In this document: positions 1 to 64,000 of the stretch, piece by piece | How the letters are laid out: the number at the start of each line of letters is the position of its first letter | Numbering within the stretch: position 1 is the first letter of the stretch | Origin: Deltaproteobacteria bacterium | GTDB taxonomy: Bacteria; Desulfobacterota; Dissulfuribacteria; Dissulfuribacterales; UBA5754 | DNA: 64,000 nt | NCBI GenBank assembly: GCA_036574075.1 | Contig: JAINCN010000030.1 | Span: forward strand, 18,029 to 82,028 | Reading direction: 5' to 3' | The notes under the pieces: generated by a model | What the model saw: the letters and a program-made list of their open reading frames with translations, nothing else | Databases searched by the model: none | Told to the model about the DNA's origin: nothing | Made by a program: the position numbers and the translations under genes

Positions 1-37
1 ACTCATGTAATGTGACACCATAGGAGGACCATGTACC

Positions 38-949
38 ATGAAGGTTTTCGTCCTTGGAGGAACGGGATTCATCGGGATCCACCTCGCCAGGTTTTTCATC
101 AGGCACGGGCATGCGGTCACCTGTCTTGCGCGTTCCCAGAGCAAGGCAGAGGATCTACCTCCTGGCACGCGTCACGTGATTGGAGACCCCCTGCGGTCCG
201 GTCCATGGCAGGAAGAGGCGGCCAAGGCGGACCTCATCGTGAACCTTGTGGGAAGATCCATCATGACCCGATGGACGGATGAGGCAAAGGAGGCAATCCT
301 CAAAACCCGCATCATGTCCACCCGTATGGCAGTGGATTCCATTTCCCGCGAAAGGGCAGCGAAAACGGTTCTTGTGAACGCCAATGCCGTCGGCTATTAC
401 GAGGGTGCCGGTGATCTGGAGGTGACCGAGGAATCCCCTGCCGGTAGGGGTTTTCTCGCCGAGGTCACTCAAGCATGGCAGGAGGAGGCGGAACGCGCCC
501 TAAAAAAAGGCGCCAGGGTCGTTATCGCGCGTTTCGGGGTGGTGCTCGGGCGGGACGGTGGGCTTCTCGCCCAGATGCTACCGGTCTTTCAGCTCGGCCT
601 GGGCGGACGCCTCGGCAGCGGCCGGCAGTGGTTCTCCTGGATCCATGTCCACGATCTTTGTCGGGCAGTCCTTTTTGTCGCTGAGCGCGGGGATATCTCG
701 GGTCCTGTCAATTTCTGTTCCCCCCATCCGGTGACAAACAGGGAATTCACCCGGACACTTGCCCGCCTTCTCGGCCGTCCCGCGATCCTTCCGGTTCCGG
801 GCCTTGCGCTTCGCCTTGCCATCGGAGACGCGGCCGAGATCGCCCTCAGAGGCGAAAGGGTGGTGCCTCGCGTGCTTGAAAGGGCGGGATTCGCATTTGA
901 ATTTCCCACTATTGAGGATGCCCTCAAGGATTTGGTCCTAACGTCTTGA
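38..949 (+). CDS. NAD-dependent epimerase family protein (YfcH/TIGR01777-like)
   Basis: 303-aa ORF with N-terminal Rossmann motif VLGGTGFIG; overall length and C-terminal region fit the YfcH-type epimerases. Confidence 0.8.
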   Translation: MKVFVLGGTGFIGIHLARFFIRHGHAVTCLARSQSKAEDLPPGTRHVIGDPLRSGPWQEEAAKADLIVNLVGRSIMTRWTDEAKEAILKTRIMSTRMAVDSISRERAAKTVLVNANAVGYYEGAGDLEVTEESPAGRGFLAEVTQAWQEEAERALKKGARVVIARFGVVLGRDGGLLAQMLPVFQLGLGGRLGSGRQWFSWIHVHDLCRAVLFVAERGDISGPVNFCSPHPVTNREFTRTLARLLGRPAILPVPGLALRLAIGDAAEIALRGERVVPRVLERAGFAFEFPTIEDALKDLVLTS

Positions 950-969
950 TATTCCGATTTAACGGGATA

Positions 970-1141
970 CCTGAATCCGTGGGCCGACGGCCGGGTATTT
1001 GTTTCGTGCGGCAAATAGCCTCCTGTCCATGTTGGCAGATTTGCCGTTCGAGCCCTGTCTATGGGCGCCTTACTCCACAAACACCCCCGCTGTCGGCTTA
1101 TTCTATGAAATCGAAAGGTTGAGTGCATATCTGATTCCGGG
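970..1141 (+). repeat. MITE-like palindromic element, copy A (right terminus degenerate)
   Basis: Starts cctgaatccgtggg; shares internal blocks gtatttgt..tgcggcaaatagcc..gcagatttgccgttcgagcc..acaaa..gaaatcgaaaggttgagtgcatat with copies at 8313, 34503, 43068(rc) and 57796. Confidence 0.75.
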
Positions 1142-1831
1142 TTATTTCGCCCGGTCGAGGATCCTTCTTGCGTAAGGGCCGTACAGAAAGAGGATGTCAA
1201 TGGCCGAGAGGTCTCTGGCAAAATCCCCCCACAGCTGGGGATAGACGGGAGACGGTATGGGGATCCATTCGATGGAGATCCCGCGATCGGAAAGGAGACG
1301 TGTATCCAGGTGAGGGCGGGCGAGGCGGGATGCCACAAGTCGGTCTGCGCCGAGGGATTCGCATATAGACGCTATAAGTTGGGTCCCATGTCCGGTTACA
1401 CCCAGCGAGGAAAGGAGCCGGTACGGCCGTTCGATCCCGAGGCCGTGCCAGATAATATCTATGATAGGAAGATTCACATCGAGAAGGCGATCCTGCGGGG
1501 TCCCATAAATCCTTTCGAGATCGGAGAAGGTCTCCTCAAAGAAGGGCGCCTTCCCGTAGCAATGAAAGAATGTCTCGATGTGTTTTTTCCGCCAGCGTGG
1601 CTCCGGAAGGCAGCGGACTTGGTCGATCCTCTGAAGACCCTGACCCTTCCTGAGGACCGGAACCCGAAGCCAGACCTCTCCCCCAGGCCCTTTGATCCGG
1701 TTTCTTGTGAGCCAGGTGAACCCGCGCGGGAACTGCACCGTGTCGAGGAGGACGAGGCAGTCGGCATGGATGGCCTTGTAAAAGAGTCCGGGCCAGGGGA
1801 AAAAGACGGGTTGGTGGACGGCGACGCGCAT
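1142..1831 (-). CDS. WbqC family protein
   Basis: 229-aa ORF; N-terminus MRVAVHQPVFFPWPGLFYK... typical of WbqC-like proteins; sits next to a polysaccharide deacetylase gene. Confidence 0.7.
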   Translation of the reverse strand: MRVAVHQPVFFPWPGLFYKAIHADCLVLLDTVQFPRGFTWLTRNRIKGPGGEVWLRVPVLRKGQGLQRIDQVRCLPEPRWRKKHIETFFHCYGKAPFFEETFSDLERIYGTPQDRLLDVNLPIIDIIWHGLGIERPYRLLSSLGVTGHGTQLIASICESLGADRLVASRLARPHLDTRLLSDRGISIEWIPIPSPVYPQLWGDFARDLSAIDILFLYGPYARRILDRAK

Positions 1832-1838
1832 TTCCTGA

Positions 1839-2540
1839 TCAGGAGCCCCAAAGGAGGGCGCTCAGCCCCCAGGGAGCGAGTCCACGTGCCCTCAACCCGG
1901 TGACGAGATCCGTCAAGGTATCCACCACAGGCACAGAAGAGGGAAGATCAGCCCTCCACGGGACAAGGCAGATATCGCCTGGGCGGATTCGGTCAAGGAG
2001 GCCCTTCATGACGTCCTGCCCAGGCCTTATGGTGCAGGCAGGATTTACGACCGTGAGGCCAAATTCCCTGGCGACGCCGGTGAGCCGGAGGTCTTTCCAT
2101 CCATGCGGTGGGAGAAGAAAAGAGATCCTCCGGTCCTGAAGTTCCCTGGCAGCCAGACAGGCCTGCTGGATCTCCTTGCGAACGGCCTCTTCCGATCTCA
2201 GGGCAAGGGGACGGTAATGCATCCCGTGGATGCCGATCTCGAAGGATTTCATGGCCCTTGATGCCGCTTGGTGACGGCGCGCCCGGTCTCCCTCGAGGAA
2301 AAAGGTTGCCGAGGCCCCGAGTTCATGAAGTCTTCGGCACACGTCCTCGGTCGATGGATTCGGAGATCGGTCGAAAATGATGGCTACGGCATGGCGGTTT
2401 CTCGGGCCGTGGGTTATGACCCTTCCGAAAAGGGTCGCCCTGGGGCAGAAGACCTCGTAAGAAGCGGCTGCGGCAAGTGTGGTCCCGGCGGCCAGGGAGA
2501 GAAGGGCGGAGGTTCGTCCGGATGGAAGGGGGATCTTCAT
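1839..2540 (-). CDS. polysaccharide deacetylase family protein
   Basis: 233-aa ORF with signal-like N-terminus and NodB-type layout (ATFFLEG..., GIHGMHY). Confidence 0.7.
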   Translation of the reverse strand: MKIPLPSGRTSALLSLAAGTTLAAAASYEVFCPRATLFGRVITHGPRNRHAVAIIFDRSPNPSTEDVCRRLHELGASATFFLEGDRARRHQAASRAMKSFEIGIHGMHYRPLALRSEEAVRKEIQQACLAARELQDRRISFLLPPHGWKDLRLTGVAREFGLTVVNPACTIRPGQDVMKGLLDRIRPGDICLVPWRADLPSSVPVVDTLTDLVTGLRARGLAPWGLSALLWGS

Positions 2541-2567
2541 GGCTGCGCGTCCTTCATGTCATTGGCG

Positions 2568-3569
2568 TCATTTAGCGCGCGTCAAAATGAAACGGGCAAG
2601 GGTGACGAGTCCTTCCCTGGTCCCGGAGGGGGGGAATGTGTCCACGAGATGTGCGCACGCGTCCTCGATATATGCCTCGGCCCGTGTCAGGGTTTCCTCG
2701 ATCGCCCCGGTTTGGTGCAGGATGCGTTGGGCCCATGAGAGGTCATCATTGGTTATCCTTTCGGAGGAAAGGATCTCCTTGAGCCTTTCCCGGTCGCGGG
2801 TTTCGGCCCTTTCCATGGCGATCGCAAGGGGTAGGGTCGTCTTGCCTTCCGCCATGTCCGTTCCCACTGCCTTTCCGAGTTTTTCCGTCTCCGAGGTGTA
2901 GTCGAGGACGTCGTCAACCATCTGAAAAGCGATCCCGATGAGGCGGCCGAATTCGGTGAGGGCATGGACCTGCCGTGGTCCCGCCTCGGCCAGAAGGGCG
3001 CCTATGGCGCAGGACGCGGAGATGAGCGCCCCGGTCTTTCTGTAAACGATGTCCAGATAGGTCTTTTCGTCGAGTCCGCGTGTTTGTGAGGACAGAAGCT
3101 GGATGATCTCACCTTCGGCCATGAGGGCCACGGTCTCAGCGATGATCCTGGCGATCGGTACGTTTCGGAAACGGGTGGCGATCTCGATGGCCCTGGCATA
3201 AAGGGAGTCCCCGACAAGCACAACGGCCTTGACCCCCCAGAGGGTATGGGCCGCTGGCTTTCCACGCCGAAGGACCCCTCCGTCCACCACGTCATCGTGA
3301 AGGAGGCTCGCTGCGTGAAGGTATTCGGGCACGACCGAGAGTTCGTATGCCGCATCATCCGACCTGCCGCAAAGCCTGGCCGCGCACACGGTGAGAAGGG
3401 GCCGGATGCGTTTTCCTCCGGCGAATATGATGTGGCCGCACACCTTGTCGATAAATGGGTTTTCACATGCGAATCGGTCCTTGAGGATCTGTTCGATTCG
3501 TAGGAGATCGGGCTGGAAGATGTGGAAGATGTCGTTAGTGTTTTTCTTTCCCATAACGAACGGATCCAT
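2568..3569 (-). CDS. polyprenyl diphosphate synthase (IspB-like)
   Basis: Two aspartate-rich motifs, LLHDDVVDGG and QMVDDVLDYT. The ORF extends to 3641, but an internal Met (MDPFVMGKK, 3569) gives the usual N-terminus; start uncertain. Confidence 0.85.
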   Translation of the reverse strand: MDPFVMGKKNTNDIFHIFQPDLLRIEQILKDRFACENPFIDKVCGHIIFAGGKRIRPLLTVCAARLCGRSDDAAYELSVVPEYLHAASLLHDDVVDGGVLRRGKPAAHTLWGVKAVVLVGDSLYARAIEIATRFRNVPIARIIAETVALMAEGEIIQLLSSQTRGLDEKTYLDIVYRKTGALISASCAIGALLAEAGPRQVHALTEFGRLIGIAFQMVDDVLDYTSETEKLGKAVGTDMAEGKTTLPLAIAMERAETRDRERLKEILSSERITNDDLSWAQRILHQTGAIEETLTRAEAYIEDACAHLVDTFPPSGTREGLVTLARFILTRAK

Positions 3570-3689
3570 GACGATCGGGCAGTAAATCAGTATAATGGCT
3601 GTCTGCCTTGCTTCACAAGGCATGGATCCGGGGATAAGCACCCAACCTTTTGATCTCGCTGAATAAGCCGACGGCCCACGGATTCAGGG

Positions 3690-6368
3690 ATGGAAAGGAT
3701 GAAAGCAGTCAACCCGTCCGCTGATGTATCTTCCACCTTCGAGCGGACGACCCCCATGCTCCAGCAATACCGAGAGATCAAGGCGGCACACGAGGACTGT
3801 ATCCTTTTTTTTCGCATGGGCGATTTCTATGAGATGTTTTTCGAGGACGCGGAGATCGCCTCTTCCATCCTCGGTATCGCCCTCACCTCGCGGGACCGTA
3901 ACAAGGAAGACGGTGTCCCCATGTGTGGCGTTCCGGTCCATGCATCAGAGGGGTATCTGGCCCGGCTCGTACAGGCGGGCAAGCGTGTAGCGATCTGCGA
4001 ACAGGTCGAAGATCCCAAAAACGCCAAAGGTCTCGTCCGGCGGGAGGTCGTGCGGGTCGTCACTCCCGGGCTCATCGCCATCGACGGCGGCCTTTCGGCC
4101 AAGAACAATAATTATATCGTTTCCATCGGCCCTTGCCTGGACGGAGGGTTGCGCGGAATTTCCTCACTGGAGCTCTCCACCGGGGAATTCCGGCTCACCG
4201 AGGTGTCTTCGGACGCTGAGGCCGTCTCCGAGGTCTGCCGACTCGATCCGGCGGAGATCCTTCTTCCCGAGGGAGAGAAGGACGGCCATTTTGCAGCCAG
4301 GCTCGCCGGAGCCCTTTCCGGCCCTGCTGTGAGTTTTCGCCCGGACGGATGGTTCCGGCCCGAACGTGGGGCCTCAGACCTCATGAGGCATTTTTCGGTC
4401 CTCACCCTCGACGGGTTCGGACTTTCCGGATTTGCGGCCGGTACAGGCGCGGCAGGCGCCCTTCTCGAGTACGCCCGCGAGACCCAGCATTCGGATCTCT
4501 CCCACATCCGACGCATCCTTCCCTACCGTCTCGGAGATCATCTCATTCTCGACGAGGCCACCCGCAGAAATCTCGAACTCGTGGCCAACAGTCTGGACCA
4601 TGGCCGGGACGGTACCCTCCTTTCCGTCCTTGACAGGACGGTGACGCCCATGGGGGGACGTCTCCTTAGAAACTGGATCCTTTACCCGCTCATAGAGCGG
4701 CATTCCATCGAGGCGCGGCTCTCTGCCGTGGAGGCACTTGTCGCGGCAGCGACTGAGCGGCAGGCCGCAAGGAGGATGCTCAGAAAGATCTCCGACATGG
4801 AGCGGCTCATCGGTCGCGTCACCCTCAAGACCGCTACCCCGAGGGATCTCCTGGCCCTCAAGGAATCCCTCGCCATGGTCCCCGAAATCCGGGACAGCCT
4901 GGAAGGCCCTGCCGGATACTCTGAGCTCATCTCTGGCATTCGGGCAGATCTCGATCCGTGTGTAGAGGTTCGGGACCTCATCGAGGGCGCGATCCGGCCA
5001 GATGCGCCTTCCATCCTCCGGGACGGAGGGGTGATCCGGGAGGGTTTCCATCCGGAGCTCGACGAGATCATCGCCATCCAGCGGGACGGCAGGGCCTATA
5101 TCGCCAGGGTCGAGAACATCGAGAAGGAAAGGACTGGGATCGCATCTCTCAAGGTAGGATTCAACAGGGTTTTCGGCTATTACATCGAGATCTCCAAGGT
5201 CCATGGAGAAAAGGTCCCGGAGTCCTATATCCGAAAGCAGACCCTCGTTTCCGCCGAGCGATACATCACGCCAGAGCTCAAGGAGGTGGAGGCCAGGATC
5301 CTGACCGCTCAGGAAAGGAAGATAGCCCTCGAGCAGGAGATCTTTCGTGACATCGGGGCCCGCATCTGCCGGAACGGAGAAAGGATCCAGACGACGGCCC
5401 GCGCACTTTCCCTTCTCGACTGTCTTGCGTCTCTTGCAGAGGTGGCAGTGGAATATGGCTACAAAAGGCCTGTCATTACCGATGGAGACGGCATACATAT
5501 TCGTCAGGGGCGGCATCCGGTAGTGGAGCGGACGCTCGTCGCTGAGAGATTCGTCCCAAACGACATCACGCTCGACCTCAAGGGCCCGCGCATGATCATC
5601 ATCACCGGACCTAACATGGCCGGCAAATCCACGGTCCTTCGCCAGACCGCCCTCATCGTCCTACTTGCCCAGATGGGGAGCTTCGTTCCCGCGGATGCCG
5701 CCGAGATCGGAATCGTGGACAGGATCTTCACCAGGGTCGGCGCAACGGATTACCTTTCCCGCGGTCAGAGCACCTTTATGGTGGAGATGACGGAGACGGC
5801 CAACATCCTCCACAACGCCACGCCGAAGAGCCTCGTCATCCTGGACGAGATCGGCAGGGGCACGAGCACCTACGACGGCCTGTCCATCGCATGGGCCGTG
5901 GCCGAAGAGCTCCTCCGAAAGGACGGGATTGGTGTCAAGACCCTCTTTGCCACCCATTACCACGAACTGACCGCCCTTGCCGATCGCTACGACGTCATCA
6001 GGAACATGCACATCTCCGTCCAGGAGTGGGAGGGTGGGATCGTTTTTCTTCGGCATCTGCTGGATGGCCCGGCGAGCAGGAGTTACGGCATCCAGGTCGC
6101 GGCCCTTGCCGGGGTGCCGCGGTCTGTCATCGACCGGGCAAAGGAGATACTCGATCTCATTGAGAATGGAGGTGTGGCGGCTGTAGCGGGACGCGCCGCT
6201 CCTTCCAAAAAGGGCAGAAAAAGACCTGTACAGATGACGCTTCCCCTGGAGCCTGTGGACCGTTTCGGCCTCGAAAGCCGGATTTCGAACCTGGACATCG
6301 ACAACCTCACGCCTTTAGATGCCCTTAAAACCCTTGCCGAGCTCAAGGAATTGATAAAGAATGGCTAA
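3690..6368 (+). CDS. mutS: DNA mismatch repair protein MutS
   Basis: 892 aa; TPMLQQYREIK N-terminus, Walker A GPNMAGKSTVLRQ, DEIGRGTSTYDG, THYHELT. Confidence 0.96.
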   Translation: MERMKAVNPSADVSSTFERTTPMLQQYREIKAAHEDCILFFRMGDFYEMFFEDAEIASSILGIALTSRDRNKEDGVPMCGVPVHASEGYLARLVQAGKRVAICEQVEDPKNAKGLVRREVVRVVTPGLIAIDGGLSAKNNNYIVSIGPCLDGGLRGISSLELSTGEFRLTEVSSDAEAVSEVCRLDPAEILLPEGEKDGHFAARLAGALSGPAVSFRPDGWFRPERGASDLMRHFSVLTLDGFGLSGFAAGTGAAGALLEYARETQHSDLSHIRRILPYRLGDHLILDEATRRNLELVANSLDHGRDGTLLSVLDRTVTPMGGRLLRNWILYPLIERHSIEARLSAVEALVAAATERQAARRMLRKISDMERLIGRVTLKTATPRDLLALKESLAMVPEIRDSLEGPAGYSELISGIRADLDPCVEVRDLIEGAIRPDAPSILRDGGVIREGFHPELDEIIAIQRDGRAYIARVENIEKERTGIASLKVGFNRVFGYYIEISKVHGEKVPESYIRKQTLVSAERYITPELKEVEARILTAQERKIALEQEIFRDIGARICRNGERIQTTARALSLLDCLASLAEVAVEYGYKRPVITDGDGIHIRQGRHPVVERTLVAERFVPNDITLDLKGPRMIIITGPNMAGKSTVLRQTALIVLLAQMGSFVPADAAEIGIVDRIFTRVGATDYLSRGQSTFMVEMTETANILHNATPKSLVILDEIGRGTSTYDGLSIAWAVAEELLRKDGIGVKTLFATHYHELTALADRYDVIRNMHISVQEWEGGIVFLRHLLDGPASRSYGIQVAALAGVPRSVIDRAKEILDLIENGGVAAVAGRAAPSKKGRKRPVQMTLPLEPVDRFGLESRISNLDIDNLTPLDALKTLAELKELIKNG

Positions 6369-6401
6369 ATCCACTGCGCCACTCACCGGATCGCCCATGT
6401 C

Positions 6402-8198
6402 ATGATCGCCTTAACCGCTGTCCTTACACCCATCCGCGTCCTTTTTTTCATCACGGCGGTCTGTTGCGTCATTTTTCTTGGGGTATCGGCGTTGCGCGCG
6501 GAAACGAAGTCAACGCCCGAGGACGATTATCGAAAGGCCAAGGCCGCGTACGACAGGATCGCAGGTGATGCCAACCTGAAAGGGCATCGGAGGCAGTGGA
6601 TCAATGTCATACAGGGCTTTCGGGGCGTGTATCTGCGGTATCCTGATCACGCGGAATTTGCCCCAAAGGCCCTCTACATGATGGGTCGGAGCTATCTCCA
6701 GCTTTACAACCAAACCCATTCCAGGGATGATCTGGATGAGGCGATCAAGCGTTTCGAGCTCGTTCCGGAAAAGTTTCCGGAAAGCTTCCTTGCCGACGAT
6801 TCCCTCTACGTCCTTGGTTGTCTGTATGAAGGGATTGGTGAAAAGACATGGGCAAGGGAGATGTGGGACGAGATCGTCGAGTCCTACCCCCAGGGGGATC
6901 ACTACCAGAAGGCCATGATGAAGATCGCTTCTTCCAAGGGAGGCGAGGACAGGCAGGAGGGATCCCCCGCAGAGGCCGCACGCAAAATCGATATCGACGG
7001 AATCCAGGTCTCGGTATCCGTCCCTGAACAGACGCGGAACGGGAAAAAGGGGCGGGCAAGGATTCGGGGAATCCGTCACTGGTCGGTCGAAGACTATACG
7101 CGCGTCGTCATCGAGGCGAGTGCTCCTCTTTCGGTCAAAAAAGGGGAACTCCCGGCGGACAAGGCGCGCAACTGGCCGGCCCGTATGTATCTTGATCTAT
7201 CTCCTGCGGTCAAGGGCGAGGAGGTAGGGCCTGGGATCGCCCTGGAAAAGGGTCTTCTCGAGGGGGTCAGGGTGGCCCAGTTCGATCCGGATACCGTCCG
7301 GGTCGTCTTTGATTTGGGGACCACCCAAAACATAAAGGTCTTCAATCTGGACGACCCATATCGTGTCGTGGTTGATGCCTTTGCCCCGGGCTATGTTAAG
7401 GGGTTTTCCTGTCCGCCTCCACCCGCCGAAGAGACAAAAGAGATCAGCATTCGGATTCCCCGAAAAGGGGAAAAATTGACCCTTGCCCAGCAGCTCGGTC
7501 TCTGTGTGAGGAGGATTGTGATCGACCCTGGTCACGGAGGCAAGGACCCAGGGGCCATAGGGCCGAGCGGACTCAAGGAGAAGGATGTCGCCCTCAGTCT
7601 CTCGCGCAAGGTGGCAAAGGAACTTCGGGACAAACTGGGCTGTGATGTCATCCTCACCCGGGACCGTGATGTCTTTCTCCCTCTCGAAGAGCGGACCGCT
7701 ATTGCAAACGCAAAGAAGGCGGACCTCTTCGTCTCCATTCACACCAACGCCGCTCCCAACCCTGACGCACGGGGTATCGAGACCTATTTCCTGAACTTTG
7801 CCGTGGACGAGGACGCCATGCGTGTGGCAGCCCTGGAAAACGCAACCTCAAAGAAGCGGATAGGCGAGCTTCAGGGGATACTGAACGACATCCTCAAGAA
7901 CTCCAAGGTGAGCGAGTCGTCCCGTCTTGCAGGCGCCGTCCAGAAGGCCCTGATCGAGGAGGTGAAGGGAAAATACGCCTCCGTCAAGGATCTTGGCGTG
8001 AAACAGGCCCCCTTCTTTGTCCTTGTCGGGGCGCAGATGCCGTCCATCCTCGTAGAGACCTCTTTCATCAGCAACGAGACCGAGGAAAGGCGACTTCGTG
8101 ACGAGGCCTATCTCGCCTCCCTCGCGGAGGGAATCGCAGACGGCATCATTTCCTATGCCAGTGGGATGAATCTTTCTTCCCTCCAGGCTCCAAGGTAA
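6402..8198 (+). CDS. N-acetylmuramoyl-L-alanine amidase with N-terminal TPR (CpoB/YbgF-like) and AMIN-like regions
   Basis: 598 aa; C-terminal Amidase_3 signature IVIDPGHGGKDPGAIG...SIHTNA...VETSFISN; central IRGIRHWSVEDYTRVVIE...RVVFDL block resembles AMIN; N-terminal helical repeats. Confidence 0.85.
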   Translation: MIALTAVLTPIRVLFFITAVCCVIFLGVSALRAETKSTPEDDYRKAKAAYDRIAGDANLKGHRRQWINVIQGFRGVYLRYPDHAEFAPKALYMMGRSYLQLYNQTHSRDDLDEAIKRFELVPEKFPESFLADDSLYVLGCLYEGIGEKTWAREMWDEIVESYPQGDHYQKAMMKIASSKGGEDRQEGSPAEAARKIDIDGIQVSVSVPEQTRNGKKGRARIRGIRHWSVEDYTRVVIEASAPLSVKKGELPADKARNWPARMYLDLSPAVKGEEVGPGIALEKGLLEGVRVAQFDPDTVRVVFDLGTTQNIKVFNLDDPYRVVVDAFAPGYVKGFSCPPPPAEETKEISIRIPRKGEKLTLAQQLGLCVRRIVIDPGHGGKDPGAIGPSGLKEKDVALSLSRKVAKELRDKLGCDVILTRDRDVFLPLEERTAIANAKKADLFVSIHTNAAPNPDARGIETYFLNFAVDEDAMRVAALENATSKKRIGELQGILNDILKNSKVSESSRLAGAVQKALIEEVKGKYASVKDLGVKQAPFFVLVGAQMPSILVETSFISNETEERRLRDEAYLASLAEGIADGIISYASGMNLSSLQAPR

Positions 8199-8312
8199 TA
8201 TGGCCGGTTTGACCCGCCTGCAGTTCGTGAAGACTTGGATCTCATGCGCGGTGTGTGCTCGACGCCCCTTGCTTTTTTTCGGACCAGTGATAGATTTGCC
8301 CGCCAATAAACA

Positions 8313-8485
8313 CCTGAATCCGCGAGCCTACGGCCGGGGTATTTGTTCCGTGCGGCAAATAGCCCCGTCCATGGGGGCAGATTTGCTGACGGCGCCCATC
8401 CGTGGGCGCCTCCATGCACAAATATCCCCGCCGTCAGCATATTCTATGAAATCGAAAGGTTGAGTGCATATCTCACAGATTCAGG
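8313..8485 (+). repeat. MITE-like palindromic element, copy B (both termini present)
   Basis: cctgaatccgcgag ... ctcacagattcagg termini; internal blocks as in the other copies. Confidence 0.8.
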
Positions 8486-8514
8486 AAAAATACATTCATT
8501 GGAGGATTACAGGC

Positions 8515-9054
8515 ATGAGAATCAATCGGATGAATCGTCTCTTTTTTATTGCAATGACAGTTACTGCTGTCGGGCTCACTGGGTGTGCAAAAAAGACTGT
8601 AAAGACTGAGGCGCCGTGTACAACACCCGTTACGTCCTCCTCGGATTCTCTTGCTGGAGCTACCGAGGAAGACAAGGGTATTCGTTACGCGGAAAATATT
8701 TCCGAGGGACGAACAAGCGGTCCCATGCTCCCTGTGTATTTCGATTTTGACCAGTACACCATCAGGAGCGACATGGTATCCCGAATAGAAGGAAATGCGA
8801 CGTTTCTGAAGGACAATCCGGAAGTGCGTGTCGAGATCCAGGGAAACTGCGACGAACGAGGAACGAACGAATACAACCTCGCCCTTGGGGAAAAGCGGGC
8901 CATGAGCGCAAAGAAGTACCTCATGAACTTAGGGGTGCGTGGAGATCGGATCGACACCGTGAGCCTGGGCGAGGAGGCCCCGCTGGATCCAGGGCATGAC
9001 GAAGCAGCCTGGAAGGTGAACAGACGGGACGATTTCGTCATCATCTCCCGATAG
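8515..9054 (+). CDS. pal: peptidoglycan-associated lipoprotein Pal (OmpA family)
   Basis: Lipobox LTGCAKK and OmpA-like motifs VYFDFDQYTIRSD, NEYNLALGEKRA. Start moved to ATG 8515 (GGAGGA 9 nt upstream) because the longer ORF begins inside repeat copy B. Confidence 0.85.
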   Translation: MRINRMNRLFFIAMTVTAVGLTGCAKKTVKTEAPCTTPVTSSSDSLAGATEEDKGIRYAENISEGRTSGPMLPVYFDFDQYTIRSDMVSRIEGNATFLKDNPEVRVEIQGNCDERGTNEYNLALGEKRAMSAKKYLMNLGVRGDRIDTVSLGEEAPLDPGHDEAAWKVNRRDDFVIISR

Positions 9055-9171
9055 GACTTTAAAAAACACATACAAGGGATGTTCTGGAGGCCCTGTCCAA
9101 TGCCAAAAGCCGGAGGGGTCTCCTTGTTTTTTGAAAGAGGCTATCTGAGAAATCCGCTGGAGGGTGGCAGT

Positions 9172-9699
9172 ATGACGGGAAAAATGGCTACCGTGTTGAT
9201 TGCGGCTGGTTTGTTTTTTGTCCCAGTTTCCATGTGCATGGCAGAGTCGGGAAAGATCGCCGTTATCACCATGCAAAAGATCGTGAAACAATCTCAATCG
9301 GGCAAAAAGGCCACTGAGGAACTCCAGAAAAAGTTTGAATCCCTCCAGAAGTCTCTCCAGCAGAAACAGGATGCTCTCAAGGCATTCAAGGAAGACATGG
9401 ATAAGAAGGCGTCGCTTCTGAGCGAGGAGGCGCGGGCAGAGAAGGAACGTGAATACAAGAAGATGCTCCGCGAATTCAAGGAACAGAGCGATGACGCCCA
9501 GTTCGAGATGCGCCAAGCCGAGGCCAAGGTTATGGAACCCATTCTGAAGACACTGGAGCAGGTGGTGACCAAGATCGGCGAGTCAGGCGGATACGCACTT
9601 ATCCTAGAAAACAACATGCCTGGCATCTATTATGTCTCCCCGACTATAGACATAACCGATGAGGTGATAAAGGCATACGACAAGGAACAGGGCAGATAA
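9172..9699 (+). CDS. OmpH/Skp family periplasmic chaperone
   Basis: Signal peptide MTGKMATVLIAAGLFFVPVSMCMA followed by Lys/Glu-rich coiled region typical of Skp; ATG 9172 preceded by ggagggtgg. Confidence 0.8.
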   Translation: MTGKMATVLIAAGLFFVPVSMCMAESGKIAVITMQKIVKQSQSGKKATEELQKKFESLQKSLQQKQDALKAFKEDMDKKASLLSEEARAEKEREYKKMLREFKEQSDDAQFEMRQAEAKVMEPILKTLEQVVTKIGESGGYALILENNMPGIYYVSPTIDITDEVIKAYDKEQGR

Positions 9700-9726
9700 G
9701 AAAAGAGACGAACGAGGAGGGCGTGA

Positions 9727-11682
9727 TTGGCCTGCCGGCCCATTTCCGTGACAGACAAAACCGGACTCTCACAAGAGGATCTTGTCGAACTCGACGGGAT
9801 GTGGAGGAGGTGCGCCTCCAGGATCATCCTTTCGACGACGCTTGCGGGAAGCGGCCATCCGGGCGGATCTCTCTCATCCCTTCATGCATTTCTCCTCCTC
9901 TTTAGAATCATCCGTAACGACCCATCCTATTCCTTGGATCCGGAAAGGGACCGGGTGGTCATAAGCATCGGCCACGTCTCTCCCCTTGTTTACAGCGTCC
10001 TCGCTGAGCTGGGATTTGTCTCCGAGGAGGCGTTTCTCACCGAGTTCCGGCGCGCCGGATCCGCCTTTTCCGGCCATGTGGAGCAGTCGGTGCCAGGCGT
10101 CGAATGGAATACGGGGAACCTTGGACAGGGGCTTTCCGCAGGGGTGGGCTTTGCCCTTTCACAGACCCTGAACAAACGACAGGGAAAGACCATTGTCTTT
10201 ATGGGAGACGGCGAGCAGCAGAAGGGCCAGATCGCCGAGGCGAGGCGGTTCGCCGCCAAATTCAATCTGGGAAACCTTATCGGGATAGTTGACCGGAATC
10301 ACCTCCAGATCGGGGGATCGACAGAGGACGTCATGCCGGTCCGTGTCCGGGACGAGTACGCCGCTGCTGGCTGGAACGTGCTCTATGTGGGGGACGGAAA
10401 CGATTTTCAGCAGCTTTATGCGGCCTATCGAAGGGCGTGGTTCCACGAACATCTCATTCCTACCCGGCCGACCGTGATCGTGGCCAGGACCGTCATGGGC
10501 AAGGGGGTCTCGTTCATGGAGAATCGCGAGAAATACCACGGTTCACCTCTGTCCCCTGATGAGGCTCGGCGCGCCCTGGAGGAGATTGGGACCGATCCTG
10601 GCCTTCTCGATTACTGGAAGAAAAGGCGGGAGGGCCATCAGGAGATCCTTCCCGCCCGGCCTCCGGCAGCACCTTATCCCCTGATCGAGCCAGGAACCCC
10701 CAGGACATACGCGGCGGATATGAAGATCGACTGCCGTTCTGCGTACGGAAACGCCCTCGAGGACCTCGCCCGCCTCAACAACCTTCCTGACCAGCCCCCC
10801 AAGGTCCTGGGCATCAGTTGCGACCTGGAAGGTTCCGTAAAGATGCAGGGCTTTCGAAAGGTCTCTCCTCATGCCTTCATCGAATCGGGAATCGAGGAAC
10901 ACCACGCGGCAGCCATGGCAGGCGCCCTGAGCAGGGAAGGATTCGCCACCTTTTTCAGTACGTTTGGGGTTTTTGCCGTTGCCGAGACCTATAATCAGCA
11001 CCGGCTCAACGACCTAAACGATACCAATGTCAAGATCGTCTCCACCCATGTGGGGCTCGATGTGGGAGAGGACGGTCCGACGCATCAGTCCATCGACTAC
11101 ATTGGTCTTCTCGAGAACCTTTTCGGTTTCTCTATCTTCATGCCGGCCGATCCGAACCAGACGGATCATATCGTCCGATACGTTGCAGCACGACCTGGAA
11201 ACATGTTCATCGGCATGGGGCGATCAAGGCTTGCCACGATCACGGATGATGCCGGGGCCCCCTTTTTCGGCCCTGATTACATATTCAGGCCTGGAAAGGC
11301 GGATTGGCTCCGCCGCGGAGACGATCTCACCTTTATGTCATACGGATCCATCCTTTCAAATGTCCTTGCAGCCCGCGAGATCCTGGCCGCACAGGGCATC
11401 CGGGCAGGTGTGCTGAACATGGCCTCTATCAAGCCGATAGACGTGGATGCCATCTGCGAGGCCGCGCGCCTCGGCCCCATCGTGACCGTGGAAGACCACG
11501 CGGCAGTGACGGGCCTCGGATCTATTGTCGCCAGGGTCATAGCCTCTGCCCGCTTGGCCCCAAAGTTCCGTGCCCTTGGGGTCACGGCCTACGGCTCTTC
11601 AGGCAAACCCTCTGATCTCTATCGCCTTCAGGGCCTTCACCCAGAGGGGATCGCTGCAAGCGTCCGGGACCTTCTCGCCTGA
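9727..11682 (+). CDS. tkt: transketolase (single-polypeptide form)
   Basis: 651 aa; SGHPGGSLS, TPP-binding GDGEQQKGQ, C-terminal Pyr/TKC-like region. Start ambiguous (TTG 9727 or GTG 9748). Confidence 0.9.
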   Translation: MACRPISVTDKTGLSQEDLVELDGMWRRCASRIILSTTLAGSGHPGGSLSSLHAFLLLFRIIRNDPSYSLDPERDRVVISIGHVSPLVYSVLAELGFVSEEAFLTEFRRAGSAFSGHVEQSVPGVEWNTGNLGQGLSAGVGFALSQTLNKRQGKTIVFMGDGEQQKGQIAEARRFAAKFNLGNLIGIVDRNHLQIGGSTEDVMPVRVRDEYAAAGWNVLYVGDGNDFQQLYAAYRRAWFHEHLIPTRPTVIVARTVMGKGVSFMENREKYHGSPLSPDEARRALEEIGTDPGLLDYWKKRREGHQEILPARPPAAPYPLIEPGTPRTYAADMKIDCRSAYGNALEDLARLNNLPDQPPKVLGISCDLEGSVKMQGFRKVSPHAFIESGIEEHHAAAMAGALSREGFATFFSTFGVFAVAETYNQHRLNDLNDTNVKIVSTHVGLDVGEDGPTHQSIDYIGLLENLFGFSIFMPADPNQTDHIVRYVAARPGNMFIGMGRSRLATITDDAGAPFFGPDYIFRPGKADWLRRGDDLTFMSYGSILSNVLAAREILAAQGIRAGVLNMASIKPIDVDAICEAARLGPIVTVEDHAAVTGLGSIVARVIASARLAPKFRALGVTAYGSSGKPSDLYRLQGLHPEGIAASVRDLLA

Positions 11683-11786
11683 TTTAACCACACCCCCCGG
11701 GCCCTCGGTTCACGGATTCAGGTTACACCTTTTCCTTTATTTAGCCGAAAGGAAGGTGAGAGGATCGCACTCCTCCCCCTTCTGCC

Positions 11787-13481
11787 ATGATCCGTTTTCC
11801 CTCCGACATCCTGTCTTCGCTCCTGTCCCTTCGGTCCTCCCAGGGGGGAGAGGCCGGGGAAAGGTCCCTTCGTTTTCTCGCCCAGGCAGGAGAGGAATTC
11901 GAGGGCGTCGTGCTGGGCCGGATGGGTGGCGTGGATCTTGTCTCTGTTGGAGAATCTGTGGTTCGAGTGAAGGGCGGAGCCGAGCTCCAGGAAGGCGCAT
12001 GGGCGCGTTTTCGTGTAGTGGAGCCCGGTTTTCCCGCCCGTGTCCAGGTCATCCATCAGACAGACAGGGAAAACGTCCCTCGGCCGACCGTACACGAGGC
12101 CGCCTTGCGCCTTAAGGCCGGACTCTTTCGTCTTGCCCGGGATCTCGCGCCCATTCTTGCTGATAAAACACCTGATCCATCCCCAATTTTTAGGGGTTCA
12201 GGGCCCATTTCCGCCCTCCCGGCCATCATCCGGGGCCTTGCTCTCGGGGGGCACCCGGCCCCAGAACATATCAAGATCCTTGCCTCGATTTTCCGTACAC
12301 AGGGAGATGGCCGCATGGTCTTCAAGGATATTGTGGAGGGCCTTGGATCCGCCGTCAGTGAGGTGATTTCTGACGGCCAGACACCCGTCGAAGGCCTCAT
12401 TGACGATCTTCAGCACGGGGCGTCAAGAGACGCAGAGAACAGACCTGCATCCCTGTCTGCCGGTCTCAGACCCTCCCGTGCCATGCCAGAACAGGGGTCT
12501 TCCTCAGGGGGCTACGACGGTCCGGTGCCAGATACGTCCGCAAGTCATCCTGATCTCCCGGAAGTACTCGTCACCCCAGCCACAACACGAGATTCCGGGC
12601 GCCTCGTCCAGAAACCCGTTGTGTCCGGGACATGGGAGATGGTCGGGCCGGAAGTCAAGAATCCGACAGGGGTGAGAGAAGGAGAAGGACCTCCTGCCGA
12701 ACCCCTTAATCTGAAAGGGAATCATGTGACGCCGCCTTCCCTCCGCAGCACAAGTGAGGCCGTGGCGGCCGAATCCTCTAAGCTGAAAGGAATTCCGGCA
12801 ACACCGCCCGAACAAAAGACCGCCATGAATGGGTGTGACGCGCCGACAGTAGAGGACGTTCAGGGAGAGACAGAAACCCTCCATTCCGGCGAGAGGCGGA
12901 GGATGGAACCGAATCCGGAAAACGGACAGGTCGTTAGGGATGCCGTCTCTCTCCCGCCAAAAGGCAAGGGTATGTCTCAGGGGGCGGATCCATCCAGCCC
13001 CGACGCCTTGGCCTCTGTCTTTCGGTCTATAGCCGACTACACCGAGGGCATTTCCCGTTACCAGCGTCTTTTCGACGAGACGTCCGGTGTTTCCGTGTCT
13101 TTCTTTCCGTTCTGGTTTATCGGTGGCTCTGGATCCGGCGTGTCGGCCTGGTGGAAGGAGACCGAAAGCGGGGTTCGAAAGGAAAGGGGCCTCGAAGAGG
13201 TGGAAAATATCGTCTTTGACCTGGTCATGGATGCCCTCGGTCCTGTAAGGCTGCACCTTCGGGGTTCAGGCGGAAGATACACCCTTTCGGTCATGGCGCG
13301 GGCCGAGTCCCTTACTGTTTTGCGAGACGGCCTTCCCGAACTCAAGGAATCCGCAGACTCGGAGGGTTTTGCCATCAGTGTCATCGGGCTTTCCCCCCTG
13401 ACGGAACAAGGTCCGAAGGCGTGCCCGGGTGAAGGTCCGGCCCCGGGCATTTTCGACGCTGGCTTTCACCTCGTGACATGA
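11787..13481 (+). CDS. flagellar hook-length control (FliK)-like protein
   Basis: 564-aa Pro/Ser/Gly-rich low-complexity centre. The C-terminal block IVFDLVMDALGPVRLHLRGSGGRYTLSVMARAESLTVLRDGLPELK matches the FliK C-terminal pattern. Overlaps the next flagellar gene by ATGA. Confidence 0.45.
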   Translation: MIRFPSDILSSLLSLRSSQGGEAGERSLRFLAQAGEEFEGVVLGRMGGVDLVSVGESVVRVKGGAELQEGAWARFRVVEPGFPARVQVIHQTDRENVPRPTVHEAALRLKAGLFRLARDLAPILADKTPDPSPIFRGSGPISALPAIIRGLALGGHPAPEHIKILASIFRTQGDGRMVFKDIVEGLGSAVSEVISDGQTPVEGLIDDLQHGASRDAENRPASLSAGLRPSRAMPEQGSSSGGYDGPVPDTSASHPDLPEVLVTPATTRDSGRLVQKPVVSGTWEMVGPEVKNPTGVREGEGPPAEPLNLKGNHVTPPSLRSTSEAVAAESSKLKGIPATPPEQKTAMNGCDAPTVEDVQGETETLHSGERRRMEPNPENGQVVRDAVSLPPKGKGMSQGADPSSPDALASVFRSIADYTEGISRYQRLFDETSGVSVSFFPFWFIGGSGSGVSAWWKETESGVRKERGLEEVENIVFDLVMDALGPVRLHLRGSGGRYTLSVMARAESLTVLRDGLPELKESADSEGFAISVIGLSPLTEQGPKACPGEGPAPGIFDAGFHLVT

Positions 13482-13771
13482 ACACGGATTCTGCCAAAAA
13501 GCGTCAAAAGGCCGTCGCCCTCCGCTACGATAGATCCCGAGGCGGCGCTCCACAGGTGACAGCAACCGGAAAGGGTCATCTCGCCGAGAAGATCATCGAG
13601 CTTGCGCGGGCCTCCGGCGTCCCTGTCCGGGAAGATGCGGCCCTTGCCGAGGTCCTTTCCCACCTGAAACTCGGGGATGAAATTCCGCCTGAGACCTACG
13701 TCCTCGTGGCCCAGATCCTCGCCTGGGTCTATCGAATGAACGGCAGGGCGGCAAAAAAGGATCCACGGTAG
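13478..13771 (+). CDS. FlhB C-terminal-domain-like (EscU/YscU/HrcU family) small protein
   Basis: 97 aa; AVALRYD...APQVTATGKGHLAEKIIELARASGVPVREDAALAEVL...IPPETYVLVAQILAWVY corresponds to the post-NPTH part of FlhB. Confidence 0.8.
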   Translation: MNTDSAKKRQKAVALRYDRSRGGAPQVTATGKGHLAEKIIELARASGVPVREDAALAEVLSHLKLGDEIPPETYVLVAQILAWVYRMNGRAAKKDPR

Positions 13772-13919
13772 GAAATATCTTCTAACAAAAGGGATCGCCC
13801 TTCGGCCTTCTCTGGCAAATCCTGCGTCCCTTCCCGTTCCTATGAGTTTTTTCTTACGGGCATGTTTCTTGCTTATATGACATGTGAGATGCGACATAGT
13901 GCGAGGAGGATCTTTACGC

Positions 13920-14672
13920 ATGGGTACGATCGCCGGGCTACATCCCCACGCGAGGCTTGGGCATATGGAGGCACTTGAGGGGGCGATCATCAATGAGAGG
14001 AAGCTCGAGTTGGTCGCCAACGAGATGGCGAATGTCTCGACCGTGGGGTTCAAGCGACAGCGGATCACCTTTGAAGAGTATCTCCTTCCCCAGCAGGACC
14101 AGACCCTTCGGAATGCCAAGGGGGAAAGGGTGGCTACGGATTTCAGCCAGGGACCGGTTCATCAAACCGGAAATCCTTTTGATTTCGCCATTGAAGGCGA
14201 GGGGTTTTTTGTCGTTGAGACCCCTCAGGGGAAACGGTACACGCGCGCAGGGAACTTTACCCTGGATGCGGAGCAAAGGCTTGTGACCCAGGAGGGCTAT
14301 CCTGTGCTTGGAGACGGGGCCCCCATCGTGATCGAGGACACCACCGGGGATGGCGTCTGGCTTTCTGAGGACGGCCGTTTTTTTGTAGATGGCACACAGC
14401 AGGGGCGGATCGACGTGGTCCGTTTTGAAAATCCCCAGGGCCTGGGGCGGGAAGGCCGGAATCTCTACGTAGAGACGGATGCATCTGGCCCTGGAGAGCA
14501 GATGGACGGGCGTGTGATCCAGGGGGCCATCGAGGGTGCGAACGTGAATGCCGTTGAGGCTATGGTCCATCTGATCGATCTATACCGGTCCTACGAGGCC
14601 CAGCAAAAGACCCTTCAGGCCGTGGACCAGTTGGATGAGAAGGCTTCAACCACCCTCGGACGGGTAGGGTAG
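13920..14672 (+). CDS. flgF: flagellar basal-body rod protein FlgF
   Basis: N-terminal NEMANVSTVGFKRQR and C-terminal DLYRSYEAQQKTLQAVDQLD rod-protein motifs; ATG 13920 preceded by gaggagga. Confidence 0.85.
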   Translation: MGTIAGLHPHARLGHMEALEGAIINERKLELVANEMANVSTVGFKRQRITFEEYLLPQQDQTLRNAKGERVATDFSQGPVHQTGNPFDFAIEGEGFFVVETPQGKRYTRAGNFTLDAEQRLVTQEGYPVLGDGAPIVIEDTTGDGVWLSEDGRFFVDGTQQGRIDVVRFENPQGLGREGRNLYVETDASGPGEQMDGRVIQGAIEGANVNAVEAMVHLIDLYRSYEAQQKTLQAVDQLDEKASTTLGRVG

Positions 14673-14710
14673 CGCGCAGGAAACTGACAGAGGACCGGAG
14701 GTAAAGGAAT

Positions 14711-15493
14711 ATGCTGAGAGGTTTGTGGTCGGCCGCATCCGGCATGAACAGTATGCAGCTCAATCTGGACGTCATAGCGAACAACCTGGCCAATACCAAT
14801 ACGATAGGATTCAAACGAAGCAGGGCAGACTTCGAGGACCTTCTCTACCAGACCCTTCGAAAGGCAGGGACGGAAAACGCAGACGGCACCTTGGTTCCTA
14901 CAGGGATGCAGGTGGGAATGGGGTCTCGGCCCGCGGCCATTCAGAAGATCTTCACCCAGGGAGATTTTCAGAACACTGGAAACGAACTCGACTGGGTCAT
15001 AGAGGGACGCGGTTTTTTCAAGGTCATGAGCAACGGGGAGGAGTACTACACACGGGCAGGGGCCTTCAAGCTGGACAGGGACGGCTACATCGTCACCTCC
15101 AACGGCGACAGACTCCAGCCCGAGTTCGCCGTGCCAGAAAACACCGTAAGGATCAGCCTCGATCCCTATGGATCCCTGGTGGCAGCAGGCCCGTCGGGCG
15201 AGGCCCTCGCCTCGGCCCAGCTTACCATCTACGACTTCCCCAACCCGGCAGGGCTTTCGAGTGAGGGGAGAAATCTCTTTTCTCCAACCCAGGCCTCAGG
15301 GGATCCCATTGAGGGCACCCCTGGTACGGAGAACTTTGGGACTGTGGCCCAGGGTTTCATCGAGCAGTCGAACGTAGACGTGGTGAAGGAGATGGTGGAC
15401 ATGATCGTTACCCAGCGGGCCTACGAACTCAACTCGAAGACCGTCCAGACTGCGGACGAGATGCTCGGAATCGCAAGCAATCTAAGGAGATGA
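14711..15493 (+). CDS. flgG: flagellar basal-body rod protein FlgG
   Basis: 260 aa; MLRGLWSAASGMNSMQLNLDVIANNLANTNTIGFK ... VTQRAYELNSKTVQTADEML. Confidence 0.95.
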   Translation: MLRGLWSAASGMNSMQLNLDVIANNLANTNTIGFKRSRADFEDLLYQTLRKAGTENADGTLVPTGMQVGMGSRPAAIQKIFTQGDFQNTGNELDWVIEGRGFFKVMSNGEEYYTRAGAFKLDRDGYIVTSNGDRLQPEFAVPENTVRISLDPYGSLVAAGPSGEALASAQLTIYDFPNPAGLSSEGRNLFSPTQASGDPIEGTPGTENFGTVAQGFIEQSNVDVVKEMVDMIVTQRAYELNSKTVQTADEMLGIASNLRR

Positions 15494-16317
15494 TTTCGAT
15501 GTCGAACGCAATTGTGATAGATCCTAGCACGGACGATGGAGGCCGCAGGTGGACAGGTTCATGGCGCATGGCCGTCTGTACGGTCCTTTTTGTGTGCGCC
15601 GTTTTTTTTGGCCTTGCAGCTCCAGAGGCCAGCGAGACCCCGCCTTCGGCCGCTGCCCAGAGGTCCGGTGAAGGGTCGATCGTCCTCACGGCCGAGGATT
15701 TCAGCCAAGTCTTTTCCGATACTGTCACCGCCATGGGCCCGTGGGACGGAGAAGTGGAGATAACAGGGCTTAGGATTTCGCCTCCCACTGTCACGGTACC
15801 AGAAGGCACTCTCGGCATGGATGTCCCGAATCCGCCTCAAGGCAGGGGATTGGGAACCGTTTCCTTTCCGGTCCGGATCCTGGTGGATGGGGTTTTGACA
15901 AAGACCGTTCGGGTAACGGGCAGGGTAGAGGTTTACAGATCCGTTGCGTGCGCAGTAAGGCACATGAAAAAGGACCATGTCATTGGCCCTGGGGACGTGG
16001 CAGTGGTGAGAAAGCCCCTTTCTCAAATCCAGGCAGCGGCCGTGTCTGCCCTCGAAGAGGTCCTTGGAAAGCGCCTGACCAGTTCTGTTCGGGCAGGAGC
16101 CGTGCTAACTGAACGCATGCTTTCCGAGGCCCCTGTCGTTAGCAAGGGTGACCGGGTGACCATCATTGCGGACTCGCCTGTACTTCGCGTGAGCGTTCCG
16201 GGCGTGATCCTGGAGGACGGGGCCCGGGGAGAATACGTCCAGGTCAAGAATCTAATGAGCGGAAAGGAGGTCTTCGCCCGTGTGGAGGACGCCAGCACGG
16301 TGAGTGTGGCCTTCTAA
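15490..16317 (+). CDS. flgA: flagellar basal-body P-ring formation chaperone FlgA
   Basis: 275 aa; signal/TM N-terminus; C-terminal GDRVTIIADSPVLRVSVPGVILEDGARGEYVQVKNLMSGKEVFARV typical of FlgA; position between flgG and flgH. Confidence 0.8.
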   Translation: MISMSNAIVIDPSTDDGGRRWTGSWRMAVCTVLFVCAVFFGLAAPEASETPPSAAAQRSGEGSIVLTAEDFSQVFSDTVTAMGPWDGEVEITGLRISPPTVTVPEGTLGMDVPNPPQGRGLGTVSFPVRILVDGVLTKTVRVTGRVEVYRSVACAVRHMKKDHVIGPGDVAVVRKPLSQIQAAAVSALEEVLGKRLTSSVRAGAVLTERMLSEAPVVSKGDRVTIIADSPVLRVSVPGVILEDGARGEYVQVKNLMSGKEVFARVEDASTVSVAF

Positions 16318-16329
16318 GGAACAAGGGGG

Positions 16330-17037
16330 ATGACACCCATGAAGAATTCCGTCATGTTTTGCCTTCTCATCGGCCTCCTTGCAGGGTGCGCTGGAACGCG
16401 GCACACCCCTGTTCCGGCCATTGCGCCGACAACGCTCAGCCACGTGCCTTCCGCCCCGTCCACACCTTCCGAAGGGGCGCTTTTCAACCCCAATCAATCC
16501 GGAAGCCTCTTTGAGGACTTCCGCGCACGGTACGTGGGGGATGTGGTTACCATCCTTCTCGAGGAGGATTTCCAGGGGGCAAAGAACGTCAAGACACAGA
16601 CGGATCGGGATTCGGAGATGAATGTCGGGCTTACTGGGATCCTTGGACTCGACTTCAAGAAACGTATGGAACCCAGATACAATACCACCATAGACGCCAC
16701 CAAGGCCATCGGTGGAGCGACCAAGGACTCCTTCAAGGGGACCGGGAAAACGAGCCGGGACGCGTCCCTCACCGGGACCATCTCTTCCCGGGTCGTGGAG
16801 GTCCTGCCGGACGGAAATCTTCGCATCGAGGGGACGCGGGAGCTCAAGATCAACAACGAATCCCAGTATCTCATCCTCTCCGGGATCATTCGGCCTAAGG
16901 ACATAGGCCCGGACAATACGATATCATCGACCCGCATCGGGGATGCCAGAATCTCCTACACCGGGGGCGGCACCCTGAGCGAAAAACAGAATCCGGCGTG
17001 GTTCGCAAGGCTTCTCGGACTAATCGCCCCATTTTAA
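16330..17037 (+). CDS. flgH: flagellar L-ring lipoprotein FlgH
   Basis: Lipobox LLAGCAG; DFRARYVGDVVTILLEE and ILSGIIRPKDI motifs. Confidence 0.9.
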   Translation: MTPMKNSVMFCLLIGLLAGCAGTRHTPVPAIAPTTLSHVPSAPSTPSEGALFNPNQSGSLFEDFRARYVGDVVTILLEEDFQGAKNVKTQTDRDSEMNVGLTGILGLDFKKRMEPRYNTTIDATKAIGGATKDSFKGTGKTSRDASLTGTISSRVVEVLPDGNLRIEGTRELKINNESQYLILSGIIRPKDIGPDNTISSTRIGDARISYTGGGTLSEKQNPAWFARLLGLIAPF

Positions 17038-17251
17038 GGCCGTCACAGAGACAGGATGACTTGGAGACAGATCCGATGCCGCTGAAAAAAAACCGATCTT
17101 CTGATCCAGCTCAAAAAAACCGATTCTCACGGCGTTGTTTCAATTTTCCAGTCCATGCGGCTGACGCTAACTACGCCTCATTCCTGGAAGATTTCGCATC
17201 TTGCATCCCGAGTTTTTTGAGCGGCATCATACCCCATAAGGTCTTTTAAAC

Positions 17252-18364
17252 GTGAGCGGAGCTATGATCATCCTGCGTTTTGCGATGATTTCCTTGTTCC
17301 TTCTCAGCGCCTTTGTCTCTGGAGCATGGGCTGTACGTCTCAAGGACATGACGCAGGTCCAGGGGGTCCGATCCAATCAGCTCGTGGGCTACGGGCTCGT
17401 GGTTGGCCTGAACGGGACCGGAGACGGGACCCAGTCCGAGTTTACCATCCAGTCCCTTGCCAACATGATGGAAAGGATGGGGATGAGTATTGACCCCAAG
17501 AAGGTCAAGGTGAAGAACACTGCAGGCGTCATTGTGACGGCCCAGCTCCCTCCATCGGTAAAACCGGGACAGAAGCTTGACGTCGTCGTCTCGTCCCTCG
17601 GGGATGCCAAAAGCCTCCAGGGAGGGACCCTTCTCATGACCCCGCTTAAAGGGATAGACGGAAAGATCTACGCCGTTGCCCAGGGTCCCGTGAGCCTTGG
17701 AGGCTTTTCCGCAGGGGGGGCTGCGGGAAAGGTCCAGAAGAACCATCCGACCGCGTGCAGGATCCCCAATGGCGCGACTGTGGAAAGGGAGGTTCCAGTT
17801 GGGATCAACGAAAAGGACGAGATCTTCATGAGCTTTGAAAGCGCTGATTTCACCACCGTCACCCGTGCGGCAGAGGCCGTCAACCGGCGCCTCGGGGGTG
17901 AGTATGCCAGGGCATTAGATGCCATGACCCTCTCGGTCATGGTTCCAAAACCTTACCAGGGAAATGTGGTGGGGCTTCTGGCCGACATTGAATCCGTGGA
18001 GATCACCCCTGACCAGCGGGCCAGGGTTGTACTTGACGAGCGCACCGGGACGGTTGTGATGGGTAACAACGTACGCATCTCGACGGTCGCCGTGGCCCAT
18101 GGGAACCTGAGCATACAGATCCGAGAACAGCCCCAGGTCTCTCAGCCGGCCCCGTTATCCCAGGGGGGGACCGTTGTGGTCCCGAGGACTGGCATCTCGG
18201 TCCAGGAAGGCGGCGGAGAACTTGTACTCCTCGAGGGCGGGGCGAGCATCGGGGATCTGGTCCGGGCCCTCAATGCGGTGGGGGTAACGCCGAGGGACAT
18301 GATCGCGATCCTCCACTCCATTAAGGCTGCTGGCGCCCTCCAGGCGGATCTGGAGATCATCTGA
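17252..18364 (+). CDS. flgI: flagellar P-ring protein FlgI
   Basis: 370 aa; RLKDMTQVQGVRSNQLVGYGLVVGLNGTGD; start GTG 17252 or ATG 17264. Confidence 0.95.
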   Translation: MSGAMIILRFAMISLFLLSAFVSGAWAVRLKDMTQVQGVRSNQLVGYGLVVGLNGTGDGTQSEFTIQSLANMMERMGMSIDPKKVKVKNTAGVIVTAQLPPSVKPGQKLDVVVSSLGDAKSLQGGTLLMTPLKGIDGKIYAVAQGPVSLGGFSAGGAAGKVQKNHPTACRIPNGATVEREVPVGINEKDEIFMSFESADFTTVTRAAEAVNRRLGGEYARALDAMTLSVMVPKPYQGNVVGLLADIESVEITPDQRARVVLDERTGTVVMGNNVRISTVAVAHGNLSIQIREQPQVSQPAPLSQGGTVVVPRTGISVQEGGGELVLLEGGASIGDLVRALNAVGVTPRDMIAILHSIKAAGALQADLEII

Positions 18365-18402
18365 CAATGACCTCTTTGAGGTCCGACTAAAAGGAGAGAA
18401 AG

Positions 18403-18765
18403 ATGAAGGCATTGTCACCTGTACCGAGTCATCTCCTTGCGCTTGCTGCTGGCTCGGATCGCCTCAGTACAGAGGGCGCAGGGACGGACAAAGGGCTCAG
18501 AAGGGCATGTGAGGACTTCGAGGCCATCTTTATCCGTCAGATGTTTCAGATCATGAGAAGGACGATCCAGAAGAGCGGCCTTTTTGGAGGCGGCATGCAG
18601 GAGGAGATCCTGACCGATCTCTGTGATGAGCAGGTCGCAAACGAAATCGCCCACGGTCGGGGCATCGGGATCTCCCAGGCCCTCTATCGGGATCTTGCTA
18701 AGGCGGCCTCACGGAGAGATCCACAACGACGTGGCATACGCCAGGGGCTTTGTCGTGTCTCGTGA
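18403..18765 (+). CDS. rod-binding protein (FlgJ N-terminal domain only)
   Basis: 120 aa; ACEDFEAIFIRQMFQIMRRT rod-binding motif; no muramidase domain attached. Confidence 0.75.
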   Translation: MKALSPVPSHLLALAAGSDRLSTEGAGTDKGLRRACEDFEAIFIRQMFQIMRRTIQKSGLFGGGMQEEILTDLCDEQVANEIAHGRGIGISQALYRDLAKAASRRDPQRRGIRQGLCRVS

Positions 18766-19285
18766 TGGGTCATCCTGCGTCCTTCCGCGCCTTCCAGATG
18801 CATTCTGGCAGGCGATCCATGGGGCTCGGGATGCATGGCAGGCACTCGAAGGGATCCTCGACGAGGAGTGGGAAGGACTCAGGCGGAACGAGATTTCTGT
18901 TCTTTGGAAAACTGCCGATAAAAAGATCATGCAGGCAGCTCGCATCCGGGAAAAGGAGGCCACCCTGACCCACATGGCCCGGCTTATAACCGAGCGCTGC
19001 GGTCTTGAGGACTGCGGCGACTGGAGACAGGCGCTCAGGTCCGCTCTCCACCCCTCGGACCTTTCCCGATTCGAGGCAGAGCTTTTCGCACTTCGGCGCG
19101 TACGTGAGGAGGCCATGGAGAGAAACCGTCGCCACGGTCGATGGATAGAGGAACGGCTCGATCTCACGAAGGCCATTGCCAGGATCCTCGTCCCGGTTGC
19201 AGAGGTTCCTTCCGGCCTTTACGGTCCGTCCGGGGGGCTTTCTGAAAAACGCTCCTGGCGAATGTCCACACGCGGGGTCTTCTGA
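18755..19285 (+). CDS. hypothetical protein, possibly a FlgN-like flagellar export chaperone
   Basis: Helical protein encoded between flgJ-N and flgK; the ORF runs from 18623 but overlaps flgJ, so GTG 18755 is proposed. The call rests on position only. Confidence 0.35.
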   Translation: MSRDGSSCVLPRLPDAFWQAIHGARDAWQALEGILDEEWEGLRRNEISVLWKTADKKIMQAARIREKEATLTHMARLITERCGLEDCGDWRQALRSALHPSDLSRFEAELFALRRVREEAMERNRRHGRWIEERLDLTKAIARILVPVAEVPSGLYGPSGGLSEKRSWRMSTRGVF

Positions 19286-22086
19286 TGGCTGGGATCACGA
19301 GTCTTCTTAATGTGGCCAAGGTCGGGATCCTTACCCATCAGGTCTCCATGCACGTCACTGGCAACAACGTCTCGAACGTGAATACCCCTGGTTATTCCCG
19401 CCAGAGCGTCACCCTTTCCCCTGCCTATCCCACGCCGTCCACGGTCGGCCCTATTGGAAACGGGGTGAACGCAACAGGAGTGGTCCGGAATTACGACCGA
19501 TTCATCACCACTACACTATTCGACAAGACCTCGGTCATGTCTGGACTCGAGACACGCCAGTTCGGCATGAAGCTCATCGAGGGGATCCTGAACGAGGTGG
19601 ATGAAAACGGACTCAACGAGCTCATGAACCGGTTCTGGTCCGCGTGGGAGGACTTGGCTGACAATGCCGAAGGCATGGCCGAAAGGACCTCCCTCCTCCA
19701 GCAGGCCTCCCTCCTTGCCGATGGAATCCGGGACCGCTACAACCGGCTCGTGAAACTCTCTCACGACGTGGACCTGAACATCGAGACCGCCGTATCTGAC
19801 ATAAACCGTATCTCCAGGGGGATCGCCGAGCTGAACGTCCAGATCGTCTCCCTCGAGGCCGGAGGGCACCAGGCGAACGACCTCAGGGACCAGAGGGACG
19901 AGCTCGTCAGAGACCTCTCTAAGCTTGCTGACGTCCGGTATTTCGAGACCAAGCGCGGGTCATATACCGTCCTCATCGGTCAGGGAAGCCCTCTTGTTGA
20001 AGACGACCGTTCCTGGGAGCTTGAGATGCGGGCCGGAGATGTCTACTGGAAGGAAAGCACAGGAGATGTCATGAGACTCACCACCGAGGACGTGGCCCAC
20101 GGAGAGCTTGGGGCATGGCTTGACGTCAAGTCTAGGGTGAGCCCAAGAGATATGTCCGTCCTCACCGCCTCACGGGCGAACACGTCGGCAGGGCAGGGGA
20201 TCAGACCCGCGACCCTCTGGAGCCAGATCGACGGCGTAACTGTTACCGGGCCTTTCCAGATCGCCTTTTCTGGCACCGACCGGAATGGCCACCCGGTCTC
20301 CGCTACCTACGACAGCACCGTGGATTACGACGCTGACGGGACCACCGGCCAGGTCTCGGACTTTCTTTCAGCCATCGAGACGACATACGGAGCGGCCGAT
20401 GTGGATGCCACCCTCGACCCTGACGGAAGACTTGTCCTGCAGGACATCCACCCGGGGGATGTGCCCATTTCCTTTCAGATCGAGGGGATGACTGGAGGGA
20501 TCACCGGCCTTGATCTTGGCAGATTCGACGGATCATATCCGGAAAACTACCTTGAACGCCTTGACCGCATGGCGACCGAGCTCATCAAGGCGGTAAACGA
20601 GGTACACAGCCAGGGATCAGGCCTTGTCCCCTTCACGGAGGCCGCAGCCCTTCACGGGGTAACCGATATGAACGAGCCCGTGAGCTGGCGCTCATCCGGA
20701 CTTGAGTTCTCCGACCAGGTGCGCAACGGCGCCTTCGAGATCTGGGTCTATGATGCAAACGGCGATGTCATCGACCTGGATCCATCGACCGCAGGGGTGA
20801 ACGATCCATGGCGCATGACCGTCACCGATGGGGTGACGACCATCCAGGACATCGTTGATGCCGTAAACGATCCGGTAAGCGGAATCCCCGGAATAACTGC
20901 ATCCGCCCCAGGAGGGAGGCTCGTCCTTGCAGTGGACGGGACCTCGCAGACATCCGGTTTCGCCTTCGGCACCGATACGTCGGGTGTCCTTTCCGCCCTT
21001 GGCTTGAACGCCTTTTTCGACGGCACGGATGCATCTACAATATCGGTCAATTCAGTGCTCATGGAGGACCCCAGATACGTAGCCGCGGCCCGTGTGGAGG
21101 TCCGGGGAAACGCCGATGTTATGGCGACTGTTGCCGTGCGTGAACCCGCGCGCCCCCTCGGGGTCTCGGTGACGGACGGGACCTTCACGGTCAGTCTCTA
21201 CGATCAGACAGGGGCGCTCCAGCACACGGAGACCATTTCGGTGGATGCGGATGTTACCACGCTCGAGGACGTTATGGATGCCATCAACCGGGTGGATGGT
21301 CTTCACTCAGAGGTCGCAAATGGGGTCTTTACGGTGAGCTCCACCCGGACCGGCTGGACCGTGAATGTCTCGGATAGTGGCAATGATCTTCTTGCCTATC
21401 TCGGAATAACGCCTCCAGGCACTCCTCAGGAGTCCATATCAGGTGTGTATCAGCTCGACCGGACCTTTGAGCCGTTTGCCGATTTCACGACCGGGGTCGC
21501 TTCGGGTTCATTTCAGGTGGATCTCTTTGATGCGGACGGAAACCCCGTGGCAGGAAGCCCATTCACCGTCCCGGTCAATCCGGCAACGGATGGCCTTGAT
21601 GATGTGGCCGCGGCCATCGACGCCGTTCCTGGCCTCGCCGCAGGTGTTGAGGACGGAAGGCTCCGGATCTCCGCCGAGGGGAATGCGGCCTCTTTCGTCC
21701 TGAGGAACGACACCACGGGCGTCCTTTCCTACCTAGGGCTCGCTACCTCCAGCGGAGGCACCCTCAACCCTGCGAACAACGCAAACGCCCTCGAGTTCGG
21801 GGCCCTTGGGAGGGAGGGGATCGCAGCCCTTGACGGAGCGACCTTCAGCGAGGCCTACAGCGGGCTCGTGGGGACCGTGGGGATCCATTCCCGTGGTATC
21901 GGGCTCGATTACGAGTTCACACGCTCTGCAGTTGCCGAGCTCGAGGCCAGGAGGGACGAGGTCTCAGGCGTCTCCCTGGACGAGGAGCTCGCCAATCTTC
22001 TCCGATTCCAGCACGCCTATTCGGCTGCGGCAAAACTTATCAAGGTCGCGGACGAGATGTTTCTTTCCATCATCGAGACCAAGTAG
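19285..22086 (+). CDS. flgK: flagellar hook-associated protein 1 FlgK (expanded, 933 aa)
   Basis: N-terminal NVSNVNTPGYSRQ, C-terminal VSLDEELANLLRFQHAYSAAAKLIKVADEM; long central variable region. Confidence 0.9.
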   Translation: MAGITSLLNVAKVGILTHQVSMHVTGNNVSNVNTPGYSRQSVTLSPAYPTPSTVGPIGNGVNATGVVRNYDRFITTTLFDKTSVMSGLETRQFGMKLIEGILNEVDENGLNELMNRFWSAWEDLADNAEGMAERTSLLQQASLLADGIRDRYNRLVKLSHDVDLNIETAVSDINRISRGIAELNVQIVSLEAGGHQANDLRDQRDELVRDLSKLADVRYFETKRGSYTVLIGQGSPLVEDDRSWELEMRAGDVYWKESTGDVMRLTTEDVAHGELGAWLDVKSRVSPRDMSVLTASRANTSAGQGIRPATLWSQIDGVTVTGPFQIAFSGTDRNGHPVSATYDSTVDYDADGTTGQVSDFLSAIETTYGAADVDATLDPDGRLVLQDIHPGDVPISFQIEGMTGGITGLDLGRFDGSYPENYLERLDRMATELIKAVNEVHSQGSGLVPFTEAAALHGVTDMNEPVSWRSSGLEFSDQVRNGAFEIWVYDANGDVIDLDPSTAGVNDPWRMTVTDGVTTIQDIVDAVNDPVSGIPGITASAPGGRLVLAVDGTSQTSGFAFGTDTSGVLSALGLNAFFDGTDASTISVNSVLMEDPRYVAAARVEVRGNADVMATVAVREPARPLGVSVTDGTFTVSLYDQTGALQHTETISVDADVTTLEDVMDAINRVDGLHSEVANGVFTVSSTRTGWTVNVSDSGNDLLAYLGITPPGTPQESISGVYQLDRTFEPFADFTTGVASGSFQVDLFDADGNPVAGSPFTVPVNPATDGLDDVAAAIDAVPGLAAGVEDGRLRISAEGNAASFVLRNDTTGVLSYLGLATSSGGTLNPANNANALEFGALGREGIAALDGATFSEAYSGLVGTVGIHSRGIGLDYEFTRSAVAELEARRDEVSGVSLDEELANLLRFQHAYSAAAKLIKVADEMFLSIIETK

Positions 22087-22097
22087 GGGGTGCGGCC

Positions 22098-22997
22098 ATG
22101 CGCGTCACCATGAATACCATGTACGACCAGATCAACGCCAATCTCTTTCGCCTGACAGACCGCATCTATAAAACCAACGCCTCTATCTCGTCTGGTAAGA
22201 TCTACCGAACGCCGTCGGACGAGCCCGTCGCCCTTGTTCACGCCCTCGGGGTGAGAAGCGACATGGCGGCAACGCTTCAGTATCAGAGGAACATCTCCTA
22301 CGCCAAGGGGTGGACCTATGCAACAGAGAGCGCCCTCAGCCAGGTCCAGGATCGCCTGCTTCGGGCGAAGGAACTCGCCATCCAGGGGGCGAACGACACA
22401 CTTACAGCCTCGGACAGACGGGCCATCGCCGCAGAGGTGGAGCGCATCCAGGAAGAGGTGGTAGCACTGGGGAATACGAGTTTCGGCGGGAGATACATCT
22501 TCGGCGGGACCCGGACCAAGGGATACGGCCCAGGAAAGGCCCCCTTGGTTCTCGACCGCGACGGCCGCGTCACCTATCACGGGAACCGGGAAGGCATCTC
22601 TGTGGAGACCGCCCCTGGAATCCGGGAGAAGATAAACCTCGACGGCGATGACGCCCTTGTTCAAGGCGGGGTCTTCACAAGCCTCGACCTCCTCCGTGAC
22701 GCCCTCGAGGCGGACAGCCAATCGGGCATCCAGACCGCCATCGGAGACATCGACCGGGCCATCGGTCACGTCTCAGACCGAATCGCCGTCATGGGTGCGA
22801 AGGCCAACTCCATTGAAAACAAGGAGGCCATGGCCGAGGACTTGGAGATCACCGGGCGTGAGCACCTCTCCGATATAGAGGATGCTGATCTCCTTGAGGC
22901 AGTCTCTGACCTCAAGGCCCAGGAGACGGGTTATCAGGCGGCCCTTTCCGCCGCCTCCAGGGTCATGTCCATGAGTCTGGTGGATTATCTTAGATAG
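22098..22997 (+). CDS. flgL: flagellar hook-associated protein 3 FlgL
   Basis: 299 aa; flagellin-like N and C termini (MRVTMNTMYDQINANLFRL ... YQAALSAASRVMSMSLVDYL). Confidence 0.85.
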   Translation: MRVTMNTMYDQINANLFRLTDRIYKTNASISSGKIYRTPSDEPVALVHALGVRSDMAATLQYQRNISYAKGWTYATESALSQVQDRLLRAKELAIQGANDTLTASDRRAIAAEVERIQEEVVALGNTSFGGRYIFGGTRTKGYGPGKAPLVLDRDGRVTYHGNREGISVETAPGIREKINLDGDDALVQGGVFTSLDLLRDALEADSQSGIQTAIGDIDRAIGHVSDRIAVMGAKANSIENKEAMAEDLEITGREHLSDIEDADLLEAVSDLKAQETGYQAALSAASRVMSMSLVDYLR

Positions 22998-23033
22998 AAG
23001 AACACGCACAACGCGAGCCAAGGAGGGCGTGAC

Positions 23034-23285
23034 ATGCTCATTCTGACCAGGAAGGTTGGAGACAGGATTAGGATCGGGGACGGAATCGAGATCGCGATTC
23101 TGGAACTGAAGGGCCGTTCCGTACGAATCGGTGTTTCGGCACCAAAAGGCATGTCCGTCCTGAGGGAGGAGGTGTATCAAAGGATCCGAGAGGAGAACAT
23201 CAGGGCCGCGGTGGAAGGTCCCACTCCTGAGATGCTCGATGCCATCGGACACCGTATGCCTCCAGCAAAAAAGACACCCAATTAG
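23034..23285 (+). CDS. csrA: carbon storage regulator CsrA
   Basis: [48 protein letters not shown]. Confidence 0.95.
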
Positions 23286-23295
23286 GAAAACGGCC

Positions 23296-23730
23296 ATGGA
23301 AATCATGACGACCAGGTTCGGAACCCTTGACATAGAAGAGGGGAAAATCCTCACCTTTACCCACGGAATTCCCGGTTTTGCTGACAAAAGGCGCTTCATT
23401 CTCATCCCCCACGGAGAGGAATCCCCCTTTTTTTGGCTCCAATGTCTGGATGATCCGGATCTCGCCTTTCCTGTACTCGATCCGGCTGTTATCCTTTCAG
23501 ACTATTCCTTCGAGATCCCGGACGGGATTCAGGAAGAACTCGGGATCACCCGTCAGGAGCAGGTCCAGGTTCTTGTCATTGTAACGGTGCCGCGGGAAAA
23601 CCCGCGGAAAATGACGGCAAACCTCCTCGGTCCCGTGGTCCTGAATGTAGAGACCATGACGGGCTGCCAGATCGTGCTCGATCACACCCGTTATCCACTG
23701 AAATATCCTCTCTTCAAGGAAGATTCCTGA
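23296..23730 (+). CDS. fliW: flagellar assembly factor FliW
   Basis: MEIMTTRFGTLDIEEGKILTFTHGIPGF...FFWLQCLDDPDLAFPVLDP; ATG 23296 chosen over the longer ORF that overlaps csrA. Confidence 0.9.
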   Translation: MEIMTTRFGTLDIEEGKILTFTHGIPGFADKRRFILIPHGEESPFFWLQCLDDPDLAFPVLDPAVILSDYSFEIPDGIQEELGITRQEQVQVLVIVTVPRENPRKMTANLLGPVVLNVETMTGCQIVLDHTRYPLKYPLFKEDS

Positions 23731-23909
23731 ATCTTCGCGCCTGAGAACGGGTGTCTGTGGAGTGCGGCGTCCACGGACGGGGCTCGAACGGCAAATCCGT
23801 CCCCATAGGCTATTTGCCCTGTCTTCCGACAGACAGGGGCGATGGACAAACACCCAGGGGCTGCCTGCCTGCGCCTGGCACGGCAGACAGGTCAGCCCAC
23901 GGATTCAGG
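23726..23909 (-). repeat. MITE-like element, copy C (reverse orientation, internally rearranged)
   Basis: cctgaatcttcgcg ... tgtggagtgcggcgtccacggacggggctcgaacggcaaatc ... cccacggattcagg; its left terminus contains the fliW stop codon. Confidence 0.65.
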
Positions 23910-23977
23910 GTGAAGTAAGCGGTCCTTGCACAGGACCTCTAATCCTCTAATCCTTTACCCCTATACCCCTATATATC

Positions 23978-24454
23978 TTAAAGGGTCCCGCCATCCGGAT
24001 CCGGCGGGATCTCTCCGCCTTGTCCCTGTGCAATGGCGGTGCGGGCTAGCCTGTCGGCACGCTCGTTCTCTGGGTGCCCGGCATGTCCACGGATCCAGTG
24101 CCATGTCACCTTGTGGTAGGCACAGAGGGCGTCGAGTCGCTCCCAGAGGTCCTTGTTCTTGACCGGCTCTCGTGATGCGGTGAGCCATCCTTTTCGCTTC
24201 CAGGATGCGATCCATGTGGTCATCCCCTTCATCACGTATTGGGAGTCAGTGGTGATGGTCACCTCACAGGGCCGATTGAGGGCCTCGAGGGCCCGGATGG
24301 CCGCAAGGAGCTCCATCCGGTTGTTCGTCGTGCTGGGTGACCAGCCGCTCATCTCCCTTTCCGCTCCACGATATCTAAGGATCGCCCCCCAGCCTCCTGG
24401 CCCAGGGTTTCCGGAACAGGCGCCGTCCGTGTAGATCTCGACACGAGTCTTCAC
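23978..24454 (-). CDS. rnhA: ribonuclease HI
   Basis: [52 protein letters not shown]. Confidence 0.95.
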
Positions 24455-25179
24455 GGCCCATTGAGTCCGGTATAAAGGGTCACGATCCCGAGGGTGAGGG
24501 GACGGTAGCGGACCTCTGTAAAGCCTGCTGAGGCCATCATGCCGGCAAGGACCTCGGGCGCGTAGAAGCCCTGAATGGAGCTTGCGAGATAGGAATAGGC
24601 GGATTTGTCGCCCGAAAGGATCCCTCCGATGTGGGGAAGGACCTTGTGTAGATAAAACATGTAGATCGGACCGAGGACCGGGACCCTGGGCCGGGAAAAC
24701 TCGAGGATTGCGAGCTTTCCGCCGGGTACGAGAACCCTTCTCATCTCCTCCAGCCCCTTTTCCGTTCGGCTGAGGTTGCGGATCCCAAAGGCAATGGTGA
24801 TTCCCTGAAAGATACCATCGGGAAAAGGAAGCTCCTCACCGTCCCCGCACACTGGAAAGATCTCGTTCCGCCGTGCCTGGTAGCCCGAGCCCTTCATGCC
24901 TTGAAGGAGCATGTCAGGGCAAAAATCGACGGCAAATACACGTCCCGCCGGTCTTTGACGGGCGATCTCAACGGCAAGTGGAAGGGTCCCGGCGCAGAGA
25001 TCGAGGATCGGCCCGTCCGGCAGGGCAGCGACCTCGGCTGCCGTTATTCGCCTCCATGACCGGTCGATGGAAAGACTCAGGACAGAGTTCAGGAGATCGT
25101 AGCGATGGGCGACCGCGGCGAATTTGTCCCTGACGAACCGTCGTTTTAGATCGGGATCAGAGAGGGGGGCGGCCATCAT
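24451..25179 (-). CDS. ubiE: demethylmenaquinone/ubiquinone methyltransferase (UbiE/MenG)
   Basis: 242 aa; [20 protein letters not shown] motif [14 protein letters not shown]. Confidence 0.9.
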
Positions 25180-26012
25180 TCAGTAACCTCTTGAAAGGAG
25201 GAGGGGATCAGGCGAAGATCCAAGGCAGGGGGGATCTCGCCCCGGACCGAGAGACGGCGAAAAAATTCGAGAAGGCCCTGGCGTTTCGGCCCTGAGAAGT
25301 CATACTCGATCCCTTTGAGATAGGAAAGACATGCGGAGGGCGTAAGGGAGACCTTCGGGGCCACGATGGATGCGATGCGCACGAGCTCCCGCTGACCCGT
25401 CCGGACGCACGAAACGAGGCGGTCCCTCAGGGCTTCGACTGCGCTCCATGCCTCCTCCAGGACCTGGTTTCTCACGGCCCAGACAGCGAAGACAAAGGGA
25501 AGGCCGGTTTTTTGGAGCCAGATCTCGGCCAAATCAATCACGAGAAATTGCCTTTTGTTTCGGGCCAGTCTCAGGGCCTCGTCTCCGATGGCAAGATAGG
25601 CATCACTCGTCCCTACAGCAAGATCCTCCGAGGAACCCGCCTGGTACAGGGGACGGACGCAGAAAAAATCCTCGAGAAGGATCCGGAGCAGGGCGACCGA
25701 AGTGGCAGACTGTGGAGTAAGGGAGACGGTTTTGCCCCCGAGTTCTCCAATAGGGATGCGGCTCAGGAGGATCACGCTTTTGACCGCCCCGGTGGAGCTG
25801 ATGCAGAGCTCGGGCATAAGATGATAGGAATCGGGGTGGAGACCGTATTCAAAAGAGGAGATCATGCCCACGTCGATCTCTCCGGCATGGAGAAGACGGT
25901 TGAGTTCGGTTGGTGTGGCCTCGACCGACTCCCAGCCGGCAATGGGACCTGATTCGCGCCATGGGACCATTATGGGCGCAGTATTGATGTAGCGGACGAA
26001 TCCGACCTTCAT
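25176..26012 (-). CDS. mqnA: chorismate dehydratase MqnA (futalosine pathway)
   Basis: Starts MKVGFVRYINTAPIMVPW at ATG 26012, 5 nt after the upstream gene's stop; periplasmic-binding-like fold pattern. The 545-aa ORF in the track is an upstream read-through extension. Confidence 0.8.
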   Translation of the reverse strand: MKVGFVRYINTAPIMVPWRESGPIAGWESVEATPTELNRLLHAGEIDVGMISSFEYGLHPDSYHLMPELCISSTGAVKSVILLSRIPIGELGGKTVSLTPQSATSVALLRILLEDFFCVRPLYQAGSSEDLAVGTSDAYLAIGDEALRLARNKRQFLVIDLAEIWLQKTGLPFVFAVWAVRNQVLEEAWSAVEALRDRLVSCVRTGQRELVRIASIVAPKVSLTPSACLSYLKGIEYDFSGPKRQGLLEFFRRLSVRGEIPPALDLRLIPSSFQEVTE

Positions 26013-26016
26013 GGAC

Positions 26017-27315
26017 TCACTCCCATCTGGGAGGGTCACCGACCCAGGAGACAGGATCGGGTCCCCTAACCCCCTGGACAAGATACTCGAGGACTTCTCT
26101 GTCCCGGATCCCGTCGGCCCGGATCGCAAGGAACGTGGACCTGAAACCTGGATCAAGCCTGCCAATAGGGGCCTGGCGGCCTTCTTCTGCATCCAATCCG
26201 GGCCCCGAGAGGCCCAGGGCCCTGGCGCCGTGTTCTGTTGCCGCGGTGAGGATGCGCCCGGGCGGGATCGTGGGCGCCAGGGAGGCAAGGGATGACATCT
26301 CTGCAAAGATCGAAAGGGTGTCGTTGCTTGCAAGGCTGTCTGTCCCGAGGGCAAAGGGGATCCCGGCAGCTGCAAATCTCTCGACCTGCGGGATGCCGAC
26401 ATCCAGAAAGAGGTTGCTCCGAGGGCATAGACAGACAGATGCCCCGGTCTTTTTGAGGATTTCCAGATCATCGTCGTCCACATGAATGGCGTGGACGCAT
26501 ACCGTATTCGAATCGAGGACACCGAGCCTGTGGAGATATCGGATCGGAGAACAGCCGGGGATTTCCTCCTGGGCAATGCGGTGGCCCCGCTCCTTGAGAA
26601 GATCGAGGATGGGGCCGGTCCCTGAGAGGACAAACTCCATTTCCTCCGGAGATTCCGCAGTGTGGATCTGAAAGGGGATGCGGTGCTCCCGGTCCCAGGC
26701 CTTGGTGCGGATGATGACCTGGGAAGAGGCCGAGAAGACCGCATGGGAGGAAAGGCCAAAGGAGATCGCCACCCTTGCTCCGTTTTCCCCCTTTGGAAAA
26801 CCTCCTGTTTCAAAGGGTTGGAGGTCTTCGGGCCCTCCCCGAGGCTGGATGATCTCTCGGTAAAAGATGCCGGAAAAAGGCGGAAAGTCCTTCTCCTTTA
26901 AGGCGCGGGAGGCTATCCCGAGGTTTCCCACATCCCCTATGCCCAGGACTCCCCCCTCGAAAAGCCCGTGGGCCGCGCTCATGACGGCCGGGAGCCACTC
27001 GTCGGGAGAGATTCGGGAGCGGGCATCCACAAGGGAGCGCACCCAGGAGGAGAAGGAGCCGCTGGGAGAAATTCGCCACTTGAGGGGAGAGAGCTCCAGA
27101 TGACAATGGGCATTCACAAGGGGCGGAATGAGGACGGATGCGCCGTGGTCGATGGTCTCCCCGTGACAGGAGAGCAGGATCGCCTTTGCCTGCCCCGATG
27201 CCACGATCTTCCCCCCGAATGTGGCCACTGCCCCATCGGATATGACGATCCCGTCACCTGGGACGATCCACTTCGCCCGGTGTATGCAAAGGGTAGGGCA
27301 GGGGACGTCCTTCAC
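26017..27315 (-). CDS. amidohydrolase family protein (chlorohydrolase/deaminase-like; possible aminofutalosine deaminase)
   Basis: 432 aa; metal-binding NAHCHLELS, later HAVF, HTAES, HAIH, GTDS motifs of the amidohydrolase superfamily; embedded between mqnC and mqnA. Confidence 0.75.
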   Translation of the reverse strand: MKDVPCPTLCIHRAKWIVPGDGIVISDGAVATFGGKIVASGQAKAILLSCHGETIDHGASVLIPPLVNAHCHLELSPLKWRISPSGSFSSWVRSLVDARSRISPDEWLPAVMSAAHGLFEGGVLGIGDVGNLGIASRALKEKDFPPFSGIFYREIIQPRGGPEDLQPFETGGFPKGENGARVAISFGLSSHAVFSASSQVIIRTKAWDREHRIPFQIHTAESPEEMEFVLSGTGPILDLLKERGHRIAQEEIPGCSPIRYLHRLGVLDSNTVCVHAIHVDDDDLEILKKTGASVCLCPRSNLFLDVGIPQVERFAAAGIPFALGTDSLASNDTLSIFAEMSSLASLAPTIPPGRILTAATEHGARALGLSGPGLDAEEGRQAPIGRLDPGFRSTFLAIRADGIRDREVLEYLVQGVRGPDPVSWVGDPPRWE

Positions 27316-28379
27316 TTATTCCCGTTCAGGAGGCGGTAATCCATGGTCCTGCGGGAGGGCCGGAATCCGGCTGCCTCGATGGTCCTCCTGATCTCCTCTT
27401 CCGAGAGGCGGTGCGAGACCCCAGTGGCTGCAACGACGTTTTCTTCGATCATGGTGCTGCCAAAGTCGTTTGCCCCGAAAAAGAGGGCGATCTGGGCGAT
27501 CTTCGGTCCCTGTGTCACCCATGATGCCTGGATATTGGGGACGTTGTCGAGGACGATTCGGGACAGGGAAAGGACCTTCAGGTACTCATGTGCGGTCGCG
27601 GGGTGGACAGGGATGTGGGTGTTTCTGGGCTGGAATGGCCAGGGAATGAAGGCGGTGAACCCGTTTGTCCGGTCCTGGAGGTCCCGAATAGCCATCATGT
27701 GCTTGATCCTTTCCCCCTGGGTCTCCACGTGGCCGAACATCATGGTGGCCGTGGTCTTGAGGCCGAGTTCGTGGGCCGTCTCCATGACGGAGAGCCATTC
27801 AGCGGTTGTGGCCTTTCTCGGGGCTATGGCCTCCCGCACCCGGTCCACGAGGATCTCGGCCCCACCGCCGGGAATGGAATCAAGGCCGGCGGCGATGAGA
27901 CGTTTCAAGACCTCTCGAATGGAAAGACCGGATAGGCGCGCAAAATGCACGATCTCAGGCGGGGAAAAGGCGTGGCAGTGCACGCCCTTCTCTTTCATGA
28001 AAGCGAGCATGTCTTCATAAAATGTGAGAGGGAGCTCCGGATGGAGTCCACCCTGAAGAAGGATCTGGTTTCCACCGAGGGCGAGGGTTTCGTCGATCTT
28101 TCTGGCAAGTTCTTCACGTGAGAGGACATAGCCCCTCGAATCCCCAGGGGCCACAAAAAAGGCGCAGAATCGGCAACCTGAGATGCAGATGTTTGTGTAG
28201 TTGATGTTCCGGTCCACGATGTAGGAGACCACGCCCTCCGGGTGTAGCCTGGCGCGGAGCCCGTCAGCCAGCTCTCCGAGCAAGTGGATGGATGCCTGAC
28301 TGGAGAGAGAGATGGCCTCCTCGTAGGTGACGCGCCCTCCGTCGCGGACCTTTCCGGCTATCCGCTCGACCTCGGTCAT
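27312..28379 (-). CDS. mqnC: radical SAM cyclic dehypoxanthinyl futalosine synthase MqnC
   Basis: 355 aa; IVDRNINYTNICISGCRFCAFF cluster motif and CofH/MqnC/MqnE-family C-terminal half. Confidence 0.78.
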   Translation of the reverse strand: MTEVERIAGKVRDGGRVTYEEAISLSSQASIHLLGELADGLRARLHPEGVVSYIVDRNINYTNICISGCRFCAFFVAPGDSRGYVLSREELARKIDETLALGGNQILLQGGLHPELPLTFYEDMLAFMKEKGVHCHAFSPPEIVHFARLSGLSIREVLKRLIAAGLDSIPGGGAEILVDRVREAIAPRKATTAEWLSVMETAHELGLKTTATMMFGHVETQGERIKHMMAIRDLQDRTNGFTAFIPWPFQPRNTHIPVHPATAHEYLKVLSLSRIVLDNVPNIQASWVTQGPKIAQIALFFGANDFGSTMIEENVVAATGVSHRLSEEEIRRTIEAAGFRPSRRTMDYRLLNGNK

Positions 28380-29485
28380 ACGCGCTGGTAGAGGGTGTCA
28401 CGCTCCACCGGTTCGCGGCCGGCCGCCCGAATGAGGCGTTCGATTTCTGCCCGCGTCATGGCGCCTGATGTCTCACCTCCTGCCATGTGGGTGATCTTCT
28501 CCTCAAGGACGGTGCCGTCCAGATCGTCGGCCCCGAAGGAAAGGGCAATCTGGGCGACCTTCTGCCCGAGCATGACCCAGTAGGCCTTGATGTGCGGGAT
28601 GTTGTCGAGCATGAGTCGAGAGACGGCGATCATCTTGAGGTCATCCACCCCGCAGGTGGGAGAAAGGGCCTCGAGCTCGGTGTTCTTGGGGTGAAAGGCG
28701 AGGGGGATGAAACAGAGAAATCCTTTGGTCTCGTCCTGGGCCTCACGAAGGGCCACCAGGTGTTCGAGTCGCTCCCGGACGGTCTCGATGTGGCCATAGA
28801 GCAGGGTCGCATTGCTCCTGATCCCCATGCGGTGCGCGGTCTTTGCCACCTCAATCCACTTGTCTCCCGGAAGTTTTCTCGGGCAGAGCCTCTCCCGGAC
28901 CCGTGGGCTGAAGACCTCCGCTCCACCCCCGGGGATGGAACCAAGACCGGCCTGGACCAGATCTTCCAGGGTCTCTTCAACGGTCTTGCCAGCAAGATCT
29001 GCAATATGTTTGATCTCCACACAGGTGAATGCCTGGATGTGAATCTCAGGACGGGCGGCCTTCACGGCCCGGAGCATGTCGAGATAATACGAATATGGAA
29101 GATCAGGGTGGAGCCCTCCCACGATATGCACCTCGCGGATAGGTTCGTCGGCGCGTTCACGGATCTTTCGAACGATCTCTTCGATCCCCATCTCGTAGGC
29201 CTTCTCGTGGCCTTTTCCCTTTCCGAACGCACAGAATTTGCAAAGATTGATGCAGACGTTCGAGTAGTTAATATGCTGATTATAGATGTAAAAGGCGTCA
29301 TTTCCGTTTATGCGTTCACGGACGATGTTTGCAAGATAGCCGATGAGTGGGAGGTTGCGGGAGGCAAAAAGCCGCTCTCCGTCCTCGATGCTGATTCTCG
29401 TGCCGGCGAGCACCTTTTCGTAGATGTCAGCAAGGCCAGCGGATTTGAATGCGTCGAGCATGATTTTATCCCTGTCTGATGCCAC
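28376..29485 (-). CDS. mqnE: radical SAM aminofutalosine synthase MqnE
   Basis: 369 aa; YIYNQHINYSNVCINLCKFCAFGK; paralogous to the adjacent mqnC. The MqnE versus MqnC assignment rests on N-terminal motif recall. Confidence 0.75.
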   Translation of the reverse strand: MASDRDKIMLDAFKSAGLADIYEKVLAGTRISIEDGERLFASRNLPLIGYLANIVRERINGNDAFYIYNQHINYSNVCINLCKFCAFGKGKGHEKAYEMGIEEIVRKIRERADEPIREVHIVGGLHPDLPYSYYLDMLRAVKAARPEIHIQAFTCVEIKHIADLAGKTVEETLEDLVQAGLGSIPGGGAEVFSPRVRERLCPRKLPGDKWIEVAKTAHRMGIRSNATLLYGHIETVRERLEHLVALREAQDETKGFLCFIPLAFHPKNTELEALSPTCGVDDLKMIAVSRLMLDNIPHIKAYWVMLGQKVAQIALSFGADDLDGTVLEEKITHMAGGETSGAMTRAEIERLIRAAGREPVERDTLYQRV

Positions 29486-29560
29486 TGAAAGAATCCGACC
29501 TGCTTTGGGCTTTTAGTGCCATCTATTTTTTGGTCACCATGAGCGTATTAAAAATGCGAC

Positions 29561-29983
29561 CTAACATGCGGATGGATCTGTTTTTTTTACAACAGGGATC
29601 TTCAGGAAGGTGATTCCCTCCTTTTTCAGCATCTCCTCTTCCTGCTCTGTTGCTACCCCCCGGATGTTCTGGGCTTCGGTAAGGCCGTAATGCATCTTGA
29701 TGGCCTCCTGGGCAAAGGCTGTCCCCACGTCGACCGTGTTTTGCATGATATACTCGGAGACACGGGAGAGAAGTTCTCGAGCGGCGTCCTCAAGACGAAT
29801 GCCGTCATGGTTGGCCCTTCCGGTACGTATGGCGACAGGGGAGATGGCCTTGTCGATCTCTGTACTTCCACAGAAAGGACAGCTGATTAGGTGTGCGTTT
29901 TTCTGACTTAAAAAGGAATCCCTGTCAGGGAACCACGCCTCGAAGACGTGATCCCGGGCGCAGCGAAGGTCAAAGGCAATCAT
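29561..29983 (-). CDS. DUF1178 family protein
   Basis: 140 aa; MIAFDLRCARDHVFEAWFPDRDSF...CPFCGS zinc-ribbon-like N-terminus typical of DUF1178. Confidence 0.65.
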   Translation of the reverse strand: MIAFDLRCARDHVFEAWFPDRDSFLSQKNAHLISCPFCGSTEIDKAISPVAIRTGRANHDGIRLEDAARELLSRVSEYIMQNTVDVGTAFAQEAIKMHYGLTEAQNIRGVATEQEEEMLKKEGITFLKIPVVKKTDPSAC

Positions 29984-30038
29984 AATAAAAATTTACTACC
30001 ACAGGGACGCATCCGCCACAACGGAAAACCTGAATCCG

Positions 30039-30113
30039 TGAGATATGCACTCAAACTTTCGATTTCACAGAGAGTTAGGTCGGGTTAGCGCAGCGTAACC
30101 TGACCTACAAGGC
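30039..30113 (-). repeat. truncated MITE-like terminus fused to a REP-like palindrome
   Basis: cctgaatccgtgagatatgcactcaaactttcgatttcacag (matches the rc end of copy E), followed by ttaggtcgggttagcgcagcgtaacctgacctac. Confidence 0.65.
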
Positions 30114-30486
30114 TCCTACAGTGTGACAGGTGTTGTTTTGGGAAGGCGAGGGGGGTTATCCATCGCTGGATAACATTTTTTTGATTTTATTATGATTATA
30201 CAGGGACGAACCTTGTGTTCGCCCTTCTTAATCCCGGCGAGGTTGTTCAAAACAGCCTGATTTGCTCTTTGAAATAATATGTTATAAGAGAAGGTCCGAG
30301 AGGACATCACTGCGGGCAGTGCCTGAAGAGAGAGGACGAACACAAGCGCCCCTACGAGGCTGCTGAGTTTTGCCGCATCCCTATCCGGCTGGCAGGGCAT
30401 CTCGGGCTTTTGAGCGGCATCATTCCTATGTATATCTGTGCTTTCAGATCGATTTTCCCCAGGGCCCCCCTCTTGAAGGAATATTT

Positions 30487-31158
30487 ATGATCACAATAAA
30501 AAGTTCGTTTAAATCGTTTGTTACAATGCTTATCGGATCCATTTTGATAAGTTTTTCCGTGGAGGCCGGTTCAAGTAACAGTCCCAAGGAAACGGCCGCT
30601 CTTCTCCAGGCGCGGTACGAAAAGACGGATGTCATCCAGGCCCGATTCTCTCAAGAGACCATCCCTGCCGGGGCTACCGAAGGGATTTCCGCAACTGGGA
30701 GGGTCTTTTTTGCAAGACCTGACCGAATGCGCTGGGAATACGAGACTCCGGATCCCCAGCTCATCGTGACCTCGGGACAGGATGTCTTCGTTTACGAAAA
30801 GGAGGCGAATCAGGTCCTTGTCATCCCAAGGGATCAGTTCCTCAACTCCGAGGTGAGCAAGGCCTTTTTCTTGGGCAAAGGGGATCTGGAGAGATCTTTT
30901 AGAATCGAGGCACCGGAAGGCGACCAATCCAAAAAGTGGACCATCAAACTCGTTCCCAGGCAGGACAATCCCCAGGTCAAGACGATCTTCATCACCATTG
31001 ACCCAGAGAATCATTGCGTCAGGGAGATGACTCTAGAAGACCACATGGGTGGAAAGACCCTGCTTCGTTTTACGGACATCGCCCTGAATGGAAAGGTTGA
31101 GGGTTCCCTCTTTTCCTTCACACCTCCACAAGGGGTCGAGATTTTTTATTCCCGGTGA
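30487..31158 (+). CDS. lolA: outer-membrane lipoprotein carrier protein LolA
   Basis: Signal peptide MITIKSSFKSFVTMLIGSILISFSVEA; FSQET...GRVFFARPDRMRWEY LolA pattern; ATG 30487. Confidence 0.8.
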   Translation: MITIKSSFKSFVTMLIGSILISFSVEAGSSNSPKETAALLQARYEKTDVIQARFSQETIPAGATEGISATGRVFFARPDRMRWEYETPDPQLIVTSGQDVFVYEKEANQVLVIPRDQFLNSEVSKAFFLGKGDLERSFRIEAPEGDQSKKWTIKLVPRQDNPQVKTIFITIDPENHCVREMTLEDHMGGKTLLRFTDIALNGKVEGSLFSFTPPQGVEIFYSR

Positions 31159-32078
31159 TGGAAAGGGACATGGAAGAACTTGTAAAAAGGATCCGCTCAC
31201 TCGCCAGGCAGAAGAACGCCATTATCCTGGCCCACAACTACCAGCGTCCGGAGATCCAGGATATAGCCGATCTCACGGGCGACTCCCTTGAGCTAAGCAT
31301 CAAGGCCTCGCGCACGGACGCAGACATGATCGTCTTTTGCGGCGTCCATTTCATGGCAGAGACCGCTGCGATCCTGTGCCCCTCAAAAAAGGTCGTCCTT
31401 CCCGTTGTCTCAGCAGGCTGCGCTATGGCCGATATGATCACGGCGGAAGAACTTCGTCGAAAAAAGACGGAGCATCCGGGGGTGCCAGTCGTCACCTATG
31501 TGAATTCGGGCGCCGACGTCAAGGCGGAGAGCGACATCTGTTGCACATCGGCAAACGCCATACAGGTCGTCCGTTCCCTGGATGCGAGTGAGGTTATCAT
31601 GACCCCGGACCGGAATCTCGCTAACTGGGTCCAGCGGCATACGGATAAAAAGATCCATGCCTGGCCGGGATTCTGCCCCATCCATGACGCCTTGACTGTT
31701 GCCGCTGTAAACGAGGCCAGGGCCGCGCATCCAAGGGCCGTGCTAATGGCCCACCCTGAGTGCCCTCTCAATGTCCTCGAAATGGCCGATGTGGTGCGGA
31801 GCACGAGCGGCATGCTCGATTACGCTGCGGCATCAGACGCAAGGGAATTCATCGTTGCCACGGAAAACGGGCTTCTCCACACCTTGGTAAAACAGAACCC
31901 GGGAAAGGCCTTTTACCCGGCATCTCCACTCATGGTCTGTGCGGACATGAAAAAGACCGGCCTTTTCGAGCTCTTCCGTGCCATCGAGGATGAAGGACCA
32001 GTGATCACCGTACCCGAAGATATACGTGTCCGGGCCTTTCAGGCAGTGGAACGGATGCTCGCCGTCCCCAGGGATTAG
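31155..32078 (+). CDS. nadA: quinolinate synthase NadA
   Basis: 307 aa; ILAHNYQRPEIQDIAD, VHFMAETA, CTSANA, CPIHD, HPECP. Confidence 0.95.
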   Translation: MMERDMEELVKRIRSLARQKNAIILAHNYQRPEIQDIADLTGDSLELSIKASRTDADMIVFCGVHFMAETAAILCPSKKVVLPVVSAGCAMADMITAEELRRKKTEHPGVPVVTYVNSGADVKAESDICCTSANAIQVVRSLDASEVIMTPDRNLANWVQRHTDKKIHAWPGFCPIHDALTVAAVNEARAAHPRAVLMAHPECPLNVLEMADVVRSTSGMLDYAAASDAREFIVATENGLLHTLVKQNPGKAFYPASPLMVCADMKKTGLFELFRAIEDEGPVITVPEDIRVRAFQAVERMLAVPRD

Positions 32079-32135
32079 GTGGTAGATAAGGGCAAGAAGA
32101 GGTTTAAGATGGACGAATGGGGCCGGAGATGGTGT

Positions 32136-32236
32136 AAAGGAGGTGGTCTTTCCGGCCCCGTTCGTTCCTATGAGGCAGACCGTTTCCCCCCGCCTGAAAT
32201 ATATCGAAACGTTTTTGAGGCTATGGCATGTCTGCC
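32136..32236 (-). pseudogene. remnant of an ABC-transporter ATP-binding gene (N-terminal fragment ending after Walker A)
   Basis: Minus-strand translation ...HSLKNVSIYFRRGETVCLIGTNGAGKTTSF, then runs into antisense nadA with no further ABC motifs. Confidence 0.45.
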
Positions 32237-32238
32237 GA

Positions 32239-33810
32239 TTATGAGGGGATGAGTCCAAGGATATCCTCAAGAGGACGGGAGGTGTCTATGATCAAGGGCT
32301 GGTCGGACGGCAAGGCCTCATGGGGGTCAAACGTCTTCTTTTGCACCAGGTAGATCTCCCACCGTCCGTCGGAGACGGAAGTAGTGTCCGAAGCGCGCCT
32401 TTCCAGGCGTTGACGGACCACATCCTCGGGGCATTCACAGAGGATGAAACGGATCCTGGCGTTGGAACAGGCAGCAAGTTCCAGGAGGGCTGAACGCTCC
32501 CTGCCGTCCCGATACGTGGCATCGAGGACCACGGATTCCCCCCGCATGAGATGCCGACCCGCAAACCGTGCGAGGGCCGCGTAAGTCCTTCGGCTCATCT
32601 CACCCGAATAGATACCTGCCCCAAATGCCTCATGGCGCCGTTCCAGGGCAGGGATGCCGGCAACGATCTCCTTTCTCACCCGGTCCGAGTTGTAATAAGC
32701 AAGGCCCTTCCGCTCCGCCCAGGCCGAAGAAACCGTGCTTTTGCCAGTACCCGGAAGCCCATAGAAGACGTAAAGCTTGGGCCTGTCCTGAGTCGCTCCT
32801 GTGTAGCGATGGGCAAGGGCGAAGTATTCCCGGGCCGTCTGTTTAAAAAGATCCCGCTCACGGGGATCGAGCCCGTCCGCCATGCTCGTGAAGCAGTTGA
32901 TCTTTCCGCGCACATATGCCCTGTAACACTTGTAGAACGGAATGAGTTCGAGGAACATGTCGTCATTTGTCCGGCGGGCGAATTCATCAATGAACCGCTT
33001 AGAAAGGATGGGAAGGCCGTGAAAATCTAGGTCCATGGCGAGAAAGGCCACATCCGCAGCCACGTCTCCACACCGAAACCGTTCGTTGAATTCGATGCAA
33101 TCAAATATGTAGACGGTCTCTCGCGGACGGTCGAAACAGATGTTTGCGGAGTAAAGATCCCCGTGTCCTTCCTTGATCCATCCTCCCTGAATGCGTGCAT
33201 GAAAAAGGGCCTCTTTGTCCCGTATGAAACCTCGCGTGTAGGAGCGGATCGCATCAAAGGTCGGGCGTGATATTGCCGTATCTATAAAAGATTCGGTCTG
33301 ATCGAAATTTTCTTCTGTATTGCGAGAAATAATATCAAGTTTTCCGAACTCTGCGATCTTCTTTCCTGTCGCTGCCTCTTTTTCGTAAAAAGGCACGAGG
33401 CGGGAGACCACAAGGGACAGGTCCTTTTCTTCCAGCCTGTCTTCTGCTATCATTCGAGCCATCATCCCGTCTTCCGGCATGCGCTTCATCCTGACCGCCC
33501 ATTCCACCGGAGTTCCGGAGCCGTTCAGCTCGTACATGCCCGCCTCCTCGGTAATGGGTATGACATTAAGATAGATCTCCGGACAGAGGCGGCGGTTGAG
33601 GCGCACCTCTTCTTCGCAGAAATGTCGCCTCTTTTCCAGTGTTGTGAAATCGAGAAAGCCGAAATCTACGGGTTTTTTCACTTTGTAGACGAAATCCCCT
33701 GCGATAAAGACCCAGGAGATGTGTGTCTGGATGCAGATAACAGCGTCTGCATCGTGGGGATAGAAGGATGGTTTTTTCATCCACTCGAGCCATGGGGGGG
33801 GTGTTTTCAT
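32239..33810 (-). CDS. bifunctional aminoglycoside-phosphotransferase-like / P-loop kinase protein
   Basis: 523 aa; N-terminal APH-like region (HGDLYSANICF), C-terminal P-loop FYGLPGTGKSTVS. Confidence 0.7.
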   Translation of the reverse strand: MKTPPPWLEWMKKPSFYPHDADAVICIQTHISWVFIAGDFVYKVKKPVDFGFLDFTTLEKRRHFCEEEVRLNRRLCPEIYLNVIPITEEAGMYELNGSGTPVEWAVRMKRMPEDGMMARMIAEDRLEEKDLSLVVSRLVPFYEKEAATGKKIAEFGKLDIISRNTEENFDQTESFIDTAISRPTFDAIRSYTRGFIRDKEALFHARIQGGWIKEGHGDLYSANICFDRPRETVYIFDCIEFNERFRCGDVAADVAFLAMDLDFHGLPILSKRFIDEFARRTNDDMFLELIPFYKCYRAYVRGKINCFTSMADGLDPRERDLFKQTAREYFALAHRYTGATQDRPKLYVFYGLPGTGKSTVSSAWAERKGLAYYNSDRVRKEIVAGIPALERRHEAFGAGIYSGEMSRRTYAALARFAGRHLMRGESVVLDATYRDGRERSALLELAACSNARIRFILCECPEDVVRQRLERRASDTTSVSDGRWEIYLVQKKTFDPHEALPSDQPLIIDTSRPLEDILGLIPS

Positions 33811-33921
33811 GGAGGTGTGTCCTCGGTCTTTTTGAGCGTGAACGGGTGAGTAGATTTACATTTTTTGACTGATTACGTAATATGACACCTTGCTCACTAC
33901 CACAAAAGACGGGGTATCGCT

Positions 33922-34500
33922 ATGGCTGAAATACGAAGTTCCCTGGATATTGCTCTTGAAAAGGCCGCTCGGCTTGGCTCTGTCGACAAGGAAGAAATGG
34001 CGAGGGAGACACGGGTGGAACACGGTAGACGTCTGGCCGTAACGTTTCTCCAGTCCCGGGATGCCACGATGAGGTCCCTTCTCGAAGGTGTGGATCCCCA
34101 GGGCTTCCAGGATGTCATGACCGGGGTTTTGCAGGTCCTCATGAGGAATATCATCCTCCCCAGGGATGCACAAAGGACGGAGATTGACCGCGCCCTGACC
34201 GGAATCGGCGAGCTCAAGGGAAGCAGCGCTCGGGACATCCTTTCGCAGATCGACCAGCTCATCGATGCCTATATCAAGAACAAAAAACACTACTACGAAC
34301 AGTTGAAGGTCCAGATGGAAGGCAAGCTTGGGGGCCTGCAGGAGGCCATGGCTCAACAATATGGCATACGCGGCATGGCAAGGCTTTCGGCCGAATCCAT
34401 TCCCCAGTTCCAGCAGGAGTGGGCAAAACTCTCATCGGAAATAGACGAGCAGTTTCAGCAGAGGCTCGACTTGTTAAAGGCCAATCTGGAACATTTGTAG
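33922..34500 (+). CDS. hypothetical protein (helical)
   Basis: 192-aa ORF with coding-like composition; no motif I can name. Confidence 0.5.
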   Translation: MAEIRSSLDIALEKAARLGSVDKEEMARETRVEHGRRLAVTFLQSRDATMRSLLEGVDPQGFQDVMTGVLQVLMRNIILPRDAQRTEIDRALTGIGELKGSSARDILSQIDQLIDAYIKNKKHYYEQLKVQMEGKLGGLQEAMAQQYGIRGMARLSAESIPQFQQEWAKLSSEIDEQFQQRLDLLKANLEHL

Positions 34501-34502
34501 GC

Positions 34503-34653
34503 CCTGAATCCGTGAGCCTACGGCCGGAGTATTTGTTTCGTGCGGCAAATAGCCTCCTGTCCATGGGGGCGGATTTGCCGCTCAAGCCTATTTATGGGCG
34601 CCTCCATCCACAAATACCCCGGCCGTAGGCTTATGCTGTGAAATCGAAAGGTA
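34503..34653 (+). repeat. MITE-like element, copy D (right terminus replaced)
   Basis: cctgaatccgtgagcctacggccggagtatttgt...gaaatcgaaaggt, then abruptly continues into the family-2 repeat. Confidence 0.75.
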
Positions 34654-35190
34654 GGGAGGGGGTGCGGGGCAGTGCCTCATCGGCCGGATAACCGCTTTGG
34701 TGATGCAACTGCCTTTTCGGCCATGGACGCGAGGTGCCAAGTGAGGCCCTGCGGCCGCCTGCCCTGGCTTTCTGGATCCGGCCTGATTCAGCACTACCCC
34801 GCACCCCCTCCCTGGATTACATGGGCGTACTTCAAACCTTACACGAGGGTTTGGACGGATGGGTGCACGGCGCAAGTGGAGGCTGGTGGGGCGGGCCGTT
34901 GTGGAGGCGGGCGGATCCAGAAAGCCAGGATAAGCGGGCACCGGGCCTTGCATAGCACCTTGCGTCATCGGAAAAGACAGCCGCTACATCGCCAAAGCGG
35001 TTATCCGACCGCCGGAACAACGGCCCGCCCCACCTGCCCATGAATTTAGGCGGAAAGCGGATCCAGAAAGCCAGGATAAGCGGGCACCAGGCCTTGCATG
35101 GCACCTTGCGTCCTCGGACAAGACCGCCGCTGTATCGCCAAAGCGGTTATCCGACCGCCGGAACAACGGCCCGCCCCACCTGCCCATATT
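34653..35190. repeat. family-2 long hairpin repeats: one inverted unit plus two direct ~131-bp units
   Basis: Unit 1 (34653-34813) is bracketed by the perfect 17-bp inverted repeat agggagggggtgcgggg/ccccgcaccccctccct. Units 2 (34885-35034) and 3 (~35048-35180) share gcggatccagaaagccaggataagcgggcacc...ccaaagcggttatccgaccgccggaacaacggcccgccccacc, and unit 1 is their reverse complement at roughly 70-75% identity. Confidence 0.85.
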
Positions 35191-35299
35191 GAGGAATGCC
35201 TGACAGCCGGGAAACGGCAAGCTTGCCGAATCTGGCGGCCTTGTCTCCCCTGTATCATCCTATATGCGATGGCATTTATGGAACATGCGGGAGGCCGTC

Positions 35300-35584
35300 A
35301 TGGAGAACAGGGATCTCTATCTTGCTGCGTACGACATCACGGAGGCAAAGAGGCTCCGCGACGCCCTTAACGTACTAAAAGGCGTCTCCACTGGTGGCCA
35401 GAAGTCCGTATTCGAGTGTTTTCTCAACAACATCGAGAAGAAGGGGCTTCTTTCCCGGGTCGGCAGGATCCTGGATCCGGCTGAGGACCGGTTTCTCCTC
35501 CTTAGGCTCGATCCGCGTGCGCGGGTCCACACCCTCGGGATCGGGGTCGAGCCTTCCGATCCCCCGTTTTTCTATTTCGGGTGA
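35300..35584 (+). CDS. cas2: CRISPR-associated endoribonuclease Cas2 (copy a)
   Basis: 94 aa; MENRDLYLAAYDITEAKRLRDA...VFECFL...RFLLLRL ferredoxin-like Cas2 pattern with the N-terminal Asp; gggagg 6 nt upstream of ATG 35300. Confidence 0.85.
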   Translation: MENRDLYLAAYDITEAKRLRDALNVLKGVSTGGQKSVFECFLNNIEKKGLLSRVGRILDPAEDRFLLLRLDPRARVHTLGIGVEPSDPPFFYFG

Positions 35585-35588
35585 TGCC

Positions 35589-36563
35589 ATGGGAACGCTC
35601 TATCTCGACCGTTCAGGCCTGGAACTCCGGATCGACGGGGACGCCGTGGCCCTTTACACGCGTGGTGAAAGGAGCGGCACGGTCCCGATTGGCCTGCTCG
35701 AAAAGATCGTCATCAAGGGGGAGATTTCCTTAACGAGCAATGTCCTTGGAAGGCTTGCTGATGCCGGGGTATCTGTTCTCATGCTTTCGGCCCGTCACTC
35801 GCGAAGGGTCGCATTCGTGCACGGACGATTCCACAACGACGCCCGTATCCGGCTCGCCCACTACCGGGCCGTCCTTGACGACGAATACGCGCTTGGCTGG
35901 TCCCGCCGTATCGTCCGTGCGAAGATATCAGCCCAGGTCGCCTTTTTGAAAAGGGCCGGAGACGAGAAGCCGGAGGCCAAAAAGGACCTTTTCGGCCCCA
36001 TCGCCGGGCTCAAAAGCTGTGGTGAGGCCCTTTCAAACGCCGTCACCACCGACGGCGTACGAGGACTTGAGGGGGCCTCTGCAAGGCTCTATTTCGCGGG
36101 CCTTTCGCACCTCTTTCCGCCTTCGCTTCAATTCAACGGACGCAACAAGAGACCCCCTCGGGATCCTGTCAATGCAGTCCTTTCCCTCGCTTACACCCTT
36201 GCGCATCACGAGGCCGTGAGGGCCTGCCATCTGGCCGGCCTTGATCCGCTCCTCGGCTTTCTCCACAAGCCGGCCTGGGGCCGGGAATCCCTTGCCTGCG
36301 ATCTCATTGAGCCCTTTCGGCCCAGGCTGGATGCCTGGGTGTGGGGGTTATTCCGCGAAAGGATCCTCAGACCTGAGGATTTCCACCGGGACAAGGGTGC
36401 GGTCCTCCTCGGCAAGGCCGGACGTCACCGTTTCTACGAGGCATACGAGGCAAAGGGCCCAGTCTGGAGCCGGGCCCTCATCAGGCTCGCCCGTGCCCTT
36501 GCCTCCTCCGTGACGAAAAAGACCCCGGATCTCTTTCTTGCGGACGAGGAGGACGACTCATGA
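35589..36563 (+). CDS. cas1: CRISPR-associated endonuclease Cas1 (copy a, catalytic motifs intact)
   Basis: 324 aa; N-terminal beta domain TLYLDRSGLELRIDGDAVAL...; GLEGASARLYF (Glu), LDPLLGFLH (His), SLACDLIEPFRP (Asp/Glu). Confidence 0.9.
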   Translation: MGTLYLDRSGLELRIDGDAVALYTRGERSGTVPIGLLEKIVIKGEISLTSNVLGRLADAGVSVLMLSARHSRRVAFVHGRFHNDARIRLAHYRAVLDDEYALGWSRRIVRAKISAQVAFLKRAGDEKPEAKKDLFGPIAGLKSCGEALSNAVTTDGVRGLEGASARLYFAGLSHLFPPSLQFNGRNKRPPRDPVNAVLSLAYTLAHHEAVRACHLAGLDPLLGFLHKPAWGRESLACDLIEPFRPRLDAWVWGLFRERILRPEDFHRDKGAVLLGKAGRHRFYEAYEAKGPVWSRALIRLARALASSVTKKTPDLFLADEEDDS

Positions 36564-37342
36564 GAAGGCCGCTGTATCTCCTGAGAGGGGAAGGGACAGA
36601 GGTCCGGCTCGATGGACCCTCCCTCCTCGTTTCAGGCACACGCAGGGCGGACGGCCGTTACCCTCTGGCCCAGGTCAGCCGTGTGACCTCCGACAGCGCG
36701 GTCAGGTGGGAAACCGAGGCCATCATTGCATGCCTCGGAAGCCGCATCCCGGTGACGTTCGTCAGCGGCCGGGGCAGAATCATCGGATTCTGCCTGCCGG
36801 TCGGGGAGCTGAAATCCAGCAACGCATCGAAACTTCGTGAGTTTTTCGCCTTTCCGTTCTGGAAGGAGGTCTACGACAATTGGCTCTCAGCTGAGACGAG
36901 AAAGGCCGTTCTCGATCAACTCGATGCATTTCACGTCAGGACCGAGGATCTGAGGCCCATGGCGGCAAGGCGGTTTCTGCTTGACCGTGTAGCTGCAAAC
37001 GTGTCAAGGGCCGAGAGGGACCGGATCATGGACAGATTAAACGGGCTTGCTGGATCCCTCCTCGCAGGGCTCTTCTCCCATGAAAGGCTCCCAACCCGGT
37101 ATCCTGTTACAGGGGCAGGGGTGGTGAACCTGCACGAGGATTTCCTGTCCGTCATTTCCTGGGAGCTTTTGCCGATCGTAATGGAGGTTGCGAGAAGGGG
37201 CTACAGGGATCGCGATCCGAATAGCCTGGCCTTGCTTGTCGGCGCCTTCGAGAAGAGATCCACTGTGATCAAGGATCGGCATGCGCGACTCCTCGAAAGT
37301 CTTCTTCTGAGAATTCATGACGCCTACCTCGTTGGACAATGA
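36560..37342 (+). CDS. divergent Cas1-like protein (copy b, catalytic residues apparently lost)
   Basis: 260 aa; ATGA overlap with cas1a. The N-terminal PLYLLRGEGTEVRLDGPSLLV...IPVTFVSGRGRIIGFCLP parallels the Cas1 beta domain. The aligned GLEG reads GLAG, and no GFLH-type His motif was found. Confidence 0.6.
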   Translation: MRRPLYLLRGEGTEVRLDGPSLLVSGTRRADGRYPLAQVSRVTSDSAVRWETEAIIACLGSRIPVTFVSGRGRIIGFCLPVGELKSSNASKLREFFAFPFWKEVYDNWLSAETRKAVLDQLDAFHVRTEDLRPMAARRFLLDRVAANVSRAERDRIMDRLNGLAGSLLAGLFSHERLPTRYPVTGAGVVNLHEDFLSVISWELLPIVMEVARRGYRDRDPNSLALLVGAFEKRSTVIKDRHARLLESLLLRIHDAYLVGQ

Positions 37343-37345
37343 GTC

Positions 37346-37708
37346 ATGAGCGACCAAGGCAAGCGCCCCTATCTTGTTGCGTACGACATTGCTGATCCGA
37401 AAAGGCTCTGCCTCGTCCACAAGATCCTCACCAGATACGCCGTCCCTGTCCAGTATTCCGTGTTTATCGGCACCTTTACCCCCACGAACCTTGAGGCCCT
37501 CAAAAAGGAGCTTGTGCAGGTCATAGAAAATGACGAGGACGACATAAGAATGTATCCTATCTCACGCAACGCCGATCCCATCACCATCGGCCGGCACTTC
37601 CTGCCGGAGGATGTACTGCTTTTTATCCAGAACAAACGGGCTGATATCACGCCCCTTGTCAGGGGTGGAGTCCATGGGCATGATCTCTGCGACAAGAAGA
37701 AAAAATAG
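37346..37708 (+). CDS. cas2: CRISPR-associated Cas2 (copy b)
   Basis: 120 aa; KRPYLVAYDIADPKRL...VQYSVFIGTF...IRMYPI; 3-nt gap after cas1b. Confidence 0.85.
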   Translation: MSDQGKRPYLVAYDIADPKRLCLVHKILTRYAVPVQYSVFIGTFTPTNLEALKKELVQVIENDEDDIRMYPISRNADPITIGRHFLPEDVLLFIQNKRADITPLVRGGVHGHDLCDKKKK

Positions 37709-37809
37709 GAGGAAAAGTAAGCAAATGGCGAATTGGCTTTTCAAACGTTATCAAAATTGGCAAGGTGGCTTGTATGAGGCTGGAAATATTTCAAAAAAAA
37801 GGAGGAGCT
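37709..37809 (+). promoter_or_regulatory. putative CRISPR leader
   Basis: 101-bp AT-rich stretch between cas2b and the first repeat, with repeated attggc motifs and an A8 run. No promoter hexamers could be assigned confidently. Confidence 0.5.
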
Positions 37810-40800
37810 ATTGATCCGATTGCCCTGATGAAGAAGGGATTAAGACTTCCATGCAGAGATAAATCCGCCTAAATAGCACTGGCATTGATCCGATTGCCCT
37901 GATGAAGAAGGGATTAAGACACGGGAAAAGCCACCAACTTTCCCTGCTGGATCAATTGATCCGATTGCCCTGATGAAGAAGGGATTAAGACTCGTCGGTT
38001 ACGTGGGATATGATCAGTTGGGAGCCCGTCATTGATCCGATTGCCCTGATGAAGAAGGGATTAAGACGAAAAGACATGGCAACAATCACAGTAAGGAAAA
38101 AATTGATCCGATTGCCCTGATGAAGAAGGGATTAAGACCTCCATGCAGAGATAGACCCGCCGAAACAGAAATTGATCCGATTGCCCTGATGAAGAAGGGA
38201 TTAAGACACGTGAGCTGGGCGGAAACCCAGATTTTTCACGATTGATCCGATTGCCCTGATGAAGAAGGGATTAAGACCAGCAGCCGCGCAGCCAGATCGC
38301 GCGGCAGGCATTGATCCGATTGCCCTGATGAAGAAGGGATTAAGACCGTCGTGCCAGACGATGATCCGCGCAAATGAGGAATTGATCCGATTGCCCTGAT
38401 GAAGAAGGGATTAAGACGACAACGCACGTCGCTAATTCGAACACGCGTCGATTGATCCGATTGCCCTGATGAAGAAGGGATTAAGACAGATCAGTTTGTG
38501 CATAATCAGCAAATGTCTCGATTGATCCGATTGCCCTGATGAAGAAGGGATTAAGACCCAAGCCACAACTCTAATTTCGGACTGGGATAGAATTGATCCG
38601 ATTGCCCTGATGAAGAAGGGATTAAGACTTGAGTTTGATTTGTTTTCTTCCGGATCGTAAATTGATCCGATTGCCCTGATGAAGAAGGGATTAAGACAGG
38701 CTGAGGCCACCGATGCGGCAATAAACGCTATTGATCCGATTGCCCTGATGAAGAAGGGATTAAGACCTTCGCCCGTTTTTCATTGTTAACGGCCACGTAC
38801 ATTGATCCGATTGCCCTGATGAAGAAGGGATTAAGACTTATTAGTAGTTAATATAATCATCAATATCATCGATTGATCCGATTGCCCTGATGAAGAAGGG
38901 ATTAAGACTACAACAATCGCCATTTTTTTGCCCTCCTTAATATTGATCCGATTGCCCTGATGAAGAAGGGATTAAGACATTTCCCATTCTGCTTCTTCAT
39001 CCTCATCCTATTGATCCGATTGCCCTGATGAAGAAGGGATTAAGACTTGCCGATTAGGGCAAGTACTTTTTGCTCAGGTGTATTGATCCGATTGCCCTGA
39101 TGAAGAAGGGATTAAGACCGCTTGCGAGCGCTCTTGCCGATTCTCATCTATTAATTGATCCGATTGCCCTGATGAAGAAGGGATTAAGACTGACATTCCT
39201 CCTTCATTTATGTTTAGTGTTTTATTGATCCGATTGCCCTGATGAAGAAGGGATTAAGACCATTGTGCCCCTTGGGTTGGGATGGCGGCGCTATTGATCC
39301 GATTGCCCTGATGAAGAAGGGATTAAGACTTTTCCCTCTGTTGATTGTTAACGGACACGTACTATTGATCCGATTGCCCTGATGAAGAAGGGATTAAGAC
39401 AGATCATGGAGATTTTTTTGAACTTGAAACCCATTGATCCGATTGCCCTGATGAAGAAGGGATTAAGACTCGACGCTGTCCCATATTTTCATTTCCCATA
39501 CTATTGATCCGATTGCCCTGATGAAGAAGGGATTAAGACTTCTGTAGGATAATAACTATCAACAAGATCTTGGTATTGATCCGATTGCCCTGATGAAGAA
39601 GGGATTAAGACTGATTTGCCTTGCAGACCTCAGCGTCTGCAACATTGATCCGATTGCCCTGATGAAGAAGGGATTAAGACCCCTCGTTCTTGCAAAACTT
39701 GATTAATCCCTTGATTGATCCGATTGCCCTGATGAAGAAGGGATTAAGACATCCGGGCCGTCGATGTCCCGGATCCATGCATTGATCCGATTGCCCTGAT
39801 GAAGAAGGGATTAAGACCAGGGCGCTTGAAGATGTTGAGCCTGTCGGCATTGATCCGATTGCCCTGATGAAGAAGGGATTAAGACCGTTGCCTGCGCGCG
39901 GATTTTTAAAGCGCTTGCAAGTGGATTGATCCGATTGCCCTGATGAAGAAGGGATTAAGACCTCTCAAGGGGAGCCATCAAGAAAAGGGCGCCGCCTATA
40001 TTGATCCGATTGCCCTGATGAAGAAGGGATTAAGACGCCTTGTGTTGGGTAAGATTCAAAATTTTCACATTGATCCGATTGCCCTGATGAAGAAGGGATT
40101 AAGACAGAGATTATAGATTTCAGAAATAATTTCACCATCATTGATCCGATTGCCCTGATGAAGAAGGGATTAAGACCCGACCCTTAAGGTCATCATAGGG
40201 CTCGCCCTTGATTGATCCGATTGCCCTGATGAAGAAGGGATTAAGACGAGATCCGGGCCATCAATATCCCGGATCCAGGCCCATTGATCCGATTGCCCTG
40301 ATGAAGAAGGGATTAAGACCGACCTTTTGACTTATATCTCTTGTGAGTGTTCATTGATCCGATTGCCCTGATGAAGAAGGGATTAAGACTTGTGGGCAAT
40401 GTACTTGCCCACAAGGGCCATTACTTTCATTGATCCGATTGCCCTGATGAAGAAGGGATTAAGACACGAGGGGTTACCTTGCTTTCGGGCGTCCACTGCC
40501 ATTGATCCGATTGCCCTGATGAAGAAGGGATTAAGACGCCCCGAGGGTTAAGTTAGCCCTCAGGGCTTGTATCATTGATCCGATTGCCCTGATGAAGAAG
40601 GGATTAAGACCATAATCTTTCCTCCTTTAAATTAAGATTTATCGGCATTGATCCGATTGCCCTGATGAAGAAGGGATTAAGACTAGAAGACCGGAGCAGT
40701 TTCCAGTACATCCACATTGATCCGATTGCCCTGATGAAGAAGGGATTAAGACTTCCATAGATAGACGCCGTACCATCCATAAATATGGATTGATCCGATT

Positions 40801-42237
40801 GCCCTGATGAAGAAGGGATTAAGACACCGGCCTGATCCATGACTTTCTGAAAACTTGTATCTATTGATCCGATTGTCCTGATGAAGAAGGGATTAAGACG
40901 AAGGCGGATAACCCGCCTTTTCTCGTTTTTCGATTGATCCGATTGCCCTGATGAAGAAGGGATTAAGACTTTTTCTTAAGTGTGATTGTTGCCATTTTCT
41001 TCTATTGATCCGATTGCCCTGATGAAGAAGGGATTAAGACCCTATTAAGGCAAGCACTTTTTGCTCCGGCGTTAATTGATCCGATTGCCCTGATGAAGAA
41101 GGGATTAAGACAGCTCGGCGCAGTGTTCTTCGGGGACATCCACGATTGATCCGATTGCCCTGATGAAGAAGGGATTAAGACACCATGACCCCGGAGTGTA
41201 GCATGCCTGCCTTATTGATCCGATTGCCCTGATGAAGAAGGGATTAAGACTCCACGGACTGGGAAAGCTGTCAGCTTCCCATCAATTGATCCGATTGCCC
41301 TGATGAAGAAGGGATTAAGACTTATTGGTCGCGATATATTTCGCGACCAAGGTAAATTGATCCGATTGCCCTGATGAAGAAGGGATTAAGACCTATTTCG
41401 ATGCCACGACCATAAATAGACGACTCCATTGATCCGATTGCCCTGATGAAGAAGGGATTAAGACCCCCGAGCTTGTTAGGCTCGGGGTTGGAGCTCCATT
41501 GATCCGATTGCCCTGATGAAGAAGGGATTAAGACCGAATTTGATTTAGAATTAAGTGCTCTTTTTAATTGATCCGATTGCCCTGATGAAGAAGGGATTAA
41601 GACTTTTGCTCACTGTCCATGTGCGCAACGATTTTTATTGATCCGATTGCCCTGATGAAGAAGGGATTAAGACAGATAAAGACTGTTTCATAATTTCCTC
41701 CTTTATTAGATTGATCCGATTGCCCTGATGAAGAAGGGATTAAGACCGAATTTGATTTAGAATTAAGTGCTCTTTTTAATTGATCCGATTGCCCTGATGA
41801 AGAAGGGATTAAGACAGGCAGAGTCTATAGACTCTGCCTCTCCATGCATTGATCCGATTGCCCTGATGAAGAAGGGATTAAGACGAGCCCCAGTTTCCCA
41901 ATCTACTTCCGGGGCTGGGATTGATCCGATTGCCCTGATGAAGAAGGGATTAAGACGAAAGAGCCATGGGGACCTCCTTTTTTTGTTTATCATTGATCCG
42001 ATTGCCCTGATGAAGAAGGGATTAAGACGCACTAACTTTGAGTACTCTCTCCTTTCCTCCGATTGATCCGATTGCCCTGATGAAGAAGGGATTAAGACAG
42101 AAGTTTTTTCCATGGTTTCCTCCTTTCGTCATTGATTCGATTGCCCTGATGAAGAAGGGATTAAGACAATAAGCGGGACCAATGCCTCGTTCTGCTTAGG
42201 ATTGATCCGATTGCCATGATGAAGACTGTAGGGGCGA
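37810..42237 (+). CRISPR. CRISPR array: 63 repeats of 37 nt, 62 spacers of 30-39 nt
   Basis: Repeat ATTGATCCGATTGCCCTGATGAAGAAGGGATTAAGAC. Variants are R44 (40863, gattgTcctg), R62 (42131, attgatTcg) and the degenerate terminal R63 (42201, attgatccgattgccAtgatgaagaCTGTAGGGGCG). I parsed every unit: spacer lengths sum to 2097 nt. Orientation is set by cas-proximal leader, distal decay and the ATTAAGAC 3' end. Confidence 0.97.
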
Positions 42238-42293
42238 AAAATTTTCGTCCCTACAATTACTTTGATCCGATTGCCGGATGCACTGCGCTTATC
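42226..42293. repeat. REP-like palindromes and a repeat fragment at the array's distal end
   Basis: tgtaggggcgaaaaattttcgtccctaca hairpin, repeat fragment ttgatccgattgcc (42253-42266), then ccggatgcactgcgcttatccgg hairpin. Confidence 0.6.
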
Positions 42294-42313
42294 CGGCCTG
42301 CAGGGGAAAAGGT

Positions 42314-42500
42314 AAGGGGCATGGCGATGTGGTGCCCGACCCTTCGGCAGATCCGGCACCTCCCTGATTGCTGCGGAGAAGGCGGACCAAGTGGCGCGTC
42401 TGATCGAGCTCGATCCGAAGTATGCGGAGGTGATCGTGCAGCCCTGGCATGACTGCACAGGCAGGCAGGCGCTTAGCGGTCAAGTCCTTCGCCGATTTGG
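42314..42500 (+). pseudogene. C-terminal remnant of an N-4/N-6 DNA methyltransferase (frameshifted)
   Basis: Translation KGHGDVVPDP / (1-nt frameshift) / FGRSGTSLIAAEKADQVARLIELDPKYAEVIVQPWHDCTGRQA matches the DPF-GSGTT...ELDP.Y..V...RW..TG motif series. No N-terminal part is present. Confidence 0.55.
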
Positions 42501-42526
42501 CCTGGCAGCGCCAGTCCGAATGGCTG

Positions 42527-42805
42527 TTAGCTGTTCAGCCTTTTAAGCTCACGGTTGAAGTTTTCGTGAGGCCCAACCATCAGAAGTTTGATCGTGCTTT
42601 CGTCGAGTGCTCGATAGGCCAGCAGGCAAAGCAAGCTGCCCATACGAAACTCGTAAACCCGCACACCAGACAGATCGCCAACTTTGGCTTCACCGACTTC
42701 GGTCTGACTGACAAGGGTGCGTACCGCTTCGCCGAACGCCGCTTTCTGCTGCTCGTGGAGCCTTTTGACGGTGCGTTCGAAGGTCGGAGTCACAAAGATG
42801 CGCAT
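42527..42805 (-). CDS. type II toxin-antitoxin system RelE/ParE family toxin
   Basis: 92 aa; MRIFVTPTFERTVKRL...VRVYEFRMGSLLCLLAYRALDESTIKLLMVGPHENF; 1-nt overlap with the upstream antitoxin. Confidence 0.8.
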   Translation of the reverse strand: MRIFVTPTFERTVKRLHEQQKAAFGEAVRTLVSQTEVGEAKVGDLSGVRVYEFRMGSLLCLLAYRALDESTIKLLMVGPHENFNRELKRLNS

Positions 42806-43014
42806 CAGCCGAATTTGTACTCGCCCACGGGCTCTTCTTGATCGGCGATCAGGATCTCGCGGATGACACTGAACGGCAGATCCGGGTTTTCAGTGGTGAT
42901 CTTGCCGATCTGCGACCAATACTCGATTTGCTTTGGCACCGAGCGGTGCTCGATGGCGCCGTAGCGCTTGGCGGTTTCGACCAGGGCTTCTGGCAGCTTG
43001 ACATTGATAGCCAT
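42805..43014 (-). CDS. ParD-like antitoxin
   Basis: 69 aa from ATG 43014 (GGAGG upstream): MAINVKLPEALVETAKRYGAIEHRSVPKQIEYWSQIGKITTENPDLPF. Confidence 0.7.
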   Translation of the reverse strand: MAINVKLPEALVETAKRYGAIEHRSVPKQIEYWSQIGKITTENPDLPFSVIREILIADQEEPVGEYKFG

Positions 43015-43067
43015 GACTAACCTCCATGAATGGGCGCATTCTCGCTCACCATGGTCCAAAAAGGAAC

Positions 43068-43245
43068 CCGTGAATCCGTGAGATATGCACTCAACCTTTC
43101 GATTTCACAACATAAGCCTACGGGCCGGGGTATTTGTGGATGGAGGCGCCCACGGACGGGTCTCGAACGGCAAATCTGCCCCCATGGATGGGGGCTATTT
43201 GCCGCACGAAACAAATACCCCGGCCCGTAGGCTCACGGATTCAGG
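43068..43245 (-). repeat. MITE-like element, copy E (reverse orientation, full length)
   Basis: ccgtgaatccgtgagatatgcactcaacctttcgatttcac...ggcaaatctgcccccatgg...ccgtaggctcacggattcagg. Confidence 0.8.
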
Positions 43246-43717
43246 GGATATATATAGGCTTTTCCCCGCGCTTTTCAGGGGAAATGGACTCCCATCGCTT
43301 TCTGATCTGCTCCTTACGCTCGGGCGGAAGTTTCCTGAACCACTCGAATCTCCTACGGATGCGTTCCCGCTTCTCAGGCGGGAGCTCCCTGAATTTTTTG
43401 AACCTTTTTCTTAATAACTCGCGTTTTTCCGGTGGGAGATCCTTCCATCGGCTGAACCTCTCCAGCGCGATTTCGCGTTCCTCCGGGGACATATTCATCC
43501 ACCTGTCTGCTCCACGTCTCAGGCGGTCCTTCTTTTCCGGGGACAGATCCGCCCAGCGCCCGGCAAAGGGTTTGAGGACCTCCTGTTCCTCCCTGGTAAG
43601 TCCATCCCAGGGCAGATCCTCCTTTCCGGAGGCGGATGAAAGGGAAGGGAGCGTCGTCAGAACTCCGATAGATGCAAGGATGACGATCCAGTATCTGCAG
43701 TGAAGCCTCCAGTTCAT
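43241..43717 (-). CDS. DUF3106 domain-containing protein
   Basis: 158 aa; signal peptide followed by reiterated W..L(S/P)PE(K/E)R motifs (RWADLSPEKKDRL, RWMNMSPEEREIA, RWKDLPPEKRELL, KFRELPPEKRERI, WFRKLPPERKEQI). Confidence 0.7.
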   Translation of the reverse strand: MNWRLHCRYWIVILASIGVLTTLPSLSSASGKEDLPWDGLTREEQEVLKPFAGRWADLSPEKKDRLRRGADRWMNMSPEEREIALERFSRWKDLPPEKRELLRKRFKKFRELPPEKRERIRRRFEWFRKLPPERKEQIRKRWESISPEKRGEKPIYIP

Positions 43718-43956
43718 GGTCTCTTTCCACCTTTGTGTTCCTGGTATGCGGGATTTTTCTCCTCCTCCATGGATTCAAGGGACATCGGATCCACCTGCTC
43801 GCCTTCTTCCGTCTGGAATGTGCCGAGATATTCCAGAAATTCCATGGATACGACCTCTTCGGTCGGAGGACAGGATGCAGCGGTCCCGCCGTCCACAAGT
43901 CCGCTTAACAGAAAGAAGGATGCTATGGCGCAGTCAACCAAGGGCAGCCTCTTCAT
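43714..43956 (-). CDS. hypothetical secreted protein
   Basis: MKRLPLVDCAIASFFLLSGLV signal-like start; acidic C-terminal half; ATGA-type overlap with the DUF3106 gene. Confidence 0.4.
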   Translation of the reverse strand: MKRLPLVDCAIASFFLLSGLVDGGTAASCPPTEEVVSMEFLEYLGTFQTEEGEQVDPMSLESMEEEKNPAYQEHKGGKRP

Positions 43957-44298
43957 GGGTTGCAAGCCATTCGTAGAATTCAAGTTCTTCATAGAGATCC
44001 ATGGGCTCGGAAGTCGTCATGATCTCGAGGTCTTCGAACATATCTTGTCTCGCCGACCGATCTTCCGGGTGCCCGGATAGGAAGAATGAAAATGCGATGA
44101 GAACAAGGGCCGCAAGGGCGCCTGCAGGCAGGAGAAGGTGTCGAGCTCACGGGCCGTGTCCAGAAGGCGCCTCCCCCTATCAGCCAGCGTCCGGGGTAGG
44201 CATTACCGGCCGCCACGTCTAGGGCCATCGCCGAGGTCCACTAACGGCCCTGGTTCATCAACGGCACGAAACCGCCCGGGTCAGGGGGGCTACCCTGC

Positions 44299-45387
44299 TC
44301 ACAGGGATTTACCCAGGTAATTCAGCTTGTAGATCTCGAGCACGGAAAGACAGAGGGCGATCACGATGGGCCCCAATACCAGGCCGAGAAAACCGAAAAG
44401 GTTGATCCCTCCGATGATGCTCAACAGCAGAAAGAGGTTGTGGATCTGTATCTTGCCTCCGATGAGATACGGCCTCAAAAAATAATCTATCTGGCTTATG
44501 ACAAGCACGCTGAACCCGATAAGGATTGCGGCCTTCACGTACATGCCCGCAGCAACGAGATAGACCGTGGCGGGGATCCATACGAGAGCCGTCCCGACCA
44601 TGGGGATGAAGGTCGCCACACCCATGACGATCCCCCAGAGTATGGGGGCGGAAAAATCGAGTACCCACAGGATGAAGATCCCCAATGACGCCTGGACAAA
44701 GGCGGTCATGATGTTCCCGTAAAGGGTTGCGGAAAGGACGTCGTGGGTCACCCTGAAGAAGTTGGCTGTCTCGCGGTCAGAAAACGGGAGCAGTTCCTTG
44801 AAGGAGGCGAGCAAACGGTCCCCGTCCCGCAAAAGATAGAAGAGGATGGTGAGCATGATAAAGGCCTTGAAGATGAGAGAAGCCACGTTTTTGAAAACGA
44901 CCGTCCCCTGGGCGATAAGGATCTCCCCGAGCCTTTTCGAGAGATCCGTGATGGCCTCCCTGATTGTCTCCTCGTGTCCACGGACAAGCTCAATGAGTTG
45001 GGGGAACCTTTCCTTCAGGATCGGGAAAGCCTCCAGATCCGGGATGAGCCTGAGGCCCTGGCCGTGGAGTCTTTCCTGGATGGATACATAGACCTTGAAG
45101 GTCTCGTTCGTAAGGCTCCCCAGGAGCAAGAACACGGGAATCACGATGAAGGCGATGATGAGGGCGGTCATGATCGCGGCAGACAGGTTGTCCCGGCCCC
45201 GGAGATATCTCCTTATCCGCTGGTGGATGGGGTAAGAAAAGAGGGCGAGGATGATGGCCCATGCCATGGGCTCAAAAAACGGCGCAAAAAGCCTGAGCCC
45301 GAGACCCAAAATGAGAAAGGCGATCGAAAAGGCGAGAAAACCGACGTACTTCTTGTTGTCAGCCGGATTGACGGGAGGGAACATCAT
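44299..45387 (-). CDS. AI-2E family transporter (PerM-like permease)
   Basis: 362 aa; multiple TM segments, with the conserved GIVMGVATFIPMVGTALVWIPA and LLSIIGGINLFGFLGLVLGP regions. Confidence 0.88.
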   Translation of the reverse strand: MMFPPVNPADNKKYVGFLAFSIAFLILGLGLRLFAPFFEPMAWAIILALFSYPIHQRIRRYLRGRDNLSAAIMTALIIAFIVIPVFLLLGSLTNETFKVYVSIQERLHGQGLRLIPDLEAFPILKERFPQLIELVRGHEETIREAITDLSKRLGEILIAQGTVVFKNVASLIFKAFIMLTILFYLLRDGDRLLASFKELLPFSDRETANFFRVTHDVLSATLYGNIMTAFVQASLGIFILWVLDFSAPILWGIVMGVATFIPMVGTALVWIPATVYLVAAGMYVKAAILIGFSVLVISQIDYFLRPYLIGGKIQIHNLFLLLSIIGGINLFGFLGLVLGPIVIALCLSVLEIYKLNYLGKSL

Positions 45388-45971
45388 GCCTCTGGCCCGA
45401 ATGATGGAGGGAAAAGGGATTCGATGCCATGCGGGAAAACGTCAGGGGAGATGCCAAGGGCGCCGACAAGCCAGAGAAGCTCGTCATAAGGGCAATTAAT
45501 GGAGGATTTACGCCTTCCGTTCGTGACGTCGTCCAGTTCCTGGGTCAGAAACCCGATGAGGGCATGGGCGATCTCCTGATCAAGACCGGAGATCTCCTTT
45601 CCTTGCCGGGCCGCAAAGGATAGGAGGCGCCTCACATTCACCACGCACCGGGCAAGGCCCCGGTACGAGCGCTTATCACGGTTCTCGGGAGTCAGGTCTC
45701 GCAGGATGATCCTTCGATAACAGGAGATCACCGCGTCAGTGAGGCGTTCCATATCCTCTGGTTCGAGCTCTATACGCGGTCCGTCCTGGGCCTGGGTAAG
45801 ATGATAAATGGATTCGTGCAATGCCACCTCAGGGATCTCTCCGGCCTTCAGGATCGAAAAGACCTCCTCTTCGAGGAGCTCTGATTTTTCCAATGCGTTA
45901 CCAGTCAAGGGGACGTTTCCATGCATCCTTGAGGTCCTGGATATCCACAGAGACAAAGGGATGATCCCCAT
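45384..45971 (-). CDS. hypothetical protein
   Basis: 195-aa ORF between purL and the permease (ATGA overlap downstream). Its 5' end overlaps purL; a TTG at 45893 just after the purL stop is an alternative start. Confidence 0.45.
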   Translation of the reverse strand: MGIIPLSLWISRTSRMHGNVPLTGNALEKSELLEEEVFSILKAGEIPEVALHESIYHLTQAQDGPRIELEPEDMERLTDAVISCYRRIILRDLTPENRDKRSYRGLARCVVNVRRLLSFAARQGKEISGLDQEIAHALIGFLTQELDDVTNGRRKSSINCPYDELLWLVGALGISPDVFPHGIESLFPPSFGPEA

Positions 45972-48903
45972 GGAACGAGAGGGCGAATCTCCGGCCTTCT
46001 GTCACGTGCCCGATGCGGGCAAAGGCAGTGCCGGACATGGCCTCCTCAAAGGCGCGCTCGTTTTCCGGCCCTACCGTGACGACAAAGCGGGACTGGCTCT
46101 CGCTGAAAAGGAGGTGGTCGAGGCGATCCACACCCTCGGCCGGCACAAGCCCCAGGTCGATCTCCATGCCAAGGCCTCCGCTGAAGGCCGTTTCAGCGAG
46201 CGCCACAGCAAGGCCTCCGTCCGAACAATCGTGGCAGGAGGCCACAAGGCCATGGCGGATTGCCCTTGAAAGGGCGAGATACCTGGCCTTTGCCTCGGGG
46301 ATCCTGACCCTTGGGACCGTATTTCCCACAAAACCGTGTCGTGCATAATACTCCGACCCGCCGAGCTCGGGGTAGGTGACGCCGAGCACATAGATGCCGT
46401 CTCCCGGCCTCTTGGCATCCATGGTGACTGCGCGGCGGACGTCGTCCATCTTGCTGATCACGGAAAAAAGAAGGGTCGGGGGGATGGAGATCTTGACCCC
46501 TTCGATGATGGCGTCGTTTTTCATACTGTCCTTTCCGGAGATGCACGGGACTCCGTAGGCCCGGCAGATCTCGGAAAGGGCGAGGTTTGCACGCACGAGC
46601 TGGGCGAGTTTATAGCGGCCGTCCGGCGTCTTTTCCGACTGGACTGGATCGCACCAGCAGAAATTGTCGAGCCCGGCCATGAGATCGAGCCCGCCTCCCA
46701 CACATACGGCGTTTCTGACCGCCTCATCCACTGCGCATGCGACCATGTGATAGGTGTCGATTGCGCTGTATTTCGGGCAGATCCCGTGGGCGATCACAAG
46801 ACCTTCAAAAGAAGCGAGATCAGGACGGATCACCGCGGCATCAGACGGGCCGTCATCAAGGATGCCGACTAAGGGCTTCACTACGCTCCCACCCTGCACC
46901 TCGTGGTCATATTGCCGGACCACGTATTCCTTGCTGCAGACGTTGTAGCGGGAGAGGATTGCCATGATCTCGCCGGTCAGGTCCTCAGGGCAGGAGAAAA
47001 CGGGTTCCGAATGGACAGGAGGGGACCAGACCGCCTCGAGCTCCATTCTCGGAACCCCATCATGGACGAATCCGAGGTCGAGGCAGGCGACGGTCCTGCC
47101 CTTGTAGAGACAGTGAAAGAGACCGGAATCCGTGAATGTGCCGAGGACCGTGGCCTCCACGTCCATCTTTTCTGCAAGGGCCAGAAATGCTTGGAGCTTC
47201 TCTGGAGGAACGGCCACGGTCATACGTTCCTGGGCCTCTGAGAGGAGGATCTCCCATGGATCGAGACCCTGGTACTTGAGGGGCGCCTTGTCCAGGTGGA
47301 GTTCGAAGCCGCCCGTGTCCCGGGCCATCTCCCCTACGGAGGATGAGAGGCCACCGGCCCCGTTGTCGGTTATGGATGTGTAAAGGCAGAGATCCCGGGC
47401 GCGGAGGAGAAAATCCGTCATCTTTTTCTGCGTGATGGGATCGCCGATCTGGACGGCCGTTGCCGGAGAGCCCTCATGGAGCTCCTCGGATGAAAAGGTC
47501 GCCCCGTGGATCCCGTCCTTTCCGATTCGCCCTCCGCACATGACAATAGCGTCACCGACATTCGCGCGTTTCTTGTGGCCTGGCCTGCCGCAGACCTCAA
47601 GGGGGAGGACGCCGCCTGTTCCGCAGAAGACCAGGGGTTTGCCGAGATAGCGTTCGTCAAAGACAATGGACCCGTTCACCGTGGGGATCCCGCTCTTGTT
47701 GCCCCCGTGTTCCACGCCCTCCCGCACGCCCTCGAAGATCCGTTTCGGATGGAGAAGCCCCTTGGGTATGGGCCCTGGATAATCGGGCGGGGCAAAGCAG
47801 AAGACATCCGTATTGAAGATGAGACGTGCCCCCATGCCGGTCCCGAACGGATCCCGGTTCACACCGACGATCCCGGTGAGCGCCCCGCCGTAAGGATCGA
47901 GGGCAGACGGGCTGTTGTGGGTCTCCACCTTGAAGGCAATGCCCCAGCGGTCATTGAAACGTATGACACCCGCATTGTCATTGAAGACGGAAAGGCACCA
48001 GTCCCGGTCTCCGAGGGAGGATCTGATGTCCTTGGTCGCGGCCTTGATACAGGTCTCAAAGAGGCTGTCGATAATCCGCTCTTCGTTCCCCTCTGTGTAG
48101 CGGATGAGGGCGTTGAATATCTTGTGCTTGCAGTGCTCGGACCAGGTCTGGGCAAGGGCCTCGAGCTCCACGTCGGTGATCCGGTGAGAAAGCCCCCGCC
48201 TCTGCCTCTCTGCCAGGACCTCAGGGCGTTCGAAATAGGCCCGGATGGCAGCCATCTCCGGAAGGGAAAGGGCAAGGAGCCGATTCCGGGAAAGGCGGAT
48301 GAGATCCTCGTCCGAGAGTGCTGAAAGGTCAAACTCCTCTACTCTGGGCTCCTTTTCGCCCAGGACCCTGGGGACTGCGAAAAACAGGCCTCCCCCCCTC
48401 CTCTCCCATGCCTCATCAAAGAGGTCGCGGCGAAGGACGATGGTCCGCTCGATGAGTTCGTTGGCAAGGAGACCATCTGCAAGCTTGCGGATCTCCGTCT
48501 CCGCAAGATCGCCCTCGACGAGATATTGCACTGCCGTATAGACCCCTTCTGTGGACGAGACACGACGCCCGAGGAGGAGCTCGATGGCCTCGGTTGCAAT
48601 CCTGCCCTCATTGTCGGTGACTCCGGGCCTGTAGCCGACCTCTACGACCCATGTCCAGGGAAAATCGTGGATCCGTGACACAGGACTGTCAACGGATACG
48701 ACATGAATGACAGGGTCAGAGAGGGGACCATGGGCCACATCCTTGAGCCTGTCCTGGGGAAGGGCGATGTCCAGGAGATAGACCTTGACGGTCCTTACCC
48801 CAATGACAGGAAGGCCGAGGTCATGGACGGCCTTTCTGGCGATCTTTTCCCCGCGGGAGTCCCGCAGATGGGGTTTGAACATGACTTCTATGCGATGGGG
48901 CAT
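45898..48903 (-). CDS. purL: phosphoribosylformylglycinamidine synthase PurL with N-terminal PurS-like repeats
   Basis: 1001 aa; N-terminal MPHRIEVMFKPHLRDSRGEKI... and VVEVGYRPGVTDNEGRIA PurS-like units, then AIR-synthase-type domains (ETHNSPSALDPYGGALTGIVGVNRD, GIPTVNG, GKDSMKND). Confidence 0.93.
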   Translation of the reverse strand: MPHRIEVMFKPHLRDSRGEKIARKAVHDLGLPVIGVRTVKVYLLDIALPQDRLKDVAHGPLSDPVIHVVSVDSPVSRIHDFPWTWVVEVGYRPGVTDNEGRIATEAIELLLGRRVSSTEGVYTAVQYLVEGDLAETEIRKLADGLLANELIERTIVLRRDLFDEAWERRGGGLFFAVPRVLGEKEPRVEEFDLSALSDEDLIRLSRNRLLALSLPEMAAIRAYFERPEVLAERQRRGLSHRITDVELEALAQTWSEHCKHKIFNALIRYTEGNEERIIDSLFETCIKAATKDIRSSLGDRDWCLSVFNDNAGVIRFNDRWGIAFKVETHNSPSALDPYGGALTGIVGVNRDPFGTGMGARLIFNTDVFCFAPPDYPGPIPKGLLHPKRIFEGVREGVEHGGNKSGIPTVNGSIVFDERYLGKPLVFCGTGGVLPLEVCGRPGHKKRANVGDAIVMCGGRIGKDGIHGATFSSEELHEGSPATAVQIGDPITQKKMTDFLLRARDLCLYTSITDNGAGGLSSSVGEMARDTGGFELHLDKAPLKYQGLDPWEILLSEAQERMTVAVPPEKLQAFLALAEKMDVEATVLGTFTDSGLFHCLYKGRTVACLDLGFVHDGVPRMELEAVWSPPVHSEPVFSCPEDLTGEIMAILSRYNVCSKEYVVRQYDHEVQGGSVVKPLVGILDDGPSDAAVIRPDLASFEGLVIAHGICPKYSAIDTYHMVACAVDEAVRNAVCVGGGLDLMAGLDNFCWCDPVQSEKTPDGRYKLAQLVRANLALSEICRAYGVPCISGKDSMKNDAIIEGVKISIPPTLLFSVISKMDDVRRAVTMDAKRPGDGIYVLGVTYPELGGSEYYARHGFVGNTVPRVRIPEAKARYLALSRAIRHGLVASCHDCSDGGLAVALAETAFSGGLGMEIDLGLVPAEGVDRLDHLLFSESQSRFVVTVGPENERAFEEAMSGTAFARIGHVTEGRRFALSFHGDHPFVSVDIQDLKDAWKRPLDW

Positions 48904-49180
48904 GTATCCTCCAAAACGGGGAGAGACAAGGATTTCAGCGGACCCGAACTCAGTATTTGTAGCGTAACCGCCCTACACTGTCCATAGAGTCGATACCTGA
49001 ATCCGTGAAATACGGACTTAACTTGGCAATTTCTCAAAATAAGCCAATCTATCTGCCGGCAGGCAGCTCGGACAAAAATCCTCATTTTTCAAGGCACCCA
49101 TTGACGTAGATCAAGGTCAGCGAGGGCATGTAATGTCATTCCTGATTTCAAATGACAGTTTATCAACTGGAGGTTTTGCA

Positions 49181-49912
49181 ATGGGAAAAGTCATGCGAAA
49201 GATCATTGAAATAGACGAGGAACTTTGCAACGGATGCGGAAAGTGTGTGCCCAGCTGCGCCGAGGGCGCCATCCAGATCTTGAACGGCAAGGCCCGTATC
49301 GTATCCGAGCGGTTCTGCGACGGCCTCGGGGCCTGCATCGGGGACTGCCCTACCGGCGCGCTCAGTATCGTAGAGCGGGAGGCCGAGGAGTTCGACGAGG
49401 CCGAAGCCCATGCCCATGTCTCACGGATAAAGGCCATGGGGCAGACGATTCCTTGCGGTTGCCCCTCCAACCAGGTCCAGACATTTACGCCGGGGGTGAC
49501 GCAAACTCACGAAAAGGTGCGTCCCATGACAAAGGTCTCTATGCCATCGGCCCTCTCCCACTGGCCGGTCCAGATCCGGCTCGTTCCCCCGACCGCACCC
49601 TTTCTGAAAGGCTCGAGCCTTCTTATTGCGGCAGACTGCGTCCCTGTCGCGCACCCGTCGTTTCACAGAGACCTCTTGCATGGCAGAACGGTCCTCCTCG
49701 GCTGTCCCAAGTTCGACGACAGAGACTATTACGTGGAGAGATTGGCAGAGGTCTTCCTGAACGCCGAGGTCAGGGATGTCACCCTCGCGGTCATGGAGGT
49801 TCCGTGCTGTTCAGCCATGGAGGTCATCATACAAAAGGCCATGAAACAGGCGGGACGAGAGATTCCCGTCCGAAAGATCGTAGTCGGGATCAGGGGGGAT
49901 ATCCTCTCCTGA
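49181..49912 (+). CDS. 4Fe-4S dicluster domain-containing protein
   Basis: CNGCGKCVPSCAEGA and CDGLGACIGDCPTGA motifs; C-terminal WPVQIRLVPP...AADCVPVAH...GCPKFDD...MEVPCC region; ATG 49181 with ggagg upstream. Confidence 0.75.
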   Translation: MGKVMRKIIEIDEELCNGCGKCVPSCAEGAIQILNGKARIVSERFCDGLGACIGDCPTGALSIVEREAEEFDEAEAHAHVSRIKAMGQTIPCGCPSNQVQTFTPGVTQTHEKVRPMTKVSMPSALSHWPVQIRLVPPTAPFLKGSSLLIAADCVPVAHPSFHRDLLHGRTVLLGCPKFDDRDYYVERLAEVFLNAEVRDVTLAVMEVPCCSAMEVIIQKAMKQAGREIPVRKIVVGIRGDILS

Positions 49913-49924
49913 ACCCTGCATGAC

Positions 49925-52195
49925 CTACCAGACCCCGCGAAGCCCCAACTCCTTGCGCACCTTGTCCACCCGCCGCTCGAGATCCACCCTCCATTCGGCG
50001 TGGATCCGGGCGGCCGAGGGAGGGATGAGCTCCGGAAGGCCGTAAACGATACGATCCTCGGCCTGGCTCGTTTCGATGACCGCCTCAAGGGACCGTGCCC
50101 CGAACTTGTAGCGCGCAAGGAGAAGCCGGAGCAAAAGGCCTGAGGTCTTCCGCGCGGCCTTCTTCCAGTGGGTGTTCATCTGGTGGGCGATGACAAAGGC
50201 CCGTTTTATGAGAATCCGGTGCAGTTCGTCCAGCTCTTCGGGGCTGGCCGAATCGCTGAGAAGGCGGTCCGGAATCTCTATCCCCTCGATGTCCATGACT
50301 ACACGGAGCCTGCTCATGAAGTCCGGGATCTTGAGTGCTTTGACCGTATTCCAAGCGGACTTATCCTGCCGGGCAAGAAGCCCCAGCATGTCGTTCCAAG
50401 ACTCCTTGACCCCGCCTGCGAAAACAAAGATGGAGCGCCCGATGTAGCGAGGTGTGCCGTGGACGTATGTAACCCCGTCCTGCATGGAGGGTAGGAAATA
50501 ACGGAGATATCCGAACTCGTCGCCGTTGTAACGGCAGTCGAACTCGTCCCAGAAGGCGATGGGGATCTTCCCCTTTGCCACCGACGCCCTCACGAGATCG
50601 ATTGCCGAGTTGATCTCCTCAGGACCGGAAAACTGGGTGAGGTTGAACTGGAACAACTCAAAGGGATTTACCGTAAACCTTCGCGCCACGATTCGGGACA
50701 CCTCTTCCACAGCGAAGGATTTGCCGGATCCTGGAGGGCCGAAGACGCCGATGCAAAGTGGGCGCTTCACGAATTCCTTTGTGACGTAGCTTTCCATCAC
50801 CCCTTGGAGAGAGATGACGGGCTCGATCTCCGCGGGATCGACCGTGACAAAGGCACCCATCCTGAAGAGGCGCAGGTCGTCGAAACCGCCCCTGCGGTTG
50901 ACCTCCTCTTTCAGGCGGTGGAGAACAGAGAGGATCACCCGGAAGTATTCGGGGCGGAGCGCGCAGGCCTGTCCCAGGCCGAGCGTCCTCTCTTCAATAC
51001 CCCGGGTCGGACGCAGGAAAGACCTGAGGGCGGCCTTCCTCTCCATGCTCCATTCCTGGGATGAGACGAGTTCGAGGGTACGGTCGAAATCGGGACCTGG
51101 CTGCGGAAGATCGAAAAAATACACATCATCTCCGCGATCGAGGAAACTGGCCGGGGCCCCATTGGGATAGGTGGAGACGAAATCCAGGTTTGGGAACTCG
51201 AGCCCGTCTGTAAAATAATACCCATGGACAAAGATCTGGACCCAGTGCCGAAGGACCCGTTTGGAATAGTCGTAAAAAAAATTCCGCTGGGCAGGCACTT
51301 CTCCAAGTCTAAGACAGTCTACGACGAGCATGGCTGGGGCCAAGGTGTCATAGCAGGGAACGGACCCGGTCCGCCGGTTCGAGCCCCTGTCGGGTCGACT
51401 CCCCCTACCCTCCCTGTGCCTGAAATAGATGCCACAGGGCCCAGCATACAGAATCCCCCCTGGATACATCTGAACGATGACATGACACCGAAAGCGAGCC
51501 TGGTTGGCGTCCCAGAGGCCCACCTCCGGGCTCTTGAGCGCCCTCAGGATCATGGCGCAGACCGACTCCCAGAGGATGGCCGCATCCATCTCCATGCGGG
51601 ACGTATCGAGATCGGAACGGCGGCAAAAAAGGACGAACGATTCCCCGAACTCTCCGGCCCATTCCTCCCAACGTGCAGCAGATATCCCCATGGCCACGAC
51701 CCACGCCTCCGGGTTCAGCTCCTTCATCTGGCACGCGATTGCGGGCGGGGCACCTCCATCGTCTATTACGATGATCCCGGCGTTTCCACAAAGATGCTCC
51801 CTGGGATATTGCGCCAGGTCAAATTCCTCTGCCTCCACATGGCGTCCACCCGGCGGCAGGATCTGATGGACCATGAACCATCCATGCCCGCTCGATCCAT
51901 CGAGAAACCTCAACTGCTTGAAGATCTGGAAGATCTTTCTTTCCCTGCCATACGCTAAGGTTCGAATCTGGGGGGTGAGGCCGGCTGTCGTCAGAAAGGA
52001 CGAAAGCCACGTGAGAAACTGTTCCGAACGCCCCTCCTCCACAGTGACGTTTCCTGCGAGAAGCTCAATGAAATCACCAGGATCGTAGCCGTAGTCAGGA
52101 AGGCTCCCCTGGGCGAGCATCCGGACCTCCTGTACTGGCAGGTTTGTTATGGTCGCTCGGGAACCTAGGACAAGGATCTTTTTCTCAAGAGACAT
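49925..52195 (-). CDS. AAA+ ATPase with large uncharacterised N-terminal region
   Basis: 756 aa; Walker A GVFGPPGSGKSF, Walker B IAFWDEFD, FVFAGG sensor-like motif in the C-terminal third. I could not assign the first ~450 aa to any family. Confidence 0.7.
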   Translation of the reverse strand: MSLEKKILVLGSRATITNLPVQEVRMLAQGSLPDYGYDPGDFIELLAGNVTVEEGRSEQFLTWLSSFLTTAGLTPQIRTLAYGRERKIFQIFKQLRFLDGSSGHGWFMVHQILPPGGRHVEAEEFDLAQYPREHLCGNAGIIVIDDGGAPPAIACQMKELNPEAWVVAMGISAARWEEWAGEFGESFVLFCRRSDLDTSRMEMDAAILWESVCAMILRALKSPEVGLWDANQARFRCHVIVQMYPGGILYAGPCGIYFRHREGRGSRPDRGSNRRTGSVPCYDTLAPAMLVVDCLRLGEVPAQRNFFYDYSKRVLRHWVQIFVHGYYFTDGLEFPNLDFVSTYPNGAPASFLDRGDDVYFFDLPQPGPDFDRTLELVSSQEWSMERKAALRSFLRPTRGIEERTLGLGQACALRPEYFRVILSVLHRLKEEVNRRGGFDDLRLFRMGAFVTVDPAEIEPVISLQGVMESYVTKEFVKRPLCIGVFGPPGSGKSFAVEEVSRIVARRFTVNPFELFQFNLTQFSGPEEINSAIDLVRASVAKGKIPIAFWDEFDCRYNGDEFGYLRYFLPSMQDGVTYVHGTPRYIGRSIFVFAGGVKESWNDMLGLLARQDKSAWNTVKALKIPDFMSRLRVVMDIEGIEIPDRLLSDSASPEELDELHRILIKRAFVIAHQMNTHWKKAARKTSGLLLRLLLARYKFGARSLEAVIETSQAEDRIVYGLPELIPPSAARIHAEWRVDLERRVDKVRKELGLRGVW

Positions 52196-52244
52196 GGCCG
52201 TACCCTCCTCTTAACACAGACTCTACCGTCGTCATCTCACCTCG

Positions 52245-53303
52245 TCATCCTCCTTTCTCCTTCGAGGGAACATGACGATCCCTGGGGCCAGAAACCCCAT
52301 CACGACTGGTCATCTTGATAAGTCTGCTTACGGGGACGATGTCGATTTCTGACCGCATCGAAGGGAGTTCGGCGGAGAGGACCTCGTAAGTACTCTTGTA
52401 GGGATGGCCGATGGCAATGGCGAAGCCATGGTGACGCGCAACGTCAGCAGCGGCCCGCAGGGCCTTCGAGACGGCCTCGGGCCTCGGATCGTCGTCCAGA
52501 AAGACGGACCGTTCGAGCGCGGGGACCGCAAGGGAATCCGCCACCTCCATGGCCACGGAGTCGGCTGTAGTCCTGCTGTCCACGAAAAAGAGCCCCTTTC
52601 TCTTCACCTCGGCAAGGACAAACTCCATCCCCTTCCTGTCCGCCGTAAACCGTGACCCCATGTGGTTGTTGACGCCCACCGCAAAGGGGACGGCGGCAAG
52701 GTCCCGATCGAGCACCTGCACGATCATGTCCGGATCCATCCCCGTCAGGAGGACACCTGGACCGGGATCCACTGCGGGATCCCTGGGTTCCATGGGCAGA
52801 TGGACAAGTACGTCCCGTCCCTTGTCATGGGCATCTTTTGCGAATCGCTTCGTATGCCTCGCATAGGGAAGAAAGGCAAAGGACAGGGGGCACTCAAGAT
52901 CGAGCAAGGCCCGGTTTATGGTGTGATCGTGGCCCATGTCGTCGATGATGATCGCCAATGCGGGCCGATGCCCGGCAACAGGACTGGGATACTCGTCTGC
53001 AGGACGACCATGGCTGGAAGGGATCGGAGGAGAGACCTTCTCCTTTGGCGCTCCAGGCAGGGCCTGAGTAGGAGATTCGGGCGGAGCCGTGGGCCGGGCT
53101 TCCTCGAAAGGAGGAGGGACGTACCTTACCACACGGGTAGGCTCAGGCTTTGGAAGCAGAAAAAGAAGAGCGAGGATCGCCCCGATGAGTCCGAAAAAAA
53201 TGAGACCACCGACGAGGCCAGGAAATCTCCTACCAGTCGAAGTCCCTTTCCCCTTCCCCTTTCCCGATGCCTTCAATCCTCCGTTTCTGGCCTTTCTGGC
53301 CAT
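52245..53303 (-). CDS. divergent polysaccharide deacetylase family protein (YibQ-like)
   Basis: 352 aa; TM anchor, LAIIIDDMGH, FLPY, NNHMGSRFT motifs. Confidence 0.8.
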   Translation of the reverse strand: MARKARNGGLKASGKGKGKGTSTGRRFPGLVGGLIFFGLIGAILALLFLLPKPEPTRVVRYVPPPFEEARPTAPPESPTQALPGAPKEKVSPPIPSSHGRPADEYPSPVAGHRPALAIIIDDMGHDHTINRALLDLECPLSFAFLPYARHTKRFAKDAHDKGRDVLVHLPMEPRDPAVDPGPGVLLTGMDPDMIVQVLDRDLAAVPFAVGVNNHMGSRFTADRKGMEFVLAEVKRKGLFFVDSRTTADSVAMEVADSLAVPALERSVFLDDDPRPEAVSKALRAAADVARHHGFAIAIGHPYKSTYEVLSAELPSMRSEIDIVPVSRLIKMTSRDGVSGPRDRHVPSKEKGG

Positions 53304-53307
53304 CTCA

Positions 53308-54663
53308 TCAGTGGGCCGACGATATCATATTGGACGGACCGTACTGGGAAAAGGCGGACAGGAGCCTCCATGCCTTGAGGATCCTGAGCGCCTCCTCGAC
53401 CTGATTGTCGATGGGGGCATCTTCGGCAGTCAGGTCTTCCTTTTCGTCCTTCGAATCCTTTTTCTGGGAAACGTCAGGGGCGAGATGGCCCTTGAGGTCC
53501 TTCTCCGTAATGAAATGGGATCTGTCTGCCTGGCCATTTTCCAGTTTCTCCCTGGGATCGAAGGGGACCACGATGTCAGGCTGGATACCCGTGGCCTGGA
53601 TGGACCTCCCGCTCGGGGTGTAATATCGGGCGGTGGTCAACCTGACGGCGGAACCGTCCTCAAGGGGGATGATGGTCTGAACGGATCCCTTTCCGAAGGT
53701 CTGGGTCCCGAGGATGATGGCCCTCTTCTGGTCCTGAAGGGCGCCGGCCACGATCTCAGCTGCGCTCGCGCTCCCCTCGTTCACAAGGACCACGATAGGA
53801 TAATCCCGGGGATGATCGTTCGGGTGTGCCTCGAAACGGATCTTCTGTTCCTTGATCCGTCCGTCCGTATAGACAATAAGGCCGGATTCGAGAAACTCGT
53901 CGGAGACCTGGACGGCCTGGTCGAGGAGACCGCCAGGGTTGTTCCTCAGGTCGAGGACGAGACCCTTGAGGCCGCTGTTTTTCGCCTCCAGTTCATCGAG
54001 GGCCTTGCGCAGGTCCGCCGTGGTCTTGTCCTGGAAGTTCGTGATGCGCACATACCCGTACTCGGAATTGAGCGGACGGGAGCGGACGCTCATAAGGGGG
54101 ATCACATCCCTGGTGAGGGTGAAGTCCTTTAACTCTGTCCACCCCTCGCGCATGATGGTAACGGTGACATCGGTCCCCTTTTTCCCCCGGAGGAGCTTGA
54201 CGGCCTCGATGAGGGTCATGTCTTTGGTGAGCTTGCCATCTATCTTGATGATCTTGTCCTTGGCCTTGAGACCCGCCTTGTCTGCCGGGGTCCCCTCAAT
54301 GGGGGAGACGACGGTCAGCGCCCCGTCCTTCAAGGTGATCTCGATCCCGATTCCGCTGAAGACGCCCTTGGTCTCCACCTGGAGTTCCTTGAACTCATCT
54401 GGTGTGAGAAACGAAGAATGGGGATCGAGGGAGCTCAACATCCCCTGGATGGCGCCCTGGATCATGTCTTTCGATTTCGTCTCATCCACGTAGTTCCGCT
54501 CAACCAGGTCCAGGATCTCCGCAAAGGTCTTGAGCTGTTCGTATGTTTCGCTCTCCCGGGCCGAGGCCAGGCGTTGGGTCTGATAGATGCCTGTAACGAT
54601 AACGAAAACCGTGACGATTCCGATCACTATCCAGGGACTGCGTGACCTTAGGGACATGACCAT
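53308..54663 (-). CDS. ctpA: S41 family carboxyl-terminal processing peptidase
   Basis: 451 aa; PDZ region (GIGIEITLKDGALTVVSPIEGTPADKAGL), catalytic SASAAEIVAGAL and GTQTFGKGSVQT. Confidence 0.9.
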   Translation of the reverse strand: MVMSLRSRSPWIVIGIVTVFVIVTGIYQTQRLASARESETYEQLKTFAEILDLVERNYVDETKSKDMIQGAIQGMLSSLDPHSSFLTPDEFKELQVETKGVFSGIGIEITLKDGALTVVSPIEGTPADKAGLKAKDKIIKIDGKLTKDMTLIEAVKLLRGKKGTDVTVTIMREGWTELKDFTLTRDVIPLMSVRSRPLNSEYGYVRITNFQDKTTADLRKALDELEAKNSGLKGLVLDLRNNPGGLLDQAVQVSDEFLESGLIVYTDGRIKEQKIRFEAHPNDHPRDYPIVVLVNEGSASAAEIVAGALQDQKRAIILGTQTFGKGSVQTIIPLEDGSAVRLTTARYYTPSGRSIQATGIQPDIVVPFDPREKLENGQADRSHFITEKDLKGHLAPDVSQKKDSKDEKEDLTAEDAPIDNQVEEALRILKAWRLLSAFSQYGPSNMISSAH

Positions 54664-54732
54664 ACAAGTTCTCCTACTACGATTAAATCAGGATAAAACA
54701 TCCATTGATCAACGGCAATCGTATGGTGCGAT

Positions 54733-55941
54733 TCACGTGTCCTTCTCTTTCTCAACGAAAGGCTCCATACCCCGAAGATCAAGCCATTTTCGAGGGTCTT
54801 CCTCCCTCCCCTCCTGGCGTATTTCGAGGTAGATCCCTTCCGGTACCCAGGCCCCTCCCCCGGAAAGGCCGATCACATCCCCCTCGACGACCTGCTGGCC
54901 GACCTTCACAAACGATTTCATGACCTGCGCGGTGAGGCTGTAGTAGAGATCCCCGTGGTCAATAATGACGCAGTTTCCGTATCCCTCGAGGGCCCCTTGA
55001 TACACGACGATCCCGTCAAAGACGGCCCTGACCTCCGACCCCATAGGCGCCCGGATCGCAATCCCCGAGGACTTCTTGTGAAAGGGGGTCCTGCCCTTGG
55101 GAAGGATCTCCCCGCGAGGAAGTGGAGGCGTAAGCCTCCCCTTCTGGTCCCGGAAACGGTCCACTCCGACAAATGATGCCGAAAGCCCGCGTGATGCCTG
55201 GTCCACGGACCGGAGGTCGTCAACGACCTCCTGAAGGGACCTCTTGGCCCCCTGAAGTTCCAGGACCGTCCTTTGAAGGCGTTTCTCTTTGGCAAGCAGG
55301 CCCTCGTAAAAGGTCTTTCGCACCATTTTCCTTTTTTCGAGGGCAAGTGTCTCGGCCTCGAGCCTTCTGGTCGTCTCCTCCAAGGCATTCCTTTCCTTCA
55401 CCAGTTCGGCCTGACGGGCAGAGACCTCCGAGATGTCCCTGACATAGCCGTTGCGGAGTTCCTTGTCCCGAGCCAGGATGAGCCGGAGATATTCCTCTCG
55501 TGCAAGGAGCTCGGGGAAACTTTCAGCTGAAAAGAGGATGTTCAGGGTCCCGAGGGGCCCCATACGGTAAAAGGCCCGAAGACGGGTCTCCACAAGGCGC
55601 TTCCGTTTCTCGAGCTCTGCCTTGGAGACCTGCATCTCGTTTTGCATCTGTTCGATCCGGAGTTCCCGGTTGGTCAACTCCCGTCGAAGAGAGTCAACAA
55701 GGCCCCATTGTTCCATGATACGCGCATCCAGGCCGGAAAGTTCGGCAAGGACGGATTTCTTCTCCTTGGCGACCTCCCTTTCCTTCTTTCTCTCCGCCTC
55801 GAGCCTCTGTTCGATGGTCTTGAGCCGCTCCTGCCGGACCTCCAGGTCCCGCTGCACCGCCTGTTCCTCTGCGTTCACGATGGAAGGGACAAGGAGTGCG
55901 CAGATCCAAAAAACACGGAAGGACAGAAGACGCAGGTTCAC
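54733..55941 (-). CDS. murein hydrolase activator EnvC-like (coiled coil + M23 peptidase domain)
   Basis: GTG 55941 overlaps the ftsX stop (GTGA). Signal peptide, long Glu/Arg/Leu coiled coil, C-terminal M23-type GYGNCVIIDHGDLYYSLTAQ...GIYLEIRQEG. Confidence 0.8.
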   Translation of the reverse strand: MNLRLLSFRVFWICALLVPSIVNAEEQAVQRDLEVRQERLKTIEQRLEAERKKEREVAKEKKSVLAELSGLDARIMEQWGLVDSLRRELTNRELRIEQMQNEMQVSKAELEKRKRLVETRLRAFYRMGPLGTLNILFSAESFPELLAREEYLRLILARDKELRNGYVRDISEVSARQAELVKERNALEETTRRLEAETLALEKRKMVRKTFYEGLLAKEKRLQRTVLELQGAKRSLQEVVDDLRSVDQASRGLSASFVGVDRFRDQKGRLTPPLPRGEILPKGRTPFHKKSSGIAIRAPMGSEVRAVFDGIVVYQGALEGYGNCVIIDHGDLYYSLTAQVMKSFVKVGQQVVEGDVIGLSGGGAWVPEGIYLEIRQEGREEDPRKWLDLRGMEPFVEKEKDT

Positions 55942-56819
55942 GGTCGGGCGTAGCGCTGTATGGAGAGATACGTCATAAGGAGGCACAGAAGGACACTCGC
56001 AATGGAGACGGCCGCGACCACTGTCCACGGGAGAAAAACGATGGAGACGTCCTTGAAGAGGCGAGTCCCGGCAAGGAAACCTCGAAGGGAGAGAAACGCA
56101 AGATAGGTGCACATGATGGCAGCAGCAGCACCAACCGCGCCCTGGATCACGGCGGCCACGAGAAACGGGGCCTTGATGAAGGAGCTGGTCCCTCCGACAA
56201 GGCCCATAATCTCGATCTCGTCCTTACGGGCGAAGACAGAGAGCTGGATGGTCGTAGAGACCACAAAGGCCGCTGTCAGGAGGAGAAGGACGCTCACTCC
56301 GGCAAGGACGACATCTGCGGCATCCGTAAACGCGTTGAGTCGGGCGATCCACTCCTGTCCGTACTGGACCTTTTCCACGTTTTCGTAACCCTCTATCTCG
56401 TTCGCCACCTTCCTGACCCGGTCCAGATTGAAAATGGCCTTGTCGAGATAGAGCTCGAAAGAAGGGGGGAGAAATTGGGGATCCACCCCCTCGAGGACTG
56501 CCTTTTCCCCGGCGAGATCCTTTTCGAGACGGGCGAAGGCCTCCTCCGGAGACACGTAACGGACGGATTTCACACCGGCAAGCCGAGAAAGGGTATCGTA
56601 GAGTTGGGGAACTCGACCAGGCGGGGTCCCATCCTCGAGATAGACGACGAGGCCAAGCTCCGAGCTGAAACGATCGACAAAGACCCGAAGATTATGGGTG
56701 AAAAAGGCAAAACAGGAGATGATCAAAAGGGAGAGGGTCACCACGAGGGTGGTCAGGAGCTGACGGACCCAGTCCCTTTTCATGTCAGAGAGGGCGCGCC
56801 TGAAAAGGACACCGATCAT
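55938..56819 (-). CDS. ftsX: cell division permease-like protein FtsX
   Basis: 293 aa; four TM segments with a large first periplasmic loop; follows ftsE with a 4-nt overlap. Confidence 0.9.
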   Translation of the reverse strand: MIGVLFRRALSDMKRDWVRQLLTTLVVTLSLLIISCFAFFTHNLRVFVDRFSSELGLVVYLEDGTPPGRVPQLYDTLSRLAGVKSVRYVSPEEAFARLEKDLAGEKAVLEGVDPQFLPPSFELYLDKAIFNLDRVRKVANEIEGYENVEKVQYGQEWIARLNAFTDAADVVLAGVSVLLLLTAAFVVSTTIQLSVFARKDEIEIMGLVGGTSSFIKAPFLVAAVIQGAVGAAAAIMCTYLAFLSLRGFLAGTRLFKDVSIVFLPWTVVAAVSIASVLLCLLMTYLSIQRYARP

Positions 56820-57490
56820 GACGCAAGCCTCCCACCTTCGAGCCTCAACACCCGTCGGTATGTGTGGGCGAAAAACCGTTCGTTATGGGTCGCGAAGACG
56901 ATCGTAGTCCCCTGGGCATTGAGCTCATCCATGATGCCCATGACCTCGTCCGCCCGCCGGGTATCGAGATTTCCCGTGGGCTCGTCAGCCAGGATGATGG
57001 GCGGCCTGTTCACCACGGCCCGTGCGAGGGCCACCCTCTGCTGTTCCCCGCCCGAAAGTTGAAGGGGATAATGTTTCAGCTTTCCGGCAAGCCCTACGGC
57101 ATCAAGGACATGCCGGACCCTTTTTTCGATCTGGTCCCTGGAGACCCCGACGACCTCGAGGCTAAGGGCCACGTTCTCGAAGATCGTCTTGGCAGGTAGG
57201 AGCTTGAAGTCCTGGAAGACGACCCCGATCTTACGCCTAAGATACGGGATCTGTGCCCCGGCGACACTTGAAAGCGCAATGCCGTCGATCCAGATCTCTC
57301 CAGAGGTCGGCCTCTCCGCGCAAAACAGGAGCTTTAGGAACGTGGTCTTGCCCGAACCGCTCGGCCCTGTCAGAAAAACGAATTCGCCCTTTTCGATCTC
57401 ACAACTCACCTGAAAGAGAGAAACGATGTCTGGGGGATATGTCTTCGTGACCCCATCCATCCGGATGATCTGCTTTTCGAGTGCGGCCAT
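56816..57490 (-). CDS. ftsE: cell division ATP-binding protein FtsE
   Basis: GPSGSGKTT, LSGGEQQRVALARA, ILADEPTGNLD. Confidence 0.95.
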   Translation of the reverse strand: MAALEKQIIRMDGVTKTYPPDIVSLFQVSCEIEKGEFVFLTGPSGSGKTTFLKLLFCAERPTSGEIWIDGIALSSVAGAQIPYLRRKIGVVFQDFKLLPAKTIFENVALSLEVVGVSRDQIEKRVRHVLDAVGLAGKLKHYPLQLSGGEQQRVALARAVVNRPPIILADEPTGNLDTRRADEVMGIMDELNAQGTTIVFATHNERFFAHTYRRVLRLEGGRLAS

Positions 57491-57795
57491 ATTGTAAACC
57501 TTTCAAGCAGATGAAACGGATTTAAGGCACGGAATTGCCATGGGCAAGGATCCTCGGGGCATTCCTGAGGTCCCATGACCAACCGGCAGTTCAGGATTGA
57601 AGATGAAGGCCACCGACAGGCATTCTCAAGGCGTTTTGAGGTTCCCCTAAGGTACTTATCGGCGACTATAGCATTTTCCCGAAACAGTGCAATTTTTTCA
57701 AAATCGACGTCCGGGGTGTTTGTGGATGGAGGCGTCCATGGACGGGGCTCGATGGGGCTTAAGATTTCTCCTCGCTATCGCTCGTCGAAATGACA

Positions 57796-57970
57796 CCTGA
57801 ATCCGTGAGCCTACGGCCAGGGTATTTGTTCCGTGCGGCAAATAGCCCCCGTCCATGGGGGCAGATTTGCCGTTCGAGCCCCGTCCATGGGCGCCTCACT
57901 CCACAAATACCCCGGCCGTAGGCTTATGCTGTGAAATCGAAAGGTTGAGTGCATATCTCACGGATTCAGG
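57796..57970 (+). repeat. MITE-like element, copy F (best-preserved reference copy)
   Basis: cctgaatccgtgag...ctcacggattcagg 14-bp terminal inverted repeats; internal inverted pairs cctacggccagggtatttgt/acaaataccccggccgtagg and gcggcaaatagcc/ggcagatttgccg; flanked by tgaca on both sides. Confidence 0.85.
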
Positions 57971-58040
57971 TGACATTGCTGTCGCTGACCCTCCTGTCAT
58001 TTCGAGCGAAGCGAGAAATCTTGTCAATTCGGCCGTCGGC

Positions 58041-59684
58041 TCACGGATTCAGGCTTCTTTCAGAAGCCCGTTGTGTAAAGACCCTTGACATATTGAGCAG
58101 TGGGCGCACGAATTCCCATGCGCTTTTGATCTTCAGTATGCCTGCCGGGCAGGCATTGACGCATCTTCCACACCCCATGCATTCAACGGTTTTTATGCGG
58201 CCCGTTTTTACAAACTCCTTGACAGGGATCCCCATATCACATACCGATTCGCATTTACCACATTTAAGACATTTGTCTCCATCCGCCTCTATTCGATAGA
58301 AACCCAAATAGCTATACAGACCCCAAAGAGCTGCATACGGACAAAGTATCCTGCAGTAACTCCTGTTCCCAAAAAGCGGGAGGAAGAGATAACTGAAGTA
58401 GTAGCTCTCCGTAAGCACAGTGTAATAGTAGGTCCCAACCTTTTCATAGGCATGGACAGGATCGAAGATAATCCATCCTAAATACGTGAGCATAAATGCA
58501 AGAAATACGTATTTTAAGTAACGAAGCCTCCACCACAGACGGTTTCTGGGCGTCATCCTCCTGAAGGCGAAACCAACCGTCTCGCGCGTGGCCACACAGG
58601 GACAGTTCCACCCGCAGTCGAGTCTCCTTCCAAAAAAGAGCATCAAAAATCCGTAACCGAAAAACATGGCCGAGCCGATGACATGAATGGCAGGCCATAG
58701 GGAGTGTCTGCCGTCAAGTCCGGGAACCGTGATACCCATCACATAGGGCATGACACCCCAAAATATCAGATACAACCATACAATGACATGGATCCTGATC
58801 TTCTGGTATCGATCCTCCTTGAGAAAAAACCTGTAGAGCCCGAAGGCGAAGACAAAAACAAAGACCATAAAATCAGACAAATACATGGGCCTATCGCCCA
58901 CATCGAAGATCTTTTTGTTGAAAATGTGAGATATGACGAGAAGAACGGCGGCCCCGTAGCTTACTGCCCCAAGGGAGAGATATCGGCGGTCCCTGACCGC
59001 CTCCCTGAATATCCACCAGAGTATCTTGACCCCTGCCCTGACGCTCCCGGTTACTGTACCGCTTATCTTGGAGATCCCTGACCTGCGTTTCAGGTAATCC
59101 ACGGCCACTTCTTTAGTCCTCAGTCCCATACGCACGGCCTTGATCTGCATCTCCACGGTCCAGCCAAAATCGCGGTCTTCCATGGAGAGCCTTTCCAGGG
59201 CCGTCCAAGTGATCGCCCTGAACGGCCCCAAGTCCGTAAACCTCCTGCCCCATACAAGATAAATGAGAAAGACGGCCAGCATGTTGCCGAATCTCTGTAC
59301 AGCTGTAAGCGCCCCCTTCTCCACATTACCAAGGGCCCTGCTCCCTATTACCAGATCAAAGGCGCCTGATGCCAAAGGTGTCAGCAGCCTGCACATTTGA
59401 GAGAGATCTTCGCTGGCATCCCCATTGGCGAATACCACTATATCAGGGGGGGACTTTTGCAGGTGCTTCAAGGCGGCAAGACAGGCCGAACCGTATCCCC
59501 TAAGAGAGGCGGATACGACCTCAGCGCCAAGCGATGCGGCTATCCTCGCCGTATCGTCCTCGGAGCCGTTATCAGAAACGATTATTCTGTCCACATAATC
59601 CGGACAGTTTGAGATGACCTTCTCTATTCCCTGGGCCTCGTTGAGGGCCGGTATAACAAGGGCTACTGTTTTATTTTTGAACAT
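58041..59684 (-). CDS. family 2 glycosyltransferase fused to a polytopic membrane region and a C-terminal 2x[4Fe-4S] ferredoxin-like domain
   Basis: 547 aa; GT2 N-terminus VALVIPALNEAQGIEKV...VSDNGSEDDT...ANGDASED; about 8 hydrophobic segments; C-terminal CLKCGKCESVCDMG and CMGCGRCVNACPAG. Confidence 0.75.
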   Translation of the reverse strand: MFKNKTVALVIPALNEAQGIEKVISNCPDYVDRIIVSDNGSEDDTARIAASLGAEVVSASLRGYGSACLAALKHLQKSPPDIVVFANGDASEDLSQMCRLLTPLASGAFDLVIGSRALGNVEKGALTAVQRFGNMLAVFLIYLVWGRRFTDLGPFRAITWTALERLSMEDRDFGWTVEMQIKAVRMGLRTKEVAVDYLKRRSGISKISGTVTGSVRAGVKILWWIFREAVRDRRYLSLGAVSYGAAVLLVISHIFNKKIFDVGDRPMYLSDFMVFVFVFAFGLYRFFLKEDRYQKIRIHVIVWLYLIFWGVMPYVMGITVPGLDGRHSLWPAIHVIGSAMFFGYGFLMLFFGRRLDCGWNCPCVATRETVGFAFRRMTPRNRLWWRLRYLKYVFLAFMLTYLGWIIFDPVHAYEKVGTYYYTVLTESYYFSYLFLPLFGNRSYCRILCPYAALWGLYSYLGFYRIEADGDKCLKCGKCESVCDMGIPVKEFVKTGRIKTVECMGCGRCVNACPAGILKIKSAWEFVRPLLNMSRVFTQRASERSLNP

Positions 59685-59808
59685 CGGTCAACCACATTTT
59701 GTTGATTCCACTCCACAACCCCACTGTTGATGAACGATCAAAGTTCACGCCCCCTCAGGTCTCTGTAAGATCCCGAGGGTCTTCATCCCTGTCCGGGGAA
59801 TGCACAAT

Positions 59809-62800
59809 TCAGTGCCTTTCCCATAGGGGGCACGCGGGCCCGATGCATTCCCGGTTTTTGGCCGACTGCCGGCACCTGAGCGGGTAATCCGCCTTAAGCG
59901 TGACGGTAAGGAGCCACCGGGACCATTCCGCGGCCTTTACGAGGGCGATCCACGAGTCCCGCTGGCAGCAGCGGGCTGCGGCAAAACGGGCCTGCTCCTT
60001 GATCACTGATTGGCAGATCTCCTGCACCTGCCTGCGCTCCCGCGCCTTGATGGGGCTCGCCCCCAGGATGAGGCCAAAGGCGATGCCCACCCCAATGGCG
60101 GCTCCACACGCCCCGGTGAAGGCGCAGTTTCCGCCTGGAACAGCGCCTCCCCGCCTGAGTGCAGTCTCAAGCATCCCCTCTGTTACGTGTCCTCCCAGGT
60201 TCCTGTAGGTGGCAAGGATCAGCCCTGGCACCAGGATATGGTACTCCGGCCCGTGCATGGAGATGGATGGGTGCCTGCGGATGGCATCGAACAGGAATAC
60301 CATGTCGGTCTCCCGGGTGGTGCGCAGGGCATGGGCGATGAATGAAGCGGCATCCCGGCTGTGGCATGTATCGCAGACGAAGTGTCCCTGCTCGCACACC
60401 GCGTTTGCCGGAAGCTCGGCACCGCAGAAGAAACAGGCGTGGGTGGCCTCCTCCGGGAGATAACGAATGGGGGCGCCGCAGACCATACAGCCTGATACAT
60501 GCCTCTGGGAAAGAAGGGATATGGGCATGGTTCGACCCGAAGAAGATGCGCACGGTCCGCTCCCATGGCGACAGGCCGTTTCCGCAAGCGCCTGGGATTC
60601 GGCGCAGCAGGATGACGACGGTCCCCTGTCCGGCAAACAGCAGAAGGACGGGGCCATCTCCACGTTTGTGACCGCACCAGACTCGTCGAACACAAAGAGG
60701 TCGTGCGCATCCGCCAGGCCCGGGTCAAGGACGATCTCCCTCGTAGCCCCCACGGGAAGGATCTCGCCCCGGGTGGTCACTACCGCAGAGAACGGCCCCC
60801 GGTACATGACCTGCATCCTCTTGGGGGTCACGGGTTTTTCGGCCCTATAAGTCATGGAGAAAAATCGATGGCCCGAGACCTGACGGTACGGAAAACGTTT
60901 TAGGACCCGGGGGGCCACGAAACCCGCCTCTTCGAGGAGACCGAAGAGGTCCCGCTGCGTCAATGCCCCGGCGATGCACTGCCCCCGGAGGACGTCGTCG
61001 TTCCTGATGGCGGGGTCGGGCTCGGTCTCGCAGACCACATCCGAGATTACGAGACGCCCTCCAGGCTTGAGGACCCTGAATATCTCGGCAAAGGCCCGGC
61101 GCTTGTGGCCGGAAAGATTGATCACGCAGTTGGAAAGGACCACGTGTATGGCGGCATCCGGAACCGGCAGCTCCTCCAGATATCCCTTCCTGAAATCGAG
61201 GTTTCCGTATCCCAGTCTGGCCGCCACCTCCCGAGCACCCTTGTGCGCCCTTTGGAGCATGGACTCCAGCATGTCCACCCCGATGACCCATCCCTTTTCC
61301 CCAACGAGGCGGGATGCGATGAAACATTCGACACCGGTCCCACAACCGAGATCAAGCACGCGCTCTCCGGGTGCAAGCCCCGCGTCCAGGACCGGACTTC
61401 CGCAGCCGTAGCCCCGGAACCTGAACTCGGGCGGTATGTGGCTGACGATCTCATCCGGATAACAGACCGGGTTCAAGATGTCCTCCCGGGTCGTTTCCGA
61501 TGCGGCCTGATAAAAATCCTTCACCACGGTGCGGCTGTCCGGGGTTGCGGCAGCAAGGAGGCAGTTGGTGTGGGTGAGGGCCACGGCCCCATGGGCCCCG
61601 CAGCTTTCAAGGATGTCACCCATCCTGAGTCGAAGCCGCGGGGGGCCGGAGGCGGGTTCGTGCGCCGCCTCACGGGCGATGAGCCAAAGGGCCGTCTGTT
61701 CATGGAGGGATTCATACGGGTCCTGCCCAACAAAGCTGCCCCCATGCATGTAGCTATGGTCCGGATCCCCGCCCCCAAGAATAAAGCGAAGGGGCGAGGA
61801 GATCCGAGAAGCGGTTGCCTGTCTCACATGCTCGAGGACCGGGCTTTCCCGCCAGGCGCGGGCGAGATCAGGGCCGATCCCGGTCGCCAGGGCATCGACA
61901 CCCACGAGGGCCGCAGAGGGATAGAGCCGATCGTCCGGCCCGACTGCCACGGATTCCCATCCGCTCCCTGCACCGTCGTGGATTGTCCCGACTGGGGCAA
62001 AGACCTGTGACCTGAGGGCCGTCAGGTTGTCTATGGTGATCCCCGCCTTCTCGGCCCGATCCGCCGCCTTCACAAGCCGGGGGAAGATTTCTTCAGGCGT
62101 GGCAAACCTCTCCCTCGATCCGCGCCCGCGAACGAAATACCACATGAAATGGCAGTTCGAGGCCCCCACACCAGCTGCGAAATCGACCAAGTCCGGCATG
62201 TCCTGGACGTTTTCCGCATTCACGCACATGGACAGGGTGAAGGGGACCCCTAACTTCTTGAGCCATGCGAGGTTTTCCGTCAGGGTATCGAAGGCCCTGC
62301 GGCCCCGAATATGGTCGTGCCTCTTGCCAAGCCCATCCATGCTGATCTGGAGGTGGAAACGGTCACGAGGCCAGCGTTTGAGGCCCTTTTCGTGCTCCCT
62401 GAGGAGGGTGCCGTTCGTGAGGACCACCACATGGGAGGCCTTCCTCGAAAGGAGGTCCTCCACGATGGCATCGAAGTCAGGGTGGACCATGGGTTCCCCG
62501 CCGGTGAGGGCGAAAACCCGGCATCCGAGGGCATAGGCCTGGTCTGCAAGATCCTGGATGCGTGCTAAAGGAAGTTCCTCAGCCGTGACTGGCGAGCAGG
62601 CGAAAAGGCAGTGTCTGCATGCCTGGTTGCAGCGGTTGGTCACATGGAACCAGATCTCGCGCAAGTGGTCGAGGCAAAGGTGATGGGCCCGGCCGCTGTA
62701 GCAGCGGTCAGGCGGGTCTTCCGGAAGGCGCGACAAAAAGAGGCGCCCCTCCATATCGAGTGCCCCAGGACCGCCATCCGCAAGCCTTTTGAGTATCCTG

Positions 62801-62904
62801 TCTCCGGCATCGTTTGGGACAAACCAGTCAGGTCTGTCCCCCCTTACATAGATGGGTATCCCATCTGATTCGTACCGGGCCCAGCCCACTATGGAAAACG
62901 GCAT
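59809..62904 (-). CDS. tripartite fusion: radical SAM domain + ArsM-like SAM methyltransferase + Cys-rich C-terminal domain
   Basis: 1031 aa; HVTNRCNQACRHCLF radical-SAM cluster motif; methyltransferase VLDLGCGTGVE with YGCG, SNCVINL and GQCIAGAL cysteine motifs; C-terminal CMVCG...CFFCG...CEQGHFVCDTCH and GGNCAFTGACGAAIG. Confidence 0.7.
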   Translation of the reverse strand: MPFSIVGWARYESDGIPIYVRGDRPDWFVPNDAGDRILKRLADGGPGALDMEGRLFLSRLPEDPPDRCYSGRAHHLCLDHLREIWFHVTNRCNQACRHCLFACSPVTAEELPLARIQDLADQAYALGCRVFALTGGEPMVHPDFDAIVEDLLSRKASHVVVLTNGTLLREHEKGLKRWPRDRFHLQISMDGLGKRHDHIRGRRAFDTLTENLAWLKKLGVPFTLSMCVNAENVQDMPDLVDFAAGVGASNCHFMWYFVRGRGSRERFATPEEIFPRLVKAADRAEKAGITIDNLTALRSQVFAPVGTIHDGAGSGWESVAVGPDDRLYPSAALVGVDALATGIGPDLARAWRESPVLEHVRQATASRISSPLRFILGGGDPDHSYMHGGSFVGQDPYESLHEQTALWLIAREAAHEPASGPPRLRLRMGDILESCGAHGAVALTHTNCLLAAATPDSRTVVKDFYQAASETTREDILNPVCYPDEIVSHIPPEFRFRGYGCGSPVLDAGLAPGERVLDLGCGTGVECFIASRLVGEKGWVIGVDMLESMLQRAHKGAREVAARLGYGNLDFRKGYLEELPVPDAAIHVVLSNCVINLSGHKRRAFAEIFRVLKPGGRLVISDVVCETEPDPAIRNDDVLRGQCIAGALTQRDLFGLLEEAGFVAPRVLKRFPYRQVSGHRFFSMTYRAEKPVTPKRMQVMYRGPFSAVVTTRGEILPVGATREIVLDPGLADAHDLFVFDESGAVTNVEMAPSFCCLPDRGPSSSCCAESQALAETACRHGSGPCASSSGRTMPISLLSQRHVSGCMVCGAPIRYLPEEATHACFFCGAELPANAVCEQGHFVCDTCHSRDAASFIAHALRTTRETDMVFLFDAIRRHPSISMHGPEYHILVPGLILATYRNLGGHVTEGMLETALRRGGAVPGGNCAFTGACGAAIGVGIAFGLILGASPIKARERRQVQEICQSVIKEQARFAAARCCQRDSWIALVKAAEWSRWLLTVTLKADYPLRCRQSAKNRECIGPACPLWERH

Positions 62905-62951
62905 CCTTTAGTGTCTACACCGCAGTAAACACGATGGTGCAGGAAAAACCC

Positions 62952-63827
62952 CTATCTCTTTCCCCAGAAGTGGACGAGTGAGATCCCCCAGGTCTCACCC
63001 TTTGCAATGCTCTCGCCATAGAGGTCCCCACGGTAGAAGCCCTCCACCGAGAACCCCATGCCCACCTTTGCACCCAAGATGAGCTCCATGGTCCCGAGGT
63101 CGTACTCCACGCCGAGGGACGGGTTTAACTTGAAGGGCCCGTCCAGGGTCCTTGAGGGTCTGTCCCCGTTTCCGGCGGAAAGGATCCCAGAGAGCTTGGC
63201 CTGGGCATAAAGCCGCCACCAGTCGATGCCGTATTCGGCAACATACCGGATCTCGTCCGCCGGATCCCCCGTGCGCCAGCGGTATCCCGCCTCAAGATTC
63301 ACGTACCCGTATGGCCACAGGGACCGGCCTGCAAGGAGCCTCAGTTCGTAGTCCGTCTGGTTGTTGCCCGGCATGATCTCTTCGTCAGCGTCGTAGAGGA
63401 CCTCGCTCTTGACGAGAAATTGAGCGGAGAGGGCAGTAGCGCCCGTGAGGAAGCCGTATCTCGCGCCAAATTCCAGGTCCCCAAGGGTTTCTTGATCCGA
63501 GTACTTGAGGGTCTTGTCGTCCTCGCGACGATTCTTTCCCCAGTACATGTTCTTGTGGGGTAGGGAGGCGATGAGTGTAATCCGATCCGTTACCCCGTAC
63601 TCCCCGTACCACGTGACTTCGTGAGAACTGAAGGGGTATTCGAACGGGGTCCAGCCCTCTCCGCCGTGGGATCCGAAATTCTCGTCCGAATAGTAATAAT
63701 AATAGCTCAGTTTTTGGTAAAGCTCCCCCTGCTTCAGGGTCCAGGCCCCGGCGTGACAGACAGCAGGTGTCAAGGCTGCCGCCGCAAAGACTCCCATTGT
63801 TTTCACTATCATGCCCTTCATATCCAA
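62952..63827 (-). CDS. putative outer-membrane beta-barrel protein
   Basis: 291 aa; signal peptide ...AAALTPAVCHA; alternating aromatic/glycine-rich strands (YGEYG, EAGYRW, VEGFYRG); family not identified. Confidence 0.5.
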   Translation of the reverse strand: MDMKGMIVKTMGVFAAAALTPAVCHAGAWTLKQGELYQKLSYYYYYSDENFGSHGGEGWTPFEYPFSSHEVTWYGEYGVTDRITLIASLPHKNMYWGKNRREDDKTLKYSDQETLGDLEFGARYGFLTGATALSAQFLVKSEVLYDADEEIMPGNNQTDYELRLLAGRSLWPYGYVNLEAGYRWRTGDPADEIRYVAEYGIDWWRLYAQAKLSGILSAGNGDRPSRTLDGPFKLNPSLGVEYDLGTMELILGAKVGMGFSVEGFYRGDLYGESIAKGETWGISLVHFWGKR

Positions 63828-63858
63828 TCCTCCTTGATGGTTTGATGGTTTTGATCCT

Positions 63859-64000
63859 TTATGGAGATGCCCCGCTTGGCCGTCTTCTCTTCTCCCATTC
63901 CTCGGTCCCGCCCTCGAAGTTCTTCACGTCTTTAAAGCCGGAAAGCACGCTTACAGCCCATGCGTAACCGGAACGAATGCCGCCTGTGCAGTAGAAGACG
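63859..64000 (-). CDS. rhodanese-like domain protein (3' end only; gene continues beyond the window)
   Basis: Minus-strand translation VFYCTGGIRSGYAWAVSVLSGFKDVKNFEGGTEEWEKRRRPSGASP* contains the rhodanese active-site loop CTGGIRS; stop at 63859-63861. Confidence 0.7.
   Translation of the reverse strand, partial: VFYCTGGIRSGYAWAVSVLSGFKDVKNFEGGTEEWEKRRRPSGASP

Follow-up and report, generated by a model that had tools for sequence, protein, structure and literature searches.

What does a single CRISPR locus gain from carrying two cas1-type and two cas2 genes? The solved Escherichia coli Cas1-Cas2 structures revealed that each Cas1 dimer consists of one catalytic and one non-catalytic protomer, and the locus analysed here raises the question of whether these two roles may be encoded by separate genes. 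It is located within a 64-kb stretch of DNA (hereafter the window). Based on our observations, we suggest, with a probability of about 0.55, that the four genes and the adjacent array constitute the spacer-acquisition module of a type III-associated lineage, in which Cas1a is the catalytic and Cas1b the structural subunit, and that both pairs of paralogs form heterodimers (Cas1a:Cas1b and Cas2a:Cas2b). The analyses described below established the gene content, the catalytic status of the proteins and their fold, as well as their conservation, the synteny and the linkage to type III systems.

Organisation of the module and of the adjoining array

The sequence-only reading had described four tightly packed genes on the + strand, and all of its coordinates and protein lengths were borne out (Table 1). 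A 4-nt gap separates cas2a from cas1a, the stop codon of cas1a and the start codon of cas1b overlap by 4 nt (ATGA), and a 3-nt gap is found between cas1b and cas2b. The ATG of cas2a is preceded by GGAGG, situated 5 nt upstream. The ATGA overlap is also the commonest cas1a-cas1b junction across related loci, which suggests equimolar co-synthesis of the two proteins. The locus had also been called mirror-symmetric; this holds for the order of the gene families but not for the strand, as all four genes are encoded on the same one. A scan of positions 35000-37900 for promoters and terminators gave nothing above shuffled expectation.

Table 1. Features of the module and of its CRISPR array (window coordinates)
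Feature	Position	Strand	Description
cas2a	35300..35584	+	94 aa, Cas2 paralog A
cas1a	35589..36563	+	324 aa, full-length Cas1, catalytic residues intact
cas1b	36560..37342	+	260 aa, Cas1-fold paralog without catalytic residues
cas2b	37346..37708	+	120 aa, Cas2 paralog B, C-terminal extension
CRISPR leader	37709..37809	+	101 nt, A-rich
CRISPR array	37810..42167	+	37-nt repeat ATTGATCCGATTGCCCTGATGAAGAAGGGATTAAGAC occurring 62 times, with 61 spacers (30-39 nt)
trailer, degenerate repeat remnants	42201..42290	+	sequence past the last repeat

Since the array starts at position 37810, the leader comprises only 101 nt. Sixty of the repeats are exact and two carry one mismatch. Related loci have arrays in which the 3' half of the repeat is conserved, and the Rfam family CRISPR-DR32 gave only a below-threshold match, on the first repeat. 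The remnants in the trailer mark the old end of the array, and the leader is therefore placed on the cas2b side. When the leaders of 26 loci were aligned, TTGGCAA emerged as a block common to distant loci; in the window it lies roughly 55 nt ahead of the first repeat. The leader sequence TGGCAA...TTGC was considered as a sigma-54 promoter and rejected: in those loci that were inspected visually, GG and GC lie one base too far apart, and the -12 element is frequently missing.

Two Cas2 families and two Cas1 paralogs

The assignment of Cas2a, Cas1a and Cas2b was upheld by profile searches. Both Cas2 proteins match the Pfam family PF09827 (Cas2a: E=5.7e-11, 42.9 bits; Cas2b: E=1.2e-18, 67.5 bits; cut-off 23.8) and exceed the cut-off of TIGR01573 (27.6 and 41.4 bits, respectively, cut-off 24.5), while PF01867 covers Cas1a over its full length and Cas1b only in part. 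The strand-plus-Asp motif expected in both Cas2 proteins is present, as AAYDI in Cas2a (within LYLAAYDI) and VAYDI in Cas2b (within PYLVAYDI). The two proteins of the window share 27% identity. Identity inside the Cas2a orthologous group is 55%, versus 26% to the Cas2b group, and the orthologs of Cas2a and Cas2b are reciprocally monophyletic; the two Cas2 proteins are thus distinct, as had been claimed, and belong to separate orthologous groups. The most conserved of the four module genes is cas2a (dN/dS 0.03-0.05).

Cas1a is matched by PF01867 over positions 1-282 of 283 (E=1.4e-75, 254.6 bits, cut-off 22.3), which is its sole match above a curated cut-off in that search, and scores 208 bits with TIGR00287 (cut-off 71.7). 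No reverse transcriptase is fused to it, and none is encoded among the scanned neighbours of the module.

The match of Cas1b to PF01867 (E=6.3e-6, 26.0 bits, above the same cut-off of 22.3) is confined to residues 8-83, i.e. to the N-terminal domain, and its TIGR00287 score (18.2 bits) is under the cut-off of 71.7. The AlphaFold2 model (pLDDT 95.2, pTM 0.92) was compared with the PDB using Foldseek, and the best 50 matches listed were all Cas1 or casposase; the TM-score against 4xtk was 0.74-0.77 over approximately 300 columns. From this model we conclude with confidence that Cas1b is predicted to adopt the full two-domain Cas1 fold, composed of an N-terminal beta-sandwich and a C-terminal helical domain.

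When Cas1b was aligned with the Cas1a family by hhalign (99.4% probability), a deletion of approximately 40 residues spanning the catalytic Glu became apparent: Cas1a residues ~150-189, which include this Glu and the RNRRPP motif, are missing from Cas1b. Position 185 of Cas1b, aligned with His226 of Cas1a, falls in a column that is mostly R, P or G, and the column at the last acidic residue contains R in 31, A in 10 and E in 9 of 75 members. The sequence-only reading had proposed an active Cas1a paired with a degenerate Cas1b, and this agrees with our results: the catalytic set (E161, H226, D238 and E241) is invariant in 40/40 Cas1a orthologs and is lost or unconserved in Cas1b. Without these residues, Cas1b is unable to integrate spacers alone.

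The two domains of Cas1b differ in their conservation. The N-terminal domain, which in solved Cas1 structures forms the dimer interface, is conserved to the same degree in Cas1b and Cas1a (47% each), while the values for the C-terminal domain are 24% and 55%, respectively. The latter domain of Cas1b is fast-evolving and at the same time keeps family-specific motifs (W108, ER113-114, DLRP130-133, W201 and FE231). The dN/dS ratio of cas1b (0.25-0.29) indicates purifying selection. The family comprises 393 diverged clusters at E<1e-10 that keep the same length, most of its members have no extra domain, and almost every locus has an intact cas1b ORF. A split cas1b was noted in locus L038. A tblastn search of 72,556 plasmids with a central member of the Cas1b family gave no match to a plasmid-borne Cas1b.

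Distribution of the module and its association with type III systems

Two sets of related loci were collected. In the 36 genome loci retrieved through Cas1b, using a 13-sequence subset as the query, cas2a, cas1a and cas2b were all present wherever the contig reached. The search of metagenomes for the four-gene arrangement, which had been suggested earlier, yielded 80 loci retrieved through Cas1a, and cas1b is present in 57 of these (46 complete four-gene modules and 11 loci ending at the contig edge before cas2b). A further 17 metagenome loci have the order cas2a-cas1-cas2b without cas1b; their arrays are long and belong to the repeat family of the four-gene loci.

Essentially all related loci have the same gene order and a single array, whose repeats belong to one family, and the placement of cas1b directly after cas1a is conserved; the order cas1a-cas2a-cas1b-cas2b was found as a variant in locus L110. 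The four-gene module occurs in Gammaproteobacteria, Alphaproteobacteria and Acidobacteriota; among its cultured hosts are Marichromatium gracile DSM 203, Plasticicumulans acidivorans DSM 23606, Thiorhodococcus mannitoliphagus DSM 18266 and Vineibacter terrae. No Cas1b was seen outside the module context in about 100 loci examined. The module is therefore a widespread, conserved unit, recurring far beyond chance, and not a chance fusion. Co-inheritance of the four genes across several phyla bears out the view that they form one tightly coupled unit rather than two juxtaposed modules, and cas2a-cas1a and cas1b-cas2b did not appear as separate loci in the relatives. On the other hand, the notion of two mirrored pairs stands only in part: there are indeed two Cas2 and two Cas1-type proteins, but the pairing logic is weakened by the 17 loci devoid of cas1b. 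These loci suggest a two-Cas2 core, to which cas1b was added by cas1 duplication, or from which it was secondarily lost; the midpoint-rooted NJ tree did not separate gain from loss.

The scanned large ORFs of the window include no cas effector gene, and neither cas10 nor RAMP (Csm/Cmr) genes were found at the module locus; its neighbours in the window are flagellar, nadA, lolA, purL, menaquinone and mutS genes. The description of the module as adaptation-only is thus correct for the window but not for the family, as the relatives lie next to genes for type III effectors and for nucleases activated by cyclic oligoadenylates. In 24 related loci, the 121 ORFs located upstream included RAMPs (30), the Cas10 palm domain (12), Csm6-HEPN (8), Cmr3 (5), Csm2 (4) and Card1 (3). 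Hence, the module normally accompanies type III CRISPR systems.

A putative heteromeric integrase

We hypothesize that Cas1a is the sole catalytic subunit of the integrase encoded by the module. Cas1b probably arose when cas1 was duplicated in tandem within an older module of the form cas2a-cas1-cas2b, and it may have been retained for a structural role. In the assembly that we regard as most likely, both Cas1 dimers would be Cas1a:Cas1b heterodimers, with Cas1b occupying the position that is non-catalytic in the solved homomeric complexes, and Cas2a and Cas2b would form the central bridge as a heterodimer. This complex would lack two-fold symmetry and could thereby discriminate between the leader and the spacer sides, or impose an orientation on the spacer, in a system with neither a PAM nor Cas4; type III systems are not known to use either. 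New spacers would be inserted at the repeat adjoining the leader, and the resulting crRNAs presumably serve, in trans, a type III effector whose genes lie at another site in the genome. This heteromeric integrase is plausible: it is consistent with the gene, fold and synteny data, from which we infer its assembly and stoichiometry. The coupling of the genes looks like a synthesis of approximately 1:1:1:1, which counts against this proposal, as the complex would need 2:2:1:1. A stricter version, in which an obligate Cas1a2:Cas1b2:Cas2a:Cas2b complex uses its asymmetry to set the spacer direction or the leader-side repeat end in a PAM-less type III system, seems rather unlikely.

The three-gene relatives show that an integrase of this family can work without Cas1b, so that Cas1b may be an accessory and not a core subunit. 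According to this alternative, which we consider possible though distinctly less probable than the heteromer, the core is Cas1a4:Cas2a:Cas2b, as in the three-gene relatives, and Cas1b acts outside it in an accessory or regulatory capacity, perhaps along with Cas2b. The task of Cas1b could then be to recognise the leader or the repeat, to capture prespacers or measure them, or to restrain Cas1a through inactive dimers. The long arrays of the 17 loci devoid of cas1b fit such a role, as do the conserved block shared by the leaders and the fast-evolving C-terminal domain, whose retained motifs could form a new binding surface. However, the most constrained part of Cas1b is its N-terminal dimerisation domain, the overlap with cas1a points to equimolar co-synthesis, and most members have no extra domain. 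The adjacency of each cas2 to one cas1 in the window brings to mind a one-ended complex, Cas1a2-Cas2a:Cas2b-Cas1b2, in which each Cas2 binds the neighbouring Cas1 and only one end is catalytic. The variant order in locus L110 keeps the cas1a-cas2a and cas1b-cas2b pairs and fits this two-pairs view equally well. Nevertheless, full-site integration by Cas1-Cas2 requires two transesterifications, one per repeat end, so a complex with a dead end would produce half-sites only. Moreover, a single Cas1 serves both Cas2 paralogs in the three-gene relatives, and we regard this architecture as improbable.

It is far less probable still that cas2a-cas1a and cas1b-cas2b are independent adaptation modules of two CRISPR systems that came to lie side by side. 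All that speaks for it is that, superficially, there are two cas1-like genes and two cas2 genes, whereas the four genes co-occur in order across phyla together with a single array and a single repeat family, Cas1b cannot integrate alone, and it keeps to the module context. Juxtaposition by chance is contradicted by the conserved order and by the catalytic loss in Cas1b. The loss of catalytic residues, the fast evolution of the C-terminal domain and the split gene of locus L038 might also be read as signs that cas1b is a decaying, non-functional duplicate. This explanation appears the least credible of those considered, given the dN/dS of the gene, its intact ORF in nearly all loci, the pLDDT of 95 of its model and the 393 diverged clusters of the same length; a pseudogene is contradicted by the conservation data.

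Both folds of the module are common to the canonical Cas1-Cas2 complex (Cas1 4 : Cas2 2) of E. coli type I-E (PDB 4p6i, 5ds4, 5vvj), and the Cas1b model superposes on the Cas1 chains of canonical complexes. The full catalytic set of Cas1a and the leader-adjacent array after the genes are likewise as in canonical systems. The window, however, encodes four different polypeptides instead of two, in the order cas2-cas1-cas1-cas2, unlike the canonical one; one of its Cas1 paralogs is catalytically dead and its Cas2 paralogs are only 26-27% identical. Asymmetry of another kind is reportedly found in the Cas4-Cas1-Cas2 integrase of Geobacter sulfurreducens, in which an extra subunit is said to make the complex asymmetric and to set the spacer orientation. 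This type I-G complex (PDB 7mi4, 7mi5) is the best solved-structure match to the N-terminal domain of Cas1b (E=0.0019), and type I-G Cas1 is the best NCBIfam match of Cas1a. Unlike type I-G, the window has no Cas4 domain or gene, and its asymmetry would stem from paralogous core subunits rather than from a nuclease add-on.

The layout had been thought undescribed. In the literature searched we found no account of the four-gene architecture, of catalytic loss in the second Cas1 or of paired Cas2 families, and no functional study of a dead Cas1. This part of the claim stands, but two earlier records predate the module described here. One is the PADLOC-DB profile PDLC01185, which bears a one-line description ("Cas1, diverged variant, second in the loci"). 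The window Cas1b, likewise the second cas1 product of its locus, matches it with E=7.7e-17, covering positions 1-113 of 246 only, and PDLC01185 was the best family for 75/75 Cas1b members tested (best E=2.5e-27). The other is the type III-D RT-Cas1 system of Vibrio vulnificus YJ016, in which Cas2A and Cas2B are both genetically required for spacer acquisition, and for which a Cas2A:Cas2B heterodimer was proposed by the authors (PMC6821258). It resembles the window family in its type III association and in having two different Cas2 proteins (PMC6821258). However, the Cas1 of V. vulnificus is fused to a reverse transcriptase, a domain that Cas1a lacks, its cas2 genes are adjacent and ~70% identical, whereas those of the window flank the cas1 genes and are ~26% identical, and it has no second Cas1 to correspond to the dead Cas1 of our module. 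Operons with two cas2 genes are also a feature of the dual-Cas2 RT-Cas1 modules of RT-CRISPR clades 6 and 13; the window shares that feature, while the RT-Cas1 fusion is absent.

The module appears to split the catalytic and structural tasks of Cas1 between two genes, and two paralogs have apparently taken the place of the Cas2 homodimer. Provided that the heteromer exists, it would constitute a natural experiment on the functions of the non-catalytic Cas1 protomer, and a ready-made asymmetric integrase that could serve directional DNA recording. It would also bear on the question of how spacers are oriented in type III systems without a PAM or Cas4; should the asymmetric complex prove obligate, it would represent a hard-wired way to orient type III spacers, so that the crRNA is complementary to transcripts. 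The Cas1b family is large, its diverged clusters numbering in the hundreds, and it is represented in cultured strains, which makes it experimentally tractable.

The module and its array in the window

The four genes are tightly packed, with a 4-nt gap between cas2a and cas1a, an ATGA stop/start overlap of cas1a and cas1b, and a 3-nt gap before cas2b, just as the sequence-only reading had described them. GGAGG is located 5 nt 5' of the cas2a ATG, and NCBIfam was in line with the Pfam assignments. The terminator-like hairpin just 5' of cas1a is probably a product of chance, as shuffled sequence would be expected to contain more such sites than were counted.

As the leader adjoins cas2b and the far end of the array has degenerate repeat remnants, the cas2b side is where reading and extension of the array start. 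Two spacers are identical and four further pairs share similarity over 14-27 nt, a pattern that repeated sampling of identical or related target regions would give. No array spacer matched elsewhere in the 64-kb window.

Features of the window
Feature	Position	Strand	Description
cas2a	35300-35584	+	94 aa; Pfam Cas2, E=5.7e-11
cas1a	35589-36563	+	324 aa; Pfam Cas1, E=1.4e-75, full length
cas1b	36560-37342	+	260 aa; Pfam Cas1, E=6.3e-6, residues 8-83 only
cas2b	37346-37708	+	120 aa; Pfam Cas2, E=1.2e-18
Leader	37709-37809	+	101 nt, A-rich, directly 3' of cas2b
CRISPR array	37810-42167	+	62 repeats of 37 nt; 61 spacers of 30-39 nt
Identical spacers 53 and 56	41535, 41747
Similar spacer pairs	37847/38139, 38767/39330, 39047/41041, 39751/40248
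Hairpin and T-run	35537-35563		within cas2a 3' end
ORF	33922-34500	+	192 aa; no Pfam or NCBIfam match; between a kinase-like gene and the repeats upstream of cas2a
ORF	49925-52195	-	756 aa; no Pfam match
~52-bp repeat, flanking inverted copies	34601-34652 / 43094-43146		96% identical
~52-bp repeat, further intergenic copies	1074-1119, 8409-8460, 57707-57732, 57894-57945
~146-bp element	34681-35187		GC-rich; direct and inverted copies, in tandem at 34905-35041 and 35048-35187

Related loci and their type III neighbourhood

A word-index search returned only three relatives of Cas1b, the second Cas1-type protein, all three encoded in the cas2-cas1-cas1b-cas2 layout, and an exhaustive profile search 654 family clusters at 50% identity (393 with E<1e-10), nearly all of them 245-285 aa long and matched over their full length. 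A genome scan with a Cas1b motif, limited to one genome per species, yielded 36 loci from Chromatiaceae, Competibacteraceae, Pseudohongiella, several Alphaproteobacteria and Acidobacteriota. On every contig of sufficient length, cas1b had cas2a, cas1a and cas2b around it, all co-oriented and in unchanged order, the commonest junction being a 4-nt cas1a/cas1b overlap. The Cas2a and Cas2b sequences separate into reciprocally monophyletic groups, 55% and 42% identical internally and 26% identical to each other. An exceptional order, cas1a-cas2a-cas1b-cas2b, was seen in one related locus (L110, 4001-6689); in two others cas1b (L038, 1425-2543) or cas2b (L019, 10764-11121) is split, which could reflect frameshifts or assembly errors.

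In the converse test, a metagenome search started from the catalytically intact Cas1a, 46 of 80 loci carried the complete module and 11 had cas1b on a contig ending before cas2b, while 17 had cas2a-cas1-cas2b without cas1b; five were too short for judgement and one (L103) fell in none of these classes. In a midpoint-rooted neighbour-joining tree of Cas1a, from which the three-gene locus L088 was omitted, ten three-gene loci make up a clade, which groups with three cas1b-bearing loci outside the main cluster, and the six others are dispersed among four-gene loci. These data suggest, short of proof, that the older core is the two-Cas2 module and that cas1b joined it through a duplication of cas1 and was later lost in some cases.

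Arrays begin ~70-220 nt 3' of cas2b in nearly all loci, and their repeats are 36-37 nt long. Four-gene and three-gene loci share a strongly conserved 3' half of the repeat, CCCTGA....AAGGGATTAAGAC, in which a short stem-loop precedes an 8-nt tail. The leaders have in common a TTGGCAAC-like block ~55 nt 5' of the first repeat; in the form AACTTT...AAAA-TTGGCAAC...TTG it occurs both in the window leader and in distant ones (L009-L040). The block is similar to a sigma-54 promoter, although its spacing is one base off in the loci inspected by eye; the integrase or a host factor could dock there.

The module is at home among type III systems. The 121 upstream ORFs taken from 24 genome loci gave Pfam matches to RAMPs (30), the Cas10 palm domain (12), Csm6-type HEPN (8), Cmr3 (5), Csm1_B (4), Csm2 (4) and Card1 (3), and no type I marker was present among the 25 most frequent families. 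Individual neighbours include Csm2, Cas10 and CARF genes (L001), CARF-HEPN and Cas6 (L003), RAMP, CARF and Card1 genes (L043) and, at three-gene loci, Card1, a CARF protein of the NE0113 family, Cas6 and RAMPs. In the window itself, no CRISPR effector gene was found among the large ORFs scanned; those outside the module are housekeeping genes (among them mutS, amidase and transketolase genes, a flagellar operon, menaquinone genes, lolA, nadA, purL and peptidases). L003, a close relative, resembles the window only from 85 nt upstream of cas2a onward; further upstream it carries Cas6 and a CARF protein, in place of the dispersed repeats of the window. The 'adaptation-only' state, proposed from the sequence as a property of the module, is therefore a local rearrangement and not a family trait.

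Inverted copies of a ~52-bp dispersed repeat, which may be a REP- or MITE-like element, flank the entire cas and array block, and this repeat may be tied to the parting of the module from its effector genes. The ~146-bp element just upstream of cas2a gave no Rfam match; its kin also precede cas2a in L005, in which a neighbouring stretch (228-356) matches window positions 17101-17229, between flagellar genes. The DNA alignment of L003 (5375-7059, 80% identical) stops ~180 nt past cas2b, within repeats 1-2 of the window array, and is followed in L003 by HTH and Mu-transposase-like genes; a mobile element may therefore have cut the L003 array.

Cas1b and its active site

By sequence comparison and modelling, Cas1b has a genuine Cas1 fold but no longer an active site. 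Its very confident AlphaFold2 model (75-sequence alignment; pLDDT 95.2, pTM 0.92) matched Cas1 or casposase chains in all of the 50 best PDB matches shown, with a TM-score of 0.74-0.77 to Thermotoga maritima Cas1, and profile-profile alignment joined the Cas1b and Cas1a families over the whole length (99.4% probability). Cas1b lacks ~40 residues corresponding to Cas1a ~150-189, the segment bearing catalytic Glu161 and the RNRRPP motif. The His226 column (Cas1b position 185) holds mostly R, P or G, whereas R, A or E predominate in the Glu241 column; the one catalytic residue to persist, in 61% of members, is the Asp at the Asp238 position. In Cas1a, E161, H226, D238 and E241 are invariant (40/40 orthologs). 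Acidobacteriota Cas1b proteins (L020, L024, L030) have a ~65-aa C-terminal extension with a conserved end motif, SLR(S/T)S(I/V)(K/R)I(L/V)R.YL, and that of L036 a low-complexity insertion, but the catalytic segment is restored by neither.

Judged by dN/dS against its two close relatives (cas1b 0.25-0.29, cas1a 0.11-0.14, cas2a 0.03-0.05, cas2b 0.17-0.22), cas1b is not decaying. Across 31 loci, mean pairwise identity of the N-terminal domain, the dimer interface in solved Cas1 structures, is 47% in both Cas1b and Cas1a, and that of the C-terminal domain 24% in Cas1b versus 55% in Cas1a. On this pattern, it is chiefly the N-terminal domain of Cas1b, and not catalysis, that selection maintains. 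Synteny and selection contradict both a chance juxtaposition of the genes and a cas1b pseudogene.

A putative asymmetric integrase

The four-gene module was correctly observed, and its interpretation as a hard-wired heteromeric integrase is partly supported. Catalytic status, the conservation pattern, gene coupling and precedent favour, with a probability of about 0.55, an arrangement in which Cas1a would be the catalytic subunit, Cas1b most likely the non-catalytic protomer of each Cas1 dimer and Cas2a:Cas2b most likely the bridge, so that the integrase would be devoid of two-fold symmetry. The main rival, in which Cas1b is an accessory or regulatory factor joined to a Cas1a4:Cas2a:Cas2b core, appears distinctly less probable. 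A one-ended complex, Cas1a2-Cas2a:Cas2b-Cas1b2, is unlikely; full-site integration would be hard for it to complete.

Half of the heteromer idea has a functional precedent in the type III-D module of Vibrio vulnificus YJ016, in which RT-Cas1 is accompanied by two different Cas2 proteins, both of them (Cas2A and Cas2B) required for spacer acquisition; its authors proposed a Cas2 heterodimer (PMC6821258). The window Cas1b (E=7.7e-17), like each of the 75 family members tested, has as its best match the PADLOC-DB profile 'Cas1, diverged variant, second in the loci'; NCBI labels one member plainly 'CRISPR-associated endonuclease Cas1'. A full-text literature search found no publication on the cas2a-cas1a-cas1b-cas2b architecture; given this profile and the Vibrio precedent, complete novelty would be too strong a claim. 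The module is a large and conserved CRISPR adaptation variant that is catalogued yet apparently uncharacterised, and it yields a clear, testable structural prediction.

Follow-up and report, generated by a model that had tools for sequence, protein, structure and literature searches.

The N-terminal domain of Cas1 makes the Cas1 dimer of CRISPR integrases, and type III CRISPR systems lack PAMs. To our knowledge, in every Cas1-Cas2 integrase with a characterized structure, the two different Cas1 roles are filled by copies of the same chain. Of the two protomers in a canonical Cas1 dimer, one is catalytic and the other is not, and in the solved integrases the non-catalytic protomers are the inner ones and the catalytic protomers the outer ones (10.1101/2025.06.12.659244). 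Acquisition by the type III-D RT-Cas1 system of Vibrio vulnificus requires both of its two distinct Cas2 proteins, and a Cas2A/Cas2B heterodimer has been suggested (PMC6821258). Here, we describe an operon in which two Cas2 paralogues flank a canonical Cas1 and a second, diverged Cas1 that has lost its active site and belongs to a widespread, conserved family.

In the window (the whole 64,000-nucleotide stretch of DNA that was analyzed), a cas2a-cas1a-cas1b-cas2b operon is followed directly by a CRISPR array of 62 repeats (Table 1), and the locus thereby shows the Cas1-family feature of being encoded with cas2 beside such an array. The start of cas2a was set at an internal ATG, giving a product of 94 amino acids, the length of its close homologues; the mechanically called open reading frame begins at 35264. 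The dN/dS of cas2a is 0.03-0.10. The ATG of cas1b overlaps the cas1a stop codon (ATGA). We assigned the segment between cas2b and the first repeat to the leader side because the degenerate repeats are found at the opposite end of the array, where the last repeat carries one mismatch and is followed by a decayed partial repeat at about 42201-42227. The array itself, long and with 62 near-perfect repeats, bears signs of use.

Table 1. Features of the adaptation operon and the adjacent CRISPR array (window coordinates)
Feature	Position	Strand	Description
cas2a, upstream Cas2 paralogue	35300..35584	+	94 aa; Pfam CRISPR_Cas2, E 7.9e-11
cas1a, canonical Cas1 integrase, active site intact	35589..36563	+	324 aa; Pfam Cas_Cas1 full length, E 1.4e-75
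cas1b, diverged second Cas1	36560..37342	+	260 aa; Cas1 fold in the predicted model, catalytic triad lost
cas2b, downstream Cas2 paralogue	37346..37708	+	120 aa; Pfam CRISPR_Cas2, E 1.2e-18
Putative CRISPR leader, cas2b to first repeat	37709..37809	+	Assigned from position alone
CRISPR array	37810..42167	+	62 copies of 37-nt repeat ATTGATCCGATTGCCCTGATGAAGAAGGGATTAAGAC, 61 spacers of 30-39 nt

Cas1a aligns end to end with the solved type I-C Cas1 8d3l. Cas1b (identical to NCBI MEF3168708.1) is diverged, and the NCBIfam Cas1 models score it well under their cutoffs (18.2 versus 71.7 bits). Its N-terminal part is nevertheless recognizable by sequence as the beta-sandwich domain of the Cas1 family: the Pfam Cas_Cas1 match is confined to residues 8-83 (E 6.3e-6; 26 bits, with the cutoff at 22.3), a profile-profile alignment of the Cas1b and Cas1a families (hhalign) spans residues 1-104 with 97.6% probability, and profile matches to Cas1 N-domains in the PDB reach E 5e-9. 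The family-to-family alignment reproduces the register proposed by eye in the original prediction. Pairwise BLASTP by itself gives only a marginal similarity (21% identity over 67 aa, E 0.05), so profiles and structure are needed to lend the by-eye match significance. Sequence profiles did not detect the C-terminal domain; Pfam and the default profile-profile alignment recovered the N-domain only. An AlphaFold2 model built from a 137-sequence alignment was highly confident (pLDDT 96.1, pTM 0.92), while one from a 4-sequence alignment was unusable (pLDDT 51.6). The best 50 Foldseek matches of the confident model in the PDB were all Cas1 or casposase structures, the best of them covering nearly the full length, with a TM score of 0.74-0.77 to Thermotoga maritima Cas1 (4xtk). 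The predicted structure thus shows that Cas1b keeps the full two-domain Cas1 fold, including the C-terminal alpha-helical domain, in a chain 64 aa shorter than Cas1a (260 versus 324 aa), as had been noted.

To place the active site, we relied on two independent profile alignments that agree on the residue register between Cas1b and Cas1a, one matching the family HMM to 8d3l and the other a forced hhalign against the Cas1a family, the C-terminal part of which is weak when taken alone (E 0.0073, probability 5%). In Cas1a, E161, H226, D238, and E241 are invariant in 52/52 loci. In Cas1b, the catalytic E161 falls either on R132/P133, where helix 133-144 begins, or in a gap, and this position is uncertain by one to three residues. 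The original prediction had read this loss as a Glu-to-Ala change in GLAGSLLAGLF; the Glu is indeed gone, but the register was wrong, since the profile alignments pair Cas1b residues 150-176 with Cas1a RDPVNAVLSLAYTLAHHEAVRACHLAG and not with GLEGASARLYF. Likewise, the histidine hairpin (GLDPLLGFLH), thought to lack a counterpart, does pair with Cas1b 176-186 (RLPTRYPVTGA), although G185 occupies the His position and the His is lost as claimed. The third proposed match, to ALLVGAFEKRS, was misregistered: Cas1a SLACDLIE pairs instead with Cas1b 190-197 (NLHEDFLS), which equates D194 with D238 and S197 with E241. Across the 52 loci, Cas1b columns 132/133, 183-186, and 197 are variable, so that the equivalents of E161, H226, and E241 are unconserved in Cas1b and invariant in Cas1a, and the central claim that the catalytic Glu and His have been lost holds. 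As far as sequence can tell, these alignments confirm that Cas1b has lost the metal-binding Glu/His/Glu and that, of the catalytic positions, only D194 survives; the conserved metal-binding residues of the Cas1 family (Glu, His, Asp/Glu) are not present as a set.

Cas1b might still be an enzyme if it used a relocated or reduced site (e.g., D194 and E231) or formed a composite site in trans with Cas1a. Both residues are fairly conserved (D194 is D in 38/52 sequences and Glu in 6 more, hence D/E in 44/52; E231 is E in 43/52), so that a residual or altered metal site is conceivable, and the NCBI PGAP pipeline automatically labels the protein "CRISPR-associated endonuclease Cas1." However, E231 aligns with a conserved but non-catalytic Glu of Cas1a (the "YE" motif), the columns for the catalytic Glu and the second acidic residue hold mostly Arg, Ser, Pro, or Gly, and His is not the commonest residue in any column of the 137-sequence family alignment, nor conserved anywhere in it. 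Even a loose combination of E/D, H, and E/D occurs in just 1/52 Cas1b sequences. We therefore regard residual catalysis as very unlikely, and the database label probably misstates the activity of the protein. Such labels inflate the cas1 counts that are used as markers of adaptation-competent loci.

Loss of catalytic residues, faster evolution than cas1a, and a C-terminal domain beyond the reach of sequence profiles could also describe a functionless duplicate that is decaying and is kept merely through its location in the operon. The family does not behave in this way. It numbers at least 393 cluster representatives (50% identity) at E<=1e-10, with intact open reading frames of constant length (about 250-270 aa), and is retained across Gamma-, Beta-, Alpha-, and Deltaproteobacteria, Acidobacteriota, and Nitrospirota. 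The dN/dS of cas1b (0.25-0.29) is about twice that of cas1a (0.11-0.16) but well under 1, the family alignment yields a highly confident fold prediction, and Cas1b co-diverges with Cas1a (Mantel r 0.74; 0/2000 permutations as high). The pseudogene reading is effectively refuted by these observations, and we also rejected a chance open reading frame. What the original prediction anticipated, an inactivated Cas1 paralogue retained in an operon without pseudogene-like decay, is accordingly supported; the structural or regulatory role that it attached to this retention is an inference, to which we now turn.

We surveyed locus contexts via the Cas1a family. Cas1b is present in 53/80 genome loci (in one of these as a weak match of 28 bits) and additionally in metagenome loci, and in every positive locus examined it is the very next gene after Cas1a, in the same orientation. 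The 4-nt ATGA overlap recurs in at least 16 loci; we used only this count because estimates of cas1a-cas1b spacing, which depend on guessed starts, are noisy (in locus L003, 108 nt versus 18 nt from called genes). Neighboring genes are mostly type III (cmr/csm). An upstream Cas2 orthologous to cas2a is found in nearly all related loci, and a downstream Cas2 orthologous to cas2b occurs in loci both with and without Cas1b. On the Cas1a tree, Cas1b presence is clustered (5 parsimony changes over 85 tips): an entire sister clade has cas2a-cas1-cas2b only, and Cas1b is also missing from two loci nested in the clade that carries it (L041 and L078). Among non-specific Cas1 profiles, PDLC01608 and PDLC01248 score best for both the Cas1b N-domain and Cas1a, and Cas1b most likely derives from the neighboring cas1a lineage through a tandem duplication.

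The two proteins differ in where constraint falls. Cas1b sequences share on average 34% pairwise identity in the N-domain and 21% in the C-domain, whereas Cas1a sequences share 46% and 51%, respectively. This reversal in Cas1b is what would be expected if dimerization and scaffolding functions were kept and catalysis were not. From the indirect evidence of N-domain conservation, co-divergence, and synteny, we infer heterodimerization of Cas1a with Cas1b, the position of Cas1b in the complex, and its stoichiometry. Specifically, we propose, with about even confidence, that Cas1b serves as a protomer dedicated to the non-catalytic role and partners Cas1a in a hetero-oligomeric integrase that also includes a pair of Cas2 proteins, Cas2a and Cas2b. 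Cas1b would be a pseudo-enzyme that retains the N-terminal beta domain and the two-domain architecture without the metal-binding Glu/His/Glu, and the catalytic and non-catalytic roles of Cas1 would be divided over two genes. The active site would come from Cas1a; the non-catalytic position would always be occupied by Cas1b, which would there hold the dimer together and contact Cas2 and DNA. Together with Cas2a and Cas2b, they would form an integrase that adds spacers to the adjacent, mostly type III-associated, array.

The phylogenetic distribution also bears on a different possibility, namely, that Cas1b is an accessory or regulatory factor and not a stand-in for the non-catalytic protomer. 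Possible binding targets would be the leader-repeat junction, prespacers, and a host factor; Cas1b could also titrate Cas1a/Cas2 to limit or time adaptation in a dominant-negative-like manner; in role, though not in ancestry, it would be analogous to Csn2, Cas4, or IHF. The sister clade and the two own-clade loci keep cas2a-cas1-cas2b without it, which suggests an add-on and not a core component. Because of these loci, Cas1 of this lineage can presumably homodimerize, and Cas1b is not universally required. The strongly diverged, faster-evolving C-domain follows a pattern common in specificity or regulatory modules, and Cas1b stays basic (family median net charge, +5), a property for which comparison with Cas1a was uninformative. 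On the other hand, the best-conserved part of Cas1b is the dimer-making domain, and a stoichiometric partner would better explain why cas1b is strictly adjacent to cas1a, is frequently coupled to it in translation, and co-diverges tightly with it. We consider an accessory role rather unlikely, and less likely than the dedicated non-catalytic protomer.

If Cas1b is such a protomer, a widespread lineage has hard-wired the two Cas1 roles into two genes and has two Cas2 genes as well, which would amount to a natural dissection of the complex, would reveal the surfaces needed for the non-catalytic role, and would offer a handle on how PAM-less type III systems choose and orient spacers. A more speculative extension, which we think improbable, is a fully asymmetric integrase in which Cas1a/Cas1b heterodimers sit on a Cas2a/Cas2b heterodimer and the two ends are non-equivalent. 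Built-in polarity, and not a PAM, would then set the orientation or choice of new spacers for these transcript-targeting systems, and the complex would represent a natural recombinase dimer subfunctionalized into an enzyme and a pseudo-enzyme.

This family is already covered by a curated profile. The best profile for Cas1b is PADLOC-DB PDLC01185, "Cas1, diverged variant, second in the loci" (E 7.7e-17), which all 137 of the 137 sampled family members match (best 4.3e-43). Its length (246) fits the size of the family, and "second in the loci" describes the position of cas1b, after a canonical cas1, in all positive loci examined. The label is silent, however, on active-site loss, the flanking Cas2 pair, the type III association, and function, and the window Cas1b aligns to the first 113 of the 246 profile positions only. 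A full-text literature search for any naturally occurring Cas1 that is inactive, diverged, or a second copy returned nothing relevant, with most subscription-journal papers outside its coverage, and neither the 2025 classification paper with its supplements nor the 2011 Cas unification paper reported anything on Cas1b inactivation or role.

Among described systems, Cas1-solo proteins and casposases share the Cas1 fold, and casposase 6opm is among the structural matches of Cas1b; we rejected this identity, as casposases keep the active site and have no link to CRISPR, whereas Cas1b is always within a cas operon and is catalytically degenerate. The V. vulnificus system resembles the window locus in having two Cas2 genes in one type III adaptation operon. 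It differs in using an RT-Cas1 fusion with no second Cas1 and in gene order (RT-cas1, cas2A, cas2B versus cas2a-cas1a-cas1b-cas2b, where the Cas2 paralogues flank cas1). A further parallel is the canonical (Cas1)2-(Cas2)2-(Cas1)2 integrase (Escherichia coli I-E, Streptococcus thermophilus II-A, I-C, and others), which has the same two-domain fold as that predicted for Cas1b and genes that likewise lie beside cas2 and a CRISPR array. In the canonical complex, however, both protomers are one polypeptide with an intact active site, whereas here the second protomer would be encoded by a gene of its own and would be shorter than Cas1a and without the Glu/His/Glu.

The gene under study, cas1b, lies directly 3' of a canonical cas1 (cas1a), and the pair is flanked by two cas2 paralogues, cas2a and cas2b. 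The cas1b ATG overlaps the cas1a stop codon (ATGA), and a CRISPR array starts ~100 nt after the end of cas2b; decayed repeats mark the distal end of the array, so the leader adjoins cas2b. Housekeeping genes and a ParE/ParD toxin-antitoxin pair flank the cas block, and a search with type III seed proteins from related loci found no effector genes in the 64-kb window.

Coordinates of features in the window and, where a locus is named, in surveyed loci from other genomes
Feature	Position	Strand	Remarks
30-nt core, further copies	8403, 57709, 57888
192-aa ORF	33922-34500	+	no Pfam match at E<=1e-3
~160-nt element	34493-34652, 43094-43255		inverted orientation
Second element	34654-34783, 34911-35041, 35057-35187		about 130-146 nt
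cas2a	35300-35584	+	Pfam CRISPR_Cas2, E 7.9e-11
cas1a	35589-36563	+	Pfam Cas_Cas1, full length, E 1.4e-75
cas1b	36560-37342	+	260-aa ORF; third of four genes in compact block
cas2b	37346-37708	+	Pfam CRISPR_Cas2, E 1.2e-18
CRISPR array	37810-42167		62 near-perfect 37-nt repeats, 61 spacers of 30-39 nt
Spacer 1	37847-37883		starts TTCCATGCAGAGATAAATCCGCC...
Spacer 5	~38139-38170		starts CTCCATGCAGAGATAGACCCGCC...
ParE-like toxin, ParD-like antitoxin	42527-43059	-	PF15781, E 1.5e-27; PF11903, E 2.8e-13
L065, Cas1b-like ORF	4380-5207
L063, Cas1b-like ORF	3121-3993
L070, Cas1b-like ORF	2624-3367
L003, toxin-antitoxin pairs	3330-4021, 5460-6097		PIN/antitoxin type

The first and fifth spacers are variants of one sequence with the same start, and one further spacer is present in two identical copies, which suggests that one protospacer site was sampled repeatedly in related targets and that the module was recently active. 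Two copies of a ~160-nt element (segments 87-100% complementary, about 8.4-8.7 kb between them) bracket the block from cas2a through the array to the ParE/ParD pair, which lies directly 3' of the array; because its 30-nt core recurs elsewhere in the window, this element is a dispersed REP/MITE-like repeat, and the two copies that bracket the block may delimit a mobile island. A second element occurs three times just upstream of cas2a, once inverted and twice in direct orientation (95% identical, 146-nt spacing), and could be promoter, regulatory or repeat-element DNA. The 192-aa ORF lies directly upstream of these repeats.

Sequence models recognize only the N-terminal Cas1 domain of Cas1b. 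The Pfam match covers residues 8-83 (E 6.3e-6, just over the gathering score), scores against the NCBIfam Cas1 models fall far below their cutoffs, and pairwise BLASTP yields a marginal match to Cas1a (21% over 67 aa, E 0.05). A 137-member Cas1b profile aligned to the Cas1a-family profile over residues 1-104 (97.6% probability), in the same register as the N-terminal correspondence proposed in the original prediction; the C-terminal 170 residues remained unaligned to the Cas1a family by default profile-profile comparison. The AlphaFold2 model, built from the 137-sequence alignment, was very confident (pLDDT 96.1, pTM 0.92), and its top 50 Foldseek matches in the PDB were all Cas1 or casposase chains, the best aligned over almost the full length (TM-scores of 0.74-0.77 to Thermotoga maritima Cas1, 4xtk). 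The model and these matches thus indicate a Cas1 fold in both domains, and by this predicted fold Cas1b belongs to the Cas1 superfamily.

Cas1a can be aligned end to end with the solved type I-C Cas1 8d3l, and its family has invariant E161, H226, D238 and E241. Residues of Cas1b were mapped to Cas1a by profile alignments and matching secondary structure; over residues 150-197, two independent alignments (the family HMM against 8d3l, and a hhalign comparison with the Cas1a family, forced on the C-terminal halves) agreed on the register. Helix 150-174 of Cas1b corresponds to the Cas1 helix following 'RRPPRDPVN', and its β-hairpin 180-190 to the 'GFLH...SL' hairpin, so that H226 is matched by G185; the counterparts of D238 and E241 are D194 and S197, respectively. 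For E161, the first catalytic Glu, the counterpart is R132/P133, where helix 133-144 begins, or a gap, with an uncertainty of one to three residues, and the sole acidic residue near this position, D130, is not conserved. In 52/52 loci carrying both genes, Cas1a has E/H/D/E, versus variable columns in Cas1b: R11, D11, S7 and P6 at position 132; His nearly absent at 183-186; and R11, E10, G5, D5, A5 and S4 at 197. Moreover, His is the commonest residue in no column of the 137-sequence alignment. The predicted loss of catalytic residues is therefore borne out, although the pairings by which it had been argued (GLEGASARLYFAGL with GLAGSLLAGLF, LDPLLGFLH with YRDRDPNSLALL, and SLACDLIEPFRP with ALLVGAFEKRS) are out of register in the two profile alignments. 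Position 194 does retain an acidic residue (D38, E6), and Cas1b might keep residual catalysis via D194/E231; this second-ranked alternative is unlikely, as even a loose E/D + H + E/D combination occurs in only 1/52 Cas1b sequences. Since the catalytic triad is absent, Cas1b is not a Cas1 integrase, and the public label of the identical protein MEF3168708.1 from a Deltaproteobacteria MAG ('CRISPR-associated endonuclease Cas1') is probably misleading.

A word-indexed search with Cas1b returned three homologues only; 1.84 billion cluster representatives, searched exhaustively with HMMER, yielded 654 at E<=1e-3 and at least 393 at E<=1e-10. Nearly all of the top 150 matches are 245-285 aa long, and in most of them the alignment spans the greater part of the protein. 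Comparison with two close relatives (91% and 80% identity) gave dN/dS values of 0.25-0.29 for cas1b, 0.11-0.16 for cas1a, 0.03-0.10 for cas2a and 0.17-0.22 for cas2b. Selection on cas1b is clearly purifying, though relaxed by a factor of about two relative to cas1a, and the last-ranked alternative, a decaying pseudogene, is effectively excluded. Over 1326 locus pairs, mean identity was 50% for Cas1a (N-domain 46%, C-domain 51%) versus 25% for Cas1b (34% and 21%); the domain that is most conserved in Cas1a, the catalytic one, is the least conserved in Cas1b. Their divergence is correlated across loci (Mantel r 0.74; 0/2000 permutations as high). PDLC01608 and PDLC01248 are the top generic Cas1 profiles for both Cas1a and the Cas1b N-domain, which is consistent with Cas1b having arisen by duplication inside the Cas1a lineage. 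The much weaker Cas1b-like ORFs following Cas1a at three loci (L065, L063 and L070; 28-98 bits versus 120-290 elsewhere) form a small outlying group, which might represent a branch of the family that is in decay or has diverged further.

A scan of the Cas1a family, one genome per species, took 80 loci from at least 556 matches. A Cas1b ORF lies directly 3' of Cas1a on the same strand in 53/80, counting the weak 28-bit one of L065; hosts include Ectothiorhodospira, Rhodoferax, Sphaerotilus and Thauera, and MAGs of Chromatiaceae, Acidobacteriota, Nitrospirota and Deltaproteobacteria. A 36%-identical Cas1b homologue has the same cas2-cas1-cas1b-cas2 order and adjoins csm (type III-A-like) genes, and the Pelomicrobium methylotrophicum Cas1a homologue has that order beside a cmr (III-B) operon. 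In this last locus (L003), two toxin-antitoxin pairs on the opposite strand are interleaved among the cmr genes preceding the adaptation module. Cas10 occurs in the upstream flank of 16/26 Cas1b-positive loci having at least 8 kb there; several more have Cmr4-6, Cas6 or CARF-type genes in the flank, and a few, the window included, are stand-alone adaptation modules with an array.

Different Cas2 proteins lie upstream and downstream of cas1 in nearly all 80 loci, including the 27 without Cas1b, and sort consistently into cas2a-like and cas2b-like groups. Cas1b presence is strongly clustered on the Cas1a neighbor-joining tree (5 parsimony changes, 85 tips): nearly every member of one large clade is positive, with two apparent losses, and its sister clade has cas2a-cas1-cas2b only, so the dual-Cas2 arrangement appears older or wider than Cas1b. 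Sister-clade loci (within L041-L086; e.g., Testudinibacter [L049], Aggregatibacter segnis [L053] and Nitrosomonas halophila [L071]) have a single cas1 between two different cas2 genes, mostly beside type III genes.

The PADLOC-DB profile PDLC01185, 'Cas1, diverged variant, second in the loci', is the best match of the window Cas1b (E 7.7e-17) and is matched by 137/137 sampled family members (best 4.3e-43). This family had thus already been noticed and modeled by curators; the window gene adds a new member to it. We found no paper on its active-site loss, four-gene architecture or function, which is weak evidence given that most subscription journals lay outside the search; the family is catalogued but apparently uncharacterized in function.

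Collectively, fold, catalytic-residue loss, selection, synteny and co-divergence with Cas1a show that cas1b is a genuine pseudo-enzyme paralogue of Cas1, conserved and under selection. Solved integrases are (Cas1)2-(Cas2)2-(Cas1)2 assemblies in which each Cas1 dimer has an inner, non-catalytic protomer in contact with Cas2 and an outer protomer that catalyzes integration (10.1101/2025.06.12.659244). The simplest reading of our data is that the Cas1 dimer has been subfunctionalized in this lineage, where Cas1a would be the enzyme and Cas1b its permanent non-catalytic partner; we infer that the two interact physically, where Cas1b sits in the complex, and the stoichiometry. An obligate role is argued against by the sister clade that lacks Cas1b and by the two losses inside the Cas1b-bearing clade, and the first-ranked alternative, in which Cas1b acts away from the canonical dimer position as an accessory or regulatory factor, is plausible. 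A speculative and rather improbable reading, though of high interest if true, is an intrinsically asymmetric integrase that fixes the polarity of spacers for type III systems. In an integrase with such a subfunctionalized Cas1 dimer, two distinct Cas2 proteins would probably form the central dimer, a pairing that we liken to that of Vibrio vulnificus, where acquisition needs both Cas2A and Cas2B and a Cas2 heterodimer has been proposed (PMC6821258).

Follow-up and report, generated by a model that had tools for sequence, protein, structure and literature searches.

The adaptation genes cas2a, cas1, cas1' and cas2b, a conserved leader and a CRISPR array of 62 spacers form one co-oriented unit in the 64-kb window, by which we mean the whole stretch of DNA that was analysed. 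The operon lies directly upstream of the array, with 101 nt between its end and the first repeat; its adaptation module is composed of four genes rather than two. The gene cas2a had been hidden earlier because the mechanical 389-aa 'cas1' ORF was over-extended; the start of cas1 used here was taken from the gene calls on an identical Logan contig. The features of the locus are:

34505–34652, + strand: right-truncated copy of a MITE-like element, from a dispersed family of about 170 nt with the terminal inverted repeat CCTGAATCCGTGAG
34653–35299, + strand: repeat-rich region between the breakpoint described below and cas2a, conserved in the related loci L102, L109 and L111
35300–35584, + strand: cas2a (94 aa), a Cas2 (PF09827) by the gene calls of the identical Logan contig and named 'Cas2' at NCBI (MEF3168706.1)
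35589–36563, + strand: cas1 (324 aa), Pfam Cas_Cas1 at 2.5e-75 and NCBIfam cas1 at 3.3e-61
36560–37342, + strand: cas1' (260 aa), a shortened Cas1 paralogue without the catalytic E and H
37346–37708, + strand: cas2b (120 aa), Pfam CRISPR_Cas2 at 1.2e-18
37709–37809, + strand: leader with the A-rich end TTTCAAAAAAAAGGAGGAGC, conserved in L102, L104 and L113
37810–42237, + strand: CRISPR array of 62 spacers, with 62 complete 37-nt repeats and a degenerate copy at the end
42227–42255, + strand: 13-bp hairpin TGTAGGGGCGAAAAATTTTCGTCCCTACA, which overlaps the decayed repeat at the array end; located by a terminator-like match and direct reading

A pattern search of the window returned 62 full copies of ATTGATCCGATTGCCCTGATGAAGAAGGGATTAAGAC between 37810 and 42167, 60 of them perfect and each of the other two (40863–40899 and 42131–42167) with a C>T substitution. 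The 63rd copy (42201–42237) is decayed and keeps approximately its first 25 nt, so the 62 spacers, two substituted repeats and degenerate last copy given in the preliminary description are confirmed. The length of the spacers is 30–39 nt, mainly 32–35 nt; a single one is duplicated within the array (41535–41566 and 41747–41778), and no copy of the repeat occurs outside the array on either strand of the window. The near-identical direct repeats, whose 37 nt lie within the range of 23–50 nt, the spacers of similar length, the cas1 and cas2 genes beside the leader and the decayed distal repeat identify the feature as a CRISPR array. Its transcription can be assigned to the + strand because the leader and the cas genes precede it, the far-end repeat is decayed and the spacers that contain ribosome-binding sites show an antisense bias (see below). 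A weak promoter-like site is found at 37656–37684, and at the opposite end the 13-bp hairpin, a possible array terminator, is followed by a second repeat fragment of 14 nt (TTGATCCGATTGCC).

The repeat RNA folds into a CCCU/AGGG stem of 4 bp that encloses a loop of 8 nt; exactly 8 nt, AUUAAGAC, follow this hairpin. The hairpin is weak on its own, with a fold energy of -6 kcal/mol (z = -1.5). Rfam at the gathering threshold gave no match in the window and no matching CRISPR-DR family, and an exact search of JGI metagenome contigs with the 37-nt repeat returned 0 matches. The 3' 24 nt of the repeat (the hairpin plus ATTAAGAC) are present in 99 stretches of other GTDB genomes, with a variable 5' part of 13 nt; the 3' hairpin and 8-nt segment, together with the conservation of this 24-nt part across genomes, are those of a Cas6-type repeat. 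Clustering of the flanking ORFs demonstrated that Cas2, Cas1 and Cas1' are the commonest neighbours of the arrays of this family (Cas1 and Cas1' are each called beside about 20 of them), that Cas6 adjoins the array at nine loci, and that CARF proteins of the Csx1, Can and Csm6 kinds and Cmr or Csm genes are also found there. Cmr1-6 with Cas10b are near the repeat in L069, L011, L076 and L089 and Cas10a in L072, L021 and L078, which places the repeat family beside type III genes in other genomes. A cognate cas6 (PF10040) adjoins an identical or 2-nt-different repeat in L104 and L113, in addition to the nine other family loci and the copy on contig L108 discussed below. The proposal of a class 1 repeat processed by Cas6 is thus supported, its 3' 24 nt recurring beside cas6, Cmr/Csm and CARF genes in about 100 stretches. 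An ORF cluster ('c4') seen beside many arrays was rejected as a gene, being the antisense shadow of cas1.

The closest relatives, with a Cas1 in the same 90% cluster as that of the window, are L113 (a 34.5-kb ENA contig) and L114 (JGI). Both carry on a single contig the order cmr3-cmr4-cmr5-cmr6-card1-csx1-cas6-cas2a-cas1-cas1'-cas2b-array, with arrays of at least 125 repeats, and the gene order of L104 is the same. An orphan array of the repeat family was found by plasmid BLAST on the Methylocaldum plasmid NZ_OX458334.1.

All four adaptation ORFs are intact. Cas1 scores 253.7 bits against a cut-off of 22.3 in Cas_Cas1 and keeps the catalytic E, H and D, the GxEG, GFxH and DLIEP motifs being invariant in an alignment of 22 homologues. 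Cas1' matches the PADLOC profile PDLC01185, 'Cas1, diverged variant, second in the loci' (7.7e-17), and aligns at full length with its partner Cas1 family with an hhalign probability of 97.7–98.5%. The segments bearing the catalytic E and H are absent from the alignment of Cas1', and the Asp-equivalent D194 alone is conserved, at 70% among 154 family members; judged from these residues, Cas1' is catalytically dead. The Cas1' family comprises 654 clusters at 50% identity. An AlphaFold model of Cas1' built from a 4-sequence alignment had a pLDDT of 50 and was left unused. Cas2a shares 54–59% identity with the Cas2 encoded first in the modules of other loci, and only 27% with Cas2b by pairwise BLASTP. 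No reverse transcriptase (RT) domain was matched in or beside cas1 within the window, and the module is therefore not of the RT-assisted kind.

No effector or cas6 gene was detected in the 64-kb window when Pfam was run on all 59 non-overlapping ORFs of 80 aa or longer and the unannotated ORFs were compared with NCBIfam and PADLOC. Searching the window by tblastn with the Cas6, Csx1, Cas10, Cmr3-6 and Card1 of the relatives also gave no match. Genes cas10/cmr2 and cmr3-6 are thus absent from the locus in the window, which by itself does not qualify as type III-B, and the earlier observation that effector, cas6, CARF and RT genes are missing is upheld by Pfam, NCBIfam, PADLOC and tblastn.

The genes cas10-cmr3-cmr4-cmr5-cmr6-card1-csx1-cas6 are located on a separate 37.9-kb NCBI contig (L108) from the same sequencing run. 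PADLOC recognised on it the C-terminus of Cas10, Cmr3, Cmr4, Cmr5, Cmr6, a CARF-PD-DExK and a CARF-HEPN protein. The identity of its Cas6 (P0004, on the Logan contig SRR15502205_3326) is based on the Pfam CRISPR_Cas6 domain and the NCBI annotation as Cas6; the protein has 336 aa and is 83% identical to the Cas6 of L104 and L113, encoded there beside a nearly identical repeat. On L108 cas10 is present as a C-terminal fragment only and cmr1 is not seen, because the contig is cut; a search for a full-length Cas10 with the C-terminal fragment returned fragments only. The same run also yields contigs 100% identical to positions 35158–37836 of the window and to its flank with a 192-aa ORF. The accessions of the partner contig (MEF3168217, 218, 221, 222 and 226) fall within MEF3168217-226, those of the window proteins (MEF3168677, 705-709 and 716) belong to an 87.7-kb contig, and all these proteins are labelled 'Deltaproteobacteria bacterium' at NCBI. 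From the consecutive accessions, the shared run and the shared MITE family we infer that the Cmr contig and the window belong to one MAG and hence one genome, with binning errors being possible. The finding of the Cmr/cas6 contig in the same run and accession series supports one of the two alternatives in the preliminary description, interference machinery encoded in trans elsewhere, and leaves the other, a free-standing adaptation-plus-memory locus, unsupported; this is the ordinary split locus that the same description had also considered.

The position of the split could be traced. Synteny with the relatives that have cas6 upstream ends inside the MITE copy, at approximately 34600. In L109 and L111 the sequence 155 nt after cas6 is 97–98% identical to positions 34600–34817 of the window, and L108 and L112 both terminate within the MITE-like element, of which the window holds five copies when aligned with the tails of the cas6 contigs. 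The repeat-rich region next to the breakpoint is the probable site of the adaptation-operon promoter; it contains 1.9 copies of a 146-bp tandem unit (34911–35187, Tandem Repeats Finder), a partial copy of which is also present at 17101–17229. Since the sister lineages are contiguous, the separation appears recent and traceable to one MITE breakpoint.

The spacers provide independent information on the mode of immunity. The strand test used the pattern CAT-N4-10-CCTCC, which corresponds to a ribosome-binding site (RBS) with its start codon read in antisense. In the window the RBS-covering spacers are antisense to sense 5:0, with a shuffle mean of 0.44 and 0 of 2000 shuffles reaching 5; the 1332 spacers from the repeat family give 34:3 and those of L113 give 7:0, which makes 46 antisense against 3 sense over all the arrays examined. 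This bias is as expected for RNA-targeting type III immunity and, being drawn from spacer sequences, lends it indirect support. Stop-codon openness as a strand test was non-significant (p = 0.6 for the window and p = 0.26 for the remaining arrays). RBS-covering spacers make up 8.5% of those in the window and 2.6% in the other arrays, which may simply reflect stronger Shine-Dalgarno motifs in the phages of this host. No protospacers were found in phage, plasmid or IMG/VR collections: the whole array gave by BLAST only a chance T4 match (E = 0.4) among phage records and only the Methylocaldum orphan array among plasmids, and IMG/VR yielded 0 matches to degenerate consensus patterns, each derived from a pair of related spacers. 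Allowing up to 5 mismatches, none of the spacers has a match in the rest of the window. L102 has an identical repeat, a near-identical leader and zero spacers in common with the window, and the leader is likewise kept in L104 and L113 although every spacer differs. The complete turnover relative to the sister lineage L102 fits the earlier view of a young or actively homogenised array.

We propose, with considerable confidence, that the array is the adaptation and memory half of a type III-B (Cmr) system, the cmr, cas6 and CARF half of which resides elsewhere in the same genome, on a second contig; a MITE-associated rearrangement, or possibly an assembly join, would have parted the two. From established knowledge of these families, the four adaptation proteins would add new spacers at the leader end, and the leader would drive transcription of the array. 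By analogy with characterised systems, Cas6 would cleave at the 3' base of the CCCU/AGGG hairpin leaving the 8-nt 5' tag AUUAAGAC, and the crRNAs may then be loaded into a Cas10-Cmr3-Cmr4-Cmr5-Cmr6 complex recognising complementary transcripts. Cas10 would in turn produce cyclic oligoadenylates, presumably switching on Csx1 (CARF-HEPN) and Card1 (CARF-nuclease). The genes for Cas6, the Cmr proteins and both CARF effectors, which the sister lineages have immediately upstream of cas2a, would be supplied from the other contig, the halves being split at a dispersed MITE copy unless the wrong flank was joined by the assembler.

The latter possibility, that the locus is contiguous in the cell (cmr...csx1-cas6-MITE-cas2a...array) and that the left flank of the window is a misjoin within the multi-copy MITE, so that the missing effector is an artefact, is rather unlikely but has to be weighed. 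The relatives are contiguous, three k=31 Logan contigs from the same run break at the repeats flanking the junction, and the 53-nt stretch 34600–34652 is 94–98% identical among MITE copies and could mislead a short-read assembler. However, the NCBI contig crosses the four other MITE copies of the window cleanly, and the copy in which the cas6 contig ends has only 85.7% identity with positions 34547–34587, indicating a different copy. Moreover, the window copy is unbroken from the 192-aa ORF through the complete left terminal repeat, and the accessions of that ORF and of cas2a are adjacent in the deposited MAG, which has the locus-tag prefix K6360.

It is improbable that the array is an unused relic or orphan and that the contig with the Cmr genes and cas6 comes from another strain or organism, even though the window lacks an effector, the repeat family has orphan arrays such as that of the Methylocaldum plasmid, and neither MAG binning nor co-occurrence in one sample proves a single genome. 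The near-perfect repeats (60/62), the intact adaptation ORFs, the full turnover of spacers relative to L102 and a strong antisense bias that implies selection for function all argue against disuse, whereas the genome-specific MITE and the accession series on the cas6 contig, together with the 83% identity of its Cas6 to that beside the near-identical repeat of L104/L113, speak against a foreign origin. Service to a type I or another DNA-targeting effector elsewhere in the genome is very improbable: Cas1 scores with the I-G, I-C and I-D Cas1 models nearly equal those with generic models, but cas3, cas7, cas5 and cas8 are not among the annotated recurrent neighbours of the repeat family, where only type III genes appear, and an antisense-to-mRNA bias is unexpected for PAM-dependent DNA targeting.

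The split Cmr locus that we favour can be compared with known systems. The type III-B systems of Pyrococcus furiosus (Cmr) and Marinomonas mediterranea use Cas6-processed crRNAs with the tag AUUGAAAG/C. The present locus resembles them in the set of Cas10/Cmr2, Cmr3-6, Cas6 and CARF proteins on the partner contig and in the relatives, in the repeat length of about 37 nt, the small 3' hairpin and the 8-nt tag, and in spacers complementary to transcripts, here deduced from the RBS strand bias. It differs in the tag itself, AUUAAGAC, in the four-gene adaptation module with a dead Cas1 paralogue and in the distance of the effector half from the array in the assembly. Type III effectors can use arrays in trans, and stand-alone arrays and adaptation modules exist; as in these, array and effector occupy different places in the genome, but here the separation is a recent one with a single MITE breakpoint. 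The type III locus of Vibrio vulnificus YJ016 encodes an RT-Cas1 with Cas2A and Cas2B, both required for acquisition and about 70% identical to each other, with Cas6 and Csx1-type ancillary genes nearby (PMC6821258). In both loci two distinct Cas2 proteins belong to an adaptation module linked to type III; in the window, in contrast, there is no RT, an inactivated Cas1' accompanies Cas1 instead, and the Cas2 pair is 27% identical. The 260-aa protein agrees with PDLC01185 as the second cas1 of its locus, this profile being a catalogue entry only. An apparently effector-less array in a MAG window would thus be one detached half of an ordinary type III-B system, and dispersed repeats, or assembly at them, can produce apparent orphan arrays.

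The integrase with a dead Cas1 and two Cas2 proteins is the only under-studied part of the locus. With hundreds of clusters at 50% identity, Cas1' makes up a large family; our literature search found no experimental, functional or structural study of it or of PDLC01185, and nothing specific on two-Cas1 modules. We tentatively suggest that the four genes might encode an obligately asymmetric integrase, in which each Cas1 dimer would have Cas1' in its non-catalytic position and a Cas2a-Cas2b heterodimer would serve as the bridge, and which could fix spacer orientation in a PAM-less type III system. If this is true, the built-in asymmetry of the integrase would contribute to the antisense bias of about 15:1 that is otherwise credited to selection. 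Of use beyond this locus is a widespread type III repeat family in which a 24-nt Cas6 hairpin-and-tag module is conserved and which is accompanied by a cas2-cas1-dead cas1'-cas2 operon. Within this family an RT takes the slot of the Cas1' gene only in L037, L042, L073 and L093, which suggests that this is an exchangeable accessory position.

The sequence between 37810 and 42237 is unambiguously a CRISPR array. A fuzzy search of the whole window located 62 copies of the repeat there, 60 of them perfect and two carrying a single C>T each (at 40863 and 42131), with no copy outside the array on either strand; of the 63rd copy (42201-42237) just the first ~25 nt are kept. The spacers are 30-39 nt long, most of them 32-35 nt, and one is present in two copies (51=54). 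The repeat RNA folds into a 4-bp CCCU/AGGG stem with an 8-nt loop, followed by exactly 8 nt, AUUAAGAC. These results bear out the preliminary description of both the array, with its two substituted repeats and degenerate last copy, and the repeat hairpin. The fold is weak when considered alone (-6 kcal/mol, z = -1.5) and no Rfam family matches the repeat. Downstream (42201-42300) the decayed last repeat leads into a perfectly paired hairpin of 13 bp, TGTAGGGGCGAAAAATTTTCGTCCCTACA; after it come a second repeat fragment of 14 nt and a REP-like palindrome, GCCGGATGCACTGCGCTTATCCGGCCTGCA. The sole cas genes of the window lie immediately 5' of the array and share its strand.

Features of the CRISPR locus and of the dispersed element
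35300-35584, + strand: cas2a, 94 aa
35589-36563, + strand: cas1, 324 aa
36560-37342, + strand: cas1', a diverged second cas1, 260 aa
37346-37708, + strand: cas2b, 120 aa
between cas2b and the array, + strand: leader, 101 nt
37810-42237, + strand: CRISPR array, 62 copies of ATTGATCCGATTGCCCTGATGAAGAAGGGATTAAGAC and a degenerate 63rd copy
~970-1140, 8312-8480, 34505-34652, 43080-43250 (- strand) and 57797-57960: dispersed MITE-like element, ~170 nt, terminal inverted repeats CCTGAATCCGTGAG...CTCACGGATTCAGG

A 389-aa Cas1 in a mechanical ORF list was discarded as over-extended and hiding cas2a, on the basis of an independent gene call made on a 100%-identical Logan contig.

The window had been described as devoid of effector, processing, CARF or reverse transcriptase genes. 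A set of 59 non-overlapping ORFs, each 80 aa or longer, was scanned in full with Pfam, and its unannotated members also with NCBIfam and PADLOC; in addition, the Cas6, Csx1, Cas10, Cmr3-6 and Card1 proteins of relatives gave no tblastn match in the window. The description was therefore correct. The surroundings are ordinary chromosome, with mutS, flagellar and futalosine-pathway genes, lolA, nadA, purL, genes for cell-wall enzymes and others of a housekeeping kind.

The nearest relatives of Cas1' were followed back to their source contigs. The locus L104, whose Cas1' is 80% identical, has the order csx1-cas6-cas2a-cas1-cas1'-cas2b and a repeat differing by 2 nt. Two contigs of the same lineage, L113 (ENA, 34.5 kb) and L114 (JGI), each carry the entire locus, cmr3-cmr4-cmr5-(toxin-antitoxin pair)-cmr6-card1-csx1-cas6-cas2a-cas1-cas1'-cas2b, followed by an array with 125 or more perfect repeats. 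With the L104 Cas6 as query, an 83% identical Cas6 (P0004) was retrieved on the Logan contig SRR15502205_3326 (L108), which also encodes a Cas10 C-terminus, Cmr3, Cmr4, Cmr5, Cmr6, a Card1-type CARF nuclease, MazE/PIN and a Csx1-type CARF-HEPN protein. The same run, SRR15502205, yields contigs identical to window 35158-37836 and to the flank with the 192-aa ORF found left of cas2a. At NCBI the L108 genes are MEF3168217, 218, 221, 222 and 226, on a contig of 37,919 bp, and the window genes are MEF3168677 (MutS), 705 (192-aa ORF), 706-709 (Cas2a to Cas2b) and 716 (PurL), on a contig of 87,726 bp; both sets are labelled 'MAG: Deltaproteobacteria bacterium'. From their consecutive numbering in one series, rather than from a closed genome, we infer that they belong to a single deposited MAG. 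The suggestion that the interference machinery is encoded in trans is thus supported, and the outcome that the preliminary description had set against its own reading, an ordinary split locus, applies as well, the effector and Cas6 half being on a separate contig. The locus very probably belongs to a type III-B CRISPR-Cas system of an uncultured deltaproteobacterial MAG, with a MITE at the point where the half comprising array and adaptation genes is parted from the one that encodes the effector and Cas6. Toxin-antitoxin modules sit inside the Cmr operons at positions that differ between the two lineages: 445-972 and 6650-7284 in L108 (MazE/PIN, and DUF6922 with a small ORF), and 1-490 and 3038-3669 in L113 (AbiEii and RHH/PIN).

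L104 and L113 are homologous to the window from 35263 onward, just 5' of cas2a; with L109 (GCA_973317295.1) and L111 (JGI 3300000227) the homology extends further upstream. In these two loci a stretch that matches window 34600-34817 at 97-98% identity lies ~155 nt beyond cas6 and its terminator, so the ancestral order was cas6, a repeat-rich spacer of ~0.85 kb and cas2a. Left of ~34600 the window instead has the inner part of the MITE-like element together with its left terminal repeat, preceded by the unrelated 192-aa ORF. The synteny of the CRISPR locus breaks at this truncated copy (34505); four other copies lie elsewhere in the window, and L108 terminates inside a distinct copy (85.7% identity). 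We favour a real rearrangement between MITE copies, which is probable because the assembler of the MAG crossed the other copies in the window and because the copy at the break differs from that in L108. Less likely is a join made during assembly, at a MITE segment of 53 nt that is nearly identical between copies. Rearrangement or join, the system is biologically the same one.

A search of one genome per GTDB species for the hairpin and tag of the repeat (its 3' 24 nt) gave 99 stretches, most of them from Gammaproteobacteria (e.g. Competibacteraceae, Ectothiorhodospira, Leucothrix and Plasticicumulans). Across these arrays the 5' 13 nt vary by genome while the 3' 24 nt are identical, as the search demanded; this is the pattern expected if it is the hairpin and tag that a protein recognises. 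ORFs flanking the arrays were clustered and representatives of each cluster annotated. The recurrent neighbours are Cas2, Cas1 and Cas1' (the latter two in ~20 loci each), Cas6 in nine loci, Cmr1, Cas10b, Cmr3-6 and Cas10a, together with CARF proteins of the Csx1, Can/Card1 and Csm6 kinds; the recurrent clusters that were annotated included no type I gene. At eight loci, an antisense shadow ORF masked cas1 in nine further ORF calls. In four loci (L073, L093, L042 and L037) the position after cas1 and before the array, otherwise that of Cas1', is taken by a reverse transcriptase. The Methylocaldum szegediense plasmid NZ_OX458334.1 (25.7 kb) bears a small array of this family at ~9.9-10.6 kb and no annotated cas gene; it may rely on a type III system in the chromosome. 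In a MAG that bears the label 'Anaerolinea thermophila', two contigs (DYKW01000117.1 and DYKW01000116.1) carry the purL, DUF7826 and AI-2E transporter flank of the window and terminate in the identical repeat. Since the outer-membrane genes (lolA, ompH, ompA) and the L-/P-ring genes flgH and flgI of the window point to a diderm, that label or binning looks wrong.

In a sister MAG (L102, cas genes ~88% identical) the 37-nt repeat is the same and the leader nearly so, and no spacer is shared with the window; L113 shares none either. The spacer content has therefore wholly turned over while the repeat stayed fixed. Within the array several spacers are related without being identical (75-87%), namely 1/5, 14/22, 18/44 and 28/35 in the same orientation, and 4/43 in opposed orientation. 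Together with the duplicated spacer, they suggest that spacers were acquired more than once from the same regions of variant invaders. The transcribed strand of many spacers is the reverse complement of a ribosome-binding site and start codon. Under a strict pattern (CAT, 4-10 nt, then CCTCC, CTCCT or TCCTC) we counted 5 antisense and 0 sense among 59 spacers, e.g. 38909-38941, 40611-40646, 41674-41709, 41957-41991 and 42099-42130; shuffles gave a mean of 0.44 and none of 2000 reached 5. The other arrays of the family gave 34 antisense against 3 sense in 1332 unique spacers, and L113 7 against 0. This bias confirms the array orientation and suggests that the crRNAs are complementary to mRNAs, the hallmark of type III immunity, which is RNA-guided and transcription-dependent. 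Such spacers make up ~6-9% in the lineage of the window versus 2.6% in gammaproteobacterial arrays, which could reflect a preference for translation-initiation regions or just stronger SD motifs in the targets. No protospacers were found in any collection searched.

The findings here concern gene content, synteny in relatives, repeat-Cas6 co-occurrence, spacer turnover and strand bias. On the basis of established type III-B biology, we propose that the adaptation proteins would integrate spacers at the leader-proximal repeat and the leader would drive transcription of the array. Cas6 would cut at the 3' base of the hairpin, leaving the 8-nt tag, and Cas10 and Cmr3-6 would assemble with the crRNAs. 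On binding of a complementary transcript, Cmr4 would cleave the RNA and Cas10 would produce cyclic oligoadenylate, activating Csx1 and Card1.

The under-studied part of the system is its adaptation module, with a dead Cas1 and a double Cas2, which we regard as a moderate side lead. The PADLOC profile 'Cas1, diverged variant, second in the loci' picks up Cas1' (7.7e-17), which aligns over its full length with the partner Cas1 family (hhalign probability 97.7-98.5%). It is shortened, lacking the segments that bear the catalytic Glu and His, both invariant in the partner; the sole catalytic residue kept in the family is the Asp-equivalent, in 70% of 154 members. An exhaustive profile search returned 654 clusters at 50% identity (393 at E <= 1e-10), with members nearly all of 250-285 aa. 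The structure prediction for Cas1' was of poor quality. Cas2a and Cas2b share just 27% identity. The Vibrio vulnificus RT-Cas1 module has been shown to require two distinct Cas2 proteins (PMC6821258). It is a reasonable hypothesis that cas2a-cas1-cas1'-cas2b may encode a heteromeric, intrinsically asymmetric integrase. In the literature searched we found no study of the Cas1/Cas1' pair. Just 5' of cas2a, a 146-bp unit is present in 1.9 tandem copies (34911-35187), with partial copies at 17101-17229 and, inverted, near 34680-34740; upstream of cas2a it is kept in L102, L109 and L111, and it could be a promoter/regulatory region or another mobile repeat.

What the first reader, a model, noticed from the sequence alone, without database searches (positions are those of the whole stretch)
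38909..42130. Spacers are biased towards being antisense to Shine-Dalgarno + ATG gene starts, suggesting transcript targeting
Reverse-complementing the spacers reveals textbook translation-initiation regions in at least five. S16 (38909) reads aaggagggcaaaaaaATGgcgatt. S40 (40611) reads aaaggaggaaagattATG. S55 (41674) reads aaggaggaaattATGaaacag. S59 (41957) reads aaggaggtccccATGgctctt. S61 (42099) reads aaggaggaaaccATGgaaaaa. S45 (40970) is antisense to ATGgcaacaatcaca. Only one spacer (S4, 38068) carries a gene start in the sense orientation. With the array transcribed left to right, these crRNAs would be complementary to the 5' ends of mRNAs. That is the orientation required by RNA-guided, transcription-dependent (type III-like) interference. 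The sample is small (6 versus 1), and the orientation of the other spacers cannot be judged without their targets.
Basis: inference. Interest (0 to 1): 0.6.

Follow-up and report, generated by a model that had tools for sequence, protein, structure and literature searches.

The report
Type III CRISPR array, antisense-biased spacers
This is a 62-spacer CRISPR array of the RNA-targeting type III kind whose spacers mostly point antisense to phage messenger RNAs, several covering ribosome-binding sites and start codons; type III arrays are already known to do this, so it is a clear example and not a new phenomenon.

Summary
The array has 62 perfect 37-nt repeats (37810-42167) plus two decayed repeats at the right end. 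Seven spacers carry GGAGG when reverse-complemented and none carries it in the forward direction. Six have Shine-Dalgarno plus ATG in reverse complement, against 0.84 expected from shuffles (P=0.0006). The spacer set as a whole is strand-asymmetric (purine fraction 0.445, p=7e-5). In three of four spacer pairs taken from related targets, the differences are best read as synonymous in a reverse-complement frame.

All features tested point to left-to-right transcription. The adaptation genes beside the array (cas2-cas1-inactive cas1'-cas2) lie directly downstream of Cmr or Csm effector operons in all five homologous loci examined. A near-identical repeat follows a Cmr operon in another genome. 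The type III reading is therefore supported, although no effector gene lies in this window.

No protospacer was found in any database, so PAM and true strand could not be tested directly. Enrichment for gene starts beyond the strand bias is only suggestive (about 2-5 fold). Coding-strand bias, PAM-free integration in either orientation, hairpin-rich spacers and start-codon hotspots are all published for type III systems. The four-gene adaptation module is the least-described part.

The parts
35264..35584 (+). cas2a, the first Cas2 of the adaptation module; the true start is probably near 35300, giving 94 aa
   Evidence: Pfam PF09827 CRISPR_Cas2, E=7.9e-11. A 94-aa Cas2 sits at the same position in L001, L002, L004, L009, L011 and L012.
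35589..36563 (+). cas1, the catalytic integrase (324 aa). The listed ORF from 35394 carries a spurious N-terminal extension.
   Evidence: PF01867, E=2.5e-75; TIGR00287. It is 97% identical to the 324-aa P0001. Invariant columns include E161, H226, D238 and E241; assigning these to the canonical Cas1 catalytic residues is my inference.
36560..37342 (+). cas1', a degenerate Cas1 paralog (260 aa) that is probably catalytically inactive
   Evidence: Only the N-terminal ~80 aa match PF01867. hhalign against the Cas1 profile gives 89% probability over 231 columns. The alignment has no invariant acidic or histidine residue in the C-terminal half, and the Cas1 motif GLEGA reads GLAGS. PDB hits are limited to the Cas1 N-terminal domain.
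37346..37708 (+). cas2b, the second Cas2 (120 aa), 27% identical to cas2a
   Evidence: TIGR01573 cas2, E=1.3e-10; BLASTP of cas2a against cas2b gives E=2e-6.
37709..37809 (+). leader, with an A-rich tract next to the first repeat
   Evidence: Sequence. The leader aligns with L001, and the A-tract is shared with L009.
37810..42276 (+). CRISPR array: 62 repeats ATTGATCCGATTGCCCTGATGAAGAAGGGATTAAGAC (60 exact, 2 with one mismatch), spacers of 30-39 nt, then a truncated repeat at 42201 and a remnant at 42262
   Evidence: There are sub-threshold Rfam CRISPR-DR32 hits on the + strand. The hairpin lies 8 nt from the repeat's 3' end.
38068..38101 (+). S4: gene start (ATGGCAACAATCACA) in sense orientation, so the crRNA is presumably non-functional. 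It is the same site as S45, inverted.
38909..38941 (+). S16: antisense to AAGGAGGgcaaaaaaATGgcg
39191..39223 (+). S20: antisense to an AAGGAGG Shine-Dalgarno sequence
40611..40646 (+). S40: antisense to AAAGGAGGaaagattATG
40970..41003 (+). S45: antisense to the gene start ATGGCAACAATCACA (M A T I T)
41674..41709 (+). S55: antisense to AAAGGAGGaaattATGaaacag
41957..41991 (+). S59: antisense to AAAGGAGGtccccATGgct
42029..42061 (+). S60: antisense to the SD-like GGAGGAAAGGAGAG
42099..42130 (+). S61: antisense to AAAGGAGGaaaccATGgaaaaa
42227..42255 (+). 13-bp hairpin directly after the truncated repeat, a possible terminator at the end of the array
   Evidence: Terminator-like site on the + strand. 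One such site is also expected by chance, so this is weak evidence.

Best explanation
This is the adaptation module and CRISPR array of a type III (Cmr/III-B-like) system in a deltaproteobacterial MAG. I infer the following mechanism. The array is transcribed from the leader at 37709-37809, left to right. A Cas6-type enzyme cuts each repeat at the 3' base of the CCCU/AGGG hairpin and leaves an 8-nt AUUAAGAC 5' handle. The crRNAs are loaded into a Cas10-containing effector complex encoded elsewhere in the genome. That complex is activated only when the crRNA pairs with a transcript.

Spacers appear to be captured without a PAM and inserted in either orientation; the S4/S45 pair shows this directly. 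Spacers whose crRNA is complementary to phage mRNA protect the cell and are kept, so the standing array is strongly antisense-biased: about 15 antisense against 1-3 sense among the spacers whose orientation can be read. Ribosome-binding sites and start codons are the most easily recognised part of an mRNA, which is why the bias shows up there.

A modest excess of 5'-proximal sites and of hairpin-forming sites probably reflects the transcription-linked and structure-linked capture preference published for type III-A. Shown here: the array anatomy and direction, the orientation asymmetry, the either-way insertion, and the association of this Cas1 family and this repeat with type III operons. Inferred: crRNA processing, the existence of an effector in this genome, and selection as the cause of the bias.
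For: Array anatomy and direction.

Orientation asymmetry: GGAGG 7 reverse-complement against 0 forward; SD+ATG 6 against 0, with shuffle P=0.0006. Purine fraction is 0.445, p=7e-5, and p=0.002 without the SD spacers. The complement therefore has purine 0.555, close to the 0.544 of lambda's mRNA-sense strand. In S28/S35 the 4 differences are all synonymous only in reverse-complement frame 0 (AWIRDIDGPD). In S18/S46 the count is 5 synonymous and 0 non-synonymous in a reverse-complement frame, against 4 and 1 in the best forward frame. S1/S5 favours a reverse-complement frame, with AGG/CGG both coding Arg.

Either-way insertion: S4 and S45 occupy the same 34-nt register in opposite strands.

Type III context: for homologous loci; for a near-identical repeat downstream of Cmr3-Cmr4-Cmr5-Cmr6-Csm6-cas2-cas1-cas1'-cas2 in OZ242021.1.

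Same trend in relatives: the ratio of CCTCC to GGAGG is 20 to 5 over 183 spacers from four arrays, p=0.004.

Other type III-like traits: spacer lengths of 30-39 nt and no terminal-nucleotide bias; hairpin-rich spacers, 13 of 61 with z<-2 against 6.9% of host fragments, p=0.007.

Literature: type III arrays prefer the coding strand, for example Moraxella III-B at 88% (PMC8482600). Type III-A integration is PAM- and orientation-independent, favours hairpins, and peaks 10-50 nt after start codons (PMC8860593). Type III-A has an early-promoter hotspot that is enhanced when translation is blocked (PMC13575424).
Against: No cas10, cmr, csm or cas6 gene is in the 64-kb window, and the region upstream of cas2a holds unrelated genes and a 146-bp tandem repeat. 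An effector in this genome is therefore assumed and not seen.

No protospacer was recovered from INPHARED, PLSDB, IMG/VR, JGI metagenomes or a protein word search. True target strand, PAM and anti-tag could not be checked.

S4, and the terminator-like S44 and S6, look sense-oriented. One pair (S14/S22) gives no clear frame. A codon-usage strand classifier did not transfer between genomes and gave no signal. In host genes the sense strand is not purine-rich (0.498), so the purine argument relies on the targets behaving like lambda-type phages.
Confidence: 0.8

Rival explanations
1. The strand bias is set at acquisition and not by selection. Under this view the four-protein module (Cas2a, Cas1, inactive Cas1', Cas2b) forms an asymmetric integrase. 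It captures transcription-exposed single-stranded DNA (or RNA:DNA hybrids) near promoters, RBSs or start codons and inserts it in a defined orientation.
For: The module is conserved and specific to type III neighbourhoods. Cas1' lacks the catalytic residues, and cas2a and cas2b are only 27% identical, so a complex without two-fold symmetry is plausible. RBS/start sites are about 2-5 fold over a lambda-like expectation: 6 of 61 against 1.9%, P=0.0009, but P=0.06 against a geometric upper bound of 4.5%. Spacers are hairpin-rich. The same sites are sampled repeatedly with near-identical boundaries from variant targets. Transcription-dependent capture is published for type III-A (PMC13575424).
Against: S4 and S45 show that the same site can enter in both orientations. 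In type III-A the capture hotspots exist but orientation is random and the bias comes from selection (PMC8860593). There is no biochemical evidence for this module. Related arrays show a weaker bias.
Confidence: 0.12
2. The array serves a DNA-targeting (type I-like) effector. The strand asymmetry would then arise because the target phages have co-oriented genes and a PAM or replication-strand preference, and not because RNA is the target.
For: NCBIfam scores for Cas1 are highest for the Cas4g/Cas1g, I-C and I-D models, all below their family cut-offs. No effector is visible in the window. Types I-A and I-B also show a coding-strand preference (PMC8482600).
Against: All five Cas1-family neighbourhoods examined are type III. 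There is no Cas4. The first and last spacer positions show no strong nucleotide bias. S4/S45 inversion argues against PAM-directed orientation. Spacer lengths are broad, 30-39 nt.
Confidence: 0.05
3. The pattern is a chance or compositional artefact: pyrimidine-rich spacers simply happen to contain CCTCC and CAT.
For: From base composition alone about 2 CCTCC and about 1 GGAGG are expected in the set.
Against: SD+ATG at correct spacing is seen 6 times against 0.84 expected, P=0.0006. An independent signal comes from synonymous substitutions in spacer pairs. The whole-set purine asymmetry itself needs an explanation. Three related arrays show the same direction of bias.
Confidence: 0.03

Closest known systems
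Type III-B (Cmr) CRISPR-Cas loci with their own cas1-cas2, such as the Moraxella III-B arrays analysed by Vink et al. 2021 (PMC8482600)
   Same: 37-nt repeats with a small hairpin and an 8-nt 3' tag region. Variable spacer length. A strong bias for crRNAs complementary to the coding strand (88% reported there; about 83-94% of the readable spacers here). No sign of a PAM.
   Different: The effector operon is not next to the array, nor anywhere in 64 kb. The adaptation module has four genes (cas2-cas1-cas1'-cas2) where the usual module has cas1-cas2. The targets are absent from the public databases searched.
Streptococcus thermophilus type III-A adaptation (PMC8860593, PMC13575424)
   Same: PAM-independent insertion in either orientation (S4/S45). 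Over-representation of hairpin or partially palindromic spacers. Excess of spacers at or near translation starts. A natural array dominated by mRNA-complementary spacers.
   Different: That is a Csm system with a single Cas1 and a single Cas2, and the published peak lies 10-50 nt downstream of the start codon. Here the sites span roughly -20 to +15 and include the SD. Here the evidence is an evolved array and not an acquisition experiment.
RT-Cas1 type III systems (Marinomonas mediterranea, Vibrio vulnificus; PMC6821258, PMC11014452)
   Same: A type III-specific, specialised adaptation module linked to transcribed sequences.
   Different: No reverse transcriptase domain is present in or near cas1 here. 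RT systems are reported to show no orientation bias at acquisition (PMC9048733).

Membership tests
CRISPR array | Many near-identical direct repeats of 23-50 nt separated by unique spacers of similar length | tested here: met
   62 repeats of 37 nt (60 exact) and 61-62 spacers of 30-39 nt.
CRISPR array | Adjacent cas1 and cas2 adaptation genes and a leader | tested here: met
   cas2a, cas1, cas1' and cas2b lie at 35264-37708 on the + strand, followed by a 101-nt leader.
Type III CRISPR-Cas (Cas10 effector; Cmr or Csm) | cas10 plus Cmr/Csm RAMP subunit genes in the same locus or genome | tested here: not met
   None is present in the 64-kb window. The rest of the MAG could not be read. In five homologous loci the same adaptation module directly follows Cmr or Csm operons. 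Membership therefore rests on the adaptation module and the repeat, and not on an observed effector.
Type III CRISPR-Cas (Cas10 effector; Cmr or Csm) | Repeat of the type used by a type III effector: Cas6-type hairpin and 8-nt 5' handle | tested here: met
   The hairpin ends 8 nt from the repeat's 3' end. The last 23 nt, CCTGATGRAGAAGGGATTAAGAC, are shared with arrays beside Cmr operons in L002, L004 and L009.
Type III CRISPR-Cas (Cas10 effector; Cmr or Csm) | crRNAs complementary to transcripts (coding-strand bias of protospacers) | tested here: inconclusive
   Indirect tests are all in the expected direction. No protospacer was found, so no direct mapping was possible.
Type III CRISPR-Cas (Cas10 effector; Cmr or Csm) | No PAM; self is distinguished by tag/anti-tag pairing | not testable with these tools
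   This needs protospacer flanks. Two indirect hints exist: no terminal-nucleotide bias in the spacers and the S4/S45 inversion.
Type III CRISPR-Cas (Cas10 effector; Cmr or Csm) | Array transcribed in the direction that yields those crRNAs | tested here: inconclusive
   All sequence-based indicators agree on left to right. No RNA data are available.
RT-Cas1 adaptation | Reverse transcriptase domain fused to or adjacent to Cas1 | tested here: not met
   Cas1 matches only PF01867, and none of the neighbouring ORFs I scanned matched an RT family.
Type I systems with Cas4-directed, PAM-dependent adaptation | cas4, cas3 and cascade genes; spacer orientation fixed by the PAM | tested here: not met
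   None of these genes is in the window or in the homologous loci. The same site is inserted in both orientations.

The most novel reading that the evidence does not exclude
The conserved, type III-specific four-gene adaptation module (Cas2a, catalytic Cas1, catalytically dead Cas1', Cas2b) may build an asymmetric integrase. Such a complex could couple spacer capture to transcription or translation-initiation regions, and possibly fix spacer orientation, so that part of the antisense and RBS bias would be generated at acquisition and not only by selection. In the searches I ran, I found no paper describing this module.
Probability: 0.12. Interest if true: 0.75.

Novelty: new member of a known kind. 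Interest (0 to 1): 0.3.

Why it matters
The locus shows that the orientation of a CRISPR array's spacers can be read from the spacers alone when no target is known. Three signals do this: ribosome-binding sites, synonymous differences between spacer pairs from related targets, and purine skew. Here they assign an array with no effector gene in its 64-kb window to RNA-guided type III immunity. It also extends to a Cmr-type system several acquisition traits measured experimentally only in Streptococcus type III-A: insertion in either orientation, hairpin preference and start-proximal sites. The most useful lead is the widespread cas2-cas1-cas1'-cas2 module. If it proves to be an asymmetric, transcription-aware integrase, it would bear on the open question of how DNA-sampling type III systems obtain spacers that match RNA.

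Tried and rejected
Protospacer searches all returned nothing:
- All 62 spacers against 50,697 GenBank phages and 72,556 plasmids, blastn with E up to 1.
- Codon-degenerate patterns from spacer pairs, and exact cores of S16, S55 and S61, against IMG/VR.
- Two JGI metagenome scans.
- A concatenate of 15 translated spacer peptides against 5.8 billion proteins. It gave 11 word candidates and none scored.
- Spacers against the rest of the window and all fetched loci. There was no self-target and only short chance matches.

A codon-usage log-odds classifier for sense against antisense, trained on the window's genes, reached only 49-57% on genes from other loci. It also mis-called spacers of known orientation, so I discarded it.

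A G-at-codon-position-1 statistic gave 37 against 10 in the antisense direction (p=1e-4). It calibrated poorly on high-GC host genes, so I treat it only as evidence of asymmetry.

Look-ups meant to extend the contig beyond the window returned only short Logan contigs with no cas genes. A first exact-match look-up of the 389-aa Cas1 ORF failed because that ORF is over-extended at its N terminus. Sigma-70 promoter scans of the leader were at chance level.
Full report
**What is there**

Positions 37810-42167 hold 62 copies of the 37-nt repeat ATTGATCCGATTGCCCTGATGAAGAAGGGATTAAGAC. Sixty are exact; the copies at 40863 and 42131 each have one mismatch. They are separated by 61 spacers of 30-39 nt. 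A truncated repeat follows at 42201 and a remnant at 42262, which adds a 62nd spacer.

Directly upstream, all on the + strand, are four adaptation genes:
- cas2a at 35264/35300-35584 (Pfam Cas2);
- cas1, whose true start is near 35589 (324 aa, 97% identical to P0001);
- a 260-aa Cas1-like gene, cas1', at 36560-37342;
- cas2b at 37346-37708.

A 101-nt leader follows. The ORFs I scanned elsewhere in the window matched housekeeping or unassigned families (flagellar genes, futalosine menaquinone pathway, nadA, lolA, purL, mutS, cell-wall enzymes). None matched cas10, cmr, csm, cas6, cas3 or cas4. Exact-sequence look-up places the window in an 87.7-kb contig of an NCBI MAG labelled Deltaproteobacteria bacterium.

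**Check of the observation**

Two further spacers, S20 and S60, also carry a Shine-Dalgarno sequence in reverse complement.
- GGAGG occurs in the reverse complement of 7 spacers (S16, S20, S40, S55, S59, S60, S61) and in the forward strand of none.
- An SD followed by ATG at 3-11 nt occurs 6 times in reverse complement and never forward.
- Shuffling each spacer gives 0.84 expected for SD+ATG (P=0.0006) and 2.04 for GGAGG (P=0.004).

**The asymmetry extends to the whole spacer set**

Mean purine content on the crRNA-sense strand is 0.445, with 41 spacers pyrimidine-rich and 17 purine-rich (Wilcoxon p=7e-5). Removing the SD-bearing spacers still gives p=0.002. The complementary strand thus has 0.555 purine, close to the 0.544 of the mRNA-sense strand of phage lambda. 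Spacers drawn equally from both strands would average 0.50.

**An independent test from spacer pairs**

Several spacers are variants of the same site taken from related targets: S1/S5, S14/S22, S18/S46, S28/S35 and the identical S53/S56. By eye from the translations, S18 and S37 overlap on the same gene, and S42/S51, S41/S47 and S2/S49 also look related. Results for the four aligned pairs:
- S28/S35: all four differences are synonymous only in one reverse-complement frame (AWIRDIDGPD).
- S18/S46: five of five are synonymous in a reverse-complement frame (TPEQKVLALIG), against four of five in the best forward frame.
- S1/S5: a reverse-complement frame is favoured (LFRR[IV]YLCME, with AGG/CGG both coding Arg).
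- S14/S22: uninformative.

Counting the SD/start spacers and these pairs, about 15 spacers read as antisense. S4 reads as sense, and S44 and S6 look like forward-oriented terminators.

**S4 and S45**

These two spacers cover the same 34-nt window around a start codon (ATGGCAACAATCACA), from two variant targets, in exactly the same register but on opposite strands. This shows directly that insertion orientation is not fixed by a PAM.

**Direction of transcription**

Every sequence feature I examined points left to right, although some are weak:
- The cas genes and the leader are upstream on the + strand.
- Repeat decay is confined to the right end.
- The repeat's minimum-free-energy fold is a CCCU/AGGG hairpin that ends exactly 8 nt before the repeat's 3' end. 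A Cas6-type cut there would leave an AUUAAGAC handle.
- The 3' 23 nt of the repeat are the part conserved among related arrays, while the 5' part varies.
- A 13-bp hairpin follows the truncated repeat on the + strand. The scan expects about one such site by chance, so this is weak evidence.

No RNA data exist for this locus.

**Which type of system**

Cas1 has thousands of relatives. Five with long contigs were inspected. In each one the order is cas2, cas1, a Cas1-like gene of 254-284 aa, and cas2, and the module lies immediately downstream of a type III operon:
- Cas10/Cmr2-Cmr3-Cmr4-Cmr5-Cmr6, with Cas6, Csx1-like or Card1-like genes, in L002/L003, L004/L005 and L011;
- a Csm-type operon in L012;
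- Cmr3-Cmr4-Cmr5-Cmr6-Csm6 in L009.

L009 was found by scanning one genome per species for the 29-nt repeat core. Its repeat, GTTATTCCGATTGCCCTGATGAAGAAGGGATTAAGAC, matches the window's in the last 31 of 37 positions. The same scan found two contigs of a sulfidic-cave MAG that correspond to the trailer side of this window.

The adaptation module and the repeat therefore belong to type III systems, mostly III-B. In this window the effector operon is missing from its usual place. In that position, just upstream of cas2a, lie a 146-bp tandem repeat and unrelated genes. Whether the genome has an effector elsewhere could not be determined.

**Targets**

No protospacer was found. The searches were:
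- all spacers against GenBank phages and PLSDB plasmids;
- codon-degenerate and exact patterns against IMG/VR and JGI metagenomes;
- a 15-peptide concatenate against 5.8 billion proteins;
- spacers against the window itself and the fetched loci.

PAM, anti-tag and true strand therefore remain untested. [quoted passage not shown]

**Is there a bias towards gene starts, and not only in orientation?**

In lambda, 1.9% of mRNA-sense 34-mers match the SD+ATG pattern. The observed 6 of 61 is significant against that rate (P=0.0009). Against a geometric upper bound of 3-4.5% for a gene-dense phage in which every gene has a strong SD, P is 0.01-0.06. The enrichment is about 2-5 fold and only suggestive. 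The SD-bearing spacers lie mostly towards the older end of the array (p=0.04).

**Related arrays**

Three arrays with the same repeat family lean the same way but more weakly. CCTCC against GGAGG is 3:2, 8:3 and 2:0. Pooled with the window the count is 20:5 over 183 spacers, p=0.004. SD-like motif plus ATG in the three related arrays is 8 reverse-complement against 3 forward.

**Comparison with what is known**

Coding-strand bias of type III arrays is established, for example 88% in Moraxella III-B (PMC8482600). It is attributed to selection, because only mRNA-complementary crRNAs work (PMC9048733, PMC8860593). For S. thermophilus type III-A, the published traits are PAM- and orientation-independent integration, a broad spacer size range, a preference for hairpin-forming DNA, a peak 10-50 nt after start codons, and an early-promoter hotspot that grows when translation is blocked (PMC8860593, PMC13575424).

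This array shows matching traits: the S4/S45 inversion; spacer lengths of 30-39 nt with no terminal-base bias; and hairpin-rich spacers, 13 of 61 with folding z<-2 against 6.9% of host fragments, p=0.007. The finding is thus a clear new example of a known behaviour, in a Cmr-type lineage.

**The less ordinary part**

The adaptation module is unusual. Cas1' aligns to Cas1 (hhalign 89% probability over 231 columns), but only its N-terminal domain is recognisably conserved. The invariant E, H, D and E residues of Cas1 have no counterpart in it, and the Cas1 motif GLEGA reads GLAGS. The two Cas2 proteins are 27% identical. Five literature searches found no description of this module.

A Cas1/Cas1' plus Cas2a/Cas2b complex would lack the two-fold symmetry of canonical integrases. 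Whether that affects the choice or orientation of spacers is open. S4/S45 argues that orientation is at least not strictly fixed.

**Verdict**

Confidence is about 0.8 that this is a type III array whose spacers are kept because their crRNAs pair with phage transcripts. Novelty is low: a new member of a known kind. The four-gene adaptation module is a side lead worth following.

Noticed in passing
window 35264-37708; also L001, L002, L004, L009, L011, L012: The adaptation module has four genes: cas2a, cas1, a Cas1 paralog lacking the catalytic residues (cas1'), and a second, divergent cas2. It is conserved next to Cmr and Csm operons in distant lineages. Five literature searches found no description of it.
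   Followed up: partly
window 38068-38101 (S4) and 40970-41003 (S45): The same 34-nt site around a start codon, from two variant targets, is inserted in exactly the same register but in opposite orientations.
   Followed up: yes
window array; e.g. S57 41816-41847, S50 41322-41355, S39 40538-40573, S37 40390-40428, S52 41465-41497, S44 40900-40932: Spacers are unusually hairpin-forming: 13 of 61 have folding z<-2 against 6.9% of host fragments, p=0.007. S44 and S6 look like intrinsic terminators in the forward orientation.
   Followed up: partly
window array: S1/S5, S14/S22, S18/S46/S37, S28/S35, S42/S51, S41/S47, S2/S49; S53 (41535-41566) = S56 (41747-41778): The array repeatedly samples the same few sites from diverged variants of its targets, often with nearly the same boundaries. 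One spacer is present twice. The related arrays L004 and L009 show the same habit on inspection of their spacer lists.
   Followed up: partly
window 34911-35187 and 33856-35260: A 146-bp tandem repeat (1.9 copies, 94% matches) and unassigned small ORFs lie where homologous loci carry the cmr/csx genes. This suggests the effector operon was lost or moved by rearrangement.
   Followed up: no
window 38558-38577 (first 20 nt of S11) and L010 (phage lambda J02459) 24105-24124: There is an exact 20-nt match between the start of spacer S11 and the lambda b region, with no similarity beyond it. It is unexpected by chance (E=4e-6 in that small search) but has no supporting context, so it is probably a coincidence.
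   Followed up: partly
window 37709-37809: The leader contains AGGAGG followed by ATG at 37726, opening a small frame that runs into the first repeat. It also has an A-tract plus GGAGGAGC abutting repeat 1. The A-tract is shared with L001 and L009.
   Followed up: no
L002 820-1508, L005 3113-3774, L011 3330-4021 and 5460-6097: PIN/PhdYeFM (and PIN/RHH) toxin-antitoxin pairs are inserted on the opposite strand inside the cmr operons of the homologous loci.
   Followed up: no
window 32239-33810 (-) and 49925-52195 (-): Two large proteins remain unassigned. One is 523 aa with a C-terminal AAA_33/zeta-toxin-like kinase domain. The other is 756 aa with only a faint AAA/MoxR match.
   Followed up: no
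window 25176-26813 (-): A 545-aa ORF with no family match overlaps the amidohydrolase gene at 26017-27315 by about 800 nt in another frame. At least its upstream part is probably not coding.
   Followed up: no
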